Assembly: GCA_945865905.1 (NCBI GenBank)
Contig: CAMBFC010000007.1
Location: 7,706 to 71,705, forward strand
Source of the DNA: Rickettsia typhi
GTDB taxonomy: Bacteria; Pseudomonadota; Alphaproteobacteria; Rickettsiales; UBA1997
Length of the DNA stretch: 64,000 nucleotides
Reading direction: 5' to 3'
Position numbers and translations under genes: made by a program. Within the stretch, counting starts at the first letter, position 1. Every line of letters begins with the position of its first letter. This document shows, in pieces, positions 1 to 64,000 of this stretch. Under the pieces are notes generated by a model. That model saw nothing but the letters and a program-made list of their open reading frames with translations. It did not search any database and was not told where the DNA came from.

Positions 1-1
1 A

Positions 2-259
<258 letters not shown>

Positions 260-324
260 TTTTTAAAATCTTCGCAAGTGGGCGCAACGCCCCTTGCACG
301 ATCTTACAAAATAAATAAAAAAAT

Positions 325-3300
325 ATGTCATTAGCAGGAACTTCTTCACACGGTCTTCTAAGTCTTAACTCCAATAGCGCAGTTGACTTACTCGATTTTA
401 ACGCAATCAAAATAACGATTGCCAGCCCGGATAAAATCCGTTCATGGTCTTTTGGCGAAGTTTTAAAGCCAGAAACTATCAATTATCGCACATTTAAGCC
501 TGAAAGAGACGGTTTATTCTGCGCTCGTATCTTTGGCCCTATCAAAGATTATGAATGTTTATGCGGAAAATATAAGCGCATCAAATATAAAGGAATTGTT
601 TGCGAAAAATGCGGCGTTGAAGTAACATCTTCAAAAGTTCGTCGTGAACGCATGGGTCATATTGAACTTGCGGCTCCAATCGTTCACATTTGGTTCTTAA
701 AATCACTACCTTCGCGCATTTCAACACTTCTTGGTGTTACACTTAAATCAATCGAAAAAGTTATTTATTTCGAAAATTATGTAGTAACTGATGGATTAAT
801 GTCGCCAATGAAAGAAGGTGAAATTTTAAGCGAAGATGAATATGCTAAAGCTCAAGATGAACATGGTATTGGCAGTTTTATTGCTGAAATGGGCGCAGAA
901 GCCGTTCAGCGCTTGTTGCAAAAGCTTGATTTAGCTAACTTAAAAAAAGAATTGCGCGAAGATCTTGCTACGCAAACTTCTGAATTAAAAAAAGAAAAAA
1001 TCATCAAACGCCTAAAGCTTGTTGAGCAGTTTCTTGAATCTGGTAACAAAGCTGAGTGGATGGTAATGAATGTTCTTCCGGTTATTCCGCCTGATATTCG
1101 CCCATTGGTAATGTTAGATGGAGGTCGTTTTGCTACTTCAGATTTAAACGAATTATATCGTCGCGTTATCAACCGTAACAACCGCTTGAAACGCTTGATC
1201 GAACTTTCTGCTCCAGATATCATCATCAAAAATGAGAAACGCATGTTGCAAGAGTCGGTTGACGCCTTGCTTGATAATGGTCGCTCTGGTGCTATCGTTA
1301 AAAACTCAAACAAAAAACCGTTCAAATCTTTGAGCGATATGCTTAAAGGCAAGCAAGGTCGTTTCCGTCAAAACTTGCTCGGAAAACGCGTTGATTATTC
1401 TGGTCGTTCGGTAATCGTGGTTGGTCCTGAGCTTAAATTGCACCAATGTGGTTTGCCGAAGAAAATGGCGCTTGAGTTATTCAAGCCTTTCATTTATTCA
1501 AAACTTGAACTTTATGGAAAATCTGCCTCAATCAAAATCTCGAAAAAGATGGTTGAAGCTGAGCGCCCTGAAGTTTGGGATATTTTAGATGAAGTTATTA
1601 AAGAGCATCCAGTATTGCTTAACAGAGCTCCAACTCTACATAGACTTGGCATCCAAGCATTTGAACCAGTTCTTACTGAAGGCAAAGCAATTCAATTGCA
1701 TCCACTAGTTTGCGCTGCTTTTAACGCCGATTTTGATGGTGACCAAATGGCTGTGCATTTGCCTCTTTCTATTGAAGCGCAAGTCGAATGTCGCGTGTTA
1801 ATGATGTCTACAAACAACATCTTAAGCCCTGCAAATGGCAAGCCAATTATTGTGCCTTCTCAAGATATTATTTTGGGATTGTATTATTTAACAATGGCTT
1901 CTAAAGATTTTGACAAGCAAAAAGCTCGCCCTGTTGCTGATGATTATGAAATGGAGCATGCGCTTCACATTAAGGCATTAACAATTCACGATAAAATTCT
2001 CTATCGTTTTGTAGTTAAAGGCAAAGATGGCGAAAAAAATAACATCAAGGCCGATACTACTCCTGGACGCGTTGCAATCTATAACGCTTTGCCAGAAATG
2101 ATGAAATCGGATCTTGAAATTGCTAATAAAGTGATGACAAAAAAAGCGGTGACGAATCTTATCGATACCGTTTATCGTAATTGCGGACAAAAAGAAACAG
2201 TTATGTTCTGTGATAGAATCATGGCTCTAGGCTTTAAAAACGCTTGCTATGCCGGTATTTCAATCGGTAAAGACGATATGATCATCCCTGCAACTAAGCA
2301 AAAAAATGTTGCTGAATCTTTTGCTAAAGTTAAAAGACTTGAGCAGCAATATCGTGAAGGCTTGATCACTACAGGTGAGCGCTATAACAAGGTTATTGAT
2401 GAATGGACTCATTGCACCGATAAAGTTTCGAAAGAAATGATGGCGATGATTTCTAGCTATAATTCTCCGCGTGAGGCGAACAGCATTTATATGATGGCTG
2501 ATTCTGGCGCGCGTGGTTCTGAAACTCAAATCAAGCAGGTTGCTGGTATGCGTGGTTTGATGGCTAAACCATCGGGCGAAATTATCGAAACTCCAATCGT
2601 TTCAAACTTTAAAGAAGGCCTAAGTGTTACAGAATATTTCATTTCTGCTCACGGTGCTCGTAAAGGTTTGGCAGATACAGCTTTGAAAACAGCGAACTCC
2701 GGTTATTTGACTCGTCGTTTGGTTGATGTTTCACAAGATTGCATCGTTACTATCGAAGATTGTGGCACTACAGAAGGCTTGATTGTTGAGCCAGTTCTTG
2801 ATGATGCTCGCGTAGTAGTTTCTCTTGCAGAGCAAGTATTAGGACGCGTTCCACTTGAAGATGTAAAATCTGGTAAAACAATTGTTGCAAAAGCTGGCGA
2901 AATGATCGATGAGACAATCGCTGATGCAATTGGCAAATCAGGCATCAAATTGATGAAAACTCGCTCAGTTCTAACTTGCAAAGCTAAAGATGGCGTTTGC
3001 GTTAAATGTTATGGACGCGATCTTTCAAACGGGGATATCGTTGGTATTGGCGAGGCAATCGGTGTTATTGCAGCTCAATCAATCGGAGAACCGGGAACTC
3101 AGCTTACAATGAGAACCTTCCACATTGGTGGTGCGGCGCAAAGAGGAACAGATCAATCTTCGATTTCTGCTATTTCTGATGCGGTTGTTAAATTCTCAAA
3201 TAAAGGAACGCTGATCAATCGTGAAGGAAAAATTATCGTTACTAGTCGTAACTTTGAAATCACTTTGCTTGATCCAGCTGACCAAACTGAAATTCATAGC

Positions 3301-4443
3301 TATAAATTGCCTTATGGTGCAGCAATCCTGCATAAGAGCGGTTCTGTAGTACAAAAAGCAATGCATTTGGCTGAATGGGATCCTTATAACATTCCAGTTG
3401 TTGCCGAAGTTGATGGCGAAATCAAATATAATGATTTGGCAGAAAGCATTTCACTTCGTGAAAGAATCGACGAAACTTCTGGTGTTTCAACCAAGATCGT
3501 AATGGATTGGAAACAATACAGTAAGCAAGATTTGAAGCCTAGAATCACTATTGGCGATAAAGAATACTTGCTATCAGTTAACACAATCGTTGGCGTTTCT
3601 AACGGCGATGATGTAAAAGCGGGTGATGTTATTGCAAGAATTCCGAAAGAATCTTCAAAAACTCGTGATATTACTGGTGGTCTTCCACGCGTTGCCGAAT
3701 TATTTGAAGCTCGTAAACCGAAAAATGCTTCAATTATCAGTGAAATCGACGGCAGAATTGTATTCGGAAAAGATTACAAAACCAAGCGCCGCATTATTGT
3801 ACAACCTGAAGACGCTTCTAAAGAGCCAATCGAATATGCTGTTGCAAAAAACAAACATTTATTTGTTGGTGAAGGTGATTTTGTTCGTCGTGGCGATATC
3901 TTGGTTGATGGAAATCCAGTTCCACATGATATCCTAAAAATCCTTGGTATGCAAGCCTTCGCCAACTATATGGTGAGCGAAGTGCAAAAAGTTTATCGTA
4001 TGCAAGGTGTAAAAATCGATGATAAACATATCGAAGTTATTATTGGCATGATGATGAGACGCGTTGAAACCGTTGATTCTGGCGATACTACGCTTCTTGC
4101 TGGTGAAGTTGTCGACCGCGATGTATTTGAAGCGATCAATGTTAAAATGATTGCTGAAAAATTGCGTCCGGCGCAGTGCAAACCAGTGTTGCTTGGTATT
4201 ACTAAAGCTTCATTGCAAACTAAATCATTTATTTCTGCAGCTTCTTTTCAAGAAACTACGCGAGTGCTTACTGATTCTTCGGTGCAAGGCAAGTTTGATG
4301 ATTTGAAAGGCTTGAAAGAAAACATTATCGTTGGTCGTTTGATTCCTGCGGGAACAGGCTTATTAACGGCGCAATACCGTGTTGCAGCTCATGCTACAAC
4401 GCACAGCAAACCAATTGTGCAAGAAATGTTTGTTGAAGAATAA
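325..4443 (+). CDS. rpoC: DNA-directed RNA polymerase beta' subunit
   Basis: 1372-aa ORF with N-terminal zinc finger [23 protein letters not shown] and catalytic NADFDGDQM motif; canonical position after rpoB. Confidence 0.98.
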
Positions 4444-4469
4444 TTTCTTATTGGCAATTAAAAAAAATA

Positions 4470-4504
4470 TGGCGATCATCTTTAGGATGGTCGCCATTTT
4501 TTTT
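4470..4504 (+). terminator. Rho-independent terminator after rpoC
   Basis: Stem TGGCGATCATC/GATGGTCGCCA (one T:G), 5-nt loop, then a T8 tract; 27 nt after the rpoC stop. Confidence 0.8.
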
Positions 4505-4514
4505 GTTTCAATTT

Positions 4515-4630
4515 GTGTTTGGATCTCGATTTACAGATGAATCATCTCCTGCTTATTGATTTTATTTCGCGCGCAAGCACAGCTACATAAAATCAATAAG
4601 CAGGAGATGATTCGTCTGTAACGCACAGCG
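4515..4630 (+). repeat. Family-A hairpin repeat, copy A1
   Basis: Terminus GTGTTTGGATCTCGATTT. Hairpin 4533-4619 has 32-nt arms with one T:G, around the conserved loop ATTTCGCGCGCAAGCACAGCTACAT. Tail TAACGCACAGC. Confidence 0.9.
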
Positions 4631-4671
4631 TTTGAGGCATTTATCGCTAAACAAAAACTTTAAACAACATC

Positions 4672-5673
4672 ATGCAACAAGGTTGGTTTAACAAATTTAA
4701 AAAAAACAAACGCGGACATTATTCTTTTTTAATTTTTGCAGTTATTTTTTCTCTCACATTTTTTGCAGAAATTATTGCTAATGATAAGCCGATAGTGGTG
4801 CGGTTTCGCGGTGATTTTTATTTTCCGATTGTGAGCAAAATTGCTGAGACAAAATTTGGTGGTGTTTTTGAAACTGATGCTGATTATCGAGATGTTGCGG
4901 TGCAAAAAATGATTGAGAAAGATGGTTGGATGATTTGGCCTTTGCTGCGATTTTCTTATGATACAATAAATTATAATTTACAAACTCCTGCACCTTCAAA
5001 ACCTACGGCGGAGAATCTTCTGGGCAGTGATGATAATGGTCGAGATGTTTTAGCGCGAGTGATTTATGGTGTGCGTATTTCTTTGATTTTTGGGATTGTG
5101 TTGACATTTTTTAGTGCAGTAATTGCAATTTTTTTAGGTGCGGTTCAGGGTTATTTTGGTGGGTTAATTGATATTTTTTTGCAGCGATTTAGTGAGATTT
5201 GGTCGGCAATGCCAGTTTTATTTTTGTTGATTATAATGTCTTCAATCTTAGAGCCAAGCTTCTTTACCCTTATTGGCTTGATGTTGCTTTTTAGTTGGAT
5301 ATCTTTGGCAGTTTATGTGCGTGCAGAATTTTTGCGCTTGAAGAATTTTGATTTTGTAATGGCGGCGAGGGCTTTGGGCGCAAGCAATTGGCGTATTATA
5401 AGCAAACATATTTTGCCCAACGCTTCGGCGGTGATTATTTCTAACTTGCCGTTTTTGTTGAGCGGAGCAATTATTACGCTAACTTCGCTTGATTTTCTTG
5501 GGCTTGGAATGGCATTGGGCGAGCCGTCACTCGGCGAATTATTGGCGCAGGGAAAAAATAACATCAATGCTTGGTGGCTTGGTTTGAGCGGTTTTGTGGT
5601 GGTTTCGGTTATTCTAACTTTGCTAATTTTTATTGGTGAGGCTGTGCGCGATGGGTTTGATACACGAAAATAA
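4672..5673 (+). CDS. yejE: ABC transporter permease, YejE-like (peptide/microcin-type importer)
   Basis: 333 aa, polytopic. N-terminus and the EAA-type loop MAARALGASNWRIISKHILPN are typical of the YejE/OppC family. Confidence 0.75.
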   Translation: MQQGWFNKFKKNKRGHYSFLIFAVIFSLTFFAEIIANDKPIVVRFRGDFYFPIVSKIAETKFGGVFETDADYRDVAVQKMIEKDGWMIWPLLRFSYDTINYNLQTPAPSKPTAENLLGSDDNGRDVLARVIYGVRISLIFGIVLTFFSAVIAIFLGAVQGYFGGLIDIFLQRFSEIWSAMPVLFLLIIMSSILEPSFFTLIGLMLLFSWISLAVYVRAEFLRLKNFDFVMAARALGASNWRIISKHILPNASAVIISNLPFLLSGAIITLTSLDFLGLGMALGEPSLGELLAQGKNNINAWWLGLSGFVVVSVILTLLIFIGEAVRDGFDTRK

Positions 5674-5785
5674 TTTTGCTAACACAAGATTGATTTTCTT
5701 AAACTGCTATTTTCTAAATATTTCTTGAACATTTCTGCAAAAGCGCCTAATTTCAATGCTTTCAAAATAATAAATTATCTTAAAC

Positions 5786-7039
5786 ATGCCGATCGAAATT
5801 TTAATGCCAGCCCTTTCTCCTACAATGAAAGAGGGAAATCTTGCAAAATGGTTAAAAAAAGAAGGTGATAAAATCAAGGCCGGCGAGGTTATTGCTGAGA
5901 TTGAAACCGATAAAGCGACTATGGAAGTTGAAGCGGTTGACGAAGGTATTTTGGGCAAAATTGTTATTGCGGCAGGCACCGAAAATGTTGCGGTGAATAG
6001 TTTGATTGCTTTGCTTCTTGAGGCTGGCGAAGATAAAAAAGTTCTTGATAGTTATAAAGTTGTATCAGGCGGAAGTGCTTCAGTTGCGGCTTTGGCCCCA
6101 GTTGAAGAAAAAAAATCTCCACAAATTGCTGCAGTTTCTAATTCTAGCAATGTGGCTGCAACCTTTGATAATAAAGGCTTAAAAGCTAGTCCTCTTGCCA
6201 AAAGAATTGCTAAAGAAAATAATGTTTCACTAGCGCAAATCAATGGCAGCGGCCCTCATGGACGCATTATTAAAGATGATGTTTTATCTTTTGCTGGCAG
6301 TGGATCAGCTCGCGCAGGCTCTGTTTATCGCAATTTGCAAGAATTTACTGCAGTTAAAAATAACAATATTCGTAAAGTTATTTCGAAGCGCTTGCTAGAA
6401 TCTAAACAAACAGTGCCTCATTTTTATCTTTCTTGCGATTTGCAAATTGATAAATTATTAGAGTTAAGAACAGCTATAAACTCAGTTGCAGAAGGCGCTG
6501 ACGGAATTGTTGCTTATAAAGTTTCTGTTAATGATGTTGTTATTAAAGCAGTTGCAATGGCTTTGAAAAAAGTTCCACAAGCAAACAGCTCTTGGTCTGA
6601 TGATGCAATTTTGCTTTATAATAATATCGATATTTCAGTTGCAGTTGCAATTGATGGTGGATTAATTACGCCAATTATTCGCAATGCTGATCAAAAATCT
6701 ATCGCAGCAATTTCGATTGAGATGAAGCAATTGGCAAAAAAAGCTAGAGAAGGAAAGCTACAGCCTGAAGAGTTTCAAGGTGGTGGATTTAGTATTTCAA
6801 ATTTAGGAATGTTTGGTGTTGATAATTTTAATGCCATCGTTAATCCGCCGCAAAGTTGTATTTTGGCGGTGGGGCGCGGTATCGAAAAACCAATTGTAGA
6901 AAATGGCGAAATCGCAATTGCTACAGTTATGAATGTTACTCTATCTTCAGACCACAGATCTGTAGATGGTTCGGTTGGCGCAGAATTTTTAAAGGCTCTA
7001 AGAAATTATATCGAAAATCCTATTTTGATGTTGATTTAA
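5786..7039 (+). CDS. pdhC: Pyruvate dehydrogenase E2, dihydrolipoamide acetyltransferase
   Basis: Lipoyl domain MPALSPTMKEGNLAKW...EIETDKATMEVEA, E3-binding segment ASPLAKRIAKENN, catalytic DHRSVDG. Confidence 0.9.
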   Translation: MPIEILMPALSPTMKEGNLAKWLKKEGDKIKAGEVIAEIETDKATMEVEAVDEGILGKIVIAAGTENVAVNSLIALLLEAGEDKKVLDSYKVVSGGSASVAALAPVEEKKSPQIAAVSNSSNVAATFDNKGLKASPLAKRIAKENNVSLAQINGSGPHGRIIKDDVLSFAGSGSARAGSVYRNLQEFTAVKNNNIRKVISKRLLESKQTVPHFYLSCDLQIDKLLELRTAINSVAEGADGIVAYKVSVNDVVIKAVAMALKKVPQANSSWSDDAILLYNNIDISVAVAIDGGLITPIIRNADQKSIAAISIEMKQLAKKAREGKLQPEEFQGGGFSISNLGMFGVDNFNAIVNPPQSCILAVGRGIEKPIVENGEIAIATVMNVTLSSDHRSVDGSVGAEFLKALRNYIENPILMLI

Positions 7040-7107
7040 TTTTTTGTGTCAGTTAATTTTGGCTTCGAAATTTTTTGTTTTTTTTCTCAACTTTTATTTA
7101 ATAAATT

Positions 7108-7392
7108 ATGTCAAAAGCAGTTAAAATAGCTATTGTTGCAGTTGCAGCATTCTTATCATTCGTAGCTGGTGTTAAATACGCAGAACAAGTTAAAGGACAC
7201 GCTAGTTGGATGTTTGAAAGCAAAGATGATGAAGTTGCTCTTCCTGATCTTTCTAACGAAGAAATTGATGGCGCGAACAGCCCTGAACAAGATATTTTAA
7301 GCAACGGCAAAGCTGCTCCAGAAGCTGCTGTTGAGGCTGCTGCTCCTATGGACGCAGTTGCTGCTCCAGAAGTTGCTCCTGCTAAAAAGTAA
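7108..7392 (+). CDS. Hypothetical small membrane-anchored protein with Ala/Pro/Glu-rich tail
   Basis: 94-aa ORF with one N-terminal hydrophobic helix (IAIVAVAAFLSFVAGV) and a terminator directly downstream. No recognisable family. Confidence 0.5.
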   Translation: MSKAVKIAIVAVAAFLSFVAGVKYAEQVKGHASWMFESKDDEVALPDLSNEEIDGANSPEQDILSNGKAAPEAAVEAAAPMDAVAAPEVAPAKK

Positions 7393-7413
7393 GATTGACC
7401 TAAGTCTATTCTG

Positions 7414-7448
7414 GCGTCAGAAAGATCTCATTCTTTCTGGCGCTTTTT
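7414..7448 (+). terminator. Rho-independent terminator
   Basis: Stem GCGTCAGAAAGA/TCTTTCTGGCGC (one T:G), 6-nt loop, then T5. Confidence 0.7.
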
Positions 7449-7455
7449 ATTTGCT

Positions 7456-8259
7456 ATGAAAACACACCACAAAAAAAAGCCACCACTCATCTTGCTTCTC
7501 ACCTTGCTTTTTTTTGCAACAAATTCTTACGCCATAGATAACAGCCAAACTGATCGTTCACGAGTTGTGGCGCCTCGCAATGATCGTTTCAATCGCAATG
7601 ATCGCGTGCGTAAATACATCAATTTTAGTGGCGAATATGAATCTGATCAAAACAGCAAACAATATGTTGTGTCGACCGGCCATTTTTATCGTAGCAATAA
7701 ATGGATTAACGAAACCGACTTTCTTTATCAAAAAGATTATTCACAAAAATCTGCTAATAATTATGAATTAAAGCCAAGCTCTGAGCTTTATGATTTTCAA
7801 ATGTCGAGCAAAATTGTTATTCCTGATACGCAAGATTATATCGTTTTATATACTCGCGATAAATATAATCCGCTTTCTACTTATTATTATGATCTCACTA
7901 ACGCCGCGGGTGTAGGGCGTATGTTTTTTGACGATTTGTTTGAAATTGATGTGGCAATTGGACATAGCGAAGTTAAAGAGTATGATCAAAAAACCACGCT
8001 GATTCCTTCATTTCGTGCTGAGTTTGATATTTGGGAAAAGCTTCATTTTATTCAGCGCGGCTACATGTATTTTAGTGATGAGGCGAACGATTATCAAATG
8101 CGCACAAGGTTGCAATATCCGATTGGCAAACAACTTTATTTGCAGGTTTCATATGATACAGATAAACGCACTTACACCAATAAGGCCAAGCATGAGAAGG
8201 TGAATGAAGTGCATCGCAGAATTGTTTTTGGATTTCGTTATGATTTGGGCAGCAATTGA
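7456..8259 (+). CDS. Hypothetical exported protein, possibly an outer-membrane beta-barrel
   Basis: 267 aa. Signal peptide MKTHHKKKPPLILLLTLLFFATNSYA followed by an aromatic-rich sequence with alternating pattern. Family not recognised. Confidence 0.5.
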   Translation: MKTHHKKKPPLILLLTLLFFATNSYAIDNSQTDRSRVVAPRNDRFNRNDRVRKYINFSGEYESDQNSKQYVVSTGHFYRSNKWINETDFLYQKDYSQKSANNYELKPSSELYDFQMSSKIVIPDTQDYIVLYTRDKYNPLSTYYYDLTNAAGVGRMFFDDLFEIDVAIGHSEVKEYDQKTTLIPSFRAEFDIWEKLHFIQRGYMYFSDEANDYQMRTRLQYPIGKQLYLQVSYDTDKRTYTNKAKHEKVNEVHRRIVFGFRYDLGSN

Positions 8260-8274
8260 TTTGGGGCAAATTAT

Positions 8275-8667
8275 TTATGGATGAATATCTTTTTTCTCAG
8301 AATTTATATCATTATATTTTGCAATTTCTGCCTTTAATTCTTCATCAGTTAAGTCGCTGCGAAGTGCTTCAGTATTGACCTCGTGATAGTTGCCATAAAT
8401 ATCAATAATCTGTGTCATCTCTTTTTTCTCGCCTTCGATTTTCATTTTTTCTTCCGCGATTCCGCGATTTATTTCGTGCTTTAATTCATCTAATCCCAAT
8501 TCTTTTTCAACTGATTTTAGCTGAATTTTTACATCATCAATCAGCTTGCGCGCCTTATAATAAAGCTTGCCGAAGAAATGGGCAATTTCGGGCAAATCTT
8601 TTGGTTTGATAAAAATTATTGCGACGAGTAGGACCAGAATTAATTCTGCGAAAGAGAAGCCAAGCAT
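8275..8667 (-). CDS. tatB: Twin-arginine translocase subunit TatB-like
   Basis: N-terminus MLGFSFAELILVLLVAIIFIKPKDLPEIAHFFGKLYYKARK (TM helix, P-x-x-LP hinge, amphipathic helix), then an acidic tail. Confidence 0.7.
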   Translation of the reverse strand: MLGFSFAELILVLLVAIIFIKPKDLPEIAHFFGKLYYKARKLIDDVKIQLKSVEKELGLDELKHEINRGIAEEKMKIEGEKKEMTQIIDIYGNYHEVNTEALRSDLTDEELKAEIAKYNDINSEKKDIHP

Positions 8668-8676
8668 GATTTATTT

Positions 8677-10047
8677 TTAAATTGGAATATGAATTAAAAC
8701 CCGCAAACCCCCAAGCGCACTATCGCCAAGACGCATTCTGCCTCCATGAGAAGTTACCGCATCCATCGCAATTGCAAGACCAAGCCCAGAGCCGCCGCTA
8801 GTCTTTTGTGATTTATCAAGATTGCGTGAATTATCAATGCGATAAAAAGGTTTGAACACATTATGGCGTTCATTTTCGGGGATTCCGGGGCCATTATCAT
8901 CGATCAAAATCATCAAATTATTTTGGCTGAGTGAGGCAGAAAAAATAACTTTATCGCCATAATTAAAAGCATTATCAATTAGATTAATCAGCGCGCGCTT
9001 AAGAGCCAACTTCTTCAACAGCATTTCAAAATCAACAGGAACATTAATTCGTGTTTCAATTTCTTTATTTAAGCGCACATAATAATTGGTAATTTTTTCT
9101 AAAAATTCGTGCAAAATAGTGGGCTTGGCCTTTTCTCGCTCTTCATGTCGTGCAAAATCGAGATATTCACAAATTAGTTTTTCCATATCATTAATATCTT
9201 GCTGCAATTCTGCAACATCATCAGAATTTTTTGTCATTTCAAGTTGCAGTTTCATCCGCGTGAGAGGCGTGCGTAGGTCGTGTGACACTGCAGAAAGCAT
9301 ATCAGTTCGTTGCGAAATTTGTCGCACAATGCGTTCTTTCATTTTTATAAAAGAAATTGCCACCGAACGAATCTCGCGCGAGCCGCTAGGGCGAAAGTTT
9401 GGCACATCTTGCCCACGACCAAATTTTTCTGCCGCTTTGCTTAATAAACTAATTGGGCGCAATTGGTTTTTAAGAAAAATAATCGAAATAAATGAGGTGA
9501 TTATGGCGGTTGTTAGCATCCATAAAATAAAAACATATTTGCTTGAGCTAGTGATTCTTTTTACCGGAACATCAAATGAGAGTAGGCCGCTTTTGGTTTG
9601 CACTTTAACAATAATAGAGTTTGCATCTTCAGGATTTTTATAAATTTCGTAAGGCGTGAATTTGCGGTTTTCAAGCTCAGATTTAAAGCGATTTAATGGA
9701 TCAATCAGTGGAAATAAATTAAAATATTGATAAATTTTGCTGCGCTTCCAATCAGAATCGGCAATTTTTGATTTTTTCTTAAATTTGCGCCTTTCTTCGA
9801 ACGAAAAACTTAGATCAATATTTGTTGAAAAATCATGCAGCAAGGCTTGGCGCTCGATATTTCCTACTGAACTTTTTACAAAAGCCATTTCGGAGACAAC
9901 GCTGCGCGCCATATGTTTGCTGATCGAATCAACATAAACATAGAAAAAAACATAAGTCGTCACCATTTGCACAACCAGCGTTGGTATGGCAATTATCAGC
10001 AAAAATCGGCCGAAAAGCGAGCGCGGCAGTAGTTTTTTTAGTTTCAT
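8677..10047 (-). CDS. Two-component sensor histidine kinase, EnvZ-like
   Basis: Two TM segments, H-box AVSHDLRTPLT, N-box LINLIDNAFNYG, G-boxes DDNGPGIP and GGSGLGLAIA. Confidence 0.9.
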   Translation of the reverse strand: MKLKKLLPRSLFGRFLLIIAIPTLVVQMVTTYVFFYVYVDSISKHMARSVVSEMAFVKSSVGNIERQALLHDFSTNIDLSFSFEERRKFKKKSKIADSDWKRSKIYQYFNLFPLIDPLNRFKSELENRKFTPYEIYKNPEDANSIIVKVQTKSGLLSFDVPVKRITSSSKYVFILWMLTTAIITSFISIIFLKNQLRPISLLSKAAEKFGRGQDVPNFRPSGSREIRSVAISFIKMKERIVRQISQRTDMLSAVSHDLRTPLTRMKLQLEMTKNSDDVAELQQDINDMEKLICEYLDFARHEEREKAKPTILHEFLEKITNYYVRLNKEIETRINVPVDFEMLLKKLALKRALINLIDNAFNYGDKVIFSASLSQNNLMILIDDNGPGIPENERHNVFKPFYRIDNSRNLDKSQKTSGGSGLGLAIAMDAVTSHGGRMRLGDSALGGLRVLIHIPI

Positions 10048-10107
10048 TTATGAAAAAATGCTTTATTGTCTTAGAAAATTTATTGTGCTTTAAGAACTAT
10101 AATAAAC

Positions 10108-10866
10108 ATGGATTACAAAATCACAGCAAAAAACATCAACCTGTTTTATGGTCAAAAGCAAGCCTTATTTGATGTTAACTTGAATTTTAAAAAAAATAGC
10201 GTCACTGCTTTAATCGGGCCTTCGGGCTGCGGCAAATCATCTTTTTTACGCTGCATTAATCGCATGAATGATACTATTTTAAGCTGCAAAATTGATGGCG
10301 AAATCGTTATTGATGGTCAAAATATTTATGATGACAACCTAGATTTGGTGCTGCTTCGTGGCCGTGTTGGCATGGTGTTTCAAAAGCCCAATCCGTTTCC
10401 TAAATCAATTTATGATAATGTGGCTTATGGGCCCAGAATCCACGGGCTTTTTAACAGCAAATCGCAGCTTGATGAAATTGTCACTAAAAGCCTAACCAAA
10501 GCAGGATTGTGGAATGAGGTTAAAGATCGTTTGCATGATCAAGCCTCTGGCCTTTCGGGAGGGCAACAACAACGACTTTGTATTGCACGCACAATTGCTA
10601 TTGAGCCTGATATTATTTTAATGGATGAACCTTGCTCGGCCCTAGACCCAATTGCCACTGCAAAGATTGAAGAATTAATTGATGATCTCAAAGAAAATTT
10701 TACAATAGTTATTGTGACCCACTCGATGCAGCAAGCAGCAAGGGTTTCGGATATGACAGCCTTTTTTAATATGGGCAAAATTGTTGAATATGATACTACT
10801 GATAAAATTTTTACTAACCCAACAAACCAACAGACACAAGATTATATCACGGGTCGCTTCGGTTAG
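10108..10866 (+). CDS. pstB: Phosphate ABC transporter ATP-binding protein
   Basis: Walker [10 protein letters not shown], signature LSGGQQQRL, Walker B IILMDEP. PstB-type N-terminus and C-terminal YITGRFG. Confidence 0.9.
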
Positions 10867-10893
10867 AATTTTGATAATTTTTACGCATATTAA

Positions 10894-12192
10894 ATGAAAA
10901 TTGCAGTCATTGGTACAGGATATGTTGGATTAGTTTCGGCGGTTTGCTTTGCAAAGCTAGGCCATGAGGTTGTAGGTGTTGATAAGGATGCGGCGAAAAT
11001 TTCTGATCTGCAAAAAAATATCATTCCAATTTTTGAACCGGGTTTAAAAGAGCTTTTAATCGCAGTTAAATCTGATAATAAAATCACTTTTACCACAGAT
11101 CTAAAAACCGCTTTAAATGGTGCGCAAGCAGTGTTTATCGCAGTTGGAACGCCGCAAGATGAAGATGGCAGCGCTGATTTAACCTTTGTAATGGCTGCTG
11201 CGCGTGAAATTGCGCAATTATCTGATGATTATAAAGTCATCGTCACAAAATCCACCGTGCCAGTAGGAACCGGCGCTGTTCTTGAAGGTGTAATCAAAAA
11301 AGCTAATTCACAATTGCAATTTTCTGTCGCTTCAAATCCAGAATTTTTGCGCGAAGGAAGCGCGGTTGAAGATTTTATGGCGCCAGACCGCATAGTTATT
11401 GGATCCAAAGATGATCGTGCTAAAAAAGTTTTAAGTGAAATTTATCAAAAATTTTCAGCAGAAAAAGTTATCCACACCGATATCACTACAGCCGAGATGA
11501 TTAAATATGCTTCAAATTCTTTTTTGGCGACAAAAATTTCTTTTATTAACGAGATTTCTGATCTGTGTGAAAAAACTGGCGGCGATATAAAACAGCTCGC
11601 AAGTGCCATTGGGCTTGATTCGCGCATTGGTAGCAAATTTTTAAATCCCGGTCCGGGGTTTGGAGGATCTTGTTTTCCAAAAGATATTATGGCCATTATT
11701 AATGTGGCAAAAGCAAATAATGTCGAACTGTCTCTGATCAGCTCTGTCATAGCTTCCAATGTGTCGCGCAAGAAAAAAATGGTGCAAAAAATTAGCGATG
11801 CACTTGGCGGAAATATCGCAGGAAAAAAAATCGCGTTGCTTGGCTTGGCTTTTAAAGCAAATACTGATGATATTCGTTACAGCCCTGCTATTTCTATTGC
11901 GCAGGCATTGTTAGAAAAATCAGCAAAAATTAACGCCACCGACCCAGAAGCGATAGAAAATTCGCGCAAAGAATTAGGCGATGTTGAATTTTTTGCCGAT
12001 CATTACCAAGCCATAAAAGACGCGGATTTAATCGTGATCGCAACTGAATGGAAAATTTATTCTGAGCTTGATTTTGATAAAATAAAACAGCTTACAAAAT
12101 CGCGGATTATTGTTGATTTGCGCAATCTTTTGGATTCTGCAAAGGTTGCGGCGGCGGGGTTTCAATATTTTTATATTGGTGGGAAGGTTTAG
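10894..12192 (+). CDS. ugd: UDP-glucose 6-dehydrogenase
   Basis: NAD-binding GTGYVGLV and catalytic-Cys motif GFGGSCFPKD; 432 aa. Confidence 0.9.
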   Translation: MKIAVIGTGYVGLVSAVCFAKLGHEVVGVDKDAAKISDLQKNIIPIFEPGLKELLIAVKSDNKITFTTDLKTALNGAQAVFIAVGTPQDEDGSADLTFVMAAAREIAQLSDDYKVIVTKSTVPVGTGAVLEGVIKKANSQLQFSVASNPEFLREGSAVEDFMAPDRIVIGSKDDRAKKVLSEIYQKFSAEKVIHTDITTAEMIKYASNSFLATKISFINEISDLCEKTGGDIKQLASAIGLDSRIGSKFLNPGPGFGGSCFPKDIMAIINVAKANNVELSLISSVIASNVSRKKKMVQKISDALGGNIAGKKIALLGLAFKANTDDIRYSPAISIAQALLEKSAKINATDPEAIENSRKELGDVEFFADHYQAIKDADLIVIATEWKIYSELDFDKIKQLTKSRIIVDLRNLLDSAKVAAAGFQYFYIGGKV

Positions 12193-12197
12193 AGTTT

Positions 12198-12568
12198 TAG
12201 ATCTCGTTTTACAGCTTAATTATCTGTTGAAATTGAATTTATTTATCGCAAGTAAATCATTTTATTTTGCGCGCAAGCACAGCTACATAAAATGATTTAC
12301 TTGCGATAAATAAATTCAATTTCAACAGATAATTAAGCTGTAACGCACCAATTTTGTTAGTTTGTTTTAAATATTCTGCAAAGGACTTGTTGTTAGTTTT
12401 TTGCAAAAGATTTACGCATTATTCGTAAGATAGATTGATTGTCTAATTAGGGGCTCTGAGGCGAGTTCTGCTTTTATCGCAAGCTACGCTTGCTTTAATC
12501 AGATGAAAGCGGTGTCTGAGCAGCAGAGCCCCTAATTAGACAATCAATCTATCGTGAAAACGAGATCC
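12198..12568. repeat. Composite ~370-bp repeat element: terminus, family-A hairpin A2, spacer, family-B hairpin B1 (inverted core), inverted terminus
   Basis: TAGATCTCGTTTT at 12198 and AAAACGAGATC ending at 12567 are inverted repeats. A2 hairpin 12211-12341 has perfect 54-nt arms around ATTTTGCGCGCAAGCACAGCTACAT. B1 hairpin is 12429-12553. Confidence 0.9.
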
Positions 12569-12621
12569 AAAAACACGCACCACAAAAAATAGTTAAACAT
12601 TAATAATAAGGTTAAAATTGA

Positions 12622-13440
12622 ATGATTAATCGCAAAACTTCAGTTCATCTACAAGATTTTCCTGACACTTCTTTTTTTGATAGCAATCAAGAATTAGTCG
12701 CCGATATGGATCTTGTTCGTGCTATATGCAGCACGGCTCTATCAATTCGTGATAATAAAAATTTGCGCGTGAGATTGCCGTTAAATGAGTTGAAAGTGAT
12801 TGGTAAAATTGCCAATAGAATATTGCCTTTCAAAGAAATTATCGCCGAAGAAGTAAATGTAAAAAATATTGTAATTGAAGAAAAAATCGAAGGAACTGCT
12901 GAGTTAAAATTGCAAATTAATTTCAAAAAAATTGGTGCAAAATATGGTTCGCGAGTTAAAGAAATCAATGAGGCAGCGCGCAAAGGTGAATGGAAAAAAA
13001 TCGCCGAAAAAGAAATTGAAATTGCTGGCATAAAATTGATTGATGATGAGTTTGAAATTAAATTGATGACCAATAATCAGAACGATAAAAAATTTGTGAT
13101 TGCAGCACTTTCAACCAATGATTGCTTGGTTTCGCTTGATATTGAAGTTTCGCAAGAACTTGCTGATGAAGGTGTGGCGCGTGATATTGTTCGCGCAATT
13201 CAACAAAGCCGCAAAACCGCTGATCTTAATGTTTCTGATCGAATTGAAATCATGCTTTTTTCACCAAATAAAATGATTTTGCAAGTGGCAGAAAAATTTT
13301 CTTCTTATATTTTGCAACAGGTTTTAGGCTTGAATTTAAAGGTTGCAAGTGATATCGAAGAAGTTAAGTCGCAAGCAAAATTTTTCTCCGAAACAAAAAT
13401 TGATGATGGCGAAATTGCCATCGGTATCAGCAATAAATAA
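12622..13440 (+). CDS. ileS: Isoleucyl-tRNA synthetase C-terminal fragment (N-terminally truncated; pseudogene or split gene)
   Basis: 272-aa ORF starting ...SVHLQDFPDTS..., matching only the last quarter (anticodon-binding/C-terminal region) of type-2 IleRS. The upstream sequence is repeat element, not ileS. Confidence 0.6.
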   Translation: MINRKTSVHLQDFPDTSFFDSNQELVADMDLVRAICSTALSIRDNKNLRVRLPLNELKVIGKIANRILPFKEIIAEEVNVKNIVIEEKIEGTAELKLQINFKKIGAKYGSRVKEINEAARKGEWKKIAEKEIEIAGIKLIDDEFEIKLMTNNQNDKKFVIAALSTNDCLVSLDIEVSQELADEGVARDIVRAIQQSRKTADLNVSDRIEIMLFSPNKMILQVAEKFSSYILQQVLGLNLKVASDIEEVKSQAKFFSETKIDDGEIAIGISNK

Positions 13441-13446
13441 AAACAA

Positions 13447-14166
13447 ATGCGTCCATCAAAAAGAGCCCCAAACCAAATGCGTCAAGTCACCATCGAAACC
13501 GGCGTCAACAAATATGCCGAAGGATCGTGCCTGATAAAATTCGGCAACACCCATGTTTTGTGCAACGCCTCAGTTGAAGAACGCGTGCCACCATTTTTAA
13601 AAGGAAAAAAACAAGGCTGGGTTTCGGCAGAATATTCGATGTTGCCAAGATCTACTCACTCTAGGATGTCGCGCGATAATAACGGCAGACCAAATGGTCG
13701 CGCGCTAGAAATTCAGCGTTTAATCGCCAGATCTTTGCGCTCAACTATTGATATAAGCAAGCTTGGCGAGCGTCAAATCACTATCGATTGCGATGTGTTG
13801 CAAGCAGATGGTGGAACGCGTTGCGCCTCAATCACTGCCGGTTTTGTGGCGCTAAATTTAGCGGTGAATAAAATTCTCGCGCAAGGCCTAATCAAAGAAA
13901 ATCCACTGACAGGTTCTGTGGCCGCAATATCTTGTGGCATCTACAACGGAGAGGTTGTTCTTGATCTAGATTATGATGAAGATTCAAAATGTGAGGTTGA
14001 CAGTAATTTTATTTTGAATCAAAATGGTGAAATTATTGAAGTGCAGGCCACTGCAGAAAAAGGCTCAATGAGTTTTTTGCAGATGACAAAAATGTATGAA
14101 TTGGCTAAACAAGCGGCTTTAGAGCTGTTAAAAATTCAGCAACAGGCATTAAAACAAATCGCGTAA
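13447..14166 (+). CDS. rph: Ribonuclease PH
   Basis: MRPSKRAPNQMRQV...EGSCLIKFGNTHVLC, with LQADGGTR and GRALEIQRLI motifs; 239 aa. Confidence 0.93.
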   Translation: MRPSKRAPNQMRQVTIETGVNKYAEGSCLIKFGNTHVLCNASVEERVPPFLKGKKQGWVSAEYSMLPRSTHSRMSRDNNGRPNGRALEIQRLIARSLRSTIDISKLGERQITIDCDVLQADGGTRCASITAGFVALNLAVNKILAQGLIKENPLTGSVAAISCGIYNGEVVLDLDYDEDSKCEVDSNFILNQNGEIIEVQATAEKGSMSFLQMTKMYELAKQAALELLKIQQQALKQIA

Positions 14167-14181
14167 CACATCAATAAATAT

Positions 14182-14257
14182 GGCGGGATAGCTCAGTTGG
14201 TAGAGCAGCGGGATCATAATCCGCGTGTCGGGGGTTCGATTCCCTTTCCCGCTACCA
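14182..14257 (+). tRNA. tRNA with CAT anticodon (Met; a lysidine-modified Ile2 cannot be excluded)
   Basis: Hand-folded 76-nt cloverleaf: acceptor GGCGGGA/TCCCGCT, D arm GCTC..GAGC, anticodon loop ATCATAA, T arm GGGGG TTCGATT CCCTT, encoded CCA. Confidence 0.85.
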
Positions 14258-14313
14258 TTTCTTATTTTTTTTGGGATCGCTCGGATATTTTACAAAGATA
14301 ATCTTACAAATTT

Positions 14314-15246
14314 TTATCCGGTAATATGTTCAAACAAAACCGAAGATAAATATCTTTCGCCGCAAGATGGCAAGATAAACACGATTAATTTTTCAGCATT
14401 TTCTGGTCTTTGTGCAACTTGTAGAGCGGCGAAGGCAGCGGCTCCAGAAGAAAGGCCACTTAAAATTCCTTCTTTTAAAGCCAAATCACGCGCAGTTTGG
14501 ATTGCATCTTCATTTGAGACGGTGATTATTTCGTCAATCAGGCTTGTATCAAGGATTGCGGGCACAAATCCTGCGCCGATTCCTTGAATTTTATGTGGCC
14601 CCGGTTGGCCACCAGAAAGCACTGGGCTCGAAGCCGGCTCAACAGCGATGACTTTAAAATTTGGATTGCGTTTTTTTAGAACGGAAGCAATGCCCGTAAT
14701 GGTTCCGCCAGTTCCAACGCCAGAAACTAGAATATCAATTTTGCCATCAGTATCGCGCCAGATCTCTTCAGCTGTAGTGCGCTGGTGAATTTCAACATTG
14801 GCTTTATTGTTAAATTGTTGCAAAATAATTGAATTTTTAATTTCTTTTTGCAGCTCTTCTGCCTTAGCAATTGCACCTTTCATGCCTTTTGCGCCTTCAG
14901 TTAAAACTAATTCTGCGCCATAGGCTTTTAGCAATTTGCGTCGCTCAATTGACATGGTTTCAGGCATTGTGAGCACTAAGCGATAGCCTTTAATTGCCGC
15001 CACAAAAGCAAGTGCAATGCCCGTGTTTCCTGAAGTTGGTTCAATTAATGTATTTTTTTCTGGAGTGATTAGGCCTTTTTTCTCAGCATCTTCTATCATA
15101 TTGGCGCCGATGCGATCTTTTACCGAACTAGCGGGATTAAAAAATTCTACTTTTGCCACTACTTTTGCCGCAGAATTATTCATGCGATTTAGCTGCACCA
15201 AGGGAGTATTTCCAATTAATTCGATAAGATTTTTTGCGATTTTCAT
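14314..15246 (-). CDS. cysK: Cysteine synthase A (O-acetylserine sulfhydrylase)
   Basis: PLP-lysine motif SSVKDR, glycine loop [11 protein letters not shown]-terminus [12 protein letters not shown]. Confidence 0.92.
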
Positions 15247-15475
15247 GAAATTATGATATTTGGTTTAGAAGATGATTCAAAATCCTAGACTCGCACCACT
15301 CTAACTTCAAGAATTTTTAGGAGGAATAAATATGCACATCAAAGACTTGCTTTCGCAAAGTTATTTTATAAAATGATAGCCCATTTTTGATTATGTTAAA
15401 TCAGTTTTAGCAAATCTTAATTTGTTGCAATCGCTCTATTTATATGATTGAGTGAGACTTTTCAATATCCAATTT

Positions 15476-18334
15476 ATGTCGCAGAAATTAGCACAAAACC
15501 AAGAATTTTTCAGCACCAATATTATTTTTATTGAAGAATTATTTCAAAAATTTTCGCAAGATCCATCTTCAATTGATCCATCTTGGGCAAAATTTTTTAC
15601 AGAAAATGTCGATGAAGTTAAATCAATTTTAGCGGATTATAAAGGTCCGTCTTGGGCGGCGCGAGGCTTAAAAATTATTGGTTCAGAAGATTATGATATT
15701 TCTATAAATTCTAAAAGAGAAATTGCAAAAACAAAAGATGTTAAGGGTGAAAAACCAGCAGCAGCAAGCGTTGGCAAAGATTTAAACATTCGTGTTAGCA
15801 ATTTAATTGCAGCCTATCAAAGATTTGCACACTTAGCGGCAAACCTTGATCCGCTTGAGTTGCAGCCCAAAAAATATGTTGCTGAAATTGATCCAAAAAA
15901 TCACGATTTAAACACTGAAGATCTTGAAAAAGAAATCCAATTAAATGGTGTTTTGGCTTTGCAAAAAACAAAAATCTCGCAAGTGATTGAGCGTTTAAAC
16001 CGCTTATACACTGATTCTATCGGCACCGAGTTTGAATATATTTCTAATCGTGAGCAAAAAAAATGGCTCACGCGTGAAACTGAAAACGCGATTCTTTCTG
16101 ATTTAACTAAAGTTGAAAAAACTAAAATTTTAAGTGAAGTTATAAGAACTGAGCGCTTTGAGCAGTTTTTGCATAAGCGTTTTCCGGGAGCAAAAAGATT
16201 TTCGGTTGAAGGTGGAGACGCCGCAATTAGTGCGATTGAAAAGATGATTGATGTTGCGGCAAAAAGTGGCACCAAAAAAATTGTTATTGGAATGGCACAT
16301 CGCGGGCGCTTAAATACCCTTACGGGAGTTATGGGCAAGCCTTATCACCAAATGATAGCTGAATTTCAAGGCACCCCCGGAATGCCTGAAGGTGTTACAA
16401 AATCGGGCGATGTTAAATATCATATGGGCTATGCTTCAACGCGTGAAATTGCTGGCAATAAAGTTGATTTATCTTTGGCGTTTAATCCTTCGCACCTAGA
16501 GGCGGTTAATCCTGTAGTTGCAGGCAGAGTTCGTGCTAAACAAGATTTATATGGAGATTTAGAGCGCAAACAAGCGATGGCTTTGCTGATTCACGGTGAT
16601 GCGGCCTTTGCGGGGCAAGGCTTAGTGCCAGAAACCCTAATGATGAATGGTGTTGCAGGCTATGATACTGGCGGCGTTATGCATTTAATCATTAACAATC
16701 AAATTGGTTTCACTGCTAATCCCACCGATTCGCGCAGCACGCTTTATTGTTCTGATCTTGCCAAGGCAATAGAGGCGCCGATCTTCCATGTTAACGGCGA
16801 TGATGTTGAAGCGGTAGTTAAAGTTACGGATATCGTCACACGCTTCCGTCAAACTTTCAAAAAAGACGCGGTGATCGATTTGATTTGTTATCGTCGTTAT
16901 GGTCACAATGAGGGTGACGAGCCGCTTTACACCCAACCAGTGATGTATACAAAAATCAAAGATCATCCTTCGCTAGAAAAAATTTATTCACAAAAATTAA
17001 TTTCTGAAGGTGCGATTTCTGAAAGCGAATATCAAAAAATGGTCGCAGAATTTGATGCGCATTTAGCAGCTGAATTTGAAAAAGCTAAACAATATAAACC
17101 CCTAGAGCCTGATTGGCTGAAGGGCGATTGGAGCAAAATCAAAAATGGCGATAAATTGCCAATAAAAACTGCCGTTGCCAAAGAAAAACTCAAAGATTTA
17201 ATCGCTAAAACTGCTGAAGTTCCTGCAGGATTCAACGCTAATCCAAAAATTGTAAGACAGCTTGAAGCCAGAAAACAAGCGGTTGCAGCCAATAAAGATA
17301 TTGATTGGGGTTGTGGTGAGGCTTTAGCTTTTGCCAGCTTGCTTGATGAAGGTTATCCCGTTCGTATTACTGGTCAAGATTCTGGTCGTGGCACATTTTC
17401 GCATCGTCACTCGGTTCTTCATGATGCTGTAAGTGGCAAGAAGTATTCAATTTTTTCTAATGTTAGCAAAAAAGCTCAATATGAAGTTCATGATTCGGTG
17501 CTTTCAGAATATGCGGTTCTAGGATTTGAATATGGTTATTCACTCTCAATGCCTTATGGATTAACAATTTGGGAGGCGCAATTTGGTGATTTTGCCAATG
17601 GTGCGCAAATTATGTTCGATCAATTTGTTGCCTCAAGCGAAGTAAAATGGCTGCGCAAATCAAACCTTGTGATGCTAGTGCCACATGGCTATGAAGGACA
17701 AGGCCCAGAGCATTCTTCGGCGCGATTAGAGCGTTATTTGCAAGCCTGTGCTGATGATAATATGCGCGTTTGCAATATCACTTCGCCGGCCAATTTTTTT
17801 CACGCTTTGCGTCGCCAATTGCATTCGCAAGATCGCAAACCATTGATCGTGATGTCGCCAAAATCGCTGCTGCGTCACAAATTAGCGGTTTCTACTTTAG
17901 ATGAATTTGCTGCGGCAAATTTTCATCCAGTAATCAGCGAAACCAATAAAATCAATGCTGCGGATCAAGTTAAAAAAGTAATAATTTGCAGTGGAAAAAT
18001 ATATTACGATTTATTTGAAGCTCGTGAAGCCTCTAAAATCAACGATATAGCACTTATTAGGCTTGAACAACTCTATCCTTTTCCGGCGCAAGAAATTCAA
18101 GATGAATTAACAAAATACAAAAATGCCGAAATTGTTTGGTGCCAAGAAGAGCCTAAAAACATGGGCGCATGGGGTTTTGTCAATGATTTAATTGAAGAAT
18201 CGCTCAACGCTATTAAGCACAAAATTTTGCGTCCAAAATATGTTGGCAGAATAGCCAGTGCCTCTCCGGCCACTGGTTATGGCTCTTATCACGCAAAAGA
18301 ACAGAAAAAATTAGTTGACGAAGCGCTTGCATAA
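15476..18334 (+). CDS. sucA: 2-oxoglutarate dehydrogenase E1 component
   Basis: Large ORF with YRRYGHNEGDEP and HGDAAFAGQG motifs. ATG at 15476 preferred over the GTG at 15452. sucB follows. Confidence 0.93.
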   Translation: MSQKLAQNQEFFSTNIIFIEELFQKFSQDPSSIDPSWAKFFTENVDEVKSILADYKGPSWAARGLKIIGSEDYDISINSKREIAKTKDVKGEKPAAASVGKDLNIRVSNLIAAYQRFAHLAANLDPLELQPKKYVAEIDPKNHDLNTEDLEKEIQLNGVLALQKTKISQVIERLNRLYTDSIGTEFEYISNREQKKWLTRETENAILSDLTKVEKTKILSEVIRTERFEQFLHKRFPGAKRFSVEGGDAAISAIEKMIDVAAKSGTKKIVIGMAHRGRLNTLTGVMGKPYHQMIAEFQGTPGMPEGVTKSGDVKYHMGYASTREIAGNKVDLSLAFNPSHLEAVNPVVAGRVRAKQDLYGDLERKQAMALLIHGDAAFAGQGLVPETLMMNGVAGYDTGGVMHLIINNQIGFTANPTDSRSTLYCSDLAKAIEAPIFHVNGDDVEAVVKVTDIVTRFRQTFKKDAVIDLICYRRYGHNEGDEPLYTQPVMYTKIKDHPSLEKIYSQKLISEGAISESEYQKMVAEFDAHLAAEFEKAKQYKPLEPDWLKGDWSKIKNGDKLPIKTAVAKEKLKDLIAKTAEVPAGFNANPKIVRQLEARKQAVAANKDIDWGCGEALAFASLLDEGYPVRITGQDSGRGTFSHRHSVLHDAVSGKKYSIFSNVSKKAQYEVHDSVLSEYAVLGFEYGYSLSMPYGLTIWEAQFGDFANGAQIMFDQFVASSEVKWLRKSNLVMLVPHGYEGQGPEHSSARLERYLQACADDNMRVCNITSPANFFHALRRQLHSQDRKPLIVMSPKSLLRHKLAVSTLDEFAAANFHPVISETNKINAADQVKKVIICSGKIYYDLFEAREASKINDIALIRLEQLYPFPAQEIQDELTKYKNAEIVWCQEEPKNMGAWGFVNDLIEESLNAIKHKILRPKYVGRIASASPATGYGSYHAKEQKKLVDEALA

Positions 18335-18376
18335 AGTAAAGTTTTATTAAAGTAATAAATTTAATTTTGTAAAAAA

Positions 18377-19594
18377 ATGACAATCGAAATAAAAGTTCCT
18401 GCACTAGGAGAATCAGTATCTGAAGCCACAATTGCTAAATTGCACAAAAAAGTTGGCGATGCAGTAAAAGCTGATGAAATTATCGTTGAATTAGAAACTG
18501 ATAAAGTTACTCTAGAAGTTAACGCACCCTCTGATGGCGTGATCTCAGAGCTTAAAGTTAAAGAAGGCGCTAATGTAAAAGTTGGTGATTTAATCGCTTT
18601 GATGGAAGCTGGCGACGCTAAAATTTCTGTTGTAACAAATGCTGCAACATCGCAAGCCGCGAGTGCCGCAAAATCAAGCTCTCATCTATCTCCAGCGCCA
18701 CAAAAATTAGTTGCTGAAAATAACATTGATGCATCAAAAATTTCTGGCAGCGGCAAAGATGGCCGCGTTACTAAGGGTGATGTGCTTGAAGTTATTGCTG
18801 GTGGCGCAAAAACTTCTGCTGGTGGATCTTTGGCATCAAGCTCGGGCGTTGCTGCAGTGGCAACAAGCGTTGCTTCGTCTTCTGATTTATCTAGCAAACC
18901 AGTTGAGCGTGTAAAAATGTCGCGCTTGCGTCAACGCGTGGCGGAGCGCCTTAAAGAATCACAAAATACTGCCGCAATTCTTACAACTTTCAACGAAGTT
19001 GATATGACTAGCGTGATGGCAATGCGCAGCGAATATAAAGATGTTTTTGAGAAAAAATTTGGCATCAAACTTGGCTTCATGTCTTTCTTTGTAAAAGCCT
19101 GTGTAACCGCTCTACAAGAGATTCCAGCAGTTAACGCCGAAATTGACGGTGATGAAATTATCTATAAAAACTTTTATGATATCGGAGTGGCGGTTGGCTC
19201 ACCGCAAGGGTTGGTGGTTCCTGTTTTGCGTGGCGCTAATCAATTAAACCTAGCGCAAGTAGAAAAAGGAATCGTTGAACTTGGCACCAAAGCAAGAGAT
19301 GGCAAGCTTGCAATCGCTGATTTGCAAGGCGCAACTTTCACTATTTCTAATGGTGGAGTTTATGGATCACTAATGTCAACGCCAATCATCAATCCACCGC
19401 AATCAGGCATCTTAGGCATGCATAAAATTCAAGACCGCGTGATGGTGGTTAACGGCGAAATGAAAATTCGCCCAATGATGTATCTGGCACTTTCTTACGA
19501 TCATCGCATTATTGATGGTAAAGAAGCGGTAACATTTTTGGTTAGGGTAAAAGAAATTCTCGAAGATCCTCGTCGATTGGTGCTTGGATTGTAG
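18377..19594 (+). CDS. sucB: 2-oxoglutarate dehydrogenase E2, dihydrolipoamide succinyltransferase
   Basis: Lipoyl motif [11 protein letters not shown], catalytic DHRIIDG; directly downstream of sucA. Confidence 0.93.
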
Positions 19595-19643
19595 TTTTTA
19601 TAAGATAGTTAAAAAATAGGAACTGTTAACAAAAATATAGCAG

Positions 19644-20423
19644 TTACTTATTTTTTACTATCAAAAATAATCCTAGCAAAATCAGTGGCAGCGATAAAAT
19701 TTGCCCCATTGTGATTTGTGCAAATAAAAACCCAATCTGCTCATCGGGTTCACGAAAATTTTCAATGATCATGCGAGAAATTCCGTAGCCGATTAAAAAC
19801 AATCCGCTCAAGCTTCCGCGGCGTTTTTGAATTTGTGTAAATTTGCTTAATCCAAATAAAATTATAAATAGCAAAATGCCTTCAAGCGCCGCTTCATATA
19901 GTTGGCTGGGGTGTCGTGGTTGCTCTCCAGCATTAGGAAAAATCACGCCAAAGCTAGAGCCTGTTATTCTGCCATAAAGTTCCATATTTATAAAATTGGC
20001 GATTCTGCCAAAAAATAATCCTACGGGAGCAATAATTGCCACTGAATCCATCAATTGCAAAAAATTAATTTTATATTTGCGGGCAAAAAGCCACATTCCC
20101 AAAATTACCCCGCAAAGCCCGCCATGGAAGGACATTCCGCCATGCCATACTGCAAAAATTTCTAGTGGATCGGTGAGAAAATATTCAAAATTATAGAATA
20201 AAACATAGCCAACACGGCCACCTAAAATAATAGAGAGAATAGCCCAGACCAGCCAGTTTTCGTAGGCTTCTGGAGGCATTATTTTATGTTGCTGATTTTG
20301 TTTTTTGAGGAAAAACATTGCGCATAAAATGCCGGCGATATAGGCGAGGGAGTACCATCTGATGGCTAGCGGGCCTAGTTGTATCAAGACCGGATCAATG
20401 TTTGGTAAGATTATTGGAAACAT
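19644..20423 (-). CDS. lgt: Prolipoprotein diacylglyceryl transferase
   Basis: Polytopic, 259 aa, with the Lgt signature GRIANFINMELYGR and HGGLCG. Confidence 0.9.
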   Translation of the reverse strand: MFPIILPNIDPVLIQLGPLAIRWYSLAYIAGILCAMFFLKKQNQQHKIMPPEAYENWLVWAILSIILGGRVGYVLFYNFEYFLTDPLEIFAVWHGGMSFHGGLCGVILGMWLFARKYKINFLQLMDSVAIIAPVGLFFGRIANFINMELYGRITGSSFGVIFPNAGEQPRHPSQLYEAALEGILLFIILFGLSKFTQIQKRRGSLSGLFLIGYGISRMIIENFREPDEQIGFLFAQITMGQILSLPLILLGLFLIVKNK

Positions 20424-20431
20424 GTGCTGAA

Positions 20432-20655
20432 GTTATAAATTTTTGTGCTATTCTATATTGAGAAAATTCAGTTAATTTAGAAAGTAAGTTAATTAGAAGG
20501 AGAGGCTCTGCTGCTCAGACACCGCGTTCATCTGATTAAAGCAAGCGTAGCTTGCGATGAAACGCAGAACTTGCCTCAGAGCCTCTCCTCCTAATTAACT
20601 TACTTTCTAAATTAACTGAATTTTCTCAATATAGAATAGCACAAAAATTTATAAC
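20432..20655 (+). repeat. Family-B hairpin repeat, copy B2, with ~79-nt arms filling the lgt/queC divergent intergenic region
   Basis: Core GGCTCTGCTGCTCAGACACCGCGTTCATCTGATTAAAGCAAGCGTAGCTTGCGATGAAACGCAGAACTTGCCTCAGAGCC, flanked by inverted arms with a single mismatch. Confidence 0.92.
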
Positions 20656-20663
20656 CAGATTTA

Positions 20664-21353
20664 ATGAAAAAAGCGATAGTTTTATTCAGTGGCGGGCTAG
20701 ATTCTACAACGGTGTTGGCGATAGCCCAAAATGCTGGGTTTGAGGTTTATGCGCTGAGTTTTTCTTATGGGCAACGCCATAAAGTTGAGTTAGATTTTGC
20801 CAAAAAAATCGCACAAAAATCGCGCGTAGCCGAACATAAAATTGCCGAAATTGACCTACGAATCTTTGGCGCATCTGCTTTAACGGCCGAAATAGCGGTG
20901 CCAAAAAATCGTGAATTGGCAGAAAAAAATATTCCAATAACTTATGTTCCAGCGCGCAACACCATCTTTCTATCCTACGCGCTAGCCTATGCAGAGGTTG
21001 TTGGTGCTAGTGATATTTTTATCGGCGTGAACGCGGTTGATTATAGTGGATATCCCGATTGTCGACCAGAATTTATTTTTGCTTTTGAAAAATTAGCAAA
21101 TTTAGCAACTGCTACGGGCTCTACAAAATCAAGTGATTTCAAGATTTGCGCTCCATTAATAAAGATGAGTAAAAAAGAAATCATCGAAGCGGGAATCAAG
21201 TTGGGCGTAGATTATTCAAGCACTTACAGCTGTTATGATCCAATAATTCGCGATAAAGAAGTGCTTTCTTGCGGCAAATGTGATTCTTGTCAACTAAGGC
21301 TGGCAGGCTTTCGCGAGGCTAAAATAGAAGATAAATCCAATTATGTTTCTTAG
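20664..21353 (+). CDS. queC: 7-cyano-7-deazaguanine synthase
   Basis: PP-loop LFSGGLDS and C-terminal zinc cysteines CYDP...CGKCDSC. Confidence 0.92.
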
Positions 21354-22444
21354 GTAGAAGTTTTTATTCCCCAACATTGTTTTAAACCATTGCTGCAAGA
21401 TATTTTTTTTTCACATCCAGAAAATTTTTCTTCCCCGCAACTTGTGGCTTTTTTGCAAATTTCAACTAGTGATTGAATAAAATGTCCATCACTATTTAGT
21501 GCTGGAACCCTTAGATAATCAATGATCCCCAGCTTTTTTGCCAGATTGTAATAATCAATATCAAGCTCAACCAAGGTTTCAGAATGCTCAGAAACAAAAG
21601 CGACAGGAATTATCACGGGAATTTTTTTATCGAGAGCGCAGCGGCGAATTTCATGTTCAAGGCTGGGACCAGTCCATTGTAGGGGGCCAACCTTTGATTG
21701 ATAGCAAACCTTGATATCTAACTTTGTTGGTTTGTGCCCCTCTTTTTGCAAAAGTTCTTGAAATGTTTCAACGATTTTTATAGTAGTTTGTTCAACTTGA
21801 AAAACATAGGGATCTCCTTTATCTATAACCTTTTGCGGCAATCCATGTGCCGAAAATAAAAAGCGCAAATCAGCTAAATTATCATAATATTTTCCAATAG
21901 TTTGTTTTAGCAATTTAGCATGAGACAAAATAAAATGTGGCTCTTCAAAGTAACAACAGACTTGCTGCATAGGAATTTCGATATCATATTTTTTTTGTGC
22001 AATATCAAATTTTTCAATAAAATCCACAAAAGATGATTCAGTGGTTGTGGTAGAAAATTGTGGGTATAAAGGCAATAGAATCAGGCGCTCAGGTCTATAA
22101 GATAAAATATTTTCTATCACTTGTTTTGACATTGGATGCCAATAGCGCATCGAAACAAAAACTTTAAAATCACCAAAAAATGATAATTCTTTTTCTAAGG
22201 CATGGGCTTGCGCCTCGCTAATATCAAGGATTGGAGACTTTCCGCCAATTTGTTTATAAATATTTTGTGATTTTTTTTCGCGTCGCGAAGAAATAAATTT
22301 TGCCAGCAAAAAACGAAAAGGTTGTGGCAAATTTATAATTGCAGAATCGTTAAAAAGATTGAACAAAAAAGGCTTAACCGAGCTCATTTTATCTGGTCCA
22401 CCAAGATTGAATAATACTATGGCAATTTTTTTTTGATGTCTCAT
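21350..22444 (-). CDS. hemH: Ferrochelatase (with Cys-rich C-terminal tail)
   Basis: N-terminus [13 protein letters not shown], then the region [14 protein letters not shown]. 364 aa, with a C-terminal cysteine cluster. Confidence 0.88.
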
Positions 22445-23230
22445 TTATTTTTTAATATTAACAAGTGATCCAAAAATAAAGATCACACTCAAAACCAAAA
22501 CCGAAAAGGCTCCAGCAGAAATATTATAATATTGTGCAGTCACGCCAGCAAAGGCGCAAACGACTATTGCACAAATAATACTCAATAACAACATTTGCAA
22601 TGCAGAATTAGCAAATAATCGCGCAATTGCTGCTGGCAAAACAAGCAAAGCAGTAACCAACAAAATCCCGACAATTTTTACAGACATTGCAATTGTAAGG
22701 GTTAATAAAATTAAAAAAATACCATTCCATACATCAATTTTTATACCTTCAATTTTAGCTAAATCATTAGCTAAATTCATTAATAAAATCTTTTTGAAAG
22801 CAAAAATAGCAAAGAAAATTATTGCTAATAAAATAGCTGTTAAAGCAATAATGTCAATATCTCCAACCGATAAAATATTCCCAAAAATATAGTTTGAAAA
22901 ATCGAAATCTTGGCCAGATAGATCATTCACTACAATTGCTAAAGCAACACAAAAATAAGATGAAATTGTGATAATTGTATCTTTCGAAAAATAACGATTT
23001 TGCGCCATCATTCCAACTAATAGTGCAAAAATCATCGCAAAAAAAATTAATGACAAATCGGGATTAAAACTTAGAAATGCTCCAATTGCTGCGCCAAGTA
23101 AAATTGAATGTGAAATTGCGTCGCCAAAATAAGATAATTTTTTCCATAACACAAAAACCCCTAGCAAAGAAGAGGTTGCGGCGGTTAAAATTAATGCTAA
23201 AAAAGGCTTGATAAAAAAGAATGTAGTCAT
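22445..23230 (-). CDS. znuB: Metal (Zn/Mn) ABC transporter permease, ZnuB-like
   Basis: 261-aa polytopic ABC-3 family pattern (LLGVFVLWKKLSYFGDAISHSILLG); abuts hemH. Confidence 0.75.
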   Translation of the reverse strand: MTTFFFIKPFLALILTAATSSLLGVFVLWKKLSYFGDAISHSILLGAAIGAFLSFNPDLSLIFFAMIFALLVGMMAQNRYFSKDTIITISSYFCVALAIVVNDLSGQDFDFSNYIFGNILSVGDIDIIALTAILLAIIFFAIFAFKKILLMNLANDLAKIEGIKIDVWNGIFLILLTLTIAMSVKIVGILLVTALLVLPAAIARLFANSALQMLLLSIICAIVVCAFAGVTAQYYNISAGAFSVLVLSVIFIFGSLVNIKK

Positions 23231-23358
23231 TTTACTTTTTGTATAAATAATTGCAAATCTAAGTATTTTTTAGTTCGCTATTTTTGTATAAATAATTGCT
23301 GGCTATTTCGGTTCGCAATCATATTTTTGGGTAAAAAAATAATTTCAAATCAGAAATC

Positions 23359-23754
23359 ATGCCAGATAAACAGCAAGAATCGTTAATGAGTTTCATGAAA
23401 AAACAAGCTAGCATTAAAGTATCAAAACAGAAGAGCGCTAAAAAATCCATCACTTCTTTAAGTGCAAATAAAGCAAAAAATGATAAAAAGGATGGCGAAA
23501 TCGAGTTTGTTGACGGTGAAGAAATGACCGAAGAGCAAAAATTAGAGGAAGCAAAAAAAGAATCGCGCGGCAAATTAGCTAATGTTGATCAAACAGAAAT
23601 GCTCAAAAAACTTTTTATTGAAAGCATTGCAAAATATGTTTTGTTAATCACTTTATTAGTTGTATCGGCAATTGGCGTTATTAAGCTTGGACCAGTTTTT
23701 CTTGAGTTTTTGCATGGATTATTTTTCAGAGTTTTAGTTAATGGCGCTAAATGA
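23359..23754 (+). CDS. Hypothetical Lys/Glu-rich protein with C-terminal TM segment
   Basis: 131-aa ORF with a charged N-terminal half and one hydrophobic helix (YVLLITLLVVSAIGVI). No family recognised. Confidence 0.45.
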   Translation: MPDKQQESLMSFMKKQASIKVSKQKSAKKSITSLSANKAKNDKKDGEIEFVDGEEMTEEQKLEEAKKESRGKLANVDQTEMLKKLFIESIAKYVLLITLLVVSAIGVIKLGPVFLEFLHGLFFRVLVNGAK

Positions 23755-23831
23755 TCGCGTTTGACTTTTACAAGTTTTCATTTAAATTTAACCCTTTTTA
23801 GTGGTTTGATAATACACAAATTTACCAGCGC

Positions 23832-24839
23832 ATGTCAAAAAAGCCAAAATTAGGACACAACTCTACAGCTGCAAAGCCAGATCTCTCCAAAAAAGATCTG
23901 CTGAAATTTTATGAAGAAATGCTGCTAATTCGTCGTTTTGAAGAAAAAGCAGGGCAGCTTTATGGAATGGGTCTTATCGCTGGTTTTTGTCATCTTTATA
24001 TTGGTCAAGAAGCAATAGCCACAGGCATGCATCATACAATGCAAAAAGGTGATAAAGTTATTACAACTTATCGCGATCACGGCCACATGATTTCTGTTGG
24101 TTCTGATCCAAAAAAAATCATGGCTGAGCTTCTCGGGCGTAAAGATGGATCATCAAAAGGAAAAGGTGGATCAATGCATTTATTCGATCTAGAAAATCAT
24201 TTTTATGGCGGTCACGGAATCGTCGGAGCATCGGTGCCAATTGGTGCAGGGCTTGCCTTTGCTGATAAATATAAAGGCAATAATAATGTTACTTATTGTT
24301 ATTTTGGTGATGGCGCGGCCCATCAGGGACAGGTTTATGAAGCTTTCAACATGGCAAAATTATGGAATTTGCCAGTGCTTTTTATCATTGAAAATAACCA
24401 TTATGCGATGGGAACCTCGCAATCACGCGCCTCTTCAAGCGATGAGCTATGCAGACGAGGTGAGGGATTTAATATTCCCGGTGTAAAAATCAACGGTATG
24501 GATGTTTTTGATGTAATTCGTGATGGGCAGAAATGCGTTGATTTTGTAAGGTCGGGCAAGGGTCCGATGCTTCTTGAGATGGATACTTATCGTTATCGCG
24601 GCCACTCAATGTCTGATCCCGCAACCTATCGCAGCAAAGAAGAAGTCAACTGCAAAAAAGAGCAAGACCCAATAGATTCGCTACGCAAGCACCTTCTAGA
24701 TAATAAAATTGCTTCAGAAATCGAGATCGAAAAAATCGATAACAAAATTAAAAATGAAGTTAATGATATTGTAGAATACGCCAAATCAAGCCCTGAGCCA
24801 GATGAAAGCGAATTAATGACAGAAATTTATAAGGAATAA
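23832..24839 (+). CDS. pdhA: Pyruvate dehydrogenase E1 alpha subunit
   Basis: ThDP motif GDGAAHQGQVYEAFNMAKLWNLPVLFIIENN and the segment YRYRGHSMSDP. Confidence 0.93.
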   Translation: MSKKPKLGHNSTAAKPDLSKKDLLKFYEEMLLIRRFEEKAGQLYGMGLIAGFCHLYIGQEAIATGMHHTMQKGDKVITTYRDHGHMISVGSDPKKIMAELLGRKDGSSKGKGGSMHLFDLENHFYGGHGIVGASVPIGAGLAFADKYKGNNNVTYCYFGDGAAHQGQVYEAFNMAKLWNLPVLFIIENNHYAMGTSQSRASSSDELCRRGEGFNIPGVKINGMDVFDVIRDGQKCVDFVRSGKGPMLLEMDTYRYRGHSMSDPATYRSKEEVNCKKEQDPIDSLRKHLLDNKIASEIEIEKIDNKIKNEVNDIVEYAKSSPEPDESELMTEIYKE

Positions 24840-24842
24840 TTT

Positions 24843-25829
24843 ATGATCAGAAAAATTACAGTTCGTGAAGCCCTTCGCGAGGCCATGGCAGAAGAGATGC
24901 GCACTACACCCGAAGTATTTATTATGGGCGAAGAAGTGGCGGAGTATAACGGTGCATATAAAATTACCCAAGGATTATTGGCAGAATTTGGGCCAAAAAG
25001 AGTAATCGATACGCCAATTACTGAACATGGCTTTACTGGCTTGGCTGTAGGTGCGGCATTTTCTGGCTTAAAGCCAATTGTTGAATTTATGACCTTCAAT
25101 TTTGCGATGCAAGCGATTGATCAAATTATCAATTCTGCGGCAAAAACTTGTTATATGTCTGGTGGGCAAGTTAGTTCACCGATGGTGTTTAGAGGCGCTA
25201 ACGGCGCGGCTTCACGCGTTGGAGCGCAACATTCACAATGTTATGCAGCTTGGTATGGTTCTATTCCGGGGTTAAAAGTGGTTTCTCCCTACAGTGCAGC
25301 GGATTGCAAAGGTTTGTTGAAGGCGGCAATTCGTGATCCAAATCCAGTGGTTTTTCTTGAAAATGAAATCACTTATGGGTTTTCTTTTGAAGAAGAATAT
25401 GATGAAGATCACATTGTTGAAATTGGCAAAGCAAAAATTGTGCGCGAAGGCTCTGATGTTACGATTGTAACTTTTTCACTAATGGTAAAATATGCCTTAG
25501 AAGCGGCAGAGCAACTAGCTGCAGAAGGAATTGAAGCCGAGGTTATCGATTTGCGCACTATTCGCCCGCTTGATCGCGAAACAATCATTGAATCGGTCAA
25601 AAAGACTGGCCGTTGCGTTACTGCAGAAGAAGGATTTCCTTTTGCTTCTGTGGGCAGTGAAATTTCTGCGATGTTGATGGAAGAGGCTTTTGATTATCTT
25701 GATGCGCCGATAAAAAGATTGGCTTCGGTTGATGCGCCATTGCCTTATGCGGCAAACTTAGAGCGCCTTGCTTTGCCAAAGGTAAAAGATATTGTTGCGG
25801 CGGTTAAAGAGGTTTGTTATCCGCGGTAG
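24843..25829 (+). CDS. pdhB: Pyruvate dehydrogenase E1 beta subunit
   Basis: [13 protein letters not shown]...[19 protein letters not shown] is typical of E1 beta; 3 nt after pdhA. Confidence 0.93.
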
Positions 25830-25873
25830 GTTTTTGTTGATAAGTTTTAGATCGAGTCGAATTTTTAGAACTC

Positions 25874-26240
25874 TAGATCTCGTCCTCGGCAAGGCTTGAA
25901 GTGAGGGGCTCTGCTGCTCAGACACCGCACCCATCTGATTTAAGCGAGCGTAGCTCGCGATGGGATGCAGAACTCGCCTCAGAGCCCCTCACTTCAAGCC
26001 TTGCCTTTCTTGGGCTTTTGTGGGTTTTTGGCTTTTTGGGTTTGGATTTGTGCATTGATTTATCTGGTATTAATGGTTTTTACACATTATTCGTAAGATA
26101 GATTGATTGTTTGGGGAAGGGGCTCTGAGGCGACTTCTGCGCTTCATCGCAAGCTACGCTTGCTTTAATCAGATGAACTCGGTGTCTGAGCAGCAGAGCC
26201 CCTTCCCCAAACAATCAATCTATTACAAAAACGAGATCTA
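25874..26240. repeat. Composite ~367-bp repeat element: terminus, family-B hairpin B3 (+), T/G-rich spacer, family-B hairpin B4 (-), inverted terminus
   Basis: TAGATCTCGT at 25874 and ACGAGATCTA at 26231-26240 are inverted repeats. B3 is 25888-26005 with perfect 26-nt arms. B4 is 26098-26223 with perfect 30-nt arms. Confidence 0.92.
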
Positions 26241-26252
26241 AACACACCAACT

Positions 26253-26585
26253 ATGAAAATCTACAATTTTGTCAAAAAGCACAATATTTCTAAAGTAGTT
26301 TTCGTTTCTTATTTTGCTTTTTTTGCAGTTATAATTTATTTTTTATTTTGTACTTTTTTTGGTCAAAAAGGCCTGTTTGCCTATGTTGCTTTGCAAAAAA
26401 AAATCGATAATCAAGATTTGATAAAGCAAGAATTATCAAATAAAATGCAAGTGAAAAAAAACATGGTAGAAGGCATGAATGTTGAATCCCTAGACCTTGA
26501 TTTGCTTGATGAAGAGGCGCGCAGAGCGCTTGGATATTCAAACAAAAATGAAGTCGTAATATATAAAAATTCTGAAAAAAAATGA
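26253..26585 (+). CDS. ftsB: Cell division protein FtsB (septum formation initiator family)
   Basis: 110 aa: one TM helix, a coiled-coil segment, and the conserved end ARRALGYSNKNEVVI. Confidence 0.8.
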   Translation: MKIYNFVKKHNISKVVFVSYFAFFAVIIYFLFCTFFGQKGLFAYVALQKKIDNQDLIKQELSNKMQVKKNMVEGMNVESLDLDLLDEEARRALGYSNKNEVVIYKNSEKK

Positions 26586-27208
26586 GCGAATTTTCTTTGA
26601 GCCGTGAAATTTCACGCAAATCATTTCATCTTTTAATTTTACTTTTTCCTGCTGCTTTTTATTTTCTAGGAAAGTGGACAGCCTTGGCAATCATAGCCCC
26701 AATCACTTTAATTGTTTTTTCTGTTGATTATTTTCGTCGCACTAATCCCAAGCTACAATTATATTTTCAAAAGTTTTTTAAAGCGATATTGCGTGAACAT
26801 GAAATCACTGGCGATAAATTTTGTGGAGCCACATGGGCATTGCTTGCAGCCAGCTCAATATTTTTAATCTGCACCGAAGAAATCGCTGTTACTGCCTTTG
26901 TAATTTTGGCAATATCTGATACTTTTGCAGCAATTATTGGCAAAAGTTTTATCAGCAAGCCATTTTTTGAAAAATCAACTTATGGTTCGGCGGCCTTTTA
27001 TATCACTGGTTTGATCGTGCTTTTTGCTTGTGGCGGAATGTTTCATTCAAGATTATGGTTTTATTTATTTGGATTTTTTGCACTTTTTTGTGCCACAATA
27101 ATCGAAGCGCGCCCTAGTTTTTTTGGTGTTGATGATAATTTTTCTGTTCCTGTTAGCTTTGCGGCGATCATGTCATCCTTTGATTTGATATGGAATTATA
27201 GCTACTAA
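26582..27208 (+). CDS. Diacylglycerol/polyprenol kinase family membrane protein (CTP-transferase-1 superfamily)
   Basis: 208-aa polytopic protein with N-terminal EISRKSFHLL motif and ISDTFAAIIGK; 4-nt overlap with ftsB. Confidence 0.45.
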   Translation: MSEFSLSREISRKSFHLLILLFPAAFYFLGKWTALAIIAPITLIVFSVDYFRRTNPKLQLYFQKFFKAILREHEITGDKFCGATWALLAASSIFLICTEEIAVTAFVILAISDTFAAIIGKSFISKPFFEKSTYGSAAFYITGLIVLFACGGMFHSRLWFYLFGFFALFCATIIEARPSFFGVDDNFSVPVSFAAIMSSFDLIWNYSY

Positions 27209-27211
27209 GAA

Positions 27212-29122
27212 ATGCGTTTTTCTAAAGATTTTCCAGATAAATTGAGTTCACAAATTCTTGTTTCTGAAGTTATCGGAAAAAAGGTTAAGCTAAAATTGCG
27301 CGGCAAAGAATTCACTGGTCTTTGTCCTTTTCACAACGAAAAATCTCCCTCTTTTACCGTTAATGATCTTAAAGGATTCTATCACTGTTTTGGCTGCCAA
27401 GCCCACGGGGATGTGGTTAGCTTTACTATGCAAAGTGAAGGATTAGAGTTTGCTGATGCCATAAAAAAACTAGCTGATGATCACGGAATCGCGATTCCAC
27501 AAGTAAAATTTGATATTGTTCGAGAAGAAAAAGTTGATCGCGATTATTTAATTCTTGAAAAAATAAACAGTTTTTTTGAAAAAAATCTACAAGAATCAAC
27601 TGGGCGCGAAGCCAGATCTTATATAGCTAAACGCGGTTTAAGTGCAGAGATAGTTAAAAAATTTCGTCTTGGATATTCTCTAAGTTCTTACGATGCGTTG
27701 CATAAATTTTTATCTGCAGCAGGCTTTGCAGAGGCAGAAATACTGCGCAGCGGGGTTATTGCAAAAAATGATCAGCAAAAAATTTACGATAAATTTCGCA
27801 ATCGAGTAATTTTTCCTATCACTGATAAAAAAAATCGCATCATTGCTTTTGGCGGCCGAGTGCTTGCGGCAGAAGACATGCCAAAATATCTTAATTCTGC
27901 TGAAACTGAAATTTTCAAAAAAAATCAAACACTTTATAATATTTTTAACGCAAGAAAACCAATCTTCGAAAAAAAATATGCAGTAGTAGTAGAAGGCTAT
28001 ATGGATGTGATTTCATTGGTCGCAAGCGGTATCGAAAATGTTGTGGCGGGATTAGGAACCGCGTTTGGCGAAAATCATTTGCGTGAACTTTTTTTAATTA
28101 CCGATAAAATTGTAATCTGTTTGGATGGCGACAGCGCTGGTTTGAGGGCGGCTAAGCGTGTTGCAGAAATTGCTTTGCCTTTAATTAGTAGCAAAAAAAA
28201 TATCAGTTTTACATTTTTGCCCAACCAGTTAGATCCCGATGATTTTGTAAAAACTTTTGGCGCCGCAAAACTTGAAGAAAATTTTATTAACTCAGTGAAT
28301 CTATCGCAAGCCATGATAGAGTTCACTCTGCTTGATTTAGGATTAGAGAAAAAAACTGAAATTAGCGCTGAAGATAAAGCAAAAATTGAAGCGGAATTAA
28401 CCAAAAAAACCGCGCTAATAAATGATGCTACCACAAAAAAATATTTCGCTTTATTTTTTAAAGATGCATTATTTTCTCTTGGCAGAGTATCGTTTAAAAA
28501 TGATAAAAAATCAGCTCGGGGCCAAGCGGGCAAAGATTCTAAGAAATCACTATTTTCAGAAAAATCAGCAAATAATTCGACGCATAATTTTGGCAATTTA
28601 ATCCCAACAATTTATGCCAAACCAAGCAACGCCTCTGATCATTTGGCAAAAAATATTATCGCTTTAATCATCAAGTTTCCACAATTAGCGCATCATAGGG
28701 ATGAGAATTTTGACATTAAAGAGATCAGTTTTTTGAACGATAAACTCTCTAATATCAAGGATGTGGCCATAGAATTTGTTGATAATGATGATGCGATAAC
28801 GACAGAAATACTGCTCTCAAGCCTAGAGAATGCTGATTTGGAGGGCGATTTTGCCGATATAAAAAATCTTCTTGCAACCATGCCTAGCCTTGATTTACAA
28901 TATGAAGAATCTGGCATTGCACAAATTAGCCAAAAGATGAGCCTTTTGCTCTTAAAAGAATTACTGCTTCAAGTTGATCAACAATATAAACAATCTTTGT
29001 CAAAAATTGACGAGATCGAAACTTATCAAACAACGATAATTAATGAAAAAATAAAAGAAATTTTTGCTTATAGAAATATGCTTGAGCAAAAAATTTTAGC
29101 GCTAGAAAAAGATTTAATTTAG
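27212..29122 (+). CDS. dnaG: DNA primase
   Basis: Zinc finger CPFHNEKSPSFTV...YHCFGCQAHGD, RNA polymerase core, TOPRIM VVVEGYMDV...LDGDSAG. Confidence 0.95.
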   Translation: MRFSKDFPDKLSSQILVSEVIGKKVKLKLRGKEFTGLCPFHNEKSPSFTVNDLKGFYHCFGCQAHGDVVSFTMQSEGLEFADAIKKLADDHGIAIPQVKFDIVREEKVDRDYLILEKINSFFEKNLQESTGREARSYIAKRGLSAEIVKKFRLGYSLSSYDALHKFLSAAGFAEAEILRSGVIAKNDQQKIYDKFRNRVIFPITDKKNRIIAFGGRVLAAEDMPKYLNSAETEIFKKNQTLYNIFNARKPIFEKKYAVVVEGYMDVISLVASGIENVVAGLGTAFGENHLRELFLITDKIVICLDGDSAGLRAAKRVAEIALPLISSKKNISFTFLPNQLDPDDFVKTFGAAKLEENFINSVNLSQAMIEFTLLDLGLEKKTEISAEDKAKIEAELTKKTALINDATTKKYFALFFKDALFSLGRVSFKNDKKSARGQAGKDSKKSLFSEKSANNSTHNFGNLIPTIYAKPSNASDHLAKNIIALIIKFPQLAHHRDENFDIKEISFLNDKLSNIKDVAIEFVDNDDAITTEILLSSLENADLEGDFADIKNLLATMPSLDLQYEESGIAQISQKMSLLLLKELLLQVDQQYKQSLSKIDEIETYQTTIINEKIKEIFAYRNMLEQKILALEKDLI

Positions 29123-29161
29123 GGTTTTCCCTGATTCAATACAAACTAACAAAAAACTACG

Positions 29162-31666
29162 ATGAAGAAAAAAATTGTTACTCGCATAAAAAAAATTAAA
29201 AATTTAGCGCGCCTAATCAAAAGAAATGCCAAGAGAAAAATCACCGCTACTAAAACTTTAGAGCGTAGTGTAAAAAAAGAAGCGGCTAAAAAAGCAGCGC
29301 TAAAGCAAACAAAAAAAGTTGTGCAGATTAAAAAAACTGCTGCAAAAAAAGGTGTAAAAGCAGTTGTTAAAGTTGTAGCAAAAAATACGAAGAAAGCTGC
29401 AGCGCCAGTTAAATCAAAGGCTAAAGCTGTAACAAAAATTTTGCCAAAAGCTAAAATTGTTGCAAAAAAAATAGTAGATAAAAAAGGTGTTGTATCAAAA
29501 AATCTAGCAAAAAATTCTGCTAAAGGTGCAGAAAAAAACTTTGCTAAAACAGCGACAAAGGCTGGGGCAAAAGTGATTGCAAAATCTGAAATTAAAAAAA
29601 TATCCAAAGCTGAATCAAAAGCGCCATCAAAGGCCGAATTTAAGGCGATACAAAAAACTGAATCAAAAATAGCGCCAAAAGCTATCTCAAAAAAAGAAGA
29701 GCAAAAATTAATTATTGCAGAAAAAAAATCGCAATTAGTTGAAAGTGCTAAGCCGCAAACCACTAAGGATGAGGATAAGAGATTATCTAGTGAACTTTCA
29801 GAAAAATTAAAAAAATTACTTACACTTGGCAAATCGCAAGGGTTTTTAACCTATGATCAGATCAATGAGAGCATGGATTCAGATGTTGATCCTGATAAAA
29901 TGGAGCGCATTCTTGATGTTTTGACCGAGTTCAAAATTAACATTGTTGAAAAAGAAGAGGATCTTGAAAAGCTCATCGAGGATGGTGTAATTGGCAAAGA
30001 TGAAGAGAAAAGCCAAAAGCGCAGTGAAGATTCAGTTAAAACTTATTTAAAGTCGATGAGCACGGTAAAATTGCTTACTCGTGAAGATGAAGTTTCTATT
30101 GCGATGCGTATTGAAGATGGTCGCAACAAAACCGTGAAGGCGCTTTATCAAAGCCCGATTATCATGAAGCATTTTATTGAATGGTATAATGGTCTTTCTG
30201 AAGGCACGATTTTATTGCGCGATATTATTCGTATCGATGAAACCTATAATTCTGAATTAGAAGAATTAATTAAAAATAATGATCAACAGGCCACCGCTAA
30301 TGCTGAGGCGCATGCCCATAGTGATGATGATATTACTTCAATAATTCATGATGTTGGTGAGGCGCAAGAAGATTCGTTTTTTGAAGATGAAGAGCTGGAA
30401 GAAATTGATGAAAGTGTGGTTTCATTTGTTTCGATGGAACGAATTTTGATGCCAAAAATGCTTGATTTGTTTCAAAGAATTGCAGTTGTTTGCCAAAAAA
30501 TTATTGATAAATCAGAAACCAAAACTGCCTCTGATGCCAAGAAAGACAAGGATATTATCAAGTTAAAAGATGAATTCGAAAAACTCGCTGCCGAAGTTAG
30601 TTTTAATGATTCGCTGATTAAAGCCTTGGTTGATCAACTTTATGAAGGTCACAAAAAAGTTATTGATAGTGAGGTTTCTTTATTGCAGCTTTCGCGCCTT
30701 TACCACATTGAGCGCACAGACTTTTTAAAACAATATCTGGCAACTGCTGGTTTTGATTTGGTAAAAAATTTCGCCAAAAGCAAAGATAAAAAATGGCAAG
30801 ATTTTGCTACAAAAGAAGAAGAAAAAATCAACGAAATTCAAGCAAAAATCGGCAAAATTGCACGAATTATTGGTCTTGAATTGCCCGAATTTAAAGTGTT
30901 AATCAATGAAATTCGCAAAAGCCAAGATGGCGAATTAAAAGCGAAAAAAGAAATGATTGAAGCCAACTTGCGTTTGGTGGTTTCGATTGCAAAAAAATAC
31001 ACAAATCGTGGATTGCAATTTTTGGATTTGATTCAAGAAGGCAATATTGGCTTGATGCGCGCAGTGGATAAATTTGAATATCGTCGCGGTTATAAATTTT
31101 CTACTTATGCTACTTGGTGGATTCGTCAAGCGATTACTCGTGCGATTGCAGATCAATCACGCACAATCAGAATTCCGATTCACATGGTTGAAACCATCAA
31201 CAAAATTGTGAAGACTTCGCGCCAACTTACGCAAGAGCTTGGCCGCACACCTGATGCACAAGAAATTGCCGATAAATTATTGATGCCCGTCGATAAAGTT
31301 CGTAAAGTTTTGCGCACTTCAAAAGACCCAATCAGCTTAGAGTCTCCTGTTTCGGGCGATGATGAAGATTCGATTCTTGGTGACTTTATTGAAGATAAAA
31401 CGGCGGTGTTACCTTTTGATGCTGCTTCGCATTCTAAATTAAAAGAAATGACAGCGCAGATGCTTTCATCGCTAACTCCGAGAGAAGAGCGAGTGCTGCG
31501 CATGCGCTTTGGCATTGGAATGGTGACCGATCACACTTTGGAAGAAGTTGGTCGTCAGTTTTCAGTTACTCGTGAGCGGATTCGTCAGATTGAAGCGAAA
31601 GCTTTGAAGAAATTGCAGCATCCGAAACGCGCGAAATTGTTGAAGAATTTCTTGCAGGATGTTTAA
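29162..31666 (+). CDS. rpoD: RNA polymerase sigma-70 factor RpoD with ~200-aa Lys/Ala-rich N-terminal extension
   Basis: Region 2 [24 protein letters not shown], region 4.2 [24 protein letters not shown]. The stop-free extension precedes region 1.1 ([10 protein letters not shown]). Confidence 0.93.
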
Positions 31667-31687
31667 TTTTTTGTAGTTGAATTAAAT

Positions 31688-31726
31688 AAAAAGCCTCATC
31701 TTTTTATAAAAGTTGGGGCTTTTTTT
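31688..31726. terminator. Bidirectional hairpin terminator between rpoD (+) and purK (-)
   Basis: AAAAGCCTCA...TGGGGCTTTT stem flanked by an A-run and a T-run; overlaps the purK stop codon. Confidence 0.6.
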
Positions 31727-32855
31727 ATGGGTGATTTTTTAAGATATTGATGTGTCCCATTTTTCTTCCGGCCTTTGCTTCGAGTTTACCATAAAGATGT
31801 ATCTTCGAATTTTTGTCAATCAAAAAATCCCCCAAATTATTTACTTCATCGCCGATTAAATTTTTCATAAACCCTTGCGAATGAAATTTTGTAGAGCCTA
31901 GGGGCAAGCCAGTTATGGCGCGGGCTAGCTGTTCAAATTGCGAAGTAATCGCGGCATCCATCGAAAAATGGCCAGAATTATGTGGGCGAGGGGCGAGTTC
32001 ATTAACCAGCAGCGACCCATCATTCATCACAAAAAATTCAACCGCCAACACGCCTTTTAAATCAAGGCTTTGCACAATTTTAGTGGCGATTTCTTCAGCA
32101 GTATTTTTTGTTGCGGCAGAAATTTTTGCGGGATAGGTGCTGCTATCTAAAATGCCATTTTTATGAACATTGGTGAGTGGCTCGTAGCAAGCGATTTCGC
32201 CATTTATAGAACGCGCGACAATCACTGAAATTTCGCTGGTGAAAGGACAGAATTTTTCGAGGATTAGCGGAGGTAAATTATTTTTTGCTGAAAAATTACC
32301 AGCATTTAGTGAGGAAGTTTCAGTGGCGGAATTTTGTAAAATTTTTGTCCAAGCATCTTGCGCCGAAGCTTCATTTTCTAGCACAAACTGGCCTTTTCCA
32401 TCATATCCCATCGTCGCAGTTTTTAACACCGCTTTGCCGAATTTTTTTAATCCATCGAGCAAATTTTCTAAAGTTTTTATTTCTGCAAATTCAGCAGTGG
32501 CAATGCCAATTTTATTTAAAAAAGATTTTTCAAGAATGCGATGTTGAGTAATTTTTAAAACTTGCGCACTAGGATAAACAGGCTTAATAGCGTTTAAAAA
32601 TTCAACGCTTGCAACTGGAATATTTTCAAACTCAAAAGTTGCAACATCGATTAAATTAGCGAATTTTTGCAACGCATTTTTGTCATCATAATTGGCGATA
32701 ATACTAGAATCGGTAACCTGAATTGCGGGTGAATCAATTTTATCAGCGAAAATTATGGTTTTGTAGCCTAAGGCCTGCGCAGCTTGTGCTGTCATGCGTC
32801 CGAGCTGTCCACCGCCGATGATTCCGATGGTTAATGGTTTAATGTGTTTAAGCAT
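31725..32855 (-). CDS. purK: N5-carboxyaminoimidazole ribonucleotide synthase
   Basis: ATP-grasp protein of 376 aa, with IGIIGGGQLGRM N-terminus and PRPHNSGH motif. Confidence 0.9.
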   Translation of the reverse strand: MLKHIKPLTIGIIGGGQLGRMTAQAAQALGYKTIIFADKIDSPAIQVTDSSIIANYDDKNALQKFANLIDVATFEFENIPVASVEFLNAIKPVYPSAQVLKITQHRILEKSFLNKIGIATAEFAEIKTLENLLDGLKKFGKAVLKTATMGYDGKGQFVLENEASAQDAWTKILQNSATETSSLNAGNFSAKNNLPPLILEKFCPFTSEISVIVARSINGEIACYEPLTNVHKNGILDSSTYPAKISAATKNTAEEIATKIVQSLDLKGVLAVEFFVMNDGSLLVNELAPRPHNSGHFSMDAAITSQFEQLARAITGLPLGSTKFHSQGFMKNLIGDEVNNLGDFLIDKNSKIHLYGKLEAKAGRKMGHINILKNHP

Positions 32856-32962
32856 TTTTAAATTTAATATCTGCTATAAAGCCACAGAGGAGTAGGATGA
32901 TTTTATAATAATATAACAAATAAATGTCTCTATTTCAAGCGAAGAATTTTGGCTGATAATAA

Positions 32963-33655
32963 TTAAGCATAAAGCACATAGCCTTGATTTCTAACAGTCT
33001 GTAAAAACTGCGGCTGTTTTGGATTGACCTCAATTTTTCTGCGCAAGCGCGTAATTTGCACATCAATACTGCGAGCGTCGATATTTCCGCAAAGCTCAGA
33101 AAGCTTATCACGCATGACCGCAACACCTTTTTGCTTGCACAAAATTGCCAGAATTTTTGCCTCGCTTTCAGTGAGATGGATAAATTCATCGCCTTTTTTC
33201 AAGCGCGATTGAGCGAAAGCAAAGGTAAAATTGCCGAATTGGCAAGAATCTTGTGATGGCACAGAAGCTTTCTCCACCTGCTTTGAAGCTGTAAAATGTC
33301 GTTTTAAAATATTGTTAATACGCAATAATAATTCTTTTGGATCAAAGGGTTTTGCCAGATAATCATCTGCTCCAACTTCTAAACCTATAATGCGATCTGA
33401 AGGCTCTCCTCTAGCGGTTAAAATCAGAATTGGCGTTGATGAAGTAGTGCGAAAAGAACTAGTAAAATCAATGCCATTTTCTTCTGGCATCATAACATCG
33501 ACGATCAATAAATCAAAATCAGTGTGAGAGATCAATTGGCGGGCTTCTATAGTATCTTTTGCCAATGATACTTGAAAACCATTTTCATCTAAAAATTTTC
33601 CAAGTAAATTACGCAAGCGTGTGTCATCATCAATTACTAATAAATGTTTTTTCAT
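32963..33655 (-). CDS. OmpR-family two-component response regulator
   Basis: Receiver domain (LVIDDD, LLIVDVMMP, KPF) plus winged-helix output (VDVQITRLRRKIE, VRNQGYVL). Confidence 0.9.
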   Translation of the reverse strand: MKKHLLVIDDDTRLRNLLGKFLDENGFQVSLAKDTIEARQLISHTDFDLLIVDVMMPEENGIDFTSSFRTTSSTPILILTARGEPSDRIIGLEVGADDYLAKPFDPKELLLRINNILKRHFTASKQVEKASVPSQDSCQFGNFTFAFAQSRLKKGDEFIHLTESEAKILAILCKQKGVAVMRDKLSELCGNIDARSIDVQITRLRRKIEVNPKQPQFLQTVRNQGYVLYA

Positions 33656-33673
33656 AATTTTTTTAAATTTTAA

Positions 33674-34759
33674 ATGCCACTATATCTAGCAAAGCGCATT
33701 TTATTAATTTTTCCAACATTATTTTTGATAATGTTGATAAATTTCATGATTATTCAAACTGCTCCGGGAGGGCCAGTGGAACAATTTTTGGCCAAGCTTA
33801 ATCACGCTAATCATGCGAGCTCAGAAAGCGCCTCTGCCGATGGGATGAAGCAAAATATTTCAATCGACACCATCGGAGATGCCAAATATCGCGGCGCTGA
33901 AGGTGTTGATCCTGAAATTGTAAAAAAAATCGAACAGCTTTATGGTTTCGACAAACCTTTGTGGCAACGCTTTTGGTTGATGATGAAAAAGTTTTTATTT
34001 TTTGATTTTGGTGATAGTTTTTATCAGGATAAAAAAGTAGTTGATTTGGTTTTAGAAAAGCTGCCAGTCTCGATTTCTCTAGGTCTGTGGACAACATTGT
34101 TGGTCTATCTAATTTCAATTCCGCTCGGAATAAAAAAAGCCACCAGAGATGGTTCAAAATTTGATTTTTGGAGCAGCGTGGTTGTAAGCTTAGGCCATGC
34201 AATCCCCTCATTTTTATTTGCAATTTTGTTAATTGTGCTTTTTGCTGGCGGCAATTTTTGGAACATTTTTCCACTGCGCGGCCTTATCTCTGAAGATTTC
34301 TCGCAATTTTCTTGGTGGCATAAAATTCTCGATTATTTTTGGCATTTAACTTTGCCAATAATCGCTATGGTCATAGGCGGCTTTGCCTCGCTAACATTTT
34401 TTTGCAAAAATTCTTTCCTTGAAGAAATCAATAAACAATATGTTCTAACCGCTTACGCCAAGGGATTAACCCAACAGCAAGTTTTATATAATCATGTTTT
34501 TCGTAATGCGATGATGATAGTGATAGCGGGCATTCCCGCTGCTTTTATCGGCATTTTGTTTACTGGATCGATGCTGATTGAGATTATTTTTTCGCTTAAT
34601 GGGATAGGGCTTATGGGCTACGAGGCGGCAGTTTCGCGCGATTATCCGGTGATGTTTGGCACGCTTTATTGCTTTACTTTAATTGGATTAATTGTTAATA
34701 TTATTAGCGATTTGACCTACAAACTAGTGGATCCACGCATTAGTTTTGCACGGTTTTAG
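33674..34759 (+). CDS. yejB: ABC transporter permease, YejB-like
   Basis: N-terminus YLAKRILLIFPTLFLIMLINFMIIQTAPGGPVEQ plus an OppB/YejB-type EAA region (TAYAKGLTQQQVLYNHVFRNA). Confidence 0.78.
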   Translation: MPLYLAKRILLIFPTLFLIMLINFMIIQTAPGGPVEQFLAKLNHANHASSESASADGMKQNISIDTIGDAKYRGAEGVDPEIVKKIEQLYGFDKPLWQRFWLMMKKFLFFDFGDSFYQDKKVVDLVLEKLPVSISLGLWTTLLVYLISIPLGIKKATRDGSKFDFWSSVVVSLGHAIPSFLFAILLIVLFAGGNFWNIFPLRGLISEDFSQFSWWHKILDYFWHLTLPIIAMVIGGFASLTFFCKNSFLEEINKQYVLTAYAKGLTQQQVLYNHVFRNAMMIVIAGIPAAFIGILFTGSMLIEIIFSLNGIGLMGYEAAVSRDYPVMFGTLYCFTLIGLIVNIISDLTYKLVDPRISFARF

Positions 34760-34762
34760 TTT

Positions 34763-34875
34763 TTTAGATTGTGCCTCACAGATAAATTATTGAGCGGAGG
34801 TCATTTTATTTCGCACGCAAGCACAGCTACATAAAACGACCTTCGCTCAATAATTTATCTGTAACGAAAAGTGCG
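34763..34875 (+). repeat. Family-A hairpin repeat, copy A3
   Basis: Degenerate terminus TTTTAGATTG. Hairpin 34778-34862 has 31-nt arms with two transition mismatches around ATTTCGCACGCAAGCACAGCTACAT. Tail TAACG. Confidence 0.88.
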
Positions 34876-34903
34876 TAAAAAGTTTGGTGAATAAAAAAAT
34901 AAA

Positions 34904-36019
34904 ATGAAAAACCTAATAGGATTAACCAAAGAGCAACTAACGCAAGAGCTTATAAACATTGGCGAGAAGCCCTTTCGTGCCGCGCAAATTTGGAATTGGA
35001 TTTATGTTCGTGGTGTGCAAGATTTTTCTGCGATGAGCAACATTTCGAAGGCGACGCAAGAAGTTTTGGCAAAAAATTTTACCCTAGCGCGGCCCATGAT
35101 CCACAAGGATTTGCTCGCTTCTGATGGCACAAGAAAATGGCTGGTAAAATTTGCCGATGGCAATCAAGTTGAGGCAGTTTTTATTCCTGAAGAAACTCGC
35201 GGCACGCTCTGCATCTCGTCGCAAGTCGGTTGCACTTTGGCTTGCAAATTTTGTCATACTGGCACGCAAACTTTGGTGCGCAACCTTGAAGCCTCTGAAA
35301 TTGTGGGTCAAATCATGATCGCTAAAGATTTATTGGATGATTGGAAAAAAATCGGTGTTGGCGATGTAGCAGCTTCACCATCGCGGCAAAAAATCACCAA
35401 TGTAGTGTTTATGGGCATGGGCGAGCCTTTTTATAATTATGAAAATGTTGCCGCAACCGCAAAAATCCTTAATAATGCCGATGGCTTGAGTTTATCTTCG
35501 CGAAGAATCACAATTTCTACTTCGGGCTTAGTGCCAGAAATTTTACGCATGTCAAAAGAGCTAAAAACTGCTCTAGCAATATCGCTGCACGCCACGAATG
35601 ACGAGCTTAGAACCAATATTATGGCGATCAATAAAAGATACCCTCTCGATGAATTAATGAAGGCCTGCAAAATTTATAACAATGAAAATCCGGGGCAAAA
35701 AGTTACTTTTGAATATGTGTTGCTGCGCGATGTTAATGATCGCGATGAACATGCGCGCGAGCTGATTTCACTGATTAATAAATATAATTTAAATGCTAAA
35801 ATAAACCTGATTCCATTTAATCCGTGGATGTCTTGCGGCTATGAAAGATCTAGCGATGAACGCATTGCGCAATTTCAAAAAATTCTGAAAAATAGTGATG
35901 TAGTGGCGCCAATTCGCAAAACTCGTGGTGATGATGTGATGGCGGCTTGCGGTCAGTTAAAATCTGATTCGCAGCGCATTTCTAAGCGCCAAAAAAAAGA
36001 TGATGTGGTTGGTGGTTGA
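34904..36019 (+). CDS. rlmN: 23S rRNA/tRNA adenine-C2 methyltransferase RlmN (radical SAM)
   Basis: FRAAQIWNWIY N-terminus, radical-SAM cluster CTLACKFCHTG, C-terminal AACGQL. Confidence 0.93.
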   Translation: MKNLIGLTKEQLTQELINIGEKPFRAAQIWNWIYVRGVQDFSAMSNISKATQEVLAKNFTLARPMIHKDLLASDGTRKWLVKFADGNQVEAVFIPEETRGTLCISSQVGCTLACKFCHTGTQTLVRNLEASEIVGQIMIAKDLLDDWKKIGVGDVAASPSRQKITNVVFMGMGEPFYNYENVAATAKILNNADGLSLSSRRITISTSGLVPEILRMSKELKTALAISLHATNDELRTNIMAINKRYPLDELMKACKIYNNENPGQKVTFEYVLLRDVNDRDEHARELISLINKYNLNAKINLIPFNPWMSCGYERSSDERIAQFQKILKNSDVVAPIRKTRGDDVMAACGQLKSDSQRISKRQKKDDVVGG

Positions 36020-36160
36020 AAAAGATGGGGATGGGAGTTGGATTGGGATGCTCTGCTGCTCAGACACCGCGCCCATCTGATTTAAGCAAGCGTAGCTTGC
36101 GATGGGACGCAGAACTCGCCTCAGAGCATCCCAATCCAACTCCCATCCCCATCTTTTTCA
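36017..36160 (+). repeat. Family-B hairpin repeat, copy B5 (perfect 39-nt arms; left arm starts on the rlmN stop codon)
   Basis: TGAAAAAGATGGGGATGGGAGTTGGATTGGGATGCTCTG ... core ... CAGAGCATCCCAATCCAACTCCCATCCCCATCTTTTTCA. Confidence 0.92.
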
Positions 36161-36275
36161 ATTCTATTTTTTTTGGCAAAAAAATAGAAGATTAAATAAA
36201 GATTGTTATTTGCTTTTACAAATTCCTATAATTAATTTCGACTTAATAGTTATTGAATAATTAATTAAAATTTTT

Positions 36276-38174
36276 ATGTCAAAAGCCCATCAAGATTTAT
36301 CTGTTGCAGCCCTGCCAGCAAAAATTCCATCTCCTGATGAATTAGCGACAATTATGGAGGCTAATTCTAACTCTTCAGAGGCAGATAAAGCTAGGGAGGG
36401 TTGGATCATGAGTGTTTCTAAAACCTTCTGCGCAGCAACTGCTGCCTTAATGGCTGCTGATGGAAAATTTGGTGATAAGAAAATGAATGCGACTGTGTTC
36501 GATATTTTGGATGAAGCAGAAAAAGAACATCCCGATCGAAAACAAAAAATAGCAGAATATAGAGAAATGATTCGAGCCAAAGGCTGCGGCGATGTAACAA
36601 TGTCGCAGCTTTTAAGTCATAGAAGCGGCTTAACTCAAGGCAATCATTATTTTATGCCGGGTAATTTTAGTAATGTTGAACTTTTTACTGAGTCTTATGA
36701 ATATGAAGACCCAAAAACGAAACTTCCAAAAAAGTCGGCAATTGTTACTTTCGATCCCGCTAAAAGAGGCAATGTTTTTAGCTATTGCAACCTTGGTTTT
36801 GTGCTAGCTGAAGATATGATGAGCCTTGTTGCAGATTCTGAACAAGGCTATTATGGAGAACTGCAGAACAGAATTACAAATCCTCAAAATTCTCTTGGTC
36901 TAAAACATACTAAATCAATATACGAATCAGATGAATCAAAAAAAGCTGCTAGTGAAGTTGTTAAGATTAAAGGCGCAATGTATGACTGGGGAGTTAAATC
37001 AGAAGAGACTGTTGAGCTTGATCCTTTGAAAACTACACAAAAAGGAAGCATAGCTCTTTCTGAGGGAGGTTTATGCTCAAGCGTTGGCGATCTTGAGACA
37101 TTCTATACCGAATTATCAAAATTGGCCTGCGGAATTCCAAATCTTTTGCAAACAGATCCTGCAAAAACGAGAGAAATTCACGGATTTTATCTTGATGCTT
37201 ATAAGGCGGGAGAAAAGTGTAAATCTGATTCGAATCGTGAATTATCCGTGTATTGTGCCAACCATTATTCTCTCGGCGTTATTATCGAAGCTGTTGATGA
37301 AAAAGGAAATGTAATTCCGGCTCGTGGCAATGAAGGCAAAACTCAAATTCGTTTTAATCATCTCGGAAATCAACCGGGAAATGATGCGGCAGTAAGCGCT
37401 ACAATGCCATTTTCTTTCGCAGAATTTACATCTGGAACTGCAGATTTAAAAAAAGGTGCAAGCCCTAAATTAGATGCGTCTATAAGTCAGAAAGATGTGC
37501 TTGCCAAAGATTCTCTGCTTACAATCGTAAACTGTGACTATATCGCAGAAATTGATAAATATTTTTCTAGTAAATGTGATAAAAAAACGGATAAGCATTA
37601 TAATGATGTCGATGATGAAGGTTATAATTGGCGAACATATAATCAATATTGGGAAGCGGCTCGCACAGGCAAACCTGTAGCTCAGGCTTGGCAAGCCGCC
37701 TTAACTGATGGAGACAGATTGCCATCAAACTTTAGTGAATTTCACGATGAGATTTGTGCGGCATATGCTCCAGCTAATGAAGCTTTGGCCACTTATTTTA
37801 AAGAACATTTTTGTAATGAAGATGGAGTTGTGGATAGAGCTAAAGTTAAAGAAAAACTTAAAACTGCCGCAGATTTTGAAGCAGTTAAAAAAGATATGGG
37901 TATTGAACCATTGTTGCAAACAGCGAGAGAGAAAACTCAGGAAATTTTCGCAAAATCCGATGAGCAGTTGAGATTAGAAACATTAGAAAGGCAAAACAAA
38001 ATAAAGCTGTCAAAAGCTGTTGCAACTAGCTTTGTAGAAGCTTTTGCGGATAAAATGCAACCAGATGATGAAAGAAGTTTTGTCGAAAGACTAAATCTTA
38101 AACCGACAGATCATAAATCAAGGGTCACTTCGGAAAGACTTAGCGATTCTGGATCAACGCCGCCACCTCATTAA
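36276..38174 (+). CDS. Serine hydrolase of the beta-lactamase/family-VIII esterase fold with ~230-aa unknown C-terminal extension
   Basis: S-x-x-K at SVSK (res 46-49), LLSHRSGL, Y-x-N at YCN. No signal peptide is visible. 632 aa. Confidence 0.6.
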   Translation: MSKAHQDLSVAALPAKIPSPDELATIMEANSNSSEADKAREGWIMSVSKTFCAATAALMAADGKFGDKKMNATVFDILDEAEKEHPDRKQKIAEYREMIRAKGCGDVTMSQLLSHRSGLTQGNHYFMPGNFSNVELFTESYEYEDPKTKLPKKSAIVTFDPAKRGNVFSYCNLGFVLAEDMMSLVADSEQGYYGELQNRITNPQNSLGLKHTKSIYESDESKKAASEVVKIKGAMYDWGVKSEETVELDPLKTTQKGSIALSEGGLCSSVGDLETFYTELSKLACGIPNLLQTDPAKTREIHGFYLDAYKAGEKCKSDSNRELSVYCANHYSLGVIIEAVDEKGNVIPARGNEGKTQIRFNHLGNQPGNDAAVSATMPFSFAEFTSGTADLKKGASPKLDASISQKDVLAKDSLLTIVNCDYIAEIDKYFSSKCDKKTDKHYNDVDDEGYNWRTYNQYWEAARTGKPVAQAWQAALTDGDRLPSNFSEFHDEICAAYAPANEALATYFKEHFCNEDGVVDRAKVKEKLKTAADFEAVKKDMGIEPLLQTAREKTQEIFAKSDEQLRLETLERQNKIKLSKAVATSFVEAFADKMQPDDERSFVERLNLKPTDHKSRVTSERLSDSGSTPPPH

Positions 38175-38198
38175 CTTTTTTTAAAAATTCTCAAGAAA

Positions 38199-38340
38199 GG
38201 CTGAAGAGTCAGTTAGGTAATGCTTGAATGCGAGTTCCATTTTCATCGCAAGCTACGCTTGCTTTAATTCAGATGAAAAGGGTGTCTGAGCAGGCGAGTA
38301 TTACCTAACTGGCTCTTCAGCCGAGGGCAAGATCTATAGT
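38199..38340 (-). repeat. Family-B hairpin repeat, copy B6 (degenerate core) plus degenerate terminus
   Basis: Arms GGCTGAAGAGTCAGTTAGGTAATGCT/AGTATTACCTAACTGGCTCTTCAGCC (two transitions). Apical core CATCGCAAGCTACGCTTGCTTTAATTCAGATG is retained. Tail CCGAGGGCAAGATCTA. Confidence 0.8.
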
Positions 38341-38347
38341 TTAACAA

Positions 38348-39484
38348 TTAAAAAAACTTCTTAAAAAAGTTATCCGCCTTAGAATCATCAGCTTTATCGC
38401 CCACAAGATCATCCAACTTCACTAGCAAAGATTTTTCTTCCGCACTTAGTTTTTTAGGCACAGCGATAAATACTTTTATAAACATATCGCCCCTACGGCC
38501 ACCTGAGCTCAACACGGTCATCCCTTTGCCTTTAAGACGAAATTGTTGCCCAGTTTGCGTGCCCTCAGGAATCTGCAATTTAGCTTTGCTATCATCAATT
38601 ATCGGAACTTCAAGCGAGCCACCTAGCGCCGCGGTAGTAAATTTAATCGGAATTTCACAATAAATATCATCACCATCGCGATTAAAAAACCCGTGTTTTT
38701 TGATTGAAACAAAAACATAAAGATCGCCCGCAGGACCGCCACGAGAGCCTGCTTCGCCCTCACCAGAAAGTCTAATTTTATTGCCATCATCAACCCCAGC
38801 AGGGATTTTAACTGCCAATTTCTTCTCTTTATTAACGCGACCCTCTCCGCGACATGTTTTGCAGGGATTCTTAATAATTTGTCCGCTGCCATTACAAGTG
38901 CCACAAGTGCGCTCAACAATAAAAAAGCCCTGTTGCATACGCACTTTGCCAGAACCCTGACAGGTGTTGCAATCTGATGGCTTATCACCATTTTCGCTAC
39001 CAAGGCCATTGCAAGTGCCGCATTGCGAAGGAATAGAGAAGGAAATATTTTTTGTAACGCCAGAAAAAGCCTCGCTGAGGGTGATTTCGATATTATAGCG
39101 CACATCAGAGCCCCGAATTGCCGAACTTTTCTTTTTGCCTTGCCTAGAGCCGCCCATTTCACCGAAAATATCGCTAAAATTGCTGAAAATATCGTTAAAA
39201 TCGAAGCCAGAAAAATCATTGCCTTGGCCTTGACCGCCGCGCCCACCGCCAAATCCGCCTTGCCCAGCCTCATGGCCATAGGTATCATAGCCAGCGCGTT
39301 TTTGGGCATCTTTTAGCACTTCGTAGGCCTCTGTCGCTTCTTTGAATTTTTTTTCAGCCTCAGGGTTGCCGGGGTTGCGATCAGGGTGATGTTGCATTGC
39401 CAACTTGCGATAAGCTTTTTTTATCTCATCATCAGAAGCTTTTTTGCCAACGCCTAAAATTTCGTAATAGTCTCTTTTGCTCAT
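38348..39484 (-). CDS. dnaJ: Molecular chaperone DnaJ
   Basis: J-domain with HPDRNPG, G/F-rich linker, four CxxCxGxG zinc repeats. Confidence 0.95.
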
Positions 39485-39543
39485 TTTATGTTAAAAAAAA
39501 TCGAATTTCAGTTTAGATAATTATCCTAATGTGGTTTTACAAG

Positions 39544-42500
39544 TTATTTAAGTGAGTCGATATCTCTTTCGTATCTTGATGCCTCTTGCTCAGCACTTTT
39601 TTGTTCTGCTTTAAAGTCAAGTGCTTTTTGCTTGGCGGTAGAAGCAGTGCTTTCAAGATTAGAAATTTTTGCTGTAGTTGCGGCCGATGTATCTCCCGAT
39701 GCTTTTAATGACGCTATTTCAGCTTGTGCAGCTGCAGCGGCATTTTCTTGCATTTCCATATTTTGTTTTGCTCCCTTTGCCGCTCTTTCAGATTGACTTT
39801 TCATCGCACTGCGCATATTAATCAGCTGTTGATTAACGCTTTCTTTTGATCCAGATACATCTTCTGCAGTTAAAAGAACGCCACTAACGCCGCCACTTAA
39901 TCCAGCGTTACCAATAGTTAATCCGGCATTACCAACAGTTAAGCCGGCATTAGATAGTTGCATGCCAAGGCTATTTCCTCCCGCAGGAGAATCTTTGGCT
40001 TGAGCCGCTAATAGTTCTGCGCGCGCTTTTGCTTCAAAAAGGCTATTTCCATCAATATCAATCAAGCCATCTTTAACGCCAGCTTTTATTTTGCCATTAT
40101 AATCCTTCAAATCATCCCAATTATTGCTATTTAGTTTTGCCAAATGCAAAGCTTCGATTCTTTTAAGTTCAGTCGCGGCATCTTGACGCATTCTGTTGAC
40201 TACTTTTGGATCTTTTACCGACATGATGTCTTTTTCCATTTTATCCAGCATTGACTGCTTGAATAATTCGCGTTTTTGATCGAGCGATTTTAAATCTTTG
40301 TCGAGTTTTTTTTGTAATTGGCGACCGTAAAAGCTATTTTTTGGATCACCCTTACCAAGGGCATCGATTTTTGCAGAAAATACTTCATTTAATTTTTTTC
40401 TATCATCATCATAACCACCATTTTTTAGATAGTTAGAGGCGGCTTTTTCCATGCCGGCGCGGGTTTTTTCAGATAATTGTCGCGCTTTTCTTTCGCTGCC
40501 AATATCCTCTAAAAACCTAATTCTATTAAGAGGATTGAAGCCTTTGCCAGTATTAAACCCAATCGCATCAAGCCAATTATTTTTTCTATTTTCTTCATAG
40601 CCAACTTTGCGCATGAAATTTTTGCCAGTTTCGGCAGAAGCACTTTTGCCTTTTTCAAAAGCTCTTTCTTGCTTATATTGTAAAAATTTATCTTGCAATT
40701 CAGTGTTGTGAGCGAATTTTTTTGCCGCATCACTATCGGATAATTTTCCTTTTTTATTCATAAAGCCTTTTAAGTCTTTCAAATGGCCGTTGATTGATTC
40801 GGCACCGCCCATGGTTTTATCTGCCCATTTTCTTGCCGCGGCTTTTAAATGCTGTTCCATATCTTTTCCGAGAGGGATTTTTGATGGATCTCCCGCCTTT
40901 ATTCTTTTTGCTTCATCTTTTAAGAATTTTTGTAGAGGTTCTTTTTCTAGTTTTTGGGCAATGCGAGAGTCTATTTTGCTAGAGTCAAAATCATATAATG
41001 CTGCTTTTTTTGGATTATTATATTGAAAAGCCAATATTCCATCTTTGCCATTATTCATCGCAAAATTGCGCACATGTTGGTTATAGGCTAGAGTATCAGG
41101 TTTTAAGCCTTTTGATGCGGCGTCTTTTTTTCCTAGAGAAATTGCATTATCAATGACATTATCGCGCAATCTTGTGCGCACGCCGCGAACAGGAATTTTA
41201 TCGAAAACTTGATCTATTTTGCCAGAAAGGCCAGATGCTCGCGATGCTGTGCGTATAGCGCGGAAAGCTGCTCCACCACCAGTAGATAAGCCATTTTTGA
41301 GGGCGCTTCCAGCTAATCCAGCCGCACCTCCCATAGCAATTCCGGCTGTTTTCATTGCGGACGCGTTATTTCCCTCGCCATCACCGTTATTATTTGAAAC
41401 CCCACCAATCGTAATCAACTGCCCCGCCAAATCAGGAATTTTCTTGAGAATTTCCATCAAAATATAAATTAAACCAGCAAGCCCTAAGAACAGTCGAAAC
41501 CAATCCACAAGACCTCTACCGCCTACTTCTGCCCTTAAAATTCCAAAAGAAAAAAAGCCAAAATTAATACTTTCGGTACAAACGCGATAATGCAGCATCT
41601 CAAAAAACTTGCCATCAATAAACATAACGAAAGTGAAGAGAATCAAGAATAACATTACCATTTCGAGAGATCTTGCTCCAATAAATCCCAGCCAGTTTTT
41701 GAACATATCGTTGGTTTGTCCAAAAAGTGAAAAAACAATGAAGATTGGCCCTAATGCAAGCACAAAAATTAGTTTCATCAAAGTGACCGCATAAACTAGT
41801 GCCGCAAGCAACATCACATAAGCAAAGAAAAATATTAACGCATAAATTGCTGCGATATAAACGAAGCCAAAAAAGCTTTCAAAAAATAGGCCCCAAATCT
41901 TTTTTGTAACATTGGCCGAGAAAAGAGATTTTAACATTGTATCAACATAAGAAAAGCGTGAGCCTCCTCCATCTGGGTTGCTGCTTATTGATTGGGCGAT
42001 TTTTATTGGATTACTTGCCTCAATATCGTTGGTGATAAACTCAGAAAACATTGTGATCAAAACATCCATTCCATCTTTAAAAAAAGTGACAACAAATTTA
42101 TTATACCAATACCAACTATCTGGAGTTGTAAAGAATATTACTAAGGATAATTTTAGTAAGCGTGACAGAAGTTCTTTTTTAGTGATTTCAACTATTCCTA
42201 TTAGAGTGGCAAATCCAAAAAATGCGATATAAAGAGAGAGGCATACCTGCAAAGTAGAACTGAAATAGTTATCTTGCACAATGCTGCGATACATAAATTC
42301 TAGTACGCCACCTTTTTTGACGCCATTTTCATCTTTGACGCCCATCATAGAATCTTCAACTATTGAAACTAAAAATTCTAACAGGCCAGTATCGCCATCG
42401 CGACCGATTCCTTCAAGGAAGGTTACATTATATTGGCCAAAATTATCCGAATAATAGCGATCATGAATCATTAATTTTACGAACTCATTTGGTCGGTGAT

Positions 42501-43323
42501 GGGTATCGTTGCCGATATCATTGTTATTGCCATTATTGCCATCCATATCATCTTTAACAAAAATGGCATTATTGGCGCTTCTAAAAACATATTTAGTTTG
42601 GTCTATGCCATTTGCATCTTTGCATTCACCATTGGCATTTCTATTGATAGAGCAAGTCGTTTTTTCTGAAAATAAGTGATAGACTCGAATTGGCGTTTCA
42701 TTGCCACTTACACCAAAAAGCCCTAGATATAAGCCCATTCCAGCGCTGTATTTGCAGGCGCCGCTTTGTTTATCAGGTATTTTTATGGCATGATTTTTAT
42801 CGTAATAGTTAAGTGGAAAATGATAAACTCCCTCATCAGTTACTTTGCCATTAAGTTTAGTGCAACTGCATTTTGTAGAATCGTTTTGATTGATATCAGT
42901 GGAGCAATCTACGGGAAAATCTGTGCCATCTATACCTTGTTCTGGTACAGGTTCTTGATTTTTAGCGCAAATACAATTTTCATCCTTGTTTTTTTTGGAA
43001 CAAAAATTGCAAGTTGAGATGCCGCCAAGCTTAGAATCGCTTACTGCATTACCATACCAAGGAATCCAAGAGCCAGAAATGTGTAAAAGGAATGGTTTGC
43101 CATTGGCGCGAAGCCCAGTTTCATGCCATGATGCCGTTTGACCACCTTCATTGTGATTGTAGACTGTGCCGAAAATGCCGTCATTAACGGGATTGGCTTT
43201 AACTTGAACAAATTCGTTATCAAATTCATCAGCTTCAACGCAATAGTTGCCTGTGCAAGAAGCAAGTAGAATGGTCAAAAAAATCAAACTAAATAATTTA
43301 GCTAATTTTCCTTGCCAATTCAT
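39544..43323 (-). CDS. Giant polytopic membrane protein, VirB6/TrbL-like core with Cys-rich N-terminal domain and long charged C-terminal extension
   Basis: 1259 aa. Lipobox-like LLASC. Multi-TM core (res ~350-660) includes LALGPIFIVFSLFGQTNDMFKNWLGFIG, which resembles the VirB6/TrbL signature. Family assignment is by eye. Confidence 0.5.
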   Translation of the reverse strand: MNWQGKLAKLFSLIFLTILLASCTGNYCVEADEFDNEFVQVKANPVNDGIFGTVYNHNEGGQTASWHETGLRANGKPFLLHISGSWIPWYGNAVSDSKLGGISTCNFCSKKNKDENCICAKNQEPVPEQGIDGTDFPVDCSTDINQNDSTKCSCTKLNGKVTDEGVYHFPLNYYDKNHAIKIPDKQSGACKYSAGMGLYLGLFGVSGNETPIRVYHLFSEKTTCSINRNANGECKDANGIDQTKYVFRSANNAIFVKDDMDGNNGNNNDIGNDTHHRPNEFVKLMIHDRYYSDNFGQYNVTFLEGIGRDGDTGLLEFLVSIVEDSMMGVKDENGVKKGGVLEFMYRSIVQDNYFSSTLQVCLSLYIAFFGFATLIGIVEITKKELLSRLLKLSLVIFFTTPDSWYWYNKFVVTFFKDGMDVLITMFSEFITNDIEASNPIKIAQSISSNPDGGGSRFSYVDTMLKSLFSANVTKKIWGLFFESFFGFVYIAAIYALIFFFAYVMLLAALVYAVTLMKLIFVLALGPIFIVFSLFGQTNDMFKNWLGFIGARSLEMVMLFLILFTFVMFIDGKFFEMLHYRVCTESINFGFFSFGILRAEVGGRGLVDWFRLFLGLAGLIYILMEILKKIPDLAGQLITIGGVSNNNGDGEGNNASAMKTAGIAMGGAAGLAGSALKNGLSTGGGAAFRAIRTASRASGLSGKIDQVFDKIPVRGVRTRLRDNVIDNAISLGKKDAASKGLKPDTLAYNQHVRNFAMNNGKDGILAFQYNNPKKAALYDFDSSKIDSRIAQKLEKEPLQKFLKDEAKRIKAGDPSKIPLGKDMEQHLKAAARKWADKTMGGAESINGHLKDLKGFMNKKGKLSDSDAAKKFAHNTELQDKFLQYKQERAFEKGKSASAETGKNFMRKVGYEENRKNNWLDAIGFNTGKGFNPLNRIRFLEDIGSERKARQLSEKTRAGMEKAASNYLKNGGYDDDRKKLNEVFSAKIDALGKGDPKNSFYGRQLQKKLDKDLKSLDQKRELFKQSMLDKMEKDIMSVKDPKVVNRMRQDAATELKRIEALHLAKLNSNNWDDLKDYNGKIKAGVKDGLIDIDGNSLFEAKARAELLAAQAKDSPAGGNSLGMQLSNAGLTVGNAGLTIGNAGLSGGVSGVLLTAEDVSGSKESVNQQLINMRSAMKSQSERAAKGAKQNMEMQENAAAAAQAEIASLKASGDTSAATTAKISNLESTASTAKQKALDFKAEQKSAEQEASRYERDIDSLK

Positions 43324-43398
43324 TGGGCGCTAAAATGTTATTGATTGGGGCGCGCATAATTGCGCGATAAAACTTAAATTTGGTTCTTGCAAAAAAGC

Positions 43399-43485
43399 TG
43401 GTACCTGCGGCCGGACTTGAACCGGCAAGAGCTTTAGGCTCCACGGATTTTAAGTCCGTTATGTCTACCATTCCATCACGCAGGC
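43399..43485 (-). tRNA. tRNA-Leu (TAA anticodon)
   Basis: Reverse complement folds as an 87-nt class-II tRNA: acceptor GCCTGCG, anticodon loop CTTAAAA, long variable arm GAGCCTAAAGCTC, T arm GCCGG TTCAAGT CCGGC, encoded CCA. Confidence 0.88.
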
Positions 43486-43603
43486 AAGTCAATTGCAATC
43501 GCTTTTTTGGAAAAGAAAATTTATAGGCAATTTTGCTTGAATGCAAGGTGTAGTTTTGAAATTTTCTGTATTGTTATAATCCAAGTGAGATTTTGAGGCT
43601 TTC

Positions 43604-44698
43604 TTAAGCAATAAGATCAACGACAACCTTTGTGAATTCACCAACATTCACAGATTTTTTCACCACCGCTTTACCAATTTTTTCTAACAAAATAAAAGTT
43701 AAATTTTGATGCTCAGTTTTTTTATCCTTATAAAGATGCGCGGTGAGATTTTTATGATTCCAATTCTTGCGGATTTTTTTTAGATCAAAATTTAAGCCTG
43801 ATTTTTCAATATGATTTTTTATTGTGTTGAAGGTGTTAGAATCAATCATATCAAGGTTTTGTGACATTTTTGCAGCCATTAACATTCCGATCCCAACTGC
43901 CTCACCATGCAATAAATCATTAGAATAATTTAGTTCATTTTCAAAGCTGTGGGCAAAGGTATGGCCAAAATTTAGAAGCGCGCGCACACCATTTTCCTTC
44001 TCATCTTGCGAAACAATTCTTGCTTTAATTTCGCATGATTTAGTGATAATTTTTTGCAGAATTTTTGTATCATTGGCAAAGATTTTTTCTAAGTTTTGGT
44101 CAAGAAAATCGAAGAACTCTTGATCCTCTATAAGCCCATATTTCAAGATCTCAGCATATCCAGCGCAAAATTCTCTTTGTGGCAAAGTTGCTAAAAAATT
44201 TAGATCACAAATCACTAATTTTGGCTGATAAAAACTGCCAATTAAATTTTTGCCAGATTTGCTATTAATTGCCGTTTTGCCGCCGACAGAACTATCAACG
44301 CAAGCGAGAAGTGTGGTTGGAACTTGCACAAAATCAACGCCGCGCAATAAAATGCTGGCAATAAAACCTGCCAAATCACCAACAACGCCACCGCCAAAGG
44401 CAATAATTAAAGATTTGCGATCAACATTTTGTTGCAGAATTTCTTCGCAAGTTTTTTCTAATGAGGCAAAACTTTTGCTTTGTTCACCGCTAGCAACTTT
44501 TATGCTTGTGATATTATGGCCTTGCAATAGGCTCTCTAGCTGCGCCAGATGTAGCTTGGCAACATTTTCATCGGTGATGATAAAAATTTTGCTATAGTTT
44601 TTTTGCTGCAAAAAATCGGGCAAATAGTTGATTTCGCCAGCTCCAATTCTGATTTTGTAGCTTTTTTCGCCTAAATTTAGTGCAATTTCATTATTCAT
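43604..44698 (-). CDS. aroB: 3-dehydroquinate synthase
   Basis: NAD-binding GGGVVGDLAGF and metal-binding region LNFGHTFAH...HGEAVGIG. Confidence 0.92.
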   Translation of the reverse strand: MNNEIALNLGEKSYKIRIGAGEINYLPDFLQQKNYSKIFIITDENVAKLHLAQLESLLQGHNITSIKVASGEQSKSFASLEKTCEEILQQNVDRKSLIIAFGGGVVGDLAGFIASILLRGVDFVQVPTTLLACVDSSVGGKTAINSKSGKNLIGSFYQPKLVICDLNFLATLPQREFCAGYAEILKYGLIEDQEFFDFLDQNLEKIFANDTKILQKIITKSCEIKARIVSQDEKENGVRALLNFGHTFAHSFENELNYSNDLLHGEAVGIGMLMAAKMSQNLDMIDSNTFNTIKNHIEKSGLNFDLKKIRKNWNHKNLTAHLYKDKKTEHQNLTFILLEKIGKAVVKKSVNVGEFTKVVVDLIA

Positions 44699-44764
44699 TT
44701 TTAATTTCTATAAAGTTATAATTGACCATTAGAAAATTTTGACTTCTTGAATTTACATATAATC

Positions 44765-45916
44765 ATGTCTTTCGCAAAAAAAAACGCAATTCTAGTTTTT
44801 CCTGATGGCTCACATTTTTATGGATATGGAGTAGGAAAAAAAGCCATTACTAAAGGTGAAATCTGCTTCAACACCGCTATTACCGGCTATCAAGAGATTC
44901 TAACCGATCCATCTTATTGCGGTCAAATTATTACTTTTACTTTTCCTCATATTGGCAATATTGGCGTTAATTCTAGTGATATTGAGGCAAAAATTCCACA
45001 GGCTTGTGGCCTTATTATTCGTGAGCCGATCACTAATCCATCAAGCTATCGCTCACAAGATCACTTTAATTCTTGGTTGCAAAAAAATAATTTAACTGGC
45101 ATTTCTGGCGTTGATACGCGCAAAATTACTAAGCTGGTGCGCGCAGGTGGCGCTAAGACTGTTGCGATAATTTATCAAGATGAAATTGATGAAAAATTAA
45201 TTGCAAAAACTGTTGCAGAATTAGCAAAATCTGCTGATTTAAACGGTGTTGAACTTGCCGCTAAAGCCAGCTTGAACCAGCAATATCAATGGGGCAATGA
45301 AGGTTCGTGGCAACAAGTTGAAAATTCATATAATACAGTTGCCAAGAAAAAATTTAAAGTTGTTGCGGTTGATTATGGCGCAAAACTAAATATTTTGCGC
45401 TGCTTAACCGAAGTGGGCTGCGCCGTTGAGGTTGTTGGTGCCAAGGCTAGTTTTAAAGAAATCATTGCTCATAATCCTGATGGAATTTTTCTCTCAAATG
45501 GCCCCGGAGACCCTGCTGCAACTGGTGAATACGCTATTCCTGTGATTCAAGAAATCCTCAAAAATAATATTCCTTTATTTGGAATTTGTCTCGGCCATCA
45601 ACTTATCGCTTTGGCAATTGGCGCCAAAACTGGCAAAATGCACCAAGGGCACCGCGGCGCCAACCATCCAGTGCAAAATCTTAAAACCAAAAAAGTTGAA
45701 ATCACCAGCCAAAATCACGGTTTTTGTGTTGATGAAAAATCTTTACCAGCTAACGCTGAACTAACTCATATTTCGCTGTTTGACCATACGGTTGAGGGCT
45801 TCAGGCTTAAAGATAAAAAAGCTTTTTGTGTGCAATATCACCCAGAAAGCTCACCAGGGCCATCAGATAGCTTTTATTTGTTCAACGATTTTGTAGAAAT
45901 GATGAAAAATAATTAA
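44765..45916 (+). CDS. carA: Carbamoyl-phosphate synthase small (glutaminase) subunit
   Basis: Catalytic triad context GICLGHQ and QYHPES. ATG at 44765 preferred over the upstream TTG at 44747. Confidence 0.92.
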   Translation: MSFAKKNAILVFPDGSHFYGYGVGKKAITKGEICFNTAITGYQEILTDPSYCGQIITFTFPHIGNIGVNSSDIEAKIPQACGLIIREPITNPSSYRSQDHFNSWLQKNNLTGISGVDTRKITKLVRAGGAKTVAIIYQDEIDEKLIAKTVAELAKSADLNGVELAAKASLNQQYQWGNEGSWQQVENSYNTVAKKKFKVVAVDYGAKLNILRCLTEVGCAVEVVGAKASFKEIIAHNPDGIFLSNGPGDPAATGEYAIPVIQEILKNNIPLFGICLGHQLIALAIGAKTGKMHQGHRGANHPVQNLKTKKVEITSQNHGFCVDEKSLPANAELTHISLFDHTVEGFRLKDKKAFCVQYHPESSPGPSDSFYLFNDFVEMMKNN

Positions 45917-45927
45917 CTTTAAGCTAA

Positions 45928-47391
45928 ATGGCTCTAATCAGCACGATCTATGCCATTATTTTTTTACCGCTCGCTACATCCTTACTTTGTCAAATTTTTG
46001 CCAAAAAAAATATCTCATTCGCTCTTACAATAGCGTGCCTTCTTGTCATTTTATTCGCGATTATAAAAATAGCTCCCGAAGTTTTTTTGGCACAAACTAT
46101 CAGCAATGATTTTGAACTAATGCCACTTTCGATGGCCCTTGAATTCAAGCTGGATGTGAGTTCAACTATATTTCTTACCGCAATAATTTTATTAAATTTA
46201 ATCATTTTATTTTACTATCAACTCGATATAAAAAAATTTTTAGATCACAAGGATAGCAAAACTTTCTACTCTGTATATTTGCTGCGCGTCTTTACAGCCA
46301 TAGGCATTCTCACCAGCAATAACTTGTTAAATTTATTTTTGTTTTTAGAAGTTTATGCCTGTAGTTTTTTTGCAATTTTCTCAATTGCCAAAGATACAAA
46401 AGTTTCACAATTATCTTTTCGATATTTCTCTTTCAACAGCGCCGCATCACTGCTCATCCTATTTTCTTTTTTAATAATTTATTTAGTTTTTGGCAGTTTA
46501 AATCTTGATATAATAAAGCAAAATTTAGTCGAAAGCAAAGATGTTAGGTTTTTTACAATCTTAGCAAGCCTAGTGTTTATTGGGTTCATAATAAAATTTT
46601 TCCCTTTTTGGATTTATTTTGAAAATCTCAAAAACAATAATTTATTAGCCAATTTTTTTGCAGTTGATTCACTTTTTATCAAAGCCAATCTCGGAATTTT
46701 CTTTGCGATCAAATTTTCCTATCTTTTTTTCATCGATCAGGCAGTTGCCTCTGTTATTATTTTTTTAGCGGCGATATTGATTTTTTACAGTCTATTTCTG
46801 CTTTATAAAACCAAGCATTTCAAGTTAATCGCAATTTATTTATGTATAATAAATCTTAGTTTAATATTAATTTGTTTGGCGTTAAACACTGCAAAATCAA
46901 GGCAGGCGGCGTTTTTTTACTGGCTCAATTTTAACTTGATCAATCTATTTCTTTTTATCTTCGCAACATTTCTCAAGCGCAAATTTAATACTTCTTCAAT
47001 AGATAAAATATTACTAACTGCCAATAATAAATTTTTTGTAATGCCGCTCAAAATGTTAATTATTTTTGTGGCAGCTTTTCCTTTTACCTTTTTGTTTTAT
47101 GGTCATTGGTATTTGGCTTTGGAAAGTTTGCAATTTAACGCAAAGCCCATCAGCGCTCTAATTATCTGCGTTCTGGCGATAACAAATGGCATTTCATTAT
47201 TCATCGCCATCAAAATTGCAGCAAAGATTTTTACTCTACCCAATAATGATTTAGCGCCAGAAAAATTGGCCATAGAGTCGCATAAATACTGGCTCTACAC
47301 CATTTCATTTTGGATGCTAGTTATTTTGGTTTATGGTCTAACTTTTTGTTCCGACCTAGTTAACAAACTATCTCTTCAATTCATAAAATAA
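45928..47391 (+). CDS. Divergent NuoL/M/N-MrpA/D family (antiporter-like) membrane protein, paralog 1
   Basis: 487 aa, ~14 predicted TM helices. Segment SNNLLNLFLFLEVYACSFFAI resembles the conserved TM5 'lf..fE...l..y.Li' motif of proton-antiporter subunits. Confidence 0.45.
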   Translation: MALISTIYAIIFLPLATSLLCQIFAKKNISFALTIACLLVILFAIIKIAPEVFLAQTISNDFELMPLSMALEFKLDVSSTIFLTAIILLNLIILFYYQLDIKKFLDHKDSKTFYSVYLLRVFTAIGILTSNNLLNLFLFLEVYACSFFAIFSIAKDTKVSQLSFRYFSFNSAASLLILFSFLIIYLVFGSLNLDIIKQNLVESKDVRFFTILASLVFIGFIIKFFPFWIYFENLKNNNLLANFFAVDSLFIKANLGIFFAIKFSYLFFIDQAVASVIIFLAAILIFYSLFLLYKTKHFKLIAIYLCIINLSLILICLALNTAKSRQAAFFYWLNFNLINLFLFIFATFLKRKFNTSSIDKILLTANNKFFVMPLKMLIIFVAAFPFTFLFYGHWYLALESLQFNAKPISALIICVLAITNGISLFIAIKIAAKIFTLPNNDLAPEKLAIESHKYWLYTISFWMLVILVYGLTFCSDLVNKLSLQFIK

Positions 47392-47392
47392 T

Positions 47393-48829
47393 ATGAATTC
47401 ATTAATTTTAGCAATTGTTGCGCTGCCTTTATTTAACTGCCTCAGCAGCATGTTAATTAATAATAACAAGATAAAAAATTTCGTTGAAAAATTTTCAATG
47501 ATTGCTTTTTTTGCTATTTTAATAGGGCTTTATAACAAATTAGAAAACCTTAATCCTCTCGAAGTTATTGTTCTTGCTCCCGATCTATCTATGAGCTTTG
47601 CAATCACCAATACCAACGCTTCATACCTATTTCTGCTAATTTTTATTTGGCTCGCTTATGGCTTTTATGCTGAGCGATTTTTAGTAATTAGTGGCAATCA
47701 AAACGCGCCACAATTCAAATTATTTTTTGCCCTTGCAATTGCTTTTATCAACTTAATTATTCTTGCTAACAACCTGCTAACGCTGCTATTTGCCTATAAT
47801 TGCCTTGTTTTAACCTGCTATTTTTTGACAACAAAATTTCTTTTTAAGATCTATAATAATCTTGCAAAAATTTTCACATTTTTAATGTTTGGTGAAACAC
47901 TTTTATTGCTTTTTGCGATTGTTATTACGGCAAAATTTGGTGAGCAAGTTGCGTTCAATGAAGACGGCGTTCTAAATAACATTAGTGAGATCAAAACCGT
48001 TGGCCTATTTTTGCTTTATTTTGGTGGAATTTTACTAACAATTTTAGGATCATCTTATTTGCTTTATTATAAAAATTATGATGCAGATTCGCCGCTATCA
48101 TACCTCTTCCTACCTTTATTCTTCGGCTTTGCCAAGCTTTACATTTTTATAAAAATTATCAGTGAAATTTTTGGAATTGGAGTATTTTCCTTAATAATCA
48201 CCAAAATTGATCTTGAAATTGTGGCATTTGTTTTTCTTATCAATTTAGCAATATCAATGTTTTTGCTGTTATTTAGCCGTGATTTTAAGGCGATTTCTTT
48301 TCACTTGTTTTTTAGTCAATTAGTTGTGGCATTTTTTACCATCATTATTTACGCAATCTACAGCGAAGAGGCTATTCTAGAGGTTTTGCCAAATTTTATT
48401 CTTTCAATTACTTTAGTTTTTTTAACTTTTTCCAATCTAATTTTATACCTTAAAAAAGCTGAAAACAAAGAGCTAAGCGGTCTTTTTTATAACATGAAAA
48501 TCACAGTTTTATTGCTATTATTTGGCTTCCTAAATTTAAGCGGAGTCTTTCCAGCGCTTGGCATGGTAGAAAAATATTCTTTGCTAAAAATTGCATTACA
48601 AAATAATTTATTTTTAGTACAAATATTTTTTATCACCAATTCAATTTGCCTATTTTTGTTCACAATAAAATTATTTTTTCCGCTATTTTTAAAGGCAGAA
48701 ACAGCAAAATCAGAGCATGATAAAAAATTAGCAGAAAAAATAGACACGGCCTCCAGCCTTATGCTAAGTGCTTTGGTAGTTGCTGTTATAATATTTGTAT
48801 TACCAATAATTCAATTTTTTTCTAAATAA
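47393..48829 (+). CDS. Divergent NuoL/M/N-MrpA/D family (antiporter-like) membrane protein, paralog 2
   Basis: 478 aa, polytopic, starts 1 nt after paralog 1. The equivalent segment ANNLLTLLFAYNCLVLTCYFL has Asn where the conserved Glu is expected. Confidence 0.4.
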   Translation: MNSLILAIVALPLFNCLSSMLINNNKIKNFVEKFSMIAFFAILIGLYNKLENLNPLEVIVLAPDLSMSFAITNTNASYLFLLIFIWLAYGFYAERFLVISGNQNAPQFKLFFALAIAFINLIILANNLLTLLFAYNCLVLTCYFLTTKFLFKIYNNLAKIFTFLMFGETLLLLFAIVITAKFGEQVAFNEDGVLNNISEIKTVGLFLLYFGGILLTILGSSYLLYYKNYDADSPLSYLFLPLFFGFAKLYIFIKIISEIFGIGVFSLIITKIDLEIVAFVFLINLAISMFLLLFSRDFKAISFHLFFSQLVVAFFTIIIYAIYSEEAILEVLPNFILSITLVFLTFSNLILYLKKAENKELSGLFYNMKITVLLLLFGFLNLSGVFPALGMVEKYSLLKIALQNNLFLVQIFFITNSICLFLFTIKLFFPLFLKAETAKSEHDKKLAEKIDTASSLMLSALVVAVIIFVLPIIQFFSK

Positions 48830-48869
48830 ATTAAAAATATTCAATTAGCATTCACGCACTAAAAACAAA

Positions 48870-49463
48870 ATGGAAAAAAACTTTATTGATCAACTCAGCA
48901 AAACAATTTCAAAGCTTCCGGGCTTAGGGCCGCGCATTGCCAAGCGTATTGTATTGCAACTTGCGAGCAACAAACAAAAATTATTATTGCCTTTAATTGA
49001 GGGCCTTCAGGCTTTAAATGATAGAGTTCACAAATGCAAAATTTGTGGCAATTTAGACGAGGGCGAAATGTGCAATATTTGCAAAAATCAGCGCCGCGAT
49101 TCAAGTTTGCTCTGCATCGTAGAAGAGGTAGCTGACCTTTGGGCAGTAGAGCGCGCCGAAAGTTATAGCGGAAAATATCATGTTCTAGGTGGCAAATTGT
49201 CAGCAATTAGCGGCACAACAATCGAAGATTTAAATCTCGATTCACTTCACGCAAGATTAAAAAATGGCGAAGTAAAAGAAATAATAATTGCCACCAGCGC
49301 CACAATTGATGGCCAAACCACGGCGCATTTTTTAACCGAAGATCTAAAGGAATACGGCGCCAAAATAACGCATCTAACCTACGGAATTCCACTTGGAAGT
49401 GAGCTTGATTATTTGGATGAAGGCACGATAAATATTGCCTTTAAAACTAGAAGTGAATTTTAA
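48870..49463 (+). CDS. recR: Recombination protein RecR
   Basis: HhH N-terminus LPGLGPRIAKRI, zinc finger CKICGNLDEGEMCNIC, Toprim region. Confidence 0.93.
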   Translation: MEKNFIDQLSKTISKLPGLGPRIAKRIVLQLASNKQKLLLPLIEGLQALNDRVHKCKICGNLDEGEMCNICKNQRRDSSLLCIVEEVADLWAVERAESYSGKYHVLGGKLSAISGTTIEDLNLDSLHARLKNGEVKEIIIATSATIDGQTTAHFLTEDLKEYGAKITHLTYGIPLGSELDYLDEGTINIAFKTRSEF

Positions 49464-49533
49464 TATAATTAATAAATAGCGCTAAAATGCGCAATAAATT
49501 CGCAAAGACTTAAAATTCATAATATATCTATTT

Positions 49534-49980
49534 ATGCCATCAATCGCACTATTCGAACCAGAAATTGCTGGCAATGTCGGAACGATAATTCGCACCAATG
49601 CGTGCTTTGATGCGCCGCTTCACATCATAGAGCCATGCGGTTTCCCCTTTGATATGCAGCGTATAAAAAAATCAGCCCTAGATTATATTGAGCACACAAA
49701 AATTATCCGCCACGCCTCATTTTCAGCATTTTTTCAAACAGAAATCATTGATAAAAAATGCCGTTTAATTTTAGCAACAACCAAAGGATCAATCGATTAT
49801 CGCAAATTCAAATTCCAAGAAAATGATATAATTCTTTTTGGCAAAGAAAGCGCTGGAGTGCCTGAAAATGTGGCTTTGCAGGCTCATGCAAAAATTTTAA
49901 TCCCAATGCAAAATCAAATGCGTTCACTAAATATTGCGATTTCTTGCGGCATTATTTTAGCGCGCGCCGTTGCAACATAA
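49534..49980 (+). CDS. trmL: tRNA (cytidine/uridine-2'-O)-methyltransferase TrmL (SpoU family)
   Basis: 148 aa: FEPEIAGNVGTIIRTNACF...HIIEPCGFPFD...LDY, with the C-terminal SLNIAISCGIIL knot motif. Confidence 0.85.
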   Translation: MPSIALFEPEIAGNVGTIIRTNACFDAPLHIIEPCGFPFDMQRIKKSALDYIEHTKIIRHASFSAFFQTEIIDKKCRLILATTKGSIDYRKFKFQENDIILFGKESAGVPENVALQAHAKILIPMQNQMRSLNIAISCGIILARAVAT

Positions 49981-50076
49981 AAAATCACTAAACCATAAGG
50001 TGACACTTCACGGTTTAATAATTTTGGCAATTCTAATAAATGGCTTTTACTTATTTAAAATTTGCCATTCGTGGCA

Positions 50077-50178
50077 GATAAATCATCGACTGCTTATTGA
50101 TTTTATGTAGCTGTGCTTGCGCGCGAAATAAAATCAATAAGCAGTCGATGATTTATCGTTAAAGGAGATCTAAACACA
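50077..50178 (-). repeat. Family-A hairpin repeat, copy A4 (inverted orientation)
   Basis: Hairpin 50077-50157 has perfect 29-nt arms around ATGTAGCTGTGCTTGCGCGCGAAAT. Terminus GGAGATCTAAACACA on the right. Confidence 0.9.
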
Positions 50179-50219
50179 AAGATTTACCACAGCAAAGATC
50201 CAGAAAATCACAGCACTAA

Positions 50220-51791
50220 TTAATTCCGCGGCATCACATCCAAAATTGGCGCAATATTTTTAACAACTCTCCCCGCCACGGGCGCCGCAACCATCCCGCC
50301 AGTATTAAACGAGTAATTAGGATGATCCAAAACCACATAAACCAAATATTTTGGCTGCGAAATTGGAAAAACCGCAATAAAAGAAGCGATAGTTTGCGTT
50401 TCATTATAGCCTTTTCCTTCAACTTTATTCGCCGTGCCAGTTTTGCCACCAACTTCATAACCTTCAATATTAGCAAAGCGTCCTGTACCTTCCATTGCAA
50501 CCTTTCGCAGCATTACACGCATAATCGCCGAAGTTGATTCTTTGATAATACGACGACCATCGGGCTGTTTTTTTAGCTTTAAAAATGATGGATTATAGAA
50601 AATTCCGCCATTGATAATTGCCGCAGTCGCAGTAGCAATATGCAGCGGCGTAACAGCAATACCGTGGCCGTAAGAGATTGTATATAAACTAATATCGCGC
50701 CAATCTTTCGGATAAATCGGGCGACCAAGCCCCGGAAAATCAACCTCCAGCTTCTTCAAAAAATTAATATCTTTCATAAAATCACGCTGATTATCGATAC
50801 CAATTTTTTGCGCGATCTGCACCGTTCCTATGTTGGAGGAATGTGAGAAAATTTCTGCAACAGTCATCTCGCCCTTAAATGGGTGATCATCTTTAATAGT
50901 AAAGCGCCCGTATTTGATTGGGTCGGAGACATTATAAACATCATCCATCGTGATCAAATTTTTTTCAAAAGCGATGGCATTAGTAAAAATTTTGAAGATC
51001 GAGCCAAGCTCATAGACGCCGTTAGTGACGCGGTTAAAGCGTTCATCCTGCGATGCATCTTGCTGCAAATTGGGATCAAAACTTGGCAATGAAGAAAGCG
51101 CCAAAATTTCGCCATTAGTAACATCCATAACCACGCCAGAAGCGGCTTTAGCCTTGAATTCTTCAATGCCATTCAACAATTCATTATTGAGAATATCTTG
51201 CACACGCACATCTGCCGCCAGCTGCAGCTTTTCTTCTTCGCGCAACAGTGATTTATTATATTGCATTTCCATGCCCGCAAGGCCCTGCCGATCTAGGTCT
51301 ACATAGCCAACAAGATGCGACAAAATTGATCTTTGCGGATAAACCCGAATGCGATCATCCTCAAAAAGCAGGCCCGCCATTTTTAAATTTTGAACCCGCT
51401 CTTCTTGTGCAGGAGTAACATTGCGGCGAATTAACACCCAACCCTTATGGCTTTTATTTGATTTGCGATCAGAGATTTTTTTGATAATTTCTTGATAAGT
51501 TAAATCAGGAAAAATAGTGACCAAGCCTTTAGCAATAAGGTTTGCATCCTTCACCAAAATATTACTAACATAAAGTGATTTTGTTTTTAAATCAGTAGCC
51601 ACCAAAACATCATTGCGATCAACAATATCGCCGCGCTTATTGATTTTATTGAGGTCGTAGATGAATTTAATTTTGACCTTATCGCCAAATCCCGCCAAAA
51701 AAAATAGGCGCAAAATAATGGCAATAAAAATTGTTAGGATAAAAAAATAAACAAAAACTAAGCGACTTTTTTTAAGTTCTGCAATTGCCAT
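50220..51791 (-). CDS. ftsI: Peptidoglycan D,D-transpeptidase (class B PBP, FtsI-like)
   Basis: N-terminal TM anchor plus transpeptidase motifs SIFK (SxxK), SSN (SxN) and KTGT. Confidence 0.88.
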   Translation of the reverse strand: MAIAELKKSRLVFVYFFILTIFIAIILRLFFLAGFGDKVKIKFIYDLNKINKRGDIVDRNDVLVATDLKTKSLYVSNILVKDANLIAKGLVTIFPDLTYQEIIKKISDRKSNKSHKGWVLIRRNVTPAQEERVQNLKMAGLLFEDDRIRVYPQRSILSHLVGYVDLDRQGLAGMEMQYNKSLLREEEKLQLAADVRVQDILNNELLNGIEEFKAKAASGVVMDVTNGEILALSSLPSFDPNLQQDASQDERFNRVTNGVYELGSIFKIFTNAIAFEKNLITMDDVYNVSDPIKYGRFTIKDDHPFKGEMTVAEIFSHSSNIGTVQIAQKIGIDNQRDFMKDINFLKKLEVDFPGLGRPIYPKDWRDISLYTISYGHGIAVTPLHIATATAAIINGGIFYNPSFLKLKKQPDGRRIIKESTSAIMRVMLRKVAMEGTGRFANIEGYEVGGKTGTANKVEGKGYNETQTIASFIAVFPISQPKYLVYVVLDHPNYSFNTGGMVAAPVAGRVVKNIAPILDVMPRN

Positions 51792-51864
51792 TTTAAAAAA
51801 TTTGAAATTTACAAAAGCTGATCACAAGATTTGCGATCAGCTCTGTAAAGCAGTAGCAGCAAGG

Positions 51865-52815
<951 letters not shown>

Positions 52816-52951
52816 TTAAAATAGTTAAAATTATTAAATGTTGAGACAGCGTCTAGATCTGATTTTAAGCAGGCGCGCGCTAAAAATATATAGCTTTTTT
52901 TAAAAAAATTTAAACTAAAAATCTAGCAATTGTTGCTAAAAATTAATAATG

Positions 52952-53560
52952 CTAAATTTTTAAATGATTTTTTATTGCTTCGGCAATTTCAGCAATATTT
53001 TTCGTGCCATCAATCACAATAATTCGAGAGTTTTTTCGTGCCATTTGCAAAAATCCCTCACGCGTTTTTTGATGAAAATCCTTGCCAAATTTTTCATAGC
53101 GATTATTTGTTGATCGCCCCTCAATTCTTGCAAATGCTAGCTCTACTGGCACATCAATCAAAAAAGTTATATCGGGCACAAAATCATCAATCGCTAAATT
53201 TTTTACTTTTTCAATTAAAGCAAGATCGGCGCCAAAACCAAATCCTTGATAAGCAAAAGTTGAATCAAAAAATCGATCTGAAATTACGATTTTTCCAGCT
53301 TTTATCGAGGGCTTAATTAATTTTTCAACATGCTCAATTCTTGCAGCAAAATTCAAAAAAATTTCACTTTTTGCTTCAAGTTTCGCAATATTTTCATCAA
53401 GCAAAACCCCGCGAATCAGCTCTGCAGCAGTCACACCTCCGGGTTCGCGAGTAATGATTGCATCATAATTTTTTGTAAGTAAAAATTCATGCAACATTTT
53501 GGATTGCGTTGATTTTCCTGATCCCTCAATGCCTTCAAAAGTAATAAATTTATATTTCAT
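52952..53560 (-). CDS. tmk: Thymidylate kinase
   Basis: P-loop FITFEGIEGSGKSTQ and DRF motif. ATG at 53560 chosen; the ORF track extends 20 codons further upstream into the divergent gene. Confidence 0.9.
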   Translation of the reverse strand: MKYKFITFEGIEGSGKSTQSKMLHEFLLTKNYDAIITREPGGVTAAELIRGVLLDENIAKLEAKSEIFLNFAARIEHVEKLIKPSIKAGKIVISDRFFDSTFAYQGFGFGADLALIEKVKNLAIDDFVPDITFLIDVPVELAFARIEGRSTNNRYEKFGKDFHQKTREGFLQMARKNSRIIVIDGTKNIAEIAEAIKNHLKI

Positions 53561-53562
53561 AG

Positions 53563-54318
53563 ATGAATATTTTAATAAGTGGTGCCAATAGCGGTATAGG
53601 CCGCGCCCTTGCAATCGCATATTCTGCGCCTAACATAAATTTATTTTTATGTGCGCGCAATTTGCAAAAGCTACAAGAGGTTAAAGAGATTTGTCGTGAA
53701 TTAAAAGCTAATGTTTTTATTAAATCACTTGATGTTAAAAATGAAGAAGAATCGCGCGCATGGATTCAAAAAATAGAAGAAAATTACCCGCTAGATTTAA
53801 TAATTGCCAGTGCCGGAATCTCTGCTGGCACTAGTGGCGGCATTGAAAGCTCTCAACAAATCAAAGAAATTTTTTCAACTAATATCTACGGAATTCTCAA
53901 CATTATTAATCCCGCGATTGAAAAAATGAAGCAAAGAAAATCGGGGCAAATAGCGCTACTAGCCTCTCTAGCTGGCTTTCGAGGTCTACCATCTGCTCCA
54001 GCATATTCTGCTAGCAAAGCGGCGGTTAAGGTTTATGGTGAGGCTTTGCGCGGCAACTTAGCTGAGTTTGGAATCAAGGTAAATGTGGTTTGCCCTGGTT
54101 ATGTAAAAACCCCAATGACTGATGTGAATGATTTTCCAATGCCATTTTTAATGCCAGTTGAAAAAGCAGCAAAAATAATAAAAAATGGCATCAGAAAAAA
54201 TAAATCACGAATCGCTTTTCCATTTCCACTTTATTTTGTGGTATGGCTTGCAGCCTTGCTTCCAACCAGTTTAACCGATAGAATTTTTGCAAAATTGCCC
54301 AAGAAAAAGGCTTTATAA
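53563..54318 (+). CDS. Short-chain dehydrogenase/reductase (SDR) family oxidoreductase
   Basis: Cofactor motif ISGANSGIG, NAG-like ASAG, catalytic YSASK. Confidence 0.88.
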   Translation: MNILISGANSGIGRALAIAYSAPNINLFLCARNLQKLQEVKEICRELKANVFIKSLDVKNEEESRAWIQKIEENYPLDLIIASAGISAGTSGGIESSQQIKEIFSTNIYGILNIINPAIEKMKQRKSGQIALLASLAGFRGLPSAPAYSASKAAVKVYGEALRGNLAEFGIKVNVVCPGYVKTPMTDVNDFPMPFLMPVEKAAKIIKNGIRKNKSRIAFPFPLYFVVWLAALLPTSLTDRIFAKLPKKKAL

Positions 54319-54329
54319 AGTGGGAGAGG

Positions 54330-54507
54330 GTAGAGAATTAGGTTTGAGTTATAAATTATCTCGTGAGTATGGGAGAGGAGCTCTGAGGCGAGTTCTGCGC
54401 TTCATCGCAAGCTACGCTTGCTTAAATCAGATGAACGCGGTGTCTGAGCAGCAGAGCTCCTCTCCCATACTCACGAGATAATTTATAACTAAAACCTAAT
54501 TCTCTAC
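54330..54507 (-). repeat. Family-B hairpin repeat, copy B7 (56-nt arms; right arm overlaps the last 3 codons plus stop of the downstream gene)
   Basis: Arms GTAGAGAATTAGGTTTGAGTTATAAATTATCTCGTGAGTATGGGAGAGGAGCTCTG and its complement, with one G:A mismatch. Typical inverted B core. Confidence 0.92.
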
Positions 54508-55293
54508 AATAAACCCATTTTCCTTAAAAATATTCTTCGCCTGCGTCGTCTTCAAAAACTTCAAAAATTCTCGCGCAATATCCATATTATCACCAGCAAT
54601 CACCAGTGCTTGATAAAAAAGATGCTGACTTTTCTTGCGCGATAAAATTCTTAACTCATCGCGATTATTAACCTGACTCGCCAATAAAATCGCATAGCTA
54701 TCGGCATTATCTTGCAATAAATTTGCGATTGACGATTTATCTTCACTCAGTTTTGTAAATAGCTTAATATCATGAATCTGTAGTGATTCTATGATATTTT
54801 TGCTATATTTTCCTAACGAAGAATCTTCGTTATCGATGATTAAATTTAAGTGATTTTGGTTTAAAATTTGTAACGCTTCTTCAAAATCAGGATTTTTTTC
54901 TAGCAAATAACTTGGTGCTGATAAATTATCATGAGAGGTTACCAGAACTAGATCATCGCTAGCAATATGGCTAACATTATAAATATCAATCAGGCCTTTT
55001 TGCTTCAAATTAAGCAACCAATCTTGGTGAGCCGAAATAAAAACATCCGCTGGTTCACCAGAGTCAATATCATTGATTAAGTCAGCAGCAGAAGCAAACC
55101 CCACCGAAACAATCACCGCATTTTTTTGCGAATAAGTGCGTGAAATTTTAGTGAGGGCAGCAACCAAATTGGGCTCAGCAAGAACGGTTAAGCTCTTGAT
55201 TTGAGAAGCATTAACCGTGGTTGCGCAAAATAAGAACAGCACCGTAAATGCCAAAATATTTTGCAATAATCCACGGCCAAAATTTAAAATCAT
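54496..55293 (-). CDS. Periplasmic substrate-binding protein, ModA-like (molybdate/anion SBP family)
   Basis: Signal-like N-terminus. LTVLAEPNLVAALTKISRTYSQKN...SVGFASAADLINDIDSGEPADVFISA resembles the ModA family. 4-nt overlap with nrdB. Confidence 0.45.
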   Translation of the reverse strand: MILNFGRGLLQNILAFTVLFLFCATTVNASQIKSLTVLAEPNLVAALTKISRTYSQKNAVIVSVGFASAADLINDIDSGEPADVFISAHQDWLLNLKQKGLIDIYNVSHIASDDLVLVTSHDNLSAPSYLLEKNPDFEEALQILNQNHLNLIIDNEDSSLGKYSKNIIESLQIHDIKLFTKLSEDKSSIANLLQDNADSYAILLASQVNNRDELRILSRKKSQHLFYQALVIAGDNMDIAREFLKFLKTTQAKNIFKENGFIVEN

Positions 55294-56285
55294 ACCGATA
55301 ACATAGTTTTGCGTTGATCGTCAATTTCATCAAATACCTCTTCCCATGTTCCAGTAGTAGATGCCTTGCTATATTCAGTAACACGATTTTCGAAGAAATT
55401 TGTATGCTCAACGCCGTTCAAAATTTCATCCAACCAAGGAAGTGGATTATTATCGATCATATAAATATCCTTCAAACCTAGCTGGTTCAAGCGTCTATCG
55501 GCAATATAGCGAATATATCTTTTTACTTCGCGAGAAGTTAATCCTTCAATATTTCCCATTTCAAAAGCCAAATCGATAAAGGCATCTTCAAAATGCACAA
55601 TCGTCGCGCAAGCTTCATACAAGCGGCCCTTTAGTTCTTCATCCCAAACTTCAGGATTTTCTTGTACAAAAGTACGGAATAATTTGATGATCGAAGCTGT
55701 GTGCAAACTTTCATCGCGCACCGACCAAGCCACGATTTGCCCCATTCCTTTCATTTTGCCAAAGCGCTGAAAATTCAACAAAATCGCAAAAGAAGCAAAA
55801 AGTTGCAATCCTTCAGTAAAGCCACCAAACACCGCCAGAGTAGTCGCGATATCTTTTTTGGTAGCAACACCAAATTTATGCATGAAGTCATATTTATCCT
55901 TCATCTCTTTATATTTCATGAAAGCAGAATATTCTTGCTCTGGCATGCCAATAGTATCAAGCAAATGCGAATAAGCGGCAATATGCACGGTTTCCATATT
56001 AGAAAAAGCCGCCAACATCATCTGCACTTCTGTTGGTTGAAAAACCCGCGAATAATGCTTCATGTAGCAGTTATTCACCTCAATATCTGCCTGAGTAAAA
56101 AAGCGAAAAATTTGCGTCAAAAGATTTTTTTCTCCCGCAGTTAAATTATGCTTCCAATCGCGCACATCATCCGCTAAAGGAACTTCTTCAGGAAGCCAAT
56201 GAATCTGCTGTTGCTTAAGCCATGCATCATAAGCCCAAGGATAGTGAAAAGGTTTGTAAATCGGTTTTGAATCTAGTAAAGACAT
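55290..56285 (-). CDS. nrdB: Ribonucleotide-diphosphate reductase beta subunit
   Basis: Ferritin-like di-iron protein with ExxH pairs (METVHIAAYSH and, tentatively, RDESLHTA) and an acidic C-terminal tail WEEVFDEIDD. Confidence 0.9.
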   Translation of the reverse strand: MSLLDSKPIYKPFHYPWAYDAWLKQQQIHWLPEEVPLADDVRDWKHNLTAGEKNLLTQIFRFFTQADIEVNNCYMKHYSRVFQPTEVQMMLAAFSNMETVHIAAYSHLLDTIGMPEQEYSAFMKYKEMKDKYDFMHKFGVATKKDIATTLAVFGGFTEGLQLFASFAILLNFQRFGKMKGMGQIVAWSVRDESLHTASIIKLFRTFVQENPEVWDEELKGRLYEACATIVHFEDAFIDLAFEMGNIEGLTSREVKRYIRYIADRRLNQLGLKDIYMIDNNPLPWLDEILNGVEHTNFFENRVTEYSKASTTGTWEEVFDEIDDQRKTMLSV

Positions 56286-56460
56286 AAATCAAATTATTGT
56301 TAATCTCGGATTATAAATTTAATTCTTTTTTAAAAGAAACGAAAGGAGTTTTTTATTTTTTTTTAGCAACTTTATAAGTCCAACATTAATAAGCTGCGCG
56401 AAGCAATTTGCAGGTTTTTTATCGCGTTAAAAAGAAAAATCCACCTGACTACTGAAAAAA

Positions 56461-57681
56461 TTAGCTAACATTGCAGAGCCTTGAACTGGGTTTAGTTTTT
56501 TTGGCTTCGGGTTTACTGGCGCTTGCCGCAGGAGAAGCTGCTTTAAAATGCCTAGATCCTATCTCTGAAGTGCCTTGAGATAACGCAATTGCTTTAGCTA
56601 AATCTTCATCCTGATTCGTACCTTCTGACTGACTCGCAGAAATTGCTGCATGAGCATCGCCTCCACCCTCTAAGGATAACGCAATTGCTTTAGCTAGCTC
56701 CGCATCCTGATTCGTGGCAACAAGGCCATCAAAACTTCTCCTTAAATTCTCAACTCTTGTCATCTTATCTACCAAATTTTCTTCTTGTTGACCATAAGTG
56801 TCTAACATCTTTCTTAGCGCTGGAACAGTTGTTCTTATTGCTCCCACATAATCATCGCCCACAACTAAAGGATCAATAAAATCCTTTATAGATAATTTGC
56901 TATCAATTGCCCCCAAATCCTTAAATCTATTAAATTGATTAGAAAATGCCTGATAATTTTCTGTATTTTCTCTTAAATGCCCAAGATGTTCTGCTGAGCC
57001 ATTTGCCGCTTGAGCTGCAAATTCCAAAACTTGATTATTATATCCAATTCCCATTTCTACATCAATAAGGGCAGCAACAACCCTTGTAGGTCTCGCACCA
57101 TCCCTTGATAACTCGTCAACTCTTCTAACATTATCAGGCTCGTCATCAATATAAATTGCGACTCCTCCTCCCCTCCTAGCAACCTCAAGGCCCTGAAGAT
57201 ATGATAAAACTTGAGCTTTTTTGTCAAAGCGCTCATCTCCCGATATAACTTGAGCATCATCAGCCCCAAGACCAGATCCCGTTATCACTGCACTTGCTTG
57301 AGTAATATCTGCTTTTGCCAAAGCTGAGCCCTCTACAACCTTAAATCTTTTGTAATAATCTCCGGGTTTGCGACCTGGAAGCAGATCATTTGTGATACAA
57401 ACAGTTATTTCCTTCCCAAGAGCGCGTGCAATTTCTGCCTCAACTTTTTGCAATCCCATGTTGCGCCAATTAACATTTTGATTTTTTATTGCAGATCGCA
57501 AAAATCTTGCTCCAAAGGCAGTAGCATTTCTTCCAGTAATTTCAGCGCAATCAGCAATATTGCCTTTATTTGCTGCAATAAACTCAAGCACAGCATCGTT
57601 GTAGAAGCCATCAATATTGCTAACCATGCAACCATCAACATCGACTAAAAAGGTAAATTGAGGTAAAACTTTAGTCGGCAT
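56461..57681 (-). CDS. Hypothetical protein with two C-terminal ubiquitin-interacting motifs (UIM) and a polybasic CaaX-like C-terminus; possible HAD-like N-terminal domain
   Basis: 406 aa. NQDAELAKAIALSLEGG (res 324-340) and NQDEDLAKAIALSQG (res 356-370) fit the UIM consensus. C-terminus is KPEAKKTKPSSRLCNVS. N-terminal LVDVDGCM and IYIDDEPDN are HAD-like. Confidence 0.6.
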   Translation of the reverse strand: MPTKVLPQFTFLVDVDGCMVSNIDGFYNDAVLEFIAANKGNIADCAEITGRNATAFGARFLRSAIKNQNVNWRNMGLQKVEAEIARALGKEITVCITNDLLPGRKPGDYYKRFKVVEGSALAKADITQASAVITGSGLGADDAQVISGDERFDKKAQVLSYLQGLEVARRGGGVAIYIDDEPDNVRRVDELSRDGARPTRVVAALIDVEMGIGYNNQVLEFAAQAANGSAEHLGHLRENTENYQAFSNQFNRFKDLGAIDSKLSIKDFIDPLVVGDDYVGAIRTTVPALRKMLDTYGQQEENLVDKMTRVENLRRSFDGLVATNQDAELAKAIALSLEGGGDAHAAISASQSEGTNQDEDLAKAIALSQGTSEIGSRHFKAASPAASASKPEAKKTKPSSRLCNVS

Positions 57682-57849
57682 AAAATGAATAAATTATTAG
57701 ATAAAATAAATCTTTCCCAAAGTTAGTAAATTTTTTTTAATAAAAGCAATTAAATTAAAAATAAATTATTCCCCTTTGTATATTTTACTTGCAGGCCAAG
57801 AGATAAAACTTAAGGCTCAATATATCAAAATAGTTTTGCCAAAAAATAC

Positions 57850-57877
57850 TTGACTACATTCCTAGGTTTTTTATAAT
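57850..57877 (+). promoter_or_regulatory. Sigma-70-type promoter upstream of the peroxiredoxin gene
   Basis: TTGACT, 16-nt spacer, TATAAT; ~40 nt upstream of the start codon at 57915. Confidence 0.5.
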
Positions 57878-57914
57878 TAACAGCCAATAACAACCCAAAA
57901 ACTTTTTAAATTAT

Positions 57915-58517
57915 ATGTCAGTATTAGTAGGAAAAAAAGCCCCAGATTTTACCGCAGCAGCAGTTATGGGCAACAATGAAGTCAACGATAAATTCAATCT
58001 TCACGCTTTCTTAAAAGGCAAAATCGGCGTATTATTTTTTTACCCACTAGATTTCACTTTTGTTTGTCCATCAGAAATCATCGCTTTTAATCACCGCCTT
58101 AAAGATTTTCATGCCCTAGGCGCAGAAGTCATCGGCGTTTCAGTCGATTCACATTTTTCTCACATCGCATGGAAAAATACCGAAGTTAACAATGGTGGAA
58201 TCGGCCAAGTGCAATATCCACTAGTTGCAGATTTAACCAAAAACATCGCTCGTGATTATGATGTTTTAATCAATGAAGCCGTGGCTTTGCGTGGCACTTT
58301 CTTAATCGATCAAGATGGCGTTGTTCGCCACCAAGTTATCAATGATTTGCCACTCGGACGCAATATCGACGAGGCTATCCGCATGGTTGAAGCTCTAAAA
58401 TTCTTCCAAGCTCATGGCGAAGTTTGTCCTGCAGGTTGGAACAAAGGAAAAAAAGGTATGAAGCCAAACGCAGCAGGCGTTGCTGAATATCTTGCCGGCA
58501 ATGCAAAAGATTTGTAG
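57915..58517 (+). CDS. ahpC: Typical 2-Cys peroxiredoxin (AhpC/Prx1 family)
   Basis: Peroxidatic Cys in FTFVCPSEI, resolving Cys in GEVCPAGW. Confidence 0.92.
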   Translation: MSVLVGKKAPDFTAAAVMGNNEVNDKFNLHAFLKGKIGVLFFYPLDFTFVCPSEIIAFNHRLKDFHALGAEVIGVSVDSHFSHIAWKNTEVNNGGIGQVQYPLVADLTKNIARDYDVLINEAVALRGTFLIDQDGVVRHQVINDLPLGRNIDEAIRMVEALKFFQAHGEVCPAGWNKGKKGMKPNAAGVAEYLAGNAKDL

Positions 58518-58596
58518 TTAATTTTTGAGGGGCGTGCAGTTTTTTGCTTCGCCCCCCAATTGATATATGATTTCAATAAGGCAAAAAAAACTTCGC

Positions 58597-58624
58597 TTGA
58601 CTTGAAAAACAAAACAGCTAAATT
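58597..58624 (+). promoter_or_regulatory. Candidate sigma-70 promoter of rpsL-rpsG
   Basis: TTGACT, 16-nt spacer, TAAATT; ~90 nt upstream of rpsL. Confidence 0.35.
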
Positions 58625-58712
58625 ATTTGCCCCTTGAAATAAATAGTTTGATAAATACCTAGGGAAAATTATCACACAGCAATAAATTTTAATATTTTTA
58701 ATAAATTTTTCG

Positions 58713-59084
58713 ATGCCAACAGTTAATCAGCTTATCAGAAAGCCAAGAATCGGCCAAACCAAGAAGAACAAGGTTCCGGCTATGCAAGGATGCCCACAAA
58801 AAAGAGGTGTTTGTACCCGTGTTTATACCACAACTCCAAAAAAACCAAACTCAGCACTTCGTAAAGTTGCGCGCGTTAAACTTACCAACGGACATGAAGT
58901 TATTGCTTACATTCCGGGTGAGGGTCATAACTTGCAAGAACACTCTGTTGTCGCGCTTCGCGGTGGCCGTGTAAAAGATTTGCCGGGTGTGCGTTATCAC
59001 TTGATAAGAGGTTACTTGGATACTCAAGGCGTTAAAAATCGCAAACAATCTCGTTCAAAATACGGTGCACAAAAACCTAAATAG
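58713..59084 (+). CDS. rpsL: 30S ribosomal protein S12
   Basis: [10 protein letters not shown]...[19 protein letters not shown]; 123 aa. Confidence 0.98.
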
Positions 59085-59120
59085 TTTCTCATATTATAAT
59101 ATTTTTTAAGTTAGTAAATC

Positions 59121-59588
59121 ATGCGTAGAAGAGCTGCACAAGTAAGAAAAATCATTCCAGATGCCAAATATGGCGAAATCATCGTTTCTCGATTTGTTAA
59201 TCGTTTGATGGATGATGGCAAAAAATCAGTTGTTGAAAAAGCTATTTACCAAGCTTTCGATGAAATTGAAAAAAAATTCAAAAGAAACCCAGTTGAGGTT
59301 TTTAAAGAAGCTATGGATAATGTAACTCCAAAAGTTGAAGTTAGATCTCGCAGAATTGGCGGCGCAACTTACCAAATTCCAGTTGAAGTTTCTCCTAGAC
59401 GCGGTTCAGCTTTGGCTTTAAAATGGCTAAAAATTGCAATCTGCAATATCAAAGGAAAAGGCCTATCTAACAAAGTTCAATTCGTTATTGTTGAATCTCT
59501 AGAAAATAAAGGTTGGGCAGTTAAAAAACGCGAAGAAGTTTTCAAAATGGCTGAAGCAAACAAAGCTTTTGCTCACTATCGTTGGTAG
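59121..59588 (+). CDS. rpsG: 30S ribosomal protein S7
   Basis: MRRRAAQVRKIIPDAKYG...GGATYQIPVEV...AFAHYRW; 155 aa. Confidence 0.98.
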   Translation: MRRRAAQVRKIIPDAKYGEIIVSRFVNRLMDDGKKSVVEKAIYQAFDEIEKKFKRNPVEVFKEAMDNVTPKVEVRSRRIGGATYQIPVEVSPRRGSALALKWLKIAICNIKGKGLSNKVQFVIVESLENKGWAVKKREEVFKMAEANKAFAHYRW

Positions 59589-59609
59589 TATTAAGCAAAA
59601 TTATTTTAA

Positions 59610-59645
59610 AAAAGGTGGTCGCAAAATTTGTGGCCACCTTTTTTT
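59610..59645 (+). terminator. Rho-independent terminator after rpsG
   Basis: A-run, stem GGTGGTC/GGCCACC (one T:G), then T7. Unexpected inside a normally contiguous str operon. Confidence 0.7.
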
Positions 59646-59721
59646 ATGCAAAATTGTTTAGCTTTTTAGAGTTGCGCTAATATATTTTGCGCCAATTAAA
59701 CATTTTAGAAAAATTTTATTA

Positions 59722-61434
59722 ATGATAAAATCCCCTCAATTTGATATAGTAATTCCTGTCCATAAAAAAGACCTGGCCATTCTTGAATACTGCATTGAAG
59801 CAGCTCGCAAGAAGATTGTGGGCGTTAGAAGAATCATCACTATTTCACAAGAAAAATACACCGATAGTGCAGAATGGTTTCCTGAATCACAATTTCCTTT
59901 TTCAATGGATTTTGTGCGCCAATATACCGGCGGATCTTGTGGTTGGTATTTTCAGCAGCTTCTCAAGCTTTATGCCCCGCTAGTTATTCCTGATATTTCT
60001 GAAAATGTTTTGATTCTTGATAGTGATACGGTTTTTTTTCGTAAAACCAAAATGTTTGATAATTGCGGTCGGCCATTTTATAACACCAGCAAAGATACTA
60101 AAATATGTCACAAGCCTTTTGATGTTGAGGCTGAAGAGCATATTAATAAATTATGGCCAAAAATCTCGCGTACCAATCTTCCCGTTGAATTTAAAGAAAT
60201 TTCTGGTGTTTGCCATAGCATGATGTTCAATCGTGAGATAATCACCGAATTGTTCGATAAGGTCGAAAAATATGATGACAGCGGCGATAAATTTTTTAAA
60301 ATTTTTTTAAAGCATGCTAACCATGGCCACTCTGCCTCAGAATATCAAATTTATTTTAATTTTTTACTAATTTTTCATAGCAAAAAAATTGCGATGAGAA
60401 AATTAAAATATAAAAATACCGCCGATCTCAATATTAAAAAATATCGTAAGCGCCTAAAATATAGTTATTGCTCTTTCCATTCTTACTTGCGAAAAGGACT
60501 TTGCAATTCTCCGCGCGTGAAAATAGAAAATTTCTTCAAAAAAATCTGGCACAAATTATTTGAAGTAGAGCAGTGGAATATTGGCATTGCAAATTGCAAT
60601 ATTGCACAATTTTTAACAATGCCAAATCAAAAAATTCATTGGCTAAAAAACACGCCACTAAGTGAATTTAGAGCCGATCCTTTTGGTTTGATAAAAGATA
60701 ATAAAAAATTTATCTTTTTTGAAAAATACGATCGCATCAAAAGAAAAGGAAAAATTTCTATTTTAGAAATAGGCGAAAATCTTAAAATTATAAGTGAAAA
60801 AGATGTTTTGGAAAAAAATCACCATTTGTCGTATCCTTATATTTTTTCTCATGAGGCAAAAAATTACGCCTTAGTTGAAAGCCATCGAGCCAAAGAATTG
60901 GTGCTTTACGAGGTTTTGCAAGATTTGCAGCTTAAAAAAATCAAAGTGATTTTTGATAATTTGGAGGTAGTTGATCCATCGATTATTTTTTATGAAAATA
61001 GATTTTGGCTATTCTTTTCTTTAGCCAATGAGGGTGATGCCAATCTTTATATTGCATATGCAGATACATTGGAAGATGTATGGAAAATGCATCCAAAAAA
61101 TCCAGTAAAAAGCGATGTTGCTTCGGCGCGTTCTGCTGGTGAAATTTTTACGCATAATAAAATTTTATATAGACCGGCGCAAAATTGTTCTCGCAGTTAT
61201 GGTGCGGCAATCATGATTAATAAAATCATACAATTAACAACAGAAGAATTTGAAGAAATTGAAGAAATGGAAATCGCGCCAAATCAATTGGGGCAATACC
61301 CTCTCGGTCTTCACAATATTGCATCTTTAGGAAAAAATGTTACGATTATTGATGGTAAAAAAAGATTTTTCGTGCCACATAAAATTTTTATTTATCTCGC
61401 TTTTAAAGTGAGAAAATTCTTAATCAAGTTGTAA
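59722..61434 (+). CDS. Two-domain protein: N-terminal GT-A-fold nucleotide-sugar transferase-like domain (DxD) plus unknown C-terminal domain
   Basis: 570 aa. FDIVIPVHKKDL...GWYFQQLLKLYAPLVIPDISENVLILDSDTVFF is a GT-A-like pattern with DSD. The C-terminal half (ADPF..., LSYPYIF..., DPSIIFYENRFWLFFS) looks like a beta-rich domain. Confidence 0.5.
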   Translation: MIKSPQFDIVIPVHKKDLAILEYCIEAARKKIVGVRRIITISQEKYTDSAEWFPESQFPFSMDFVRQYTGGSCGWYFQQLLKLYAPLVIPDISENVLILDSDTVFFRKTKMFDNCGRPFYNTSKDTKICHKPFDVEAEEHINKLWPKISRTNLPVEFKEISGVCHSMMFNREIITELFDKVEKYDDSGDKFFKIFLKHANHGHSASEYQIYFNFLLIFHSKKIAMRKLKYKNTADLNIKKYRKRLKYSYCSFHSYLRKGLCNSPRVKIENFFKKIWHKLFEVEQWNIGIANCNIAQFLTMPNQKIHWLKNTPLSEFRADPFGLIKDNKKFIFFEKYDRIKRKGKISILEIGENLKIISEKDVLEKNHHLSYPYIFSHEAKNYALVESHRAKELVLYEVLQDLQLKKIKVIFDNLEVVDPSIIFYENRFWLFFSLANEGDANLYIAYADTLEDVWKMHPKNPVKSDVASARSAGEIFTHNKILYRPAQNCSRSYGAAIMINKIIQLTTEEFEEIEEMEIAPNQLGQYPLGLHNIASLGKNVTIIDGKKRFFVPHKIFIYLAFKVRKFLIKL

Positions 61435-61572
61435 ATAAGTTTTATAAAAAAATTTAAATTCAAAAAAAGATAAAATTGTGCAAATCGCCCTTCTTTTGAG
61501 ACAAAGATTTAAACATTGGCGCAAAATCTTAAAAAAAACTAAGTATAATCTGTTATAGCAAGCAAAAACCTC

Positions 61573-61600
61573 TTGTAAATTACCTAAACGGCCCTACAAT
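61573..61600 (+). promoter_or_regulatory. Candidate sigma-70 promoter for fusA
   Basis: TTGTAA, 16-nt spacer, TACAAT; ~40 nt upstream of the fusA start. Confidence 0.4.
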
Positions 61601-61641
61601 GTCGCGCCTTTCATTATTAAAACTAAACAAAAACTGCATTT

Positions 61642-63723
61642 ATGGCACGCGTAATCGAAATCGAAAAATACCGCAACATTGGCATCATGGCGCATATTGA
61701 CGCTGGTAAAACTACTACCACTGAACGCATTCTTTTCTACACAGGAAAATCACACAAAATTGGCGAAGTGCACGATGGCGCTGCTACAATGGATTGGATG
61801 GAACAAGAACAAGAGCGCGGCATCACCATCACTTCTGCCGCAACAACATGTTTCTGGAAAGAGCATCGCATCAACATTATCGATACCCCAGGCCACGTAG
61901 ATTTCACAATTGAAGTTGAGCGCTCTCTTCGCGTTCTTGATGGCGCAATTTGCGTATTCGATGCCGTTGCAGGTGTTGAGCCTCAATCAGAAACAGTATG
62001 GCGCCAAGCTAACAAATACCGCGTTCCACGCATGTGTTTTGTTAACAAAATGGATCGTACTGGTGCCAATTTCTACCGTTGCGTCGAAATGATGAAGACC
62101 CGCCTTGGCGCTAAGCCAATCGCGATCCAATTGCCAATCAATCAAGCTGAAGATTATGGCGGTTTGATCGATCTTGTAAAAATGAAAGCAGTAGTTTGGA
62201 AAGATGAAACTATGGGCGCTGATTTTACTTATGAAGAAATCCCCGCTGATCACAAAGAAAAAGCCGATGAATATCGCGCCATGCTAGTTGAGGCAGCTGT
62301 TGAGCAAGACGATGCTCTTATGGATGCTTATCTTAACGGCGCCGAAATCTCTGAGGCAGATCTTAAGCGCTGCATTCGCAAAGCTGCAATTGCTGGTGCT
62401 TTTGTGCCAGTTTTAAACGGAACTGCCTTCAAAAATAAAGGTGTGCAAACCTTGCTAGATGCAGTAGTTGACTATCTTCCAAGTCCTGTTGATATTAAAG
62501 AAATCCCAGCGATTAACTTAAAAGACGATCAGCCAATTGTTATCAATTGTGGCGATAAAAAATTCGCAGGTCTAGCTTTTAAAATCATGACCGATCCTTT
62601 TGTTGGTTCGCTAACATTCGTTCGTATCTACTCTGGCGTGCTTACAGGTGGTTCAGGCTTAGTCAATACCATCAAAAATTCAAAAGAGCGTGTCGGCCGT
62701 ATTTTGTTGATGCATGCCAATAACCGTGAAGATATAAAAGAGGCTTTCGCCGGCGATATTGTTGCTTTGGCGGGCTTAAAAAATACTACAACAGGTGATA
62801 CTTTGGTCGAGCAAGGAAATGATATCGTGCTTGAACGCATGATTTTCCCAGATCCAGTAATCGAAGTTTCGGTTGAGCCAAAATCTCAAGCTGATCAAGA
62901 AAAAATGGGTATGGCCTTGGGCCGCTTGGCTTCAGAAGATCCTTCTCTTCGCATTGAATCAGATCAAGAATCAGGTCAAACCATCCTTAAAGGCATGGGC
63001 GAGTTGCACTTAGAGATCATCGTTGATCGCATGAGACGCGAATTTAAAGTTGAAGCGAATATTGGTCAACCAAAAGTAGCTTACCGCGAAACCATCACTA
63101 AAAAAGTCGATATCGATTATACGCACAAAAAACAATCAGGTGGTTCAGGACAATTCGCTCGTGTTAAAATCACTTTCGAGCCAATCCTAGATGCAGAAGT
63201 CAAAGAAAACTTCATCTTCGAAAGCAAAGTTGTCGGCGGACGCGTTCCAAAAGAATACATCCCTGGTGTTGAAAAAGGTCTTGAATCAGCTAAAAATAAC
63301 GGCTTCCTAGCTGGTTATCCAGTGGTTCGCCTTAGAACAACACTTACTGATGGCGCTTATCATGATGTCGATTCATCTGCATTAGCTTTCGAAATCGCTG
63401 CCCGCACCGCTTTCCGTGAAGCTATGGAAAAAGCTGGTCCAGTTATTCTAGAGCCAATCATGAAAGTTGAAGTTGTAACGCCTGAAGAATATATGGGTGA
63501 TGTAATCGGCGATATCAACTCTCGTCGTGGACAAATCATCAACCTAGAGCCACGCGATGTTGCGCAAGTAATCACTGCAAAAGTGCCTCTAGCAGCAATG
63601 TTTGGTTATGTAAACTCGCTTCGTTCTTTATCACAAGGTCGCGCCAGCTACGCTATGGAATTTGATTGCTATGAGCAAGTTCCTAACGCAGTTGCTGATG
63701 AAATTAAAGCGAAAAAAGTTTAG
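61642..63723 (+). CDS. fusA: Elongation factor G
   Basis: G1 [10 protein letters not shown]3 DTPGHVDF, G4 NKMD; 693 aa. Confidence 0.98.
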
Positions 63724-63747
63724 TTTTTTGTCTGCAATTATTTTTTT

Positions 63748-63784
63748 GGGGAGGGTATCTTGATTGATATCCTCCCCTTTTTTG
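63748..63784 (+). terminator. Rho-independent terminator after fusA
   Basis: Stem GGGGAGGGTATC/GATATCCTCCCC (one G:T), 6-nt loop, then T7. Confidence 0.8.
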
Positions 63785-63921
63785 TTTTATTTAGATCTTA
63801 TGCCCTTGCTTAAGCCTGCCTTCAACAAATAATTCACCTGCTGTTTATTAATTTTATTTCGCGCGCAAGCACAGCTACATAAAATCAATAAACAGCAGGT
63901 GAATTATTTGTAACGCACAGC
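63785..63921 (+). repeat. Family-A hairpin repeat, copy A5
   Basis: Degenerate terminus TTTAGATCTTATG. Hairpin 63826-63910 has 31-nt arms with one A:C around ATTTCGCGCGCAAGCACAGCTACAT. Tail TAACGCACAGC. Confidence 0.9.
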
Positions 63922-64000
63922 ACAATGTTTTAACAAGCCAAATCAAAAAAGCCTACAACGCAGCACCCCATGTCACAAAAATAAATATACTTGCAAACAT

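What the first reader, a model, noticed from the sequence alone, without database searches (positions are those of the whole stretch)
4515..4630. Family-A hairpin repeats: invariant 25-nt loop, arms that change by paired substitutions (5 copies)
The copies are A1 4533-4619(+), A2 12211-12341(+), A3 34778-34862(+), A4 50077-50157(-) and A5 63826-63910(+). Each has the loop ATTTCGCGCGCAAGCACAGCTACAT, with single substitutions in A2 and A3, closed by TTTTA/TAAAA and then arms of 29 to 54 nt. A2 has perfect 54-nt arms with a sequence unlike the others. A1 and A4 arms are clearly homologous but differ by a double substitution that is mirrored in the partner arm: ATCATCTCCTG/CAGGAGATGAT versus ATCATCGACTG/CAGTCGATGAT. 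So changes in one arm are copied or compensated in the other. Four copies carry the tail TAACG(CACAGC). The loop shares GTAGC...TTGCG with the apical part of family B (A reverse complement ATGTAGCTGTGCTTGCGCGCG versus B GCGTAGCTTGCGATG), so the two families are probably related.
Basis: seen in the sequence. Interest (0 to 1): 0.72.

Follow-up and report, generated by a model that had tools for sequence, protein, structure and literature searches.

The report
Mobile DNA hairpins with self-correcting arms
These are copies of a small, undescribed mobile DNA hairpin in an uncultured freshwater Rickettsiales bacterium, with a nearly fixed loop and two arms that stay complementary because one arm is re-copied from the other; this is a new variant of a known kind of selfish repeat.

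Summary
The 25-nt loop occurs five times in the window (0 expected by chance), always at the tip of a 28-31 bp stem (54 bp in A2).

Across 31 distinct copies from this and related genomes:
- 97.3% of stem positions are standard pairs.
- 22 of 28 pairs change on both sides.
- G-U-type pairs are almost absent.

Family A is a non-coding, strictly intergenic, lineage-restricted repeat of the MITE/REPIN type. It has a TA|GATCT terminal motif, a conserved stem base, a free stem middle, a near-invariant apical loop and one of two 3' tails. Family B (7 copies in the window) uses the same ends around a different 66-nt head.

Copies are present or absent between close relatives. They are missing from three sister lineages, and adjacent copies always sit tail-to-tail.

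The arms co-evolve at the DNA level:
- Orthologous copies differ by mirrored substitutions (P about 5e-5).
- A 79-nt arm pair stays 99% complementary despite 12.5% divergence from its ortholog.
- One strain allele has an arm re-copied from its partner, deleting A2.

No transposase, RNA family or viral match was found. The role of the conserved loop is inferred only: a recognition site for mobilisation or for a host protein. Interest is moderate.

The parts
4520..4629 (+). A1. TG|GATCTCG terminal motif, stem 4533-4563 / 4589-4619, loop 4564-4588, tail CTGTAACGCACAGC.
   Evidence: Predicted as a DNA hairpin of -36.9 kcal/mol, z = -9.7. Orthologous copy in the Baikal MAG, L007.
4636..4670 (-). 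Hairpin-less remnant of a tail-to-tail partner of A1. It keeps the terminal motif and stem base (GTTTAGCGATAAAT) only.
   Evidence: L007 has a complete A copy here. The difference is an 87-nt indel bounded by the element's own direct repeat TTTAGCGATAAAT / TTTAACGAATAAT.
12198..12349 (+). A2. TA|GATCTCG, 54-nt perfect arms, loop 12264-12288 (C5T), tail CTGTAACGCACC.
   Evidence: Absent from Baikal-lineage orthologous sites L066/L069. Absent from strain alleles L071/L072. Present in L067/L068.
12415..12569 (-). B1. A family B copy lying tail-to-tail with A2. It has the same terminal motif (TG|GATCTCG) and tail (CTTACGAATAATGCG).
20432..20655 (.). B2. Family B core between 79-nt arms that fill the lgt-queC spacer.
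   Evidence: The arms differ at 1 of 79 positions although the ortholog arm differs at 10 of 80. The core is inverted relative to ortholog L069.
25874..26014 (+). B3. TA|GATCTCGTCCTCG motif and 26-nt arms.
26083..26240 (-). B4. Lies tail-to-tail with B3. Tail CTTACGAATAATGTG.
34765..34866 (+). A3. TA|GATTGTG, loop 34808-34832 (G8A), tail CTGTAACG.
   Evidence: The site is empty in three outgroup lineages. The Baikal ortholog L003 has a different arm sequence in the same frame.
36016..36161 (+). B5. 40-nt perfect arms. The 5' arm starts in the rlmN stop codon.
38190..38336 (-). B6. A diverged family B copy with TA|GATCTTGCCCTCG.
50064..50172 (-). A4. TA|GATCTCC, loop 50105-50129, tail CTGCCACGAATGG.
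54330..54507 (-). B7. 56-nt arms that overlap the 3' end of the solute-binding protein gene.
63792..63921 (+). A5. TA|GATCT, a 28-nt extra spacer, loop 63856-63880, tail TTGTAACGCACAGC.
   Evidence: Its ortholog L018 differs in the stem only by one mirrored A-T to G-C change.

Best explanation
Family A is a lineage-specific, non-coding, non-autonomous mobile DNA hairpin in the chromosome of an uncultured freshwater Rickettsiales bacterium. It is of the MITE/REPIN ('foldback') type.

Anatomy of a copy, 5' to 3':
- a TA|GATCT-type terminal motif;
- about 8 variable bases;
- a 28-31 bp Watson-Crick stem. Its base (GATAAAT/ATTTATC) and top (TTTT/AAAA) are fixed, and its middle (about 17 bp) is free;
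- an almost invariant 25-nt apical loop;
- one of two 3' tails (GTAACGCAC... or TTAACGAATAATGCG).

Family B uses the same ends around a different, internally structured 66-nt head.

Shown:
- Copies are gained and lost between close relatives.
- Adjacent copies always sit tail-to-tail. Many single copies carry the decayed stub of such a partner, so the doublet may be the unit that moves.
- The two arms evolve in concert.

Inferred:
- The concerted evolution happens at the DNA level. When the hairpin forms in single-stranded DNA, one arm is used as template for the other (intra-strand template switching or short-tract conversion). A mutation is then either erased or mirrored, and arms can also grow into flanking DNA.
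- The loop and the ends are kept by purifying selection because they are the cis-sites needed for mobilisation by an enzyme encoded elsewhere in the genome, or for binding a host protein.
For: Identity and distribution
- Five loop matches in the window against 0 expected.
- Among 185,579 species genomes, the loop is found only in one relative, the MAG Baikal-deep-G64, with 13 matches.
- It occurs on 11 freshwater metagenome contigs.
- All genes in the window are housekeeping genes.

Structure
- The 28-bp stem is 97.3% paired, against 68.7% in shuffles. 22 of 28 pairs change on both sides: 232 double-sided changes against 4 one-sided.
- Mismatches are A.C at least as often as G.T.
- The family B core shows the same pattern: 12 double-sided changes and no wobble changes.

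Mobility
- An 87-nt presence/absence difference beside A1.
- The A3 site is empty in three outgroup lineages, and about 64 kb of outgroup DNA scanned then holds no A or B copy.
- The A2+B1 block is absent from Baikal-lineage genomes, where udg and the next gene overlap.
- An A copy lies between tatA and the kinase gene in the Baikal lineage, where the window has a 9-nt spacer.
- Another repeat is nested inside an A arm.
- A related 155-nt element with 23-nt terminal inverted repeats carrying the same TAGATCT..GTCCTCG motif is present in an outgroup.
- Nine independent adjacent pairs are all tail-to-tail. Chance is about 0.25^9.

DNA-level arm copying
- Orthologous copies differ by 5 mirrored Watson-Crick changes where 0.7 are expected (P = 5.5e-5).
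- B2 arms differ at 1 of 79 positions, while the ortholog arm differs at 10 of 80 including an indel (P = 5e-4).
- In alleles L071/L072, the left arm of B1 is an exact complement of the right arm. This includes the terminal motif and a mirrored C-to-T change, and A2 is deleted.
- The B2 core is flipped between lineages.

Loop constraint
- My count from the alignments is 3 changes in about 150 loop positions across six orthologous pairs. Their flanks are 5-12% diverged.

Precedents
- Compensatory changes in the hairpin of REPINs (PMC3116915).
- Concerted evolution of palindrome arms attributed to template switching (PMC6649704).
Against: - No transposase or recombinase was seen in the window or in annotated related loci. 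The rest of the genome could not be searched.
- Target-site duplication is not established. TA adjoins GATCT in about half of the copies, and only one empty/filled site fits a TA duplication.
- Single A copies have only an imperfect inverted match between the 5' motif and the 3' tail.
- In-situ conservation of the loop between orthologs is not what a purely selfish, decaying repeat predicts. It hints at a host-level function or at conversion between copies.
- At two orthologous sites (A3/L003 and L004/L025) the whole variable arm differs, including mirrored length changes. This needs replacement or re-insertion rather than point-wise copying.
- The asymmetric internal loops of the family B core are not erased by the proposed arm copying.
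- The L071/L072 allele comes from one project and one assembler, so a graph artefact is not fully excluded.
Confidence: 0.6

Rival explanations
1. The hairpins are genes or cis-elements for a structured RNA, such as a small RNA, a 3'-UTR stabiliser or a bidirectional terminator. Selection on the RNA fold would keep the stem paired, and the loop would bind a protein.
For: - Very strong covariation and very stable predicted folds.
- The loop is conserved in situ between orthologs.
- All five window A copies lie just 3' of a co-oriented gene.
- The A/T-rich stem base (GATAAAT...ATTTATC) resembles the A-tract and U-tract of a bidirectional terminator.
Against: - Wobble pairs are almost absent: 4 one-sided against 232 double-sided changes. 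A.C mismatches are at least as common as G.T, so neither strand shows RNA-type tolerance.
- Over all loci the orientation relative to the upstream gene is 19 same against 13 opposite.
- A1 and A5 lie downstream of canonical terminators (sequence).
- No promoter-like site recurs, and there is no Rfam match.
- Perfect arms of 45-79 nt, mirrored indels and a flipped core are not products of RNA-level selection.
- The families are absent from sister lineages.
Confidence: 0.12
2. The elements were once mobile and are now domesticated DNA sites. They would act as cruciform or hairpin binding sites for a host protein, as proposed for REP/BIME with gyrase or a nucleoid protein. Host-level selection would keep the loop at each locus.
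For: - The loop evolves several times more slowly than the flanks at orthologous loci.
- The inverted doublet organisation with two tail types recalls BIMEs, which are made of alternating REP types (my own knowledge of REP/BIME organisation).
- Density is high: 12 elements in 64 kb.
Against: - Copies differ in presence between strains and close species, and they are missing from sister lineages that have the same gene order. No individual site is required.
- No candidate binding protein is identified.
- Nothing tested here separates this explanation from conservation of a cis-site needed for mobility.
Confidence: 0.15
3. The apical loop is the nick or recognition site of a hairpin-specific single-strand DNA enzyme (HUH/Y1-type or similar). 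New copies would be made through a single-stranded intermediate whose second arm is synthesised by fold-back priming on the TTTT/AAAA closure.
For: - An invariant loop on a sequence-free stem is the pattern seen at rolling-circle and HUH origins (my own knowledge).
- The TTTT(A)...(T)AAAA closure is invariant in the 31 aligned copies.
- Pairing is Watson-Crick only.
- Arms of variable length include flanking DNA.
Against: - The same A.C mismatch next to the loop is shared by paralogous copies at different loci: L006+, L007+, A5/L018 and L020. Both arms therefore seem to be copied as they are during spread, not regenerated.
- Mirrored changes occur in situ at orthologous loci without transposition.
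- No such enzyme was found.
Confidence: 0.1

Closest known systems
REPINs (REP doublets forming hairpins, mobilised by RAYT transposases; PMC3116915)
   Same: - Short, non-coding and strictly extragenic, in many copies.
- The unit is an inverted doublet, and singlets look like decayed remnants.
- A hairpin-forming middle part varies in sequence with frequent compensatory changes.
- Asymmetric deletions leave a stub of one end.
   Different: - The conservation pattern is inverted here. The apical loop is the most conserved part and the arms are free, whereas in REPINs the arms (REPs) are conserved and the spacer is free.
- Each hairpin is about 85 nt rather than a 20-40 nt REP.
- There is no GTAG or CGTC tag at the foot of the stem. 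GTAG occurs only inside the loop.
- No RAYT gene could be looked for.
Bacterial MITEs with TA-flanked terminal inverted repeats, such as Neisseria Correia elements, and the Rickettsia palindromic elements (RPE) (review PMC10969869; other details from my own knowledge)
   Same: - Size of 100-150 bp, no coding capacity, and a fold into one long hairpin.
- Lineage-restricted bursts with presence/absence between relatives.
- TA next to the terminal motif.
- The host is a member of the Rickettsiales, as for RPEs.
   Different: - Clear terminal inverted repeats are seen only in one family B allele and in the outgroup relative. Single A copies end in a tail that matches the 5' motif only imperfectly.
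- TA duplication is not proven.
- None of the 44 copies examined lies inside a gene, whereas RPEs often sit in frame within genes.
- Two interchangeable apical heads occur on one set of ends.
Concerted evolution of palindrome arms by template switching (quasi-palindrome correction in bacteria; perfect coding palindromes in Nematomorpha mitochondria, PMC6649704)
   Same: - Arms remain perfect while diverging between lineages.
- Paired substitutions are seen between close relatives.
- Arms extend over time.
   Different: Those cases are not an interspersed family with a conserved loop and conserved ends. They describe a mechanism rather than an element.
Hairpin origins and nick sites of HUH enzymes (rolling-circle plasmids, CRESS-DNA viruses, IS200/IS605 ends)
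   Same: A conserved loop or foot sequence on a stem that only needs to pair.
   Different: - Those occur in one or two copies per replicon next to the enzyme gene.
- Here there are dozens of chromosomal copies and no enzyme gene in view.
- There is no sequence resemblance to nick motifs that I can recall.

Membership tests
MITE | Small, non-coding, multi-copy and interspersed. | tested here: met
   Copies are 105-150 bp. There are 5 A and 7 B copies in 64 kb, all between housekeeping genes.
MITE | Terminal inverted repeats. | tested here: inconclusive
   Clear in the B1 allele of L071/L072 (45-nt arms including GGATCTCGTTTTCAC) and in the outgroup relative (23 nt, 87%). Single A copies show only a partial match (TCGTT/AACGA) between the 5' motif and the 3' tail, by reading.
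MITE | Target-site duplication. | tested here: inconclusive
   TA precedes GATCT in about 17 of 32 copies (read). One empty/filled comparison is compatible with a TA duplication. The other sites are too diverged or rearranged.
MITE | Insertion polymorphism between related genomes. | tested here: met
MITE | A cognate transposase encoded elsewhere whose ends match the element. | not testable with these tools
No transposase appears in about 64 kb of window or in the annotated related loci.
REP / REPIN | A 20-40 nt imperfect palindrome with GTAG or CGTC at the 5' foot. | tested here: not met
   Stems are 28-54 bp with a 25-nt loop. The foot is GATAAAT or ACAGAT. GTAG occurs only inside the loop, on the minus strand.
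REP / REPIN | Inverted doublets as the replicative unit, with singlets as remnants. | tested here: met
   Nine independent adjacent pairs are all tail-to-tail. Stubs of partners lie beside A1, the L003 copy and the L066 copy.
REP / REPIN | An associated RAYT (Y1 transposase) gene. | not testable with these tools
Rickettsia palindromic elements (RPE) | Frequent in-frame insertion inside protein-coding genes. | tested here: not met
   None of the 44 A and B copies examined lies inside an ORF of at least 100 aa. Two B copies only overlap gene ends.
Rickettsia palindromic elements (RPE) | Sequence similarity to the RPE-1 to RPE-8 consensus sequences. | not tested
   No RPE consensus sequence was at hand. 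The loop 21-mer matched no Rickettsia genome among the species representatives.
Any Rfam RNA family | A score at or above the family's gathering threshold. | tested here: not met
   Only two tRNAs pass in the window. The permissive scan gives only generic long-hairpin matches to miRNA precursor models, far below threshold and on both strands.
Integron attC site | Inverted core sites R'' (RYYYAAC) and R' (GTTRRRY) at the base of the fold, following promoter-less cassette genes. | tested here: not met
   The motifs flanking the stem are direct repeats (TTTAACG...TTTAACG), not inverted. The neighbouring genes are rpoC, fusA, rlmN, a PBP gene and the like.

The most novel reading that the evidence does not exclude
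The near-invariant apical heads (25 nt in A, 66 nt in B) are recognition or nick sites for a hairpin-specific single-strand DNA enzyme. On this reading the elements are a new class of bacterial 'self-templating' foldback transposon. Their arms carry no information of their own. They are repeatedly re-synthesised from each other, can capture flanking DNA, and interchangeable heads ride on a common set of ends.
Probability: 0.12. Interest if true: 0.75.

Novelty: new variant of a known kind. Interest (0 to 1): 0.42.

Why it matters
- **A clean natural example.** The family shows concerted evolution of hairpin arms in a bacterial chromosome: mirrored substitutions, mirrored indels, arm growth, loop flipping and a strain-level re-copying event, all in one family.
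- **An inverted conservation pattern.** Compared with REPINs and ordinary MITEs, the head is conserved and the arms are free. This points to recognition of a single-stranded loop rather than of duplex ends. If an enzyme is found, that would be a new way of mobilising small DNA.
- **A practical consequence.** These hairpins break metagenome assemblies of this lineage, because several contigs end in an arm or loop. They also mark strain-level variation.
- **A limit.** The lineage is uncultured, the family is narrow, and the general phenomena (mobile palindromic repeats, compensatory changes, template switching) are already known.

Tried and rejected
- **Known RNA.** The Rfam scan at gathering thresholds and a permissive scan of two element clusters found nothing specific.
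- **Phage origin.** The 16-mer of the loop gave only chance hits inside viral coding sequences, and the family B core gave none.
- **Uptake-signal or other oligomer explanations.** There are no Pasteurellaceae or Neisseria uptake sequences. The over-represented 12-mers are the A and B cores themselves.
- **Own promoter or terminator.** No promoter-like or terminator-like site recurs in the elements.
- **3'-UTR element.** The 5/5 co-orientation with the upstream gene in the window did not hold in 32 copies (19 same, 13 opposite).
- **Wobble asymmetry as evidence for a transcribed strand.** None was found.
- **The shared ends as a native intergenic motif that hairpins insert into.** An AGATCT...TAATG motif lies at the empty A3 site of outgroup L064. 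However, such motifs are no more frequent than chance in outgroup DNA: 2 found against about 1.2 expected.
- **Arms derived from the local empty-site sequence.** There is no support at the A3, udg or rpoC sites. Support exists only for outward growth of long arms.
- **A mobilising enzyme among the unannotated window ORFs.** Pfam and NCBIfam gave nothing relevant.
- **Literature.** Searches for the MAG name and for Rickettsiales palindromic repeats with compensatory changes found no description of this family.

Full report
**1. Observation**

The 25-nt sequence ATTTCGCGCGCAAGCACAGCTACAT occurs five times in the window: 4564+, 12264+, 34808+, 50129- and 63856+. Two of these carry a single substitution. 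Dinucleotide-preserving shuffles give no matches.

The paired difference between A1 and A4, the 54-nt perfect arms of A2 and the TAACG tail on four copies are all as described. A1 is reproduced in three independent metagenome assemblies, so it is not an assembly artefact.

**2. Genomic setting**

The window is chromosomal DNA with housekeeping genes: rpoC, rpsL-rpsG-fusA, rpoD, dnaG, rlmN, dnaJ, 2-oxoacid dehydrogenases, a PBP gene and a large VirB6-like protein. It has 38% G+C.

A scan of 185,579 species genomes with a 21-mer of the loop found only one relative. This is the MAG 'Rickettsiales bacterium Baikal-deep-G64', with 13 matches on 10 contigs. That MAG is 88-93% identical to the window at the nucleotide level across shared genes. 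A scan of JGI metagenomes found 11 more genuine contigs, all from freshwater samples, plus 8 chance hits without a hairpin. The host is therefore an uncultured freshwater Rickettsiales lineage.

**3. Anatomy**

Lining up all copies gives one plan, 5' to 3':
- T(A/G)|GATCT(CG), preceded by a T/G-rich run;
- about 8 variable bases;
- ACAG or ACG;
- stem base ATAAAT;
- about 17 free bases;
- TTTT;
- the 25-nt loop;
- AAAA;
- the complement of the free bases;
- ATTTAT;
- CT, then a tail.

The tail is either GTAACGCAC(AGC) or TTAACGAATAATGCG.

The window also holds seven copies of a second family, B. Their arms are 26-79 nt, 98-100% complementary, and surround a 66-nt core. Where their ends are intact, B copies carry the same TA|GATCTCG motif, the same stem base and the same second tail as A, in the same orientation.

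A and B are therefore two heads on one chassis. In the common orientation the heads share GCAAGCNNAGCT.

Both families fold as single long hairpins with z-scores near -9 to -10. The B core has internal stems that also covary.

**4. Are paired changes the rule?**

Figures for 31 distinct A copies (alignment A4):

| Measure | Value |
|---|---|
| Stem length | 28 bp |
| Standard pairs | 97.3% (68.7% in column shuffles; 36-46% with the partner slid) |
| Pairs that change on both sides | 22 of 28 |
| Cells with a double-sided change | 232 |
| Cells with a one-sided, wobble-type change | 4 |

The few mismatches are A.C at least as often as G.T. The B core gives 12 double-sided changes and no wobble changes. 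Pairing is thus essentially pure Watson-Crick and symmetric between strands. This is not the signature of selection on an RNA.

**5. Paired changes happen in place**

Four orthologous pairs of A copies were compared: A1/L007+, A5/L018, L008+/L023+ and L008-/L023-. Their flanks are 88-95% identical. They differ by 5 mirrored Watson-Crick-to-Watson-Crick changes and 6 single changes within the stems (the script also counted two positions just outside one stem). Random placement of the same number of changes gives 0.7 mirrored pairs, P = 5.5e-5.

For B2, the orthologous arm in a Baikal-lineage contig differs at 10 of 80 positions, including an indel. Yet the two arms in the window differ at one position only. 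The Poisson probability is 5e-4 if the arms evolved independently. Selection could hardly demand 78 of 79 pairs, so a copying process is the economical explanation.

**6. A copying event caught between strains**

Two assemblies from different samples, L071 and L072, encode a Udg protein identical to the window's. They lack A2, the spacer and the 3' tail of B1. Instead, the left arm of B1 is an exact complement of its right arm for 45 nt. This runs through the terminal motif GGATCTCGTTTTCAC and includes a C-to-T difference from the window that appears in both arms.

This is what a template switch between the two inverted terminal motifs would produce. Both contigs come from one project and one assembler, so long reads should confirm it.

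Two further observations fit DNA-level remodelling:
- The B2 core is inverted between the window and its ortholog, as expected for recombination between long arms.
- The 3' arm of A2 contains motifs that belong to element ends (GCGATAAAT, ACAGATAAT). Its long palindrome has therefore grown over a neighbouring remnant.

**7. Mobility and age**

Presence/absence between close relatives:
- The Baikal MAG has a full extra A copy next to A1, where the window keeps only the terminal motif and stem base. The 87-nt difference is bounded by the element's own direct repeat.
- The A2+B1 block (about 425 nt) is absent from Baikal-lineage genomes, where udg overlaps the next gene.
- The Baikal lineage has an A copy between tatA and a kinase gene, where the window has a 9-nt spacer. 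That copy has another repeat inserted in its arm.

Three sister lineages have RlmN 83-88% identical to the window's. The roughly 64 kb of their DNA scanned at that step holds no A or B copy and no comparable hairpin, and the A3 site is empty in all three.

One of those sister genomes does carry, at the rlmN-dnaJ spacer, a 155-nt element with 23-nt terminal inverted repeats. These repeats bear the same TAGATCT..GTCCTCG motif as window copies B3 and B6. The ends thus define a wider MITE-like superfamily, and A and B are clade-specific members.

At two orthologous sites (A3/L003 and L004/L025) the free part of the arms differs almost completely, with mirrored length changes, while the loop is retained. 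This needs replacement or re-insertion at a hot spot, not point-wise change.

**8. Arrangement**

All 44 copies examined are intergenic. Orientation relative to the upstream gene is 19 same against 13 opposite for A. The 5/5 co-orientation in the window is therefore not general.

Adjacent copies are always tail-to-tail: nine independent pairs, with chance about 4e-6. Each pair that can be read combines the two tail types. Several 'single' copies have a stub of a partner. This mirrors the REPIN picture, in which the inverted doublet is the unit and singlets are remnants (PMC3116915).

**9. The loop**

My count from the alignments is 3 changes in about 150 loop positions over six orthologous pairs. 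The flanks, which are mostly coding, are 5-12% diverged. The loop therefore changes several times more slowly than its surroundings.

Three causes are possible:
- the loop is a cis-site without which a copy cannot spread, combined with high turnover;
- the loop is a site used by the host;
- copies convert one another.

The data do not separate these.

**10. What it is**

The best reading (confidence about 0.6) is a non-autonomous mobile DNA hairpin of the MITE/REPIN kind. Its arms are homogenised at the DNA level by intra-strand templating, a process described for bacterial quasi-palindromes and invoked for other perfect palindromes (PMC6649704).

Shown here: repeat status, structure, Watson-Crick-only covariation, in-place mirrored changes, insertion polymorphism, doublet rule and clade restriction.

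Inferred: the copying mechanism, the unit of movement and the role of the loop.

Not found: the enzyme, and a proven target duplication. TA next to GATCT is common, and one site fits a TA duplication.

Rivals:
- An RNA gene or terminator. The absence of wobble pairs, mixed orientation, position behind real terminators and 45-79 nt perfect arms count against it.
- A domesticated protein-binding site. It cannot be excluded, but no site is conserved across lineages.
- A fold-back-priming single-strand transposon with the loop as nick site. This is attractive for the conservation pattern. However, paralogous copies share the same A.C mismatch, so both arms seem to be copied as they are.

**11. Novelty and score**

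No Rfam family, viral contig or paper in the library matches this family. The family is undescribed.

The class is known: small palindromic mobile repeats, with compensatory changes already reported in REPIN hairpins and concerted arm evolution reported elsewhere. What is unusual:
- the inverted conservation pattern (head fixed, arms free);
- two interchangeable heads on shared ends;
- the directly observed arm re-copying.

I rate it a new variant of a known kind, with interest about 0.4.

Noticed in passing
L004 about 450-640; L008 2560-2810 (two tandem copies); L066 545-675: A third repeat family occurs in Baikal-lineage DNA. It is a hairpin TATACTGAATCRACTTC..GAAGTYGATTCAGTATA, followed by TTAAATTTTTTTCGCCACACGGGTGGCG... 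and a second hairpin AAACCTGATT..AATCAGGTTT. In L066 it is inserted inside the 5' arm of an A copy and is flanked by TATA on both sides.
   Followed up: partly
L060 6237-6390: An outgroup genome (GCA_945872855.1) has a 155-nt element at the rlmN-dnaJ spacer. Its 23-nt terminal inverted repeats, TTCTAGATCTAGTCCTCGACAAA / TTTTTCGAGGACGTGATCTAGAA, share their motif with window copies B3 and B6. A further solo end (GGATCTAGAATTAC) follows it.
   Followed up: partly
window 36016-38336: A 632-aa gene with a weak beta-lactamase-fold match (36276-38174) lies between B5(+) and B6(-). The gene is absent from outgroup L060, where dnaJ follows rlmN directly. In L061/L062 a different gene occupies the place. 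This spacer seems to be a hot spot for gene gain, here bracketed by two inverted B copies.
   Followed up: partly
window 20511-20576 versus L069 15290-15362: The 66-nt family B core between the 79-nt arms is in opposite orientation in the two lineages, while the arms are collinear (flip-flop). The element fills the whole divergent lgt-queC spacer. That spacer is only 62 nt in an outgroup, so both promoters must now lie in or beyond the arms.
   Followed up: partly
window 59722-61434: A 570-aa gene with a GINT1_N (glycosyltransferase-like) domain sits between rpsG and fusA, inside the otherwise conserved str operon.
   Followed up: no
window 12622-13440: A free-standing 272-aa gene consists only of the C-terminal DUF5915 and part of an anticodon-binding domain of a class I tRNA ligase. 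It is conserved in all related lineages examined, so it is a real gene and not a fragment created by the neighbouring repeats.
   Followed up: partly
window about 38000: Cumulative GC skew peaks near 38 kb, and gene orientation switches from mostly plus to mostly minus there. This may be a replication terminus or an old inversion breakpoint. B6 lies at this point.
   Followed up: no
L070 2420-2470: At the rpoC-permease spacer, which is the A1 site, an outgroup has an unrelated 14-bp hairpin (ATTTAAGCAGTAGA..TCTACTGCTTAAAT). Its arm shares 10 nt (CTACTGCTTA) with the arms of some A copies, but on the other side of the loop. This is probably chance.
   Followed up: no
L064 3880-3905: At the empty A3 site of an outgroup, the spacer reads AGATCTTTCAGCATTAATGC. 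This resembles the element's two ends joined without a hairpin (AGATCT..TTAACGAATAATGC). Such motifs are not enriched in outgroup DNA overall, so this may be coincidence.
   Followed up: yes
L067, L068, L071, L072, L020, L031 contig ends: Several metagenome contigs of this lineage end inside an arm or at the loop of an A or B copy. These hairpins therefore fragment short-read assemblies and may be under-counted in MAGs.
   Followed up: no

What the first reader, a model, noticed from the sequence alone, without database searches (positions are those of the whole stretch)
12198..12568. Two ~370-bp composite elements bounded by an inverted TAGATCTCG terminus, each holding two hairpin modules
12198-12568 (A2 + spacer + B1) and 25874-26240 (B3 + spacer + B4) are almost the same length (371 and 367 bp). 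Both start with TAGATCTCGT and end with ACGAGATC(T/C)(A), which form terminal inverted repeats. Both have a T/G-rich spacer ending in TTTAC(G/A)CATTATTCGTAAGATAGATTGATTGT. The same ~18-nt terminus (consensus GTGTTTAGATCTCGTTTT, containing the AGATCT palindrome) sits on one side only of the solo hairpins A1, A4 and A5, and in degenerate form on A3 and B6. It is absent from B2, B5 and B7, three of the four copies with the longest arms (79, 39 and 56 nt; A2 has 54-nt arms yet keeps a terminus). This looks like a modular non-autonomous element of terminus plus hairpin that can occur singly or as head-to-head pairs. No transposase gene is in the window.
Basis: partly seen in the sequence, partly recalled or inferred. 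Interest (0 to 1): 0.7.

Follow-up and report, generated by a model that had tools for sequence, protein, structure and literature searches.

The report
Paired hairpin repeats between bacterial genes
The two ~370-bp "composites" are back-to-back pairs of a repeated hairpin module that has recently spread between the housekeeping genes of an uncultured freshwater Rickettsiales bacterium, a new variant of the small palindromic repeats known from other bacteria.

Summary

Each unit is polar: a one-sided "leader" (GTGTTTAGATCTCG...), a long hairpin with a conserved asymmetric core, and a tail. The arms differ between copies yet stay 97-100% self-complementary. The B core is a covarying structure: 96.8% of cells paired, 20 of 29 pairs changed on both sides. 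Its invariant loops are CTCAGACACC and GAACTCG. Mismatches are A.C on the leader strand 35:3, so the complementary strand is the one that folds.

The composites are convergent pairs of two units, leaders outward. This arrangement was seen in 11 of 11 adjacent pairs (10 loci). They are not one TIR-bounded transposon and not duplicates of each other: right halves 82% identical, left halves unrelated.

Related metagenome contigs show gain of both composites relative to outgroups with compact spacers. They also show a separate B3 indel, and a recent loss of A2 that left a perfect palindrome (hairpin-templated repair). One core is flipped.

The family occurs in one of 185,579 species genomes. No transposase is in the window and no Rfam, plasmid or phage match was found. 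The trans-acting factor and the nucleic acid involved (ssDNA or RNA) remain unknown.

The parts
12193..12210 (+). Leader of unit A2 (AGTTTTAGATCTCGTTTT); left 'terminus' of composite 1
12209..12343 (+). A2 hairpin: 61-62-nt arms around the A core (CGCGCAAGCACAG). Absent in L006/L007; an orthologue is present in L044/L045
12344..12426 (.). Spacer made of the two tails: the A2 tail (CGCACC...) meets the B1 tail. TTTACGCATTATTCGTAAG at 12411-12429 forms a small TTACG/CGTAA hairpin
12427..12555 (-). B1 hairpin (leader orientation is the - strand), core 12459-12523. In L006/L007 its arms run on into the leader on both sides (49-nt perfect arms)
12557..12574 (-). Leader of unit B1 (GTTTTTGGATCTCGTTTT); right 'terminus' of composite 1
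25870..25887 (+). Leader of unit B3 (ACTCTAGATCTCGTCCTC); left 'terminus' of composite 2. A second degenerate leader-like copy lies at ~25845-25858
25888..26005 (+). B3 hairpin (GGC subfamily), core 25914-25979. Absent, together with its leader and ~14 nt of tail, in L001/L003/L038
26006..26097 (.). Spacer: the T/G-rich tail of B3, then a remnant resembling a decayed A unit (TTGATTTATCTGG, an A-type 3' arm), then the tail TTTACACATTATTCGTAAG (26079-26097) of B4
   Evidence: interpretation of the remnant is inference
26098..26223 (-). B4 hairpin, core 26128-26193; paralogue of B1 (right halves 82% identical)
26228..26245 (-). Leader of unit B4 (GTGTTTAGATCTCGTTTT, exact consensus), 8 nt before the divIC start codon
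4515..4621 (+). Solo unit A1 (leader 4515-4532 plus hairpin 4531-4621)
20432..20655 (+). Solo unit B2: 79-nt arms, no leader. It fills the divergent lgt/queC-like spacer. Its core is inverted in the orthologue L028
34774..34866 (+). Solo unit A3 (degenerate leader upstream)
36016..36161 (+). Solo unit B5 (TTGAAAAA subfamily), followed by a T-run and a small A/T hairpin
38199..38322 (-). Solo unit B6 (GGC subfamily, degenerate inner stem)
50077..50177 (-). Solo unit A4 (hairpin 50077-50157, leader 50160-50177)
54330..54507 (-). Solo unit B7: 56-nt arms, no leader
63825..63911 (+). Solo unit A5 (leader-like TTTAGATCT ~30 nt upstream)

Best explanation
What it is. A lineage-specific family of interspersed, nested-palindrome DNA repeats, of the general kind of REP/BIME/REPIN and MITE-like elements. 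It has recently expanded in the intergenic spacers of a clade of uncultured freshwater Rickettsiales.

The unit. Each unit is polar. It has a short leader (GTGTTTAGATCTCG...), then a long hairpin, then a tail. The hairpin arms are free to vary in sequence but are kept complementary. The apex is a conserved asymmetric core: an internal loop CTCAGACACC / GAACTCG, helix P2, and helix P3 with a GTA loop. The A hairpins share the B outer architecture but carry a short core that resembles the apical (P3) part of the B core; that A is a cut-down B is my inference.

The composites. The two ~370-bp composites are two such units sitting tail-to-tail with leaders outward, which is the family's standard way of pairing. 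The 'terminal inverted repeat' is therefore the two leaders.

Shown:
- the units are gained and lost;
- the arms are re-templated on one another;
- cores can flip by arm-arm recombination;
- short patches are exchanged between copies.

Inferred:
- the unit acts through a hairpin extruded from one particular strand, the complement of the leader strand, where the core loop can form a purine-rich non-canonical helix and arm mismatches are G.T/G.U;
- the conserved loop is the recognition site of a trans-acting protein encoded elsewhere in the genome, which drives spread. My leading guess is a single-strand-specific nuclease/transposase of the REP-RAYT kind;
- new units land preferentially beside the tail of a resident unit in the opposite orientation.
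For: Copy number and range. There are 12 copies in 64 kb. The CM finds 49 B copies in 249 kb. All 48 distinct copies are intergenic. Of 185,579 species genomes, only one, MAG 'Rickettsiales bacterium Baikal-deep-G64', matches the core pattern. Twenty-five metagenome contigs match, mostly from one lake sample.

Structure. 96.8% of cells are paired against 78% in shuffles and 36-40% when slid. Twenty of 29 pairs change on both sides, in 244 cells. The loop motifs persist in copies found by the CM only and in distant relatives L042 and L043.

Strand asymmetry. Mismatches are A.C/C.A versus G.T/T.G 35:3 in whole arms and 28:2 in the modelled helices. The complementary strand folds 4.5-7.5 kcal/mol better in 3 of 3 cases.

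Pairing rule. All 11 adjacent pairs are convergent.

Gain.
- L046 (about 88-92% nt identity) has ugd overlapping the next gene, with no composite 1.
- L042 has a 72-nt spacer at that site.
- L047 has a 45-nt pdhB-divIC spacer and L048 a 100-nt one, with no composite 2.
- R1 hits are 0-1 per 8-21 kb in the outgroups, against 7 in the window.

Loss with templated repair. L006/L007 are 99.8-99.9% identical to the window but lack A2 and both tails. The 219 nt are replaced by CACA, the exact complement of the opposite arm, giving 49-nt arms with one G.T mismatch. The A2 orthologue in the more distant L044/L045 shows that this is a loss.

B3 indel. Core flip B2/L028. Half-converted P2 in the B4 of L001.

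No known-family match in Rfam, and no match in plasmids or phages.
Against: - No transposase, recombinase, HUH or RT gene is in the window or in the gene tables of the related contigs I read, so the trans factor is hypothetical.
- No target-site duplication or fixed target sequence could be defined.
- For the B3 indel, gain and loss are equally parsimonious.
- Arms differ between copies, which simple copy-and-paste of a master element does not explain. Fast arm turnover with arm-to-arm correction has to be assumed.
- Orthologous copies kept over 82-92% nucleotide identity, with unchanged loops and compensated helices, look like purifying selection at each locus. That fits a host-useful RNA as well as, or better than, a selfish element.
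- The 5' loop motif was part of the search pattern, so its invariance in pattern-derived loci is partly ascertainment.
- The mismatch counts are not phylogenetically independent.
Confidence: 0.6

Rival explanations
1. Each ~370-bp composite is a single non-autonomous transposon (MITE) bounded by TAGATCTCG terminal inverted repeats. It is mobilised as one piece by a DDE-type transposase encoded elsewhere. Solo hairpins are half-elements or remnants.
For: - Inverted leaders bound both composites.
- Composite 1 is absent as a whole from L046 and L042, and composite 2 from L047 and L048.
- A+B pairs with the same layout recur at other loci: L012/L018 and L036.
- The B4 spacer contains what looks like a decayed A unit between a leader-like GGTGACTTAGATTTC and the B4 tail.
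- REPINs offer a precedent: inverted doublets are the mobile unit and singlets are remnants (PMC3337134).
Against: - The halves come from different subfamilies. Left halves are 51% identical, which means unrelated.
- The halves are lost or gained separately.
- No target-site duplication is seen.
- The DNA gained at the ugd site extends ~50 nt beyond the right terminus.
- Most units are solo and carry the leader on one side only, and whole subfamilies have no leader.
- No transposase was found.
Confidence: 0.15
2. The units are primarily functional structured RNAs or cis-acting RNA modules of the host. Candidates are 3'-end or insulator hairpins, back-to-back terminators, RNase III-type processing sites, or an independently transcribed small RNA family. 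The conserved GA-rich internal loop would bind a protein. Gain and loss would be ordinary turnover of such modules.
For: - Strong covariation with invariant loops.
- The G.U-type mismatch bias is the classic signature of RNA helices.
- One strand folds better.
- Orthologous copies are retained between species at 82-92% identity, with compensated arm changes and unchanged loops: L013/L021, L017/L033, B2/L028.
- Tails in the leader orientation are T-rich in two subfamilies (TTTCTTGAGATTTTTTT, TTCTATTTTTTTTGG), so a convergent pair looks like back-to-back terminators.
Against: - Orientation relative to co-directional flanking genes is 9:9.
- The strand favoured by the mismatch bias is the opposite of the one with the T-rich tails.
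- No conserved promoter was found.
- A core can be flipped without loss of the element.
- Close outgroups manage with 45-100-nt spacers, or overlapping genes, at the same sites.
- No Rfam family matches.
- G.T tolerance applies equally to single-stranded DNA hairpins.
Confidence: 0.22
3. The two composites are a segmental duplication of each other, or the termini are chance matches.
For: The right ~170 nt (tail + B + leader) are 82% identical.
Against: - Left halves are unrelated (51%).
- The termini occur 4-5 times against 0.1 expected and recur beside hairpins in other contigs and species.
- The two loci were filled independently relative to different outgroups.
Confidence: 0.02

Closest known systems
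REP / BIME / REPIN elements with their RAYT transposase (Enterobacteria, Pseudomonas)
   Same: - Many intergenic palindromic copies.
- The units are polar because the palindrome is imperfect.
- Units typically occur in inverted pairs separated by a spacer, with singlets as remnants (PMC3337134, PMC3116915).
- Vertical persistence within a lineage.
- Presumed action as a hairpin on one DNA strand.
   Different: - Units here are 80-225 nt rather than ~20-40 nt.
- Conservation is inverted: the apex/core is conserved and the arms vary.
- The partners of a pair are different subfamilies that do not pair with each other.
- No GTAG-type 5' tetranucleotide was seen.
- No RAYT gene has been found (not testable genome-wide here).
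Bacterial MITEs such as Correia elements (Neisseria), ERIC/IRU, and Rickettsia palindromic elements (from my own knowledge)
   Same: - Size of 100-400 bp.
- Hairpin-forming.
- Lineage-specific bursts.
- Presence/absence polymorphism.
- Located next to genes, where they may add terminators, promoters or RNase III sites.
   Different: - Those families are conserved along their whole length and have TIRs plus target duplications (Correia: TA).
- RPEs often sit in frame inside genes.
- Here 0 of 48 copies are inside ORFs, no duplication is seen, the leader is one-sided, and the arms are copy-specific.
Quasipalindrome correction by intrastrand template switching (E. coli; PMC7202029), and arm-to-arm gene conversion of large palindromes
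   Same: The L006/L007 allele replaces a 219-nt asymmetry with 4 nt complementary to the other arm. Arm differences between orthologues are always mirrored. These are the outcomes that mechanism predicts.
   Different: This is a maintenance mechanism, not an element family. Here it would operate on hundreds of natural long palindromes rather than on short reporter quasipalindromes.
Hairpin-forming repeats of organelle genomes (sponge mitochondrial RHE, fungal double-hairpin elements; PMC2800124 seen in the search, not read)
   Same: Intergenic, proliferating hairpin and double-hairpin modules in an alphaproteobacteria-derived genome.
   Different: No sequence relationship was tested. Those are short GC-rich hairpins without a conserved asymmetric core.

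Membership tests
REP/REPIN-RAYT | Short (about 20-40 nt) imperfect palindrome with a conserved 5' tetranucleotide (GTAG-like) | tested here: not met
   Units are 81-224 nt hairpins with a 13-66-nt core. The conserved flank is GTGTTTAGATCTCG, 4-12 nt from the stem foot.
REP/REPIN-RAYT | Many extragenic copies, commonly as inverted doublets separated by a spacer | tested here: met
   48 of 48 distinct copies are intergenic. All 11 adjacent pairs are inverted with leaders outward. The partners are not copies of each other.
REP/REPIN-RAYT | A cognate single-copy RAYT (Y1/HUH transposase, PF01797) in the same genome, usually flanked by the repeats | not testable with these tools
   None in the 64-kb window or in the precomputed Pfam gene tables of the related contigs fetched with the look-up of encoding contigs. 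The ORFs of the pattern-derived loci L010-L041 were not annotated. The rest of the genome is not available to me.
MITE (DDE-transposon derivative, e.g. Correia) | Terminal inverted repeats at both ends of every copy | tested here: not met
   The leader is on one side only in solo units A1, A4, L017, L033 and L036. It is absent in B2, B5, B7 and other long-armed copies. It is on both sides only in composites and in the L006 allele.
MITE (DDE-transposon derivative, e.g. Correia) | Target-site duplication flanking the insert | tested here: inconclusive
   Three filled/empty comparisons show no clean duplication. The B3 indel is flanked by a ~28-nt diverged direct repeat. The empty sites for whole composites come from genomes only 80-92% identical, so short duplications could be obscured.
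MITE (DDE-transposon derivative, e.g. Correia) | A related autonomous IS with the same ends | not testable with these tools
   No IS in the window or loci.
Rickettsia palindromic elements (RPE) | Insertion in frame within protein-coding genes as well as intergenic; sequence similarity to RPE-1 to RPE-8 | tested here: not met
   0 of 48 copies lie inside an ORF. Sequence similarity to published RPE consensus sequences was not tested, because none were on hand.
Any described RNA family (Rfam 15) | Score at or above the family's gathering threshold | tested here: not met
   Only two tRNAs in the window reach the gathering threshold. At E<=10 over composite 2, only long-hairpin miRNA models appear, far below threshold.
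IS200/IS605-derived PATE/MITE | Two subterminal hairpins in the same orientation on one strand, no TIR, insertion 3' of a fixed tetra/pentanucleotide | tested here: not met
   The two hairpins of a pair are always in opposite orientation. No constant short sequence abuts the units.
Integron attC sites | R''/L''...L'/R' boxes (GTTRRRY core), each site following a cassette ORF in a one-directional array next to intI | tested here: not met
   Here the apex is conserved rather than the base boxes. The neighbours are housekeeping genes in both orientations, and no integrase is present.

The most novel reading that the evidence does not exclude
The units are not passive junk. They would be a previously undescribed class of strand-specific structured nucleic-acid module. 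A conserved GA-rich internal loop (AGGCGAG/UGAGCAG with CGAGUUC...GGUGUCUGAG on the folding strand) sits on a sequence-free, perfectly paired rod. A dedicated, still unknown protein would read that loop. This could be either a new kind of hairpin-targeting mobilisation system unrelated to RAYT/IS200, or a multi-copy RNA with a cellular role (insulation or processing of transcripts). Arm perfection would be actively maintained by hairpin-templated repair.
Probability: 0.25. Interest if true: 0.75.

Novelty: new variant of a known kind. Interest (0 to 1): 0.55.

Why it matters
If this holds, it is a natural system in which hundreds of long perfect palindromes persist in a small genome. Their evolution can be watched in lake populations:
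- gain of units;
- loss by hairpin-templated repair;
- flipping of the core;
- short-patch conversion between copies.

The pattern of conservation is the reverse of REP or MITE families: a conserved asymmetric core on free-varying arms. Together with a clear strand bias, this points to a specific reader protein that is not yet known.

On the practical side, these repeats break short-read assemblies of this lineage. They also changed local gene structure: an overlapping ugd/DUF5915 gene pair was split and the Ugd C-terminus altered.

Tried and rejected
- Known RNA family. Rfam at gathering threshold over the window, and at E<=10 over composite 2, gave nothing but tRNAs and generic miRNA-hairpin noise.
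- Phage or plasmid origin. No exact core in viral contigs and no blastn match in plasmids or phages.
- Promoters or terminators in the composites. The consensus scans were at or below shuffle expectation.
- Orientation rule relative to genes. The window alone suggested 9 of 11 co-directional, but all loci together give 9:9, so I dropped it.
- Arms as antisense or 'guide' sequences. Arm sequences match nothing else in 300 kb except their own partners and orthologues. The one exception is a 16-nt hit in the PBP gene, probably chance.
- Arms made by fold-back copying of local flanking DNA. The empty sites (L001, L046, L047) contain no single copy of the arms.
- Insertion at the centre of pre-existing palindromes. 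This was tempting because the L047 spacer holds a small leader-like palindrome, but the two polymorphic inserts are not at palindrome centres.
- L010 as an orthologue of B5. Rejected: only the element matches, so they share a subfamily, not a locus.
- An apparent 132-nt insertion in sucB of L006. It is a scaffold gap.
- The leader as a genome-wide marker. At 3 mismatches the 14-mer is barely above shuffles (38 against 23), so only hits with 2 or fewer mismatches are informative.

Full report

Yes. The window is 37.7% G+C and densely packed with housekeeping genes. Exact TAGATCTCG occurs four times against 0.12 expected. Three of these are the ends of the two composites: 12198+, 25874+ and 26232-. 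The fourth, at 59342, lies in the rpsG coding sequence and is chance. The 18-mer consensus with up to 3 mismatches occurs five times against 0.09 expected, always next to a hairpin.

The inverted-repeat search recovers all twelve hairpins.
- Family A has five copies with an 11-13-nt centre.
- Family B has seven copies with a 65-66-nt centre.

- ATAGATTGATTGT is the outer arm of B1 and B4, not spacer.
- The right ~170 nt of the two composites are paralogous (82% identical), while the left halves are unrelated (51%). The composites are therefore not a segmental duplication.

**2. Anatomy of a unit**

I oriented all copies by their core. Each unit then reads: leader (GTGTTTAGATCTCG...), a few bases, 5' arm, core, 3' arm, tail.

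The arms share no sequence between subfamilies, yet mostly remain 97-100% self-complementary (26-81 nt). Subfamilies share outer arm segments and flanks:
- GGCTGAAGAG... with leader TAGATCTCGTCCTC and tail TTTCTTGAG-T-run;
- GATAAATCA..CTGCTTATTG and ATAGATTGATTGT with tail TTACGAATAATGCG;
- TTGAAAAAGATG with a T-run and a small A/T hairpin;
- long A/T-rich arms with no leader.

Some contigs carry A-type outer arms, leader and tail around a B core (L012, L015, L017, L018, L033, L036). The A centre GCAAGCACAGCT also resembles the B apex GCAAGCGTAGCT. I therefore read A as a cut-down B (inference).

**3. The core is a conserved structure**

I built a covariance model with this layout:
- a 14-bp stem;
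- a 13x11 internal loop;
- P2 of 9 bp with a bulge;
- a 10-nt loop;
- P3 of 6 bp with a GTA loop.

It finds 49 copies in 249 kb. On that alignment:
- 96.8% of cells pair, against 78% in shuffles and 36-40% when slid;
- 20 of 29 pairs change on both sides, in 244 cells.

The loop words CTCAGACACC and GAACTCG are kept in three unbiased settings:
- in copies the search pattern could not have selected;
- in a distant relative whose apical part is entirely different (L043);
- in a minimal version (L042).

Caveat: in the pattern-derived loci the 5' word was imposed by my search pattern.

**4. One strand is special**

Arm mismatches on the leader strand are A.C/C.A 35 times and G.T/T.G 3 times. In the modelled helices the ratio is 28:2. 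On the complementary ('F') strand these are therefore G.T/G.U wobbles.

The F strand folds 4.5-7.5 kcal/mol better in three of three tests. By inspection, its internal loop can form A.G, G.A, G-C, C-G, G.A, A.G, G.U (AGGCGAG against UGAGCAG).

The counts are not phylogenetically independent, but the bias also holds within family A (7:2). Unit orientation is nevertheless random with respect to co-directional flanking genes, 9:9. The folding strand is therefore not simply the mRNA strand. The data cannot say whether the active form is single-stranded DNA or RNA.

**5. What the composites are**

Every adjacent pair I could find has the same arrangement. The first unit is in leader orientation and the second in the opposite orientation, so the leaders face outward and the tails meet in the spacer. 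This holds for the two window composites and for L011, L012, L018, L036, L039, L029, L035, L030 and L031, that is 11 pairs at 10 independent loci. There are no tandem pairs and no pairs with leaders inward.

The partners belong to different subfamilies. The 'terminal inverted repeat' is thus the two leaders of two units.

**6. Comparative evidence for dynamics**

(a) Composite 1.
- Contigs L006 and L007 are 99.75-99.95% identical to the window but lack A2 and both tails. There, 219 nt are replaced by CACA, the exact complement of the opposite arm, so B1 becomes a 49-nt-armed palindrome with one G.T mismatch that runs into the leader on both sides.
- L044 and L045 (88.5% nt identity) carry an A2 orthologue. 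The L006 allele is therefore a recent loss.
- Its form is what hairpin-templated (template-switch) repair predicts (mechanism as in PMC7202029).
- L046 (about 88-92% nt identity across segments) has ugd overlapping the next gene, with none of the ~436 nt present. L042 has a 72-nt spacer. The composite was therefore gained in the window lineage.

(b) Composite 2.
- L047 and L048 have 45- and 100-nt spacers with no unit.
- L001, L003 and L038 (97% nt identity) have B4 but not B3.
- The window, L002, L004 and L005 have both units.
- For B3, gain and loss are equally parsimonious. The indel is flanked by a ~28-nt diverged direct repeat.

(c) In L028 (92.7% identity) the B2 core is inverted relative to the flanking genes, and about 6-8 arm positions differ, all mirrored in the other arm.

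(d) The B4 of L001 carries half of a P2 helix of the B3 type opposite an unchanged partner strand. This is short-patch exchange between copies.

(e) Outgroups have 0-1 model hits per 8-21 kb, against 7 B and 5 A units in 64 kb here.

(f) The core pattern occurs in one of 185,579 species genomes, a Lake Baikal Rickettsiales MAG, and in 25 metagenome contigs. It occurs in no viral contig and has no match in plasmids or phages.

**7. Best explanation and its limits**

The data fit a young, expanding family of nested-palindrome repeats.
- The units are polar.
- They pair convergently.
- Their arms are kept complementary by arm-to-arm templating.
- Their conserved asymmetric loop is probably the handle for a trans-acting protein working on one strand.

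The closest analogues are REP/BIME/REPIN elements, in which inverted doublets are the unit and singlets are remnants (PMC3337134, PMC3116915). This family fails the size and sequence criteria for REP, and the RAYT criterion cannot be tested here.

No transposase, recombinase or RT is present in the window or in the annotated related contigs.

An RNA-module reading remains a serious rival.
- In its favour: covariation, the G.U-type bias, orthologues retained between species, and T-rich tails that would make a pair look like back-to-back terminators.
- Against it: the T-rich tails lie on the strand the mismatch bias does not favour, orientation is random, and close relatives do without the units at the same sites.

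**8. Verdict**

The family is a new variant of a known kind, with several unexplained regularities:
- the strict convergent pairing;
- the strand bias;
- C-poor 5' arms on both strands.

These make it moderately interesting.

Noticed in passing
window 12622-13440: A stand-alone 272-aa ORF that is only a PF19302/DUF5915 domain. From memory it looks like an isoleucyl-tRNA synthetase C-terminal region, which I did not test. It is conserved as a separate gene in relatives (L042, L046). In L046 it overlaps ugd by 8 nt, so the insertion of composite 1 split an overlapping gene pair and shortened Ugd by 5 residues.
   Followed up: partly
window 20432-20655 and L028 1198-1425: B2 fills the entire divergent spacer between lgt and a queC-like gene, ending 8 nt from each start codon. 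Both 5' regions must therefore lie in the identical arms. The core is inverted in the 92.7%-identical orthologue.
   Followed up: partly
all units (arms): The 5' arms are C-poor (12.5% C against 29% G). Because the arms are palindromic, this holds on both strands. It would fit cytosine loss from strands exposed after a central break and resection, or from non-template strands of transcription converging on the core.
   Followed up: no
L008, L009, L044, L045 (ends in A2); L006, L007 (ends in B2 arm); L030, L038: Short-read metagenome contigs repeatedly stop inside these hairpins. The family fragments assemblies of this lineage.
   Followed up: no
L006 8357-8488: A run of N plus ~120 nt not present in the window, inside sucB. 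This is a scaffolding artefact, not an insertion.
   Followed up: yes
L013 ~3875-3913 and L021 ~1817-1860: A partial direct duplicate of the 5' arm plus the start of the core lies just upstream of the unit. In L021 the duplicate keeps the older arm word GAGTT, while both arms of the hairpin now read AACCT/AGGTT.
   Followed up: partly
L042 2400-2490 (orthologous to window 4531-4621): At the A1 site a distant relative has A1-like outer arms. Its inner hairpin is different: the arm words are A-type words in swapped order, and it has no A core.
   Followed up: no
window 51635-51650: A 16-nt exact match to the A1/A4 arm lies inside the penicillin-binding-protein gene next to A4 (E about 0.001 in 300 kb). 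Probably chance.
   Followed up: no
window 39544-43323 (-): A 1258-aa protein with a TrbL/VirB6 domain. I read this as consistent with a Rickettsiales-type type IV secretion system (from memory). The Rickettsiales placement itself rests on the record names.
   Followed up: no
window 36162-36190; L010, L020, L023, L031, L035: Units of the TTGAAAAA subfamily are followed by a small A/T hairpin, TCTATTTTTTTGGnAAAAAAATAGA. It reads the same in both directions, like a bidirectional terminator.
   Followed up: no
L049 14963-15310 (3 kb beyond the window end): A UPF0102/YraN gene, with faint Pfam hits to Hjc and NucS nuclease families. It is widespread in bacteria, but worth a look as a structure-specific nuclease in a genome full of cruciform-prone DNA.
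   Followed up: no
L047 1892-1936: The 45-nt 'empty' pdhB-divIC spacer contains a small palindrome, GAATCTTC-AA-GAAGATCC. Its halves resemble the leader and its complement. It could be a footprint, a proto-site or coincidence.
   Followed up: no

Follow-up and report, generated by a model that had tools for sequence, protein, structure and literature searches.

The Correia elements of Neisseria (CREE/NEMIS) are small, non-coding, palindrome-like intergenic repeats with conserved 26-bp terminal inverted repeats, promoter boxes within these repeats, a TA duplication and an IHF site. Their ends can provide promoters for adjacent genes, and the elements undergo inversion in place (PMC10969869). 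REP, REPIN and BIME sequences are abundant intergenic hairpin repeats, often located at gene 3' ends and built of mosaic modules, in which G.T pairs are tolerated on one strand, suggesting a single-stranded form. REPs are 20-40 nt long and carry a GTAG/CGTC tag at one end (PMC3733652); their stems are conserved and they are RAYT-mobilised. In fim-type invertons, short inverted repeats flank a segment that is seen in both orientations beside genes; the promoter lies in the invertible part, a dedicated recombinase is involved and both orientations occur within one population. The reduced, AT-rich genomes of the Rickettsiales type contain Rickettsia palindromic elements (RPE), palindromic repeats that are conserved over their full length and inserted in frame into coding genes. 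A further relevant process is quasipalindrome template-switch mutagenesis, known from E. coli and yeast, which has been described for short repeats and single events. Template switching between inverted repeats leads to homogenisation of the arms and inversion of the spacer (PMC8604942) and extends arm identity outward (PMC3820800; the E. coli system is described in PMC7202029). It has not been described as a mode of upkeep or growth of a multi-copy family with 40-80-nt arms that overwrites promoters or gene ends.

Here we analyse a palindrome, B2, in the divergent spacer between lgt and queC within a 64-kb stretch of DNA (the window). In its effect, as a repeat that would supply or duplicate promoters and can invert, B2 is most like a Correia element, and in its dynamics it is like quasipalindrome template switching, all three patterns of which recur in B2, its orthologues and a second window copy, B7. 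The repeat family of B2, family B, shares with Correia elements the small size, the lack of coding capacity, the palindrome-like structure and the intergenic location, but the B arms are copy-specific, reach 81 nt and evolve in concert, no target-site duplication is present, and it is the centre, not the ends, that is conserved. There is no sequence similarity between the two, and the B promoter boxes are only weak -10-like matches. Neither of the two MITE hallmarks looked for in family B, conserved terminal inverted repeats and target-site duplication, was found. In contrast to the conserved stems of REPs, B elements have variable stems and a conserved apical domain; size and layout also differ, GTAG occurs only in the apical loop and no RAYT was seen in the 64 kb. 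B elements are intergenic and touch only gene ends, which sets them apart from RPE as described. As for an invertible switch, the orientation of the B2 core is fixed per species and no recombinase is found among the neighbouring genes. We classify family B as a variant within the class of palindromic intergenic (MITE/REP-like) repeats, distinct in its conserved centre, its concerted copy-specific arms and the growth of these arms into flanking DNA.

A 224-bp palindrome occupies the lgt-queC spacer

The spacer between lgt and queC (20424-20663) is 240 bp long, and the palindrome occupies 224 bp of it. The spacer and its two flanking genes are organised as follows.

19644-20423, minus strand: lgt, prolipoprotein diacylglyceryl transferase (open reading frame; PF01790 on the identical protein; homologues)
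20424-20431, minus strand: 8-nt gap between the lgt-side arm and the lgt ATG, TTCAGCAC read towards lgt
20432-20510: left (lgt-side) arm of B2, 79 nt (repeat finder)
20433-20459, minus strand: lgt-side outer 27 nt, AATATAGAATAGCACAAAAATTTATAA read towards lgt, candidate lgt promoter/leader (arm alignment)
20511-20576, plus strand: core of B2, 66 nt
20577-20655: right (queC-side) arm of B2, 79 nt (repeat finder)
20628-20654, plus strand: queC-side outer 27 nt, candidate queC promoter/leader (arm alignment)
20656-20663, plus strand: 8-nt gap between the queC-side arm and the queC ATG, CAGATTTA, no conservation in relatives
20664-21353, plus strand: queC, 7-cyano-7-deazaguanine synthase (open reading frame; PF06508)

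The two arms (20432-20510 and 20577-20655, with 66 nt between them) are 99% complementary. The sole mismatch, A20497 opposite C20590, would be a G.U pair in minus-strand RNA. Repeat finding and open reading frame analysis thereby reproduced every detail of the initial annotation, which had reported a 224-bp palindrome at 20432-20655 with arms of about 79 nt and one mismatch in a 240-bp spacer. The two ATG codons, described there as mirror-symmetric, do lie 8 nt outside the arms at positions symmetric about 20543.5. Because one repeat-family hairpin fills their spacer, lgt and queC share an identical upstream sequence of about 79 nt, as had been proposed, and this identity is also present in independent assemblies. 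The lgt-proximal 8 nt contain a TTCAYC-like motif that is kept in all relatives. This conservation identifies 20424-20431 as the native lgt leader, outside the palindrome, and the B2 arm thus ends where the native leader starts.

Fold-back chimeras can create palindromes during assembly, and short-read contigs do break at B2; yet the same structure is present in at least six independent assemblies, with some contigs reading through the core. Proteins identical to the window Lgt and QueC are encoded on contigs from several other samples, and the same arm lies upstream in all of them. The short-read contigs end k-1 nt (30 or 55 nt) inside the arm, as a long inverted repeat predicts. Contigs L004 and L011 read through the B2 core, and the JGI contig L045 contains a fully assembled B2 orthologue with perfect 79-nt arms. 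The fold energy of B2 is -139 to -150 kcal/mol on either strand compared with -45 to -48 kcal/mol for shuffled sequences (z about -22, none of 200 shuffles being equal), which excludes a chance palindrome. We consider the probability that B2 is an assembly artefact or a chance palindrome to be negligible.

Palindromes of this kind fragment short-read metagenome assemblies of this lineage systematically and at predictable places. Short-read contigs L001-L012, L020, L026, L030 and L061 stop k-1 nt within palindrome arms.

B2 belongs to a lineage-restricted family with a conserved core and copy-specific arms

B2 is a member of a palindromic repeat family that is restricted to one lineage and has at least 47 complete copies: the window contains seven, a single Baikal MAG eight, and JGI lake contigs the other 32. 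The family core is defined as CTCAGACACC-N5-8-ATCTG-N6-9-GCRAGCGTAGCTYGC flanked by inverted arms. The B2 core at 20511-20576 fits this definition and consists of the following parts.

20511-20523: 5' stretch CTGCTCAGACACC, unpaired and invariant
20524-20532 and 20556-20565: the two stem strands
20533-20540: bulge TGATTAAA
20541-20555: apical hairpin GCAAGC-GTA-GCTTGC
20566-20576: 3' stretch AGAACTTGCCT

The core is asymmetric, with CTGCTCAGACACC, the bulge TGATTWAA, the loop GTA and AGAACTCGCCT as invariant unpaired parts. Its stems covary: 17 of 28 pairs show compensatory changes, 98.8% of cells are paired, and compensatory double changes occupy 205 cells, compared with 47 cells for shuffles and no more than 44 for slid controls. 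The arms of the 47 complete copies measure 15-81 nt (median 40) and are mismatched at 2% of positions, yet their sequence is copy-specific; arms differ among copies beyond about 10-20 nt, and sharing of arm sequence occurs only within sub-families. The few arm mismatches are one-sided. Read in the core(+) orientation, 45 distinct copies (from the window and L013-L059) contain 20 A.C/C.A mismatches but only 2 G.T, meaning that the mismatches are wobble pairs on the complementary strand. This bias suggests that a single-stranded form (RNA or ssDNA) of one defined strand matters for B elements.

Genome, metagenome and viral scans found the B core only in a freshwater lineage labelled Rickettsiales. 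Searching 185,579 species-representative genomes with the core pattern returned one MAG only, 'Rickettsiales bacterium Baikal-deep-G64'; the window's own genome is either outside this set or not assembled through its repeats. The same search of JGI metagenomes returned 27 lake contigs, and a viral contig collection contained no B core. At the gathering threshold of Rfam, B was unmatched and the window yielded two tRNAs only; a permissive scan added only sub-threshold look-alikes of miRNA hairpins. No direct repeat of 5 nt or longer flanks any of the 45 distinct copies, and none of the 11 open reading frames of the 64-kb window that were scanned against Pfam matched a transposase family.

Most B copies are located at gene 3' ends. 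In the window, B2 is the sole copy in a divergent spacer, and every other copy of B and of a second palindromic family, A, lies downstream of genes. The remaining B copies of the window are listed below.

12427-12555, minus strand: B1
25888-26005, plus strand: B3, forming a convergent pair with B4
26098-26223, minus strand: B4
36016-36161, plus strand: B5, whose arm begins at the stop codon of an rlmN-like open reading frame (34904-36019)
38199-38322, minus strand: B6, a diverged copy
54330-54507, minus strand: B7, with 56-nt arms

Several further features of the repeats were observed. B copies are often paired at a distance of 100-220 bp, and in all seven pairs a core(+) copy is followed by a core(-) copy in convergent arrangement (window 25888-26223; L013 4857-5293; L046 2759-3093; L047 1-355; L048 2080-2442; L053 392-722; L056 64-374), suggesting a larger composite unit. 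Asymmetric conserved boxes abut many copies, TAGATCTCG(Y)CCTC outside the 5' arm and TTTCTTG outside the 3' arm (for example at window positions 25874-25887, 26006-26012 and 38323-38336), and in those short-armed copies the core is never flipped relative to the flank boxes. In one sub-family, another hairpin, CTATTTTTTTTGGnAAAAAAAATAG, invariably comes after the B copy (36164-36190 after B5 in the window; also in L036, L040, L048, L052 and L053). Family A has five copies in the window (4531-4621, 12209-12343, 34778-34862, 50077-50157 and 63825-63911), with a conserved centre ATTTTATTTCGCGCGCAAGCACAGCTACATAAAAT, an 11-nt loop and copy-specific arms of 35-62 nt. A cluster of A2 and B1 lies directly upstream of the open reading frame 12622-13440, which comprises only the C-terminal part, anticodon-binding plus DUF5915, of a class I tRNA ligase and could represent either a fragment or a split gene.

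The B insertion is derived and the ancestral spacer is short

The lgt-queC regions of relatives were fetched via Lgt homologues. Wherever the contig of a relative reaches both genes, lgt and queC lie next to each other in divergent orientation, and the spacers (with Lgt identity to the window) are as follows.

L032 (77%): 37 bp, no palindrome
L031 (86%): 62 bp, no palindrome
L027 (81%): 119 bp, no palindrome
L063 (79%): 119 bp, none in a palindrome scan of the spacer
Window, L045 and L019-22 (100%, 95% and 93%): 240 bp in the fully assembled cases, B element whose arms are clearly orthologous
L030 (86%): contig broken within a sequence resembling an arm, probably B
L023 and L060 (83% and 86%): 195 bp, C-type palindrome with an unrelated core
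L062 (81%): at least 144 bp on a contig that begins inside the spacer, D-type core with imperfect arms

The four palindrome-free spacers of 37-119 bp (L032, L031, L027 and L063) identify a short spacer without a palindrome as the ancestral state and the B insertion as derived. According to the initial annotation, finding the same long palindrome without a B core in relatives would place the palindrome before the element; we looked for B2 arms lacking the B core in these relatives and found none. The palindromes of the other relatives (L023 2820-2975; L060 183-366; L062 1-127) are of other types. The C-type core is GGTCAGCTGT..GTGACC, with perfect arms of up to 82 nt, and is absent from the window; the D-type core is TGCTCAGAGGCAAGCCAATTCGC. 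In L060, the 82-nt perfect arms of the C-type palindrome stop 4 nt short of one start codon and 7 nt short of the other. The lgt-queC spacer has thus been colonised repeatedly and independently by different palindromic elements.

Arm differences are mirrored and the core is inverted between species

Alignment of the orthologous copies from the window, L045 and L022 identified nine arm differences between species, each of which is mirrored in both arms, together with 2-3 unmirrored ones. The orientation of the core relative to the genes also differs between species. Its 3' end, in the core(+) sense, faces queC in the window, L004 and L011 and faces lgt in L045, L019, L021 and L022. L019, L021 and L022 are three independent contigs of a relative at 93-94% identity, and two of them were assembled at k=141, exceeding the arm length. 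Within each species, the core orientation is constant across independent samples.

From the mirrored differences and the inverted core we infer that polymerase template switching acts at B2. The arm copying looks continuous and not like one event at the time when the element arose. In principle, selection on a single-stranded structure could also produce mirrored changes, a possibility with which the strand-biased mismatches (20 A.C against 2 G.T) agree.

B7 has absorbed flanking coding DNA

The outer 12 nt of the right arm of B7 (54496-54507) are the last three codons of modA and its stop codon (V-E-N-stop, from ...GFIVEN*). The ending ...GFIVE(N) is shared by ModA homologues with as little as 55% identity, also in lineages without detected B, and in a relative modA terminates in GTAGATTAA at this position. 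The inverted counterpart of the codons sits 11 nt beyond the neighbouring gene, which identifies modA as their source. The B7 arm thus holds native coding sequence, and outer arms need not be imported. Comparison with L066 as an orthologous empty site for B7 was limited to the modA end because synteny differs.

A copy in the Baikal MAG (L018, 5837-6000) has arms that overlap aroA by 13 nt and leuD by 6 nt, and the C-terminal residues of AroA there may be encoded by copied DNA. Many B copies end 6-9 nt short of a gene boundary, which is what arm growth limited by selection would give.

A-like outer arms are seen on five B copies (L014:4032, L017:666, L033:922, L034:582 and L050:2137), indicating that A and B modules are nested or exchanged. 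They also raise the idea that B cores insert into pre-existing hairpins. Such insertion cannot explain arms that contain modA codons, but it is a possible contributor to arm diversity.

The outer arm is a candidate promoter or leader of both genes

lgt is followed by the convergent gene sucB and queC by the convergent gene hemH. Both are therefore monocistronic, and each needs its own upstream promoter. All nine variable arm columns among the three orthologous species copies (window, L045 and L022) are confined to the inner 52 nt, whereas the outer 27 nt are invariant (p about 0.02, a rough value from column counts). A comparable pattern is found in the C-type palindromes of L023 and L060, where the gene-proximal 22 nt are conserved and the middle has diverged beyond alignment. 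On the strength of these two patterns we regard the outer arm as the probable working promoter or leader of both genes; if a promoter or leader has been duplicated, it most likely lies in the outer 27 nt.

The -10-like sequence noted within the arm by the initial annotation is indeed present, as TATAGAAT at 20630-20637. On the queC side, TAGAAT lies at 20632-20637 and TATAAC at 20650-20655, 8 nt from the ATG; the lgt-side outer block likewise contains TAGAAT, and TATAAC when position 20432 is included. TAGAAT is replaced by TATAAT in L030, and TATAAC by TATAAT in L022 and L030. A sigma-70 promoter calls for -35 and -10 hexamers 16-18 nt apart; a strict scan of 20300-20800 for such promoters gave no arm site above the shuffled background, and the host promoter consensus may differ; the lone site in this interval lies partly inside lgt and does not exceed shuffles either. 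No convincing -35 box was evident by eye in the arms. No terminator-like site was found in 20300-20800 and no T-run follows the arms, so the B2 hairpin is not a predicted intrinsic terminator. Upstream regions of the window are A/T-rich, and in only one of 49 window genes do the 20 nt next to the start include a Shine-Dalgarno-like motif. Its absence at lgt and queC is therefore uninformative, and an argument for leaderless mRNAs built on it was dropped.

Other divergent spacers in the window are as short as 18 bp (33656-33673), 48 bp (44699-44746) and 60 bp (10048-10107), and one divergent pair of open reading frames overlaps by 58 nt (53563-53620). Given such spacers, promoters can lie inside neighbouring genes in this genome, and the old lgt and queC promoters could still be in use.

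The outer arm probably has a local origin

The inner 20 nt or so of the B2 arm (the GGAGAGGCTCTG side) are common to other B copies. The outer 55 nt or so occur nowhere else in the 334 kb of sequence that were fetched, 46 other copies among them. This uniqueness, together with the precedent of B7, favours a local origin of the outer arm, which would then derive from the native upstream region of one of the two genes. The initial annotation had offered two possibilities, that the 5' region of one gene was templated from that of its neighbour when the element arose or that the element itself supplies outward-facing promoters. Templating agrees with the unique outer arm, the mirrored changes and the modA codons in B7, all of them indirect support; the copying itself looks continuous, not confined to the moment when the element arose. 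The annotation had also suggested that element-free relatives would reveal the ancestral arm: the comparison established the short palindrome-free spacer as ancestral, but local alignments of the B2 arm with the spacers of palindrome-free relatives were not significant (p 0.08-0.86), matching neither arm to a native sequence. One hand-picked 17-mer from the lgt side ranked first among 49 upstream regions; none of eight further probes did so. An element-borne box is hinted at by copy L041, whose arm contains ATATAGAAT as well.

Discussion

We propose that a B element entered a short, palindrome-free lgt-queC spacer in an ancestor of the window's species group. Its arms would have been kept near-perfect by DNA-level copying from arm to arm, through intramolecular template switching while the DNA is replicated or repaired, or through gene conversion of equivalent effect. 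Such switching would homogenise the arms, invert the spacer between them and push identity outward into the flanks, so that only 8 nt now separate the palindrome from either start codon. Both arms would then carry the same promoter or leader in their outer 27 nt or so, and two unrelated monocistronic genes would be driven by copies of one region. Taken as a whole (insertion, arm-to-arm copying and a duplicated promoter or leader), we consider this explanation probable, with room for serious doubt.

The whole 79-nt arm, including its -10-like boxes, might instead have arrived with the insertion into a spacer of about 16-40 bp, the element supplying promoters to both genes and nothing being copied from either. 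Bacterial MITEs such as Correia elements do carry end promoters and do invert (PMC10969869), relatives have spacers as short as 37 bp, ATATAGAAT recurs in the L041 arm, and the B2 arm has no significant similarity to the native upstream DNA of relatives. This origin is nonetheless unlikely in our view, given that beyond its inner 20 nt or so the B2 arm is found in none of the 46 other copies and arms are not conserved in the family, that the B7 arm contains native coding sequence, and that most copies sit at gene 3' ends, where promoters are unexpected. The arms need not hold the promoters. B2 could be a selfish insertion transcribed from promoters inside the 5' coding region of the opposite gene, in which case the hairpin would be a 5'-UTR structure, possibly cut by RNase III, and the outer block a leader. 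The 18-, 48- and 60-bp divergent spacers and the 58-nt overlap in the window agree with this arrangement, as do the 37-62-bp lgt-queC spacers of relatives, which force the promoters into the neighbouring genes; the missing T-run, which leaves the hairpin without a predicted terminator function, and a mismatch bias suggesting that the hairpin of one strand matters point the same way. A 5' hairpin of -140 to -150 kcal/mol located 8 nt from the start would, however, probably block or destabilise expression of the essential lgt. Both core orientations are tolerated, and the invariance of the outer arm fits a promoter or leader; we accordingly regard promoters elsewhere as distinctly improbable.

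B2 might also be a dedicated regulatory device, a selected cruciform or an invertible switch that couples or alternates lgt and queC expression. The core is inverted between species and the promoters would be perfectly symmetric. Divergent transcription generates negative supercoiling and thereby favours cruciform extrusion, which would suit such a device. Against this stand the constant orientation within each species (window, L004 and L011; L019, L021 and L022), the absence of a recombinase gene among the neighbours lgt, queC, sucB and hemH, the lack of a functional relationship between lgt and queC, the location of most family members at gene 3' ends and the fact that relatives manage without B. 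We find it very hard to credit that the palindrome was selected for this purpose. Insertion followed by arm-to-arm copying, with a duplicated promoter or leader in the outer arms, remains our preferred explanation of the locus.

If the outer arms are working promoters, a selfish palindromic repeat has replaced a whole divergent control region, and one duplicated promoter would serve a pair of unrelated housekeeping genes, of which one is normally essential. The mirrored substitutions, the flipped core and the arms made of native codons constitute a genomic record of template switching at long inverted repeats over evolutionary time, a process so far studied mostly as single laboratory mutations. 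More tentatively, and on balance we doubt that it holds throughout, the B, A, C and D elements may all be self-extending palindromes, in which a conserved asymmetric core recognised in single-stranded form by some factor nucleates template switching, the arms are homogenised, the core is flipped and one flank is progressively overwritten by the inverted copy of the other until selection on coding or start regions stops the process. If true, a selfish repeat could duplicate a promoter onto a divergent neighbour and rewrite the ends of genes, which would be a route of regulatory rewiring undescribed for bacterial repeats.

What the first reader, a model, noticed from the sequence alone, without database searches (positions are those of the whole stretch)
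25874..26240. Family-B nested hairpin repeats: conserved asymmetric core, covarying inner stems, copy-specific outer arms (7 copies in 64 kb)
There are seven intergenic copies: B1 12429-12553(-), B2 20432-20655(+), B3 25888-26005(+), B4 26098-26223(-), B5 36017-36160(+), B6 38199-38322(-, degenerate), B7 54330-54507(-). All share a ~75-nt core: GCTCTG CTGCTCAGACACC GCG-NNN-ATC TGATT(T)AAA GCAAGC-GTA-GCTTGC GAT-nnn-A-CGC AGAACTCGCCT CAGAGC. Read as a fold, this gives a closing stem (GCTCTG/CAGAGC), a conserved non-complementary internal loop (about 13 nt opposite 11 nt), an inner stem, and an apical 6-bp hairpin with a GTA loop. The paired positions covary between copies. The inner stem is TTC:GAA (B2, B4, B7), CCC:GGG (B3, B5) or TTTTC:GAAAA (B6). 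GCG:CGC becomes GCA:TGC in B3. The apical stem GCAAGC:GCTTGC becomes GCGAGC:GCTCGC in B3. Outside the core each copy has its own arms of 26 to 79 nt. Most arm sequences are unrelated between copies (B1 and B4 share ATAGATTGATTGT), yet within a copy they are perfect or carry one or two mismatches. In REP/BIME, ERIC, Correia, RUP and Rickettsia RPE the whole unit is the conserved part, so a conserved centre inside variable perfect arms is not an architecture I recognise. Arm mismatches are mostly transitions with no consistent strand bias for G:U. A DNA-level palindrome (cruciform or ssDNA hairpin, for example a transposase or recombinase substrate) is therefore as plausible as a structured RNA.
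Basis: seen in the sequence. Interest (0 to 1): 0.88.

Follow-up and report, generated by a model that had tools for sequence, protein, structure and literature searches.

The report
Nested hairpin repeats with self-growing arms
A small group of uncultured freshwater Rickettsiales carries a previously undescribed family of intergenic hairpin repeats with a conserved, structured tip, whose long perfect arms are made and kept perfect by the cell copying one arm (and neighbouring host DNA) onto the other.

Summary
All seven copies are at the stated coordinates, and 47 distinct copies from related metagenomes show strong covariation (98.8% of cells paired; score 0.539 against 0.141 in shuffles). 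First, the arms are not all copy-specific: with more copies most fall into arm families with shared flanks. Second, there is a strand bias.

The "variable perfect arms" have a DNA-level cause:
- Orthologous copies differ by mirrored substitutions and a mirrored one-base indel.
- The core is flipped in one strain.
- One arm ends in an exact inverted copy of the conserved last codons of modA.
- Tip modules are swapped or lost at orthologous sites.

I read this as a lineage-specific, REP/BIME-like mosaic repeat superfamily. Its structured tip is conserved, and its arms arise by template switching or arm-to-arm conversion. The tip's partner and its means of spread remain unknown. There is no match in Rfam, phages, plasmids or the literature. 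It is a new variant of a known kind, of moderate to good interest.

The parts
12429..12553 (+). B1 hairpin. Asymmetric interior is at 12459-12523. Arms are family-A-like (GATAGATTGATTGT). It is the second member of a convergent pair with the family-A hairpin at 12209-12343.
12561..12569 (-). Flank motif TGGATCTCG belonging to B1.
20432..20655 (-). B2 hairpin, with 79-nt arms and interior at 20511-20576. It fills the divergent lgt/queC spacer. It is orthologous to copies in L026, L038 and L047. The core is flipped in L026.
25874..25882 (+). Flank motif TAGATCTCG belonging to B3.
25888..26005 (-). B3 hairpin, with 'type 2' arms and interior at 25914-25979. On the + strand it is followed by TTTCTTGGG. 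It is absent from a strain 97-98% identical (L038), and only a remnant remains in L050.
26098..26223 (+). B4 hairpin, interior at 26128-26193. It is convergent with B3. At the orthologous site in L050 the same frame holds a family-A tip instead.
26232..26240 (-). Flank motif TAGATCTCG belonging to B4.
36016..36161 (-). B5 hairpin, with 40-nt perfect 'type 3' arms and interior at 36056-36121. The arm overlaps the rlmN stop codon by 4 nt. A small A/T hairpin follows it.
38199..38322 (+). B6 hairpin, a degenerate 'type 2' sub-family (closing stem GCTCGA/GCGAGT). It lies between convergent genes (a beta-lactamase-fold gene and dnaJ).
38328..38336 (-). Flank motif TAGATCTTG belonging to B6.
54330..54507 (+). 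B7 hairpin, with 56-nt arms and interior at 54386-54451. It fills the convergent SDR/modA spacer.
54496..54507 (-). Last three codons plus the stop codon of modA (GTAGAGAATTAG = V E N *). They form the outermost 12 nt of one B7 arm.
54330..54341 (+). Exact inverted copy of the modA 3' end. It forms the outermost 12 nt of the other B7 arm, 11 nt after the SDR stop codon.
4531..4621 (+). Family-A hairpin. It has the same frame (TGGATCTCG ... CTGTAACGCAC) but a different conserved tip (TTTCGC GCGCAAGCACA GCTACA).
12209..12343 (+). Family-A hairpin with 62-nt arms. It is the first member of the convergent pair with B1.
34778..34862 (+). Family-A hairpin. Its orthologue in L046 keeps the base and the tip, but the middle of both arms is completely different.
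50077..50157 (-). Family-A hairpin.
63825..63911 (+). Family-A hairpin.

Best explanation
Family B belongs to a lineage-specific superfamily of non-coding, mosaic hairpin repeats. These are REP/BIME-like or MITE-like intergenic palindromes found in a narrow clade of freshwater Rickettsiales.

Each element has three layers:
1. An optional asymmetric frame: TTTAGATCTCG on one side and a short motif on the other.
2. Long arms.
3. A conserved tip module, either the ~66-78-nt B core or the ~30-nt A tip.

Shown:
- The B core is a real structure with covarying stems. Its sequence asymmetry is strand-specific.
- The long perfect arms are not transposon ends or guides. They are produced and homogenised in place by DNA-level copying of one arm onto the other. 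The likely processes are replication template switching between inverted repeats, or conversion within the palindrome.
- This copying mirrors substitutions and indels, sometimes flips the core, and extends the palindrome outward into adjacent host DNA, including the 3' end of a gene.
- Tips and arm segments are exchanged or lost between copies and at orthologous sites.

Inferred:
- The invariant loops of the core survive this symmetrising process because the core is under selection as a single-stranded fold (RNA or ssDNA) recognised by some factor, or because its stable fold is what seeds the template switching.
- Whole units spread to new intergenic sites by an unidentified route.
- Any benefit to the host, such as acting as a 3'-end hairpin or terminator, is secondary.
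For: Structure:
- 47 distinct copies give 98.8% paired cells; 25 of 40 pairs change on both sides; covariation 0.539 against 0.141, with 0 of 500 shuffles reaching it.

Strand asymmetry:
- Arm mismatches are 22 A.C against 0 G.T on the written strand.
- Over all stems, 33 G.U against 4 A.C on the complement, plus two fixed wobble columns.
- Family A shows the same trend, 8 against 2.
- The complement is more stable in 46 of 47 copies, by 7.0 kcal/mol on average. The same holds with DNA parameters.

Arm copying:
- B2 in the window and its orthologue L026 differ by 4 substitutions and a 1-nt indel, all mirrored on both arms; only 1 change is not mirrored.
- The core is inverted in L026 relative to the window and L047, with the flanks collinear.
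- The outer 12 nt of the B7 arm are the modA codons V-E-N-stop. This C-terminus is conserved in more than 30 homologues. The other arm ends in their exact inverted copy.
- In L051 the synonymous change GTA>GTG is mirrored in the copy.
- A second hairpin (L009) overlaps the stop codons of both convergent genes.
- Homogenisation of inverted-repeat arms and inversion of the spacer are the published signatures of template switching (PMC8604942, PMC5941160, PMC8794818).

Mosaic structure and turnover:
- Arm families with shared flanks exist, and the B core occurs inside family-A arms.
- At the B4 site a relative has an A tip in the same frame. B3 is deleted in one strain and reduced to a remnant in another.
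- The orthologue of the family-A copy at 34778 has replaced arm middles.
- There is a half-converted stem in L038 and a chimera in L009.
- A 'mini-B' tip occurs in a more distant relative.

Distribution:
- The family is found only in close relatives.
- Nearly every long hairpin in loci of this clade is type A or B.
Against: - No transposition event was caught. The one presence/absence polymorphism (B3) turned out to be a deletion, so mobility is inferred only from dispersed sub-families with the same arms.
- The cause of the strand asymmetry is unresolved. Copies show no orientation bias relative to flanking genes (11 sense, 11 antisense singles). No consistent sigma-70 site is present. The T-rich, terminator-like tail lies on the other strand (4.47 against 1.13 T in 10 nt). 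An RNA from the better-folding strand therefore has no obvious source.
- A strand-specific C>T mutation process would give the same mismatch pattern (polarity at B2 and B6).
- The test of whether the B2 arm derives from ancestral local sequence was not significant.
- All data come from metagenome assemblies, which break at these repeats.
Confidence: 0.6

Rival explanations
1. The elements are REP/RAYT-type ssDNA elements. The B core, the A tip or the frame motif would be strand-specific hairpin substrates of a HUH (Y1) transposase or another hairpin-specific recombinase encoded once elsewhere in the genome. That enzyme would spread and maintain the elements.
For: - The elements are extragenic, high-density imperfect palindromes.
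- All 11 two-element spacers hold an inverted doublet in the same arrangement ('+ then -'), often of two different types, as in BIMEs and REPINs (PMC3116915).
- A conserved short motif lies 4-8 nt from the hairpin foot, on a fixed side, in 17 of 18 copies.
- The wobble pattern is strand-specific and independent of host gene orientation, as expected for an ssDNA substrate.
- No terminal inverted repeats or target-site duplications were seen.
- REPINs also show compensatory changes and insert next to or into one another.
Against: - No Y1 transposase turned up in about 430 kb around the elements, but the query was a sequence recalled from memory, so this is a weak test.
- In REPs and REPINs the conserved part is in the arms and the centre varies. 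Here it is the reverse.
- There is no GTAG-like foot.
- The core (66-78 nt) is much larger than a REP.
- No excision or insertion event was seen.
Confidence: 0.2
2. The core is a functional structured RNA transcribed from the better-folding strand. It could be a protein-binding module, an RNase III-type processing signal or a self-cleaving ribozyme. The arms would then simply be its extended closing helix, kept paired by selection on the RNA.
For: - The pattern is the classic RNA signature: invariant loops, covarying stems, fixed U.G wobbles (26:77 in 47 of 47 copies; 29:74 alternating U.G and C:G), tandem G.A pairs, and G.U tolerated while A.C is not.
- The fold is 7 kcal/mol better on one strand.
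- The loops stay asymmetric despite arm homogenisation.
Against: - No Rfam family matches even at E<=10, apart from generic long-hairpin miRNA models scoring below their thresholds.
- There is no promoter signal.
- Half of the single copies lie antisense to both neighbouring genes.
- Mirrored indels, a flipped core and copied coding sequence show that arm pairing is maintained at the DNA level, not by RNA selection.
- The loops never vary, so there is no covariation to support tertiary contacts.
Confidence: 0.15
3. The elements are host intrinsic terminators or 3'-end stabilisers that evolve in place. The conserved tip would be a by-product of gene conversion among them.
For: - On the written strand many copies are followed by a T-rich tail: TTTCTT in type 2, TTCTATTTTT in type 3. 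16 of 47 have at least 6 T in 10 nt, against 1 of 47 on the other strand.
- Only one locus lies in a divergent spacer; 10 lie between convergent genes.
- Convergent pairs would stop transcription arriving from both sides.
- Hairpins abut or overlap stop codons.
Against: - Single copies show no orientation preference relative to the upstream gene (11 against 11).
- The consensus scan calls none of B3, B4 or B1 a terminator.
- The mismatches are A.C, which destabilise the helix, on exactly the strand that has the T tail.
- A classical terminator already stands upstream of the family-A copy at 4531.
- Invariant 11- and 13-nt loops are not needed for termination.
Confidence: 0.1
4. The elements are ordinary MITEs: the arms are terminal inverted repeats of a non-autonomous DDE transposon.
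For: Sub-families with the same arms occur at different loci, for example the six copies with GATAAATCAcCTACTGCTTATTGAC-TAGGAAGAGG arms.
Against: - Arms differ between most copies, and many are unique and resemble host intergenic sequence.
- One arm contains copied coding sequence.
- No target-site duplication was seen, and the flanks are asymmetric.
- The conserved part is central, not terminal.
Confidence: 0.05

Closest known systems
REP / BIME / REPIN elements with their RAYT (Y1 HUH) transposases
   Same: - Both are high-density extragenic imperfect palindromes.
- Both form inverted doublets, sometimes of different types.
- Both form long hairpins with compensatory changes.
- Both cluster by insertion next to or into one another.
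- Both are strand-specific and lack terminal inverted repeats and target-site duplications.
   Different: In REPINs the conserved REPs lie in the arms and the centre varies. Here the centre is conserved and the arms vary. The core is 66-78 nt and has internal loops. There is no GTAG foot. No RAYT was found, although that test was weak.
Quasipalindrome correction, i.e. template-switch mutation at inverted repeats (PMC8794818, PMC5941160, PMC8604942)
   Same: Mirrored substitutions and indels, inversion of the spacer, and creation or extension of perfect stems are all seen here.
   Different: This is a mutational process, not an element family. Here it acts repeatedly around a conserved dispersed tip, on arms of up to 81 nt, and reaches into gene ends. 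The tip itself escapes being made symmetric.
RNA-hairpin-forming MITE-like repeats (Correia/NEMIS, ERIC, RUP, BOX; from my own knowledge)
   Same: These are also non-coding intergenic repeats of 100-250 nt that fold into long hairpins when transcribed, and they have mosaic or modular variants.
   Different: In those families the whole unit, especially its ends, is conserved between copies. They have terminal inverted repeats and usually target-site duplications. None has locus-specific arms made from host sequence.
Integron attC sites (from my own knowledge)
   Same: Both are site-specific palindromes whose sequence varies between copies. In both, the structure and the strand-defining asymmetries matter as ssDNA.
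   Different: attC sites keep conserved boxes at the base and a variable centre. They lie in co-oriented cassette arrays next to an intI gene. None of this is seen here.
Rickettsia palindromic elements (RPE; from my own knowledge)
   Same: Both are dispersed palindromic repeats in the Rickettsiales with an unknown means of spread.
   Different: RPEs are conserved along their whole length and often insert in frame into genes. All copies here are intergenic. The sequence relationship was not tested.

Membership tests
REP/BIME/REPIN-RAYT | Abundant extragenic imperfect palindromes | tested here: met
   The 64-kb window holds 7 B and 5 A copies, all intergenic. The grouped B and A elements in the window and related loci occupy 48 intergenic spacers, none inside a called gene.
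REP/BIME/REPIN-RAYT | Units commonly arranged as inverted doublets | tested here: met
   All 11 spacers holding two elements have the '+ then -' arrangement, with types mixed.
REP/BIME/REPIN-RAYT | The conserved unit is a 20-40-nt palindrome with a conserved tetranucleotide at its 5' foot; the centre of a REPIN varies | tested here: not met
   The conserved part is the 66-78-nt centre and the arms vary. A 9-nt motif, TAGATCTCG, lies 4-8 nt from the foot on a fixed side in 17 of 18 copies, but it is not GTAG-like.
REP/BIME/REPIN-RAYT | A cognate single-copy RAYT gene flanked by the repeats | not testable with these tools
   Only about 430 kb around the elements is held. A tblastn search with an IS200 TnpA sequence recalled from memory found nothing, which is a weak negative.
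Classical MITE | Terminal inverted repeats conserved between copies, and a target-site duplication | tested here: not met
   Arms differ between most copies and the flanks are asymmetric. The only polymorphic site is a deletion without a clean duplication.
Classical MITE | A related autonomous IS with the same ends | not testable with these tools
   No whole genome is available. The only transposase seen (IS1595, in L043) is in a genome that lacks the elements.
Any Rfam RNA family | Reaches the family's gathering score | tested here: not met
   Only two tRNAs pass in the window. At E<=10 only generic miRNA-hairpin models appear, and they score far below their thresholds.
Intrinsic terminator | Stable hairpin followed by a U tract, oriented with the upstream gene | tested here: inconclusive
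   A T-rich tail is present on the written strand in 16 of 47 copies. Single copies are 11 sense and 11 antisense, and the scan calls none of them.
Integron attC | Conserved R/L boxes at the base, variable centre, co-oriented array beside intI | tested here: not met
   The pattern of conservation is the reverse, the copies are dispersed in both orientations, and the neighbours are housekeeping genes.
Template-switch (quasipalindrome) dynamics | Changes mirrored on both arms in one step, including indels; inversion of the spacer | tested here: met
   Four substitutions and one indel are mirrored between the window and L026. The core is flipped between the same two loci. A synonymous change in modA is mirrored in its inverted copy.
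Rickettsia palindromic elements | Sequence similarity to RPE families; frequent in-frame insertion in genes | not tested
   No RPE sequences were at hand. All copies here are intergenic.

The most novel reading that the evidence does not exclude
The B core is the active part of a new kind of selfish element: a strand-specific 'seed hairpin'. On this reading it invades the tips of existing hairpins and then drives progressive palindrome formation in the neighbouring host DNA. It could act by itself, through fold-back priming, or through an unknown protein that recognises hairpin tips. The result would be self-extending, locus-specific palindromes that can overwrite promoters and gene ends.
Probability: 0.2. 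Interest if true: 0.85.

Novelty: new variant of a known kind. Interest (0 to 1): 0.58.

Why it matters
- It provides a natural multi-copy system for studying template switching at inverted repeats, a process so far studied mostly with reporters or inferred in rRNA. Here the process can be seen creating, extending, homogenising and flipping hairpins of up to 224 nt. It reaches into coding 3' ends and fills a divergent promoter region.
- It defines an undescribed structured module with a clear strand polarity in streamlined, uncultured Rickettsiales. That module is a concrete target when searching for its partner, whether a transposase, an RNA-binding protein or a nuclease.
- On the practical side, these repeats break short-read assemblies of this clade.

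Tried and rejected
- **Rfam:** searches at gathering score and at E<=10 gave nothing relevant.
- **Phages and plasmids:** blastn found no match.
- **Literature:** a full-text search for the core sequences gave only chance hits.
- **Spacer-like arms:** I tested whether the arms are captured sequences that match other genomic DNA. There are no hits outside the elements.
- **Own promoter:** the sigma-70 scan found no consistent site in either orientation.
- **Local origin of the B2 arm:** the element-free lgt-queC spacer of a relative (L049) showed no significant similarity to the arm (score 20 against a shuffle mean of 16.5 and maximum of 26).
- **B3 as a recent insertion:** rejected, because L050 keeps a remnant, so its absence in L038 is a deletion.
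- **Wobble bias from misincorporation during fold-back synthesis:** rejected. The derived base is on different arms in B2 and B6, and the direction of copying at B7 is the opposite of what this model predicts.
- **Replication-strand explanation:** rejected, because both orientations are mixed within 64 kb.
- **'Type 3 arms always start at a stop codon':** not supported beyond B5.
- **Y1 transposase:** a tblastn search found nothing, but the query was recalled from memory.
Full report
**1. The observation**

The repeat finder reports arms of 79, 56, 40, 30, 30 and 26 nt at 98-100% complementarity, and 33 nt at 85% for B6. Each pair of arms encloses 58-66 nt of non-palindromic interior. The apical hairpin pattern occurs 13 times (seven copies read on both strands) against 1.9 expected. 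All copies lie between open reading frames. These encode ordinary housekeeping proteins: UDP-glucose dehydrogenase, Lgt, QueC, PdhB, RlmN, DnaJ and an SDR. The window is 37.7% G+C.

**2. Where the element occurs**

- An exact-pattern scan of one genome per species found the core only in the MAG 'Rickettsiales bacterium Baikal-deep-G64', plus two chance hits.
- The metagenome scan added 26 true loci, mostly from one freshwater sample.
- Proteins in the window are identical to those on ENA lake-metagenome contigs, and those contigs break at the repeats.
- A profile search of everything fetched gave 47 distinct copies. These include copies in the related MAG GCA_947492445.1.
- Relatives whose neighbouring serine hydrolase is about 62-66% identical have no copy in roughly 43 kb. 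One of them carries a different hairpin repeat.
- Nothing matches in Rfam, phage or plasmid records, or the literature when searched by sequence.

**3. Structure and strand**

The covariation score is 0.539, against 0.141 in column shuffles (0 of 500 reach it) and at most 0.123 when partners are slid. The closing stem covaries too: GCTCTG/CAGAGC becomes GGTCTG/CAGACC, GCGCTG/CAGCGC or CCCCG/CGGGG.

- In the arms, every transition mismatch is A.C on the written strand, and so G.U on R: 22 against 0.
- Over all stems the count is 33 G.U against 4 A.C on R, not counting two fixed wobble columns. One is U26.G77 in all 47 copies. The other is U29.G74 in 39 copies and C:G in 8.
- Family A shows the same trend, 8 against 2.
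- R folds better than the written strand in 46 of 47 cores, by 7.0 kcal/mol on average. The same holds with DNA parameters, -19.3 against -16.7.
- On R, much of the '13 opposite 11 nt loop' is helical. It contains five Watson-Crick pairs, two wobbles and a tandem A.G/G.A that becomes Watson-Crick in variant copies.

**4. The arms are not simply copy-specific**

With about 45 copies the arms sort into families.
- **Type 1.** Arms resemble those of a second hairpin family, A (GATAAATCAcCTACTGCTTATTGA...). These copies have TTTGTGTTTAGATCTCG on one flank and CTTACGAATAAT on the other.
- **Type 2.** Arms read cctcGGCTGAAGAGC..., with TAGATCTCGTCCTC on one flank and TTTCTT on the other.
- **Type 3.** Arms read TTGAAAAAGATG..., followed by a small A/T hairpin.
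- **Unique.** The remainder have unique, AT-rich arms that resemble ordinary intergenic sequence (B2, B7 and others).

Family A has five copies in the window. It has the same frame and the same design, with a conserved tip (TTTCGC-GCGCAAGCACA-GCTACA) and variable arm middles. The B core occurs inside complete A-type frames (L004, L007, L013, L031, L036, L037). The flank motif precedes the tip in a fixed orientation in 17 of 18 cases. Nearly every long hairpin in loci of this clade is type A or B.

**5. How the arms stay perfect: orthologous comparisons**

- **B2** lies between lgt and queC in the window, in L026 (92.7% identical), in L038 and in GCA_947492445.1. Between the window and L026 the 79-nt arms differ by four substitutions and a one-base indel. 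All five differences are mirrored on the other arm, and only one change is unmirrored. A mirrored indel is not what slow compensatory selection produces; it points to templated copying.
- **Core flip.** At the same locus the core is inverted in L026 relative to the window and L047, although the flanks are collinear. Homogenisation of inverted-repeat arms and inversion of the spacer are the published hallmarks of polymerase template switching between inverted repeats (PMC8604942 and PMC5941160 abstracts, PMC8794818).
- **B7.** The outermost 12 nt of one arm are GTAGAGAATTAG, the last three codons and stop of modA. The C-terminus ...GFIVE(N) is conserved in more than 30 homologues down to about 55% identity, so this sequence is ancestral. 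The other arm ends, 11 nt after the SDR gene, in its exact inverted copy. This arm was therefore extended by inverted duplication of host DNA.
- **The modA site in a relative.** In the relative with 93% identical ModA, the codon is GTG and the inverted copy reads ...CCAC, so a synonymous change is mirrored. The core has been lost there, and only the distal arm remains.
- **A second case.** Another hairpin (L009) overlaps the stop codons of both convergent genes.
- **Spacers are filled.** The hairpins nearly fill their spacers: B2 takes 224 of 240 nt, and the B7 hairpin (178 nt) spans nearly all of a 177-nt spacer and runs 12 nt into modA.

**6. Turnover and mosaicism**

- B3 is absent from a strain 97-98% identical (L038). 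The more distant L050 keeps its flank motif and the first 12 nt of its arm, so the absence is a deletion, not a new insertion in the window.
- At the B4 site, with conserved flanks, the window and L038 have a B core, while L050 has a family-A tip.
- At the site of the family-A copy at 34778, the window and L046 share the base and the tip. The middle 15-17 nt of both arms are entirely different, even though the flanking genes are about 90% identical.
- The B4 copy in L038 has one side of its inner stem converted to another variant.
- L009 carries a chimera of type-3 and type-2 arms.
- A relative with 81% identical ModA has a 'mini-B'. It has the same loop sequences (GAGTTC...TGTCTGAG) and the same flank (GAGGACGAGATCTAG), but a GGCGCGCC tip replaces the inner stem and apical hairpin. 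The B core is therefore itself nested.

**7. Context**

- Single copies in co-directional spacers are 11 sense and 11 antisense.
- Only one locus lies in a divergent spacer, and 10 lie between convergent genes.
- All 11 spacers holding two elements have the same arrangement, '+ then -', with the flank motifs facing outward. The types are mixed (A+B-, B+B-, B+A-). This recalls BIMEs and REPINs.
- The 10 nt after the hairpin are T-rich on the written strand (4.47 T on average) and T-poor on R (1.13). The counts with at least 6 T are 16 against 1.
- No consistent sigma-70-like site or terminator call accompanies the elements.
- No arm matches other DNA in the roughly 430 kb held, and no Y1 transposase was detected there, although that test was weak.

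**8. Interpretation**

*Shown:* the core is a real, strand-asymmetric structure. The arms are generated, extended and kept perfect by copying one arm onto the other at the DNA level. Cores flip. Tips and arm segments are exchanged or lost.

*Inferred:* the invariant asymmetric loops persist in all 47 copies despite a process that tends to make palindromes symmetric. So the core is under selection, or is continually re-homogenised, as a single-stranded fold of the R strand. Its stable fold may itself promote the template switching. Whole units have spread, as shown by sub-families with the same arms at different loci, but by an unknown route.

*Unresolved:* I could not establish why the wobble asymmetry points to R. 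R has no evident promoter and no orientation preference, and the terminator-like tail sits on the other strand. A strand-specific C>T process would give the same pattern: at B2 and B6 the derived bases are G>A on the written strand, on different arms. A fold-back misincorporation model does not fit these polarities.

**9. Comparison with known systems, and verdict**

The closest known systems are REP/BIME/REPIN elements. They share the extragenic location, the inverted doublets, the compensatory hairpins, nesting, strand specificity and the lack of terminal repeats or target duplications. However, their pattern of conservation is the reverse, and no RAYT could be tested for here. The process acting on the arms is the known template-switch, or quasipalindrome, mechanism. 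The elements are not classical MITEs, attC sites or members of any Rfam family.

I rate the finding a new variant of a known kind. The novel part is the combination of a conserved structured tip with host-derived, self-extending, concertedly evolving arms and nested modules.

Noticed in passing
window 4531-4621, 12209-12343, 34778-34862, 50077-50157, 63825-63911: A second hairpin family ('A') has an 11-nt spacer and a conserved tip, TTTCGC-GCGCAAGCACA-GCTACA. Its arm middles are variable but self-complementary. It shares the TAGATCTCG / CTGTAACGCAC frame with many B copies. At an orthologous site in L046 its arm middles are completely replaced.
   Followed up: partly
window 20432-20655: The B2 palindrome occupies 224 of the 240 nt between the divergent start codons of lgt and queC. 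Both genes must therefore be driven from mirror-image copies of the same sequence. The relative L049 has an unrelated 138-nt spacer there.
   Followed up: partly
window 12276/12488 and 25951/26158; L003, L004, L015, L027, L028, L029, L034, L036, L039: Whenever two elements share a spacer they are convergent, with the flank motifs outward. This holds in 11 of 11 cases, even when the two are of different types. I found no explanation.
   Followed up: partly
L042:3291-3390, 9814-9889, 11720-11817: A more distant relative has its own, unrelated hairpin repeat (AGTCATGCTGAGCCTGTCGAAGCATGA..., with a 12-20-nt spacer), present three times in 21.7 kb.
   Followed up: no
L049:8255-8324: Another relative (GCA_965076175.1) carries a palindrome, TTGTCATTCTCGCGAAGGCGGGAAT, with a 12-nt spacer downstream of the pdhA region. 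It may be yet another repeat family.
   Followed up: no
L053:3330-3450: A 'mini-B' hairpin carries the B loop sequences and the type-2 flank but has a GGCGCGCC tip in place of the inner stem and apical hairpin. Only one copy is in the DNA held.
   Followed up: partly
L005:3863-3910 and L018 near 1820-1860: There is a tandem duplication of the left arm plus the first ~12 nt of the B core (…GGGGCGCTGCTGCTCAGAC repeated) beside an intact copy. This looks like a slippage product.
   Followed up: no
window 36162-36195 and the equivalent positions in L002, L017, L020, L029, L033, L034: A small A/T hairpin, TCTATTTTTTTGG(C)AAAAAAATAGA, regularly follows type-3 B copies.
   Followed up: no
window 39544-43323: This is a 1259-aa TrbL/VirB6-family protein next to dnaJ, typical of Rickettsiales type IV secretion loci. 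In one ENA assembly (L011) the same gene is called in three pieces (756, 303 and 194 aa), and the alignment of L011 to the window is interrupted at that point.
   Followed up: no
window 4471-4503: A classical intrinsic terminator (GGCGATCATCTTTAGGATGGTCGCC followed by T8) stands just upstream of the family-A hairpin. That hairpin is therefore not needed to terminate the upstream gene.
   Followed up: no
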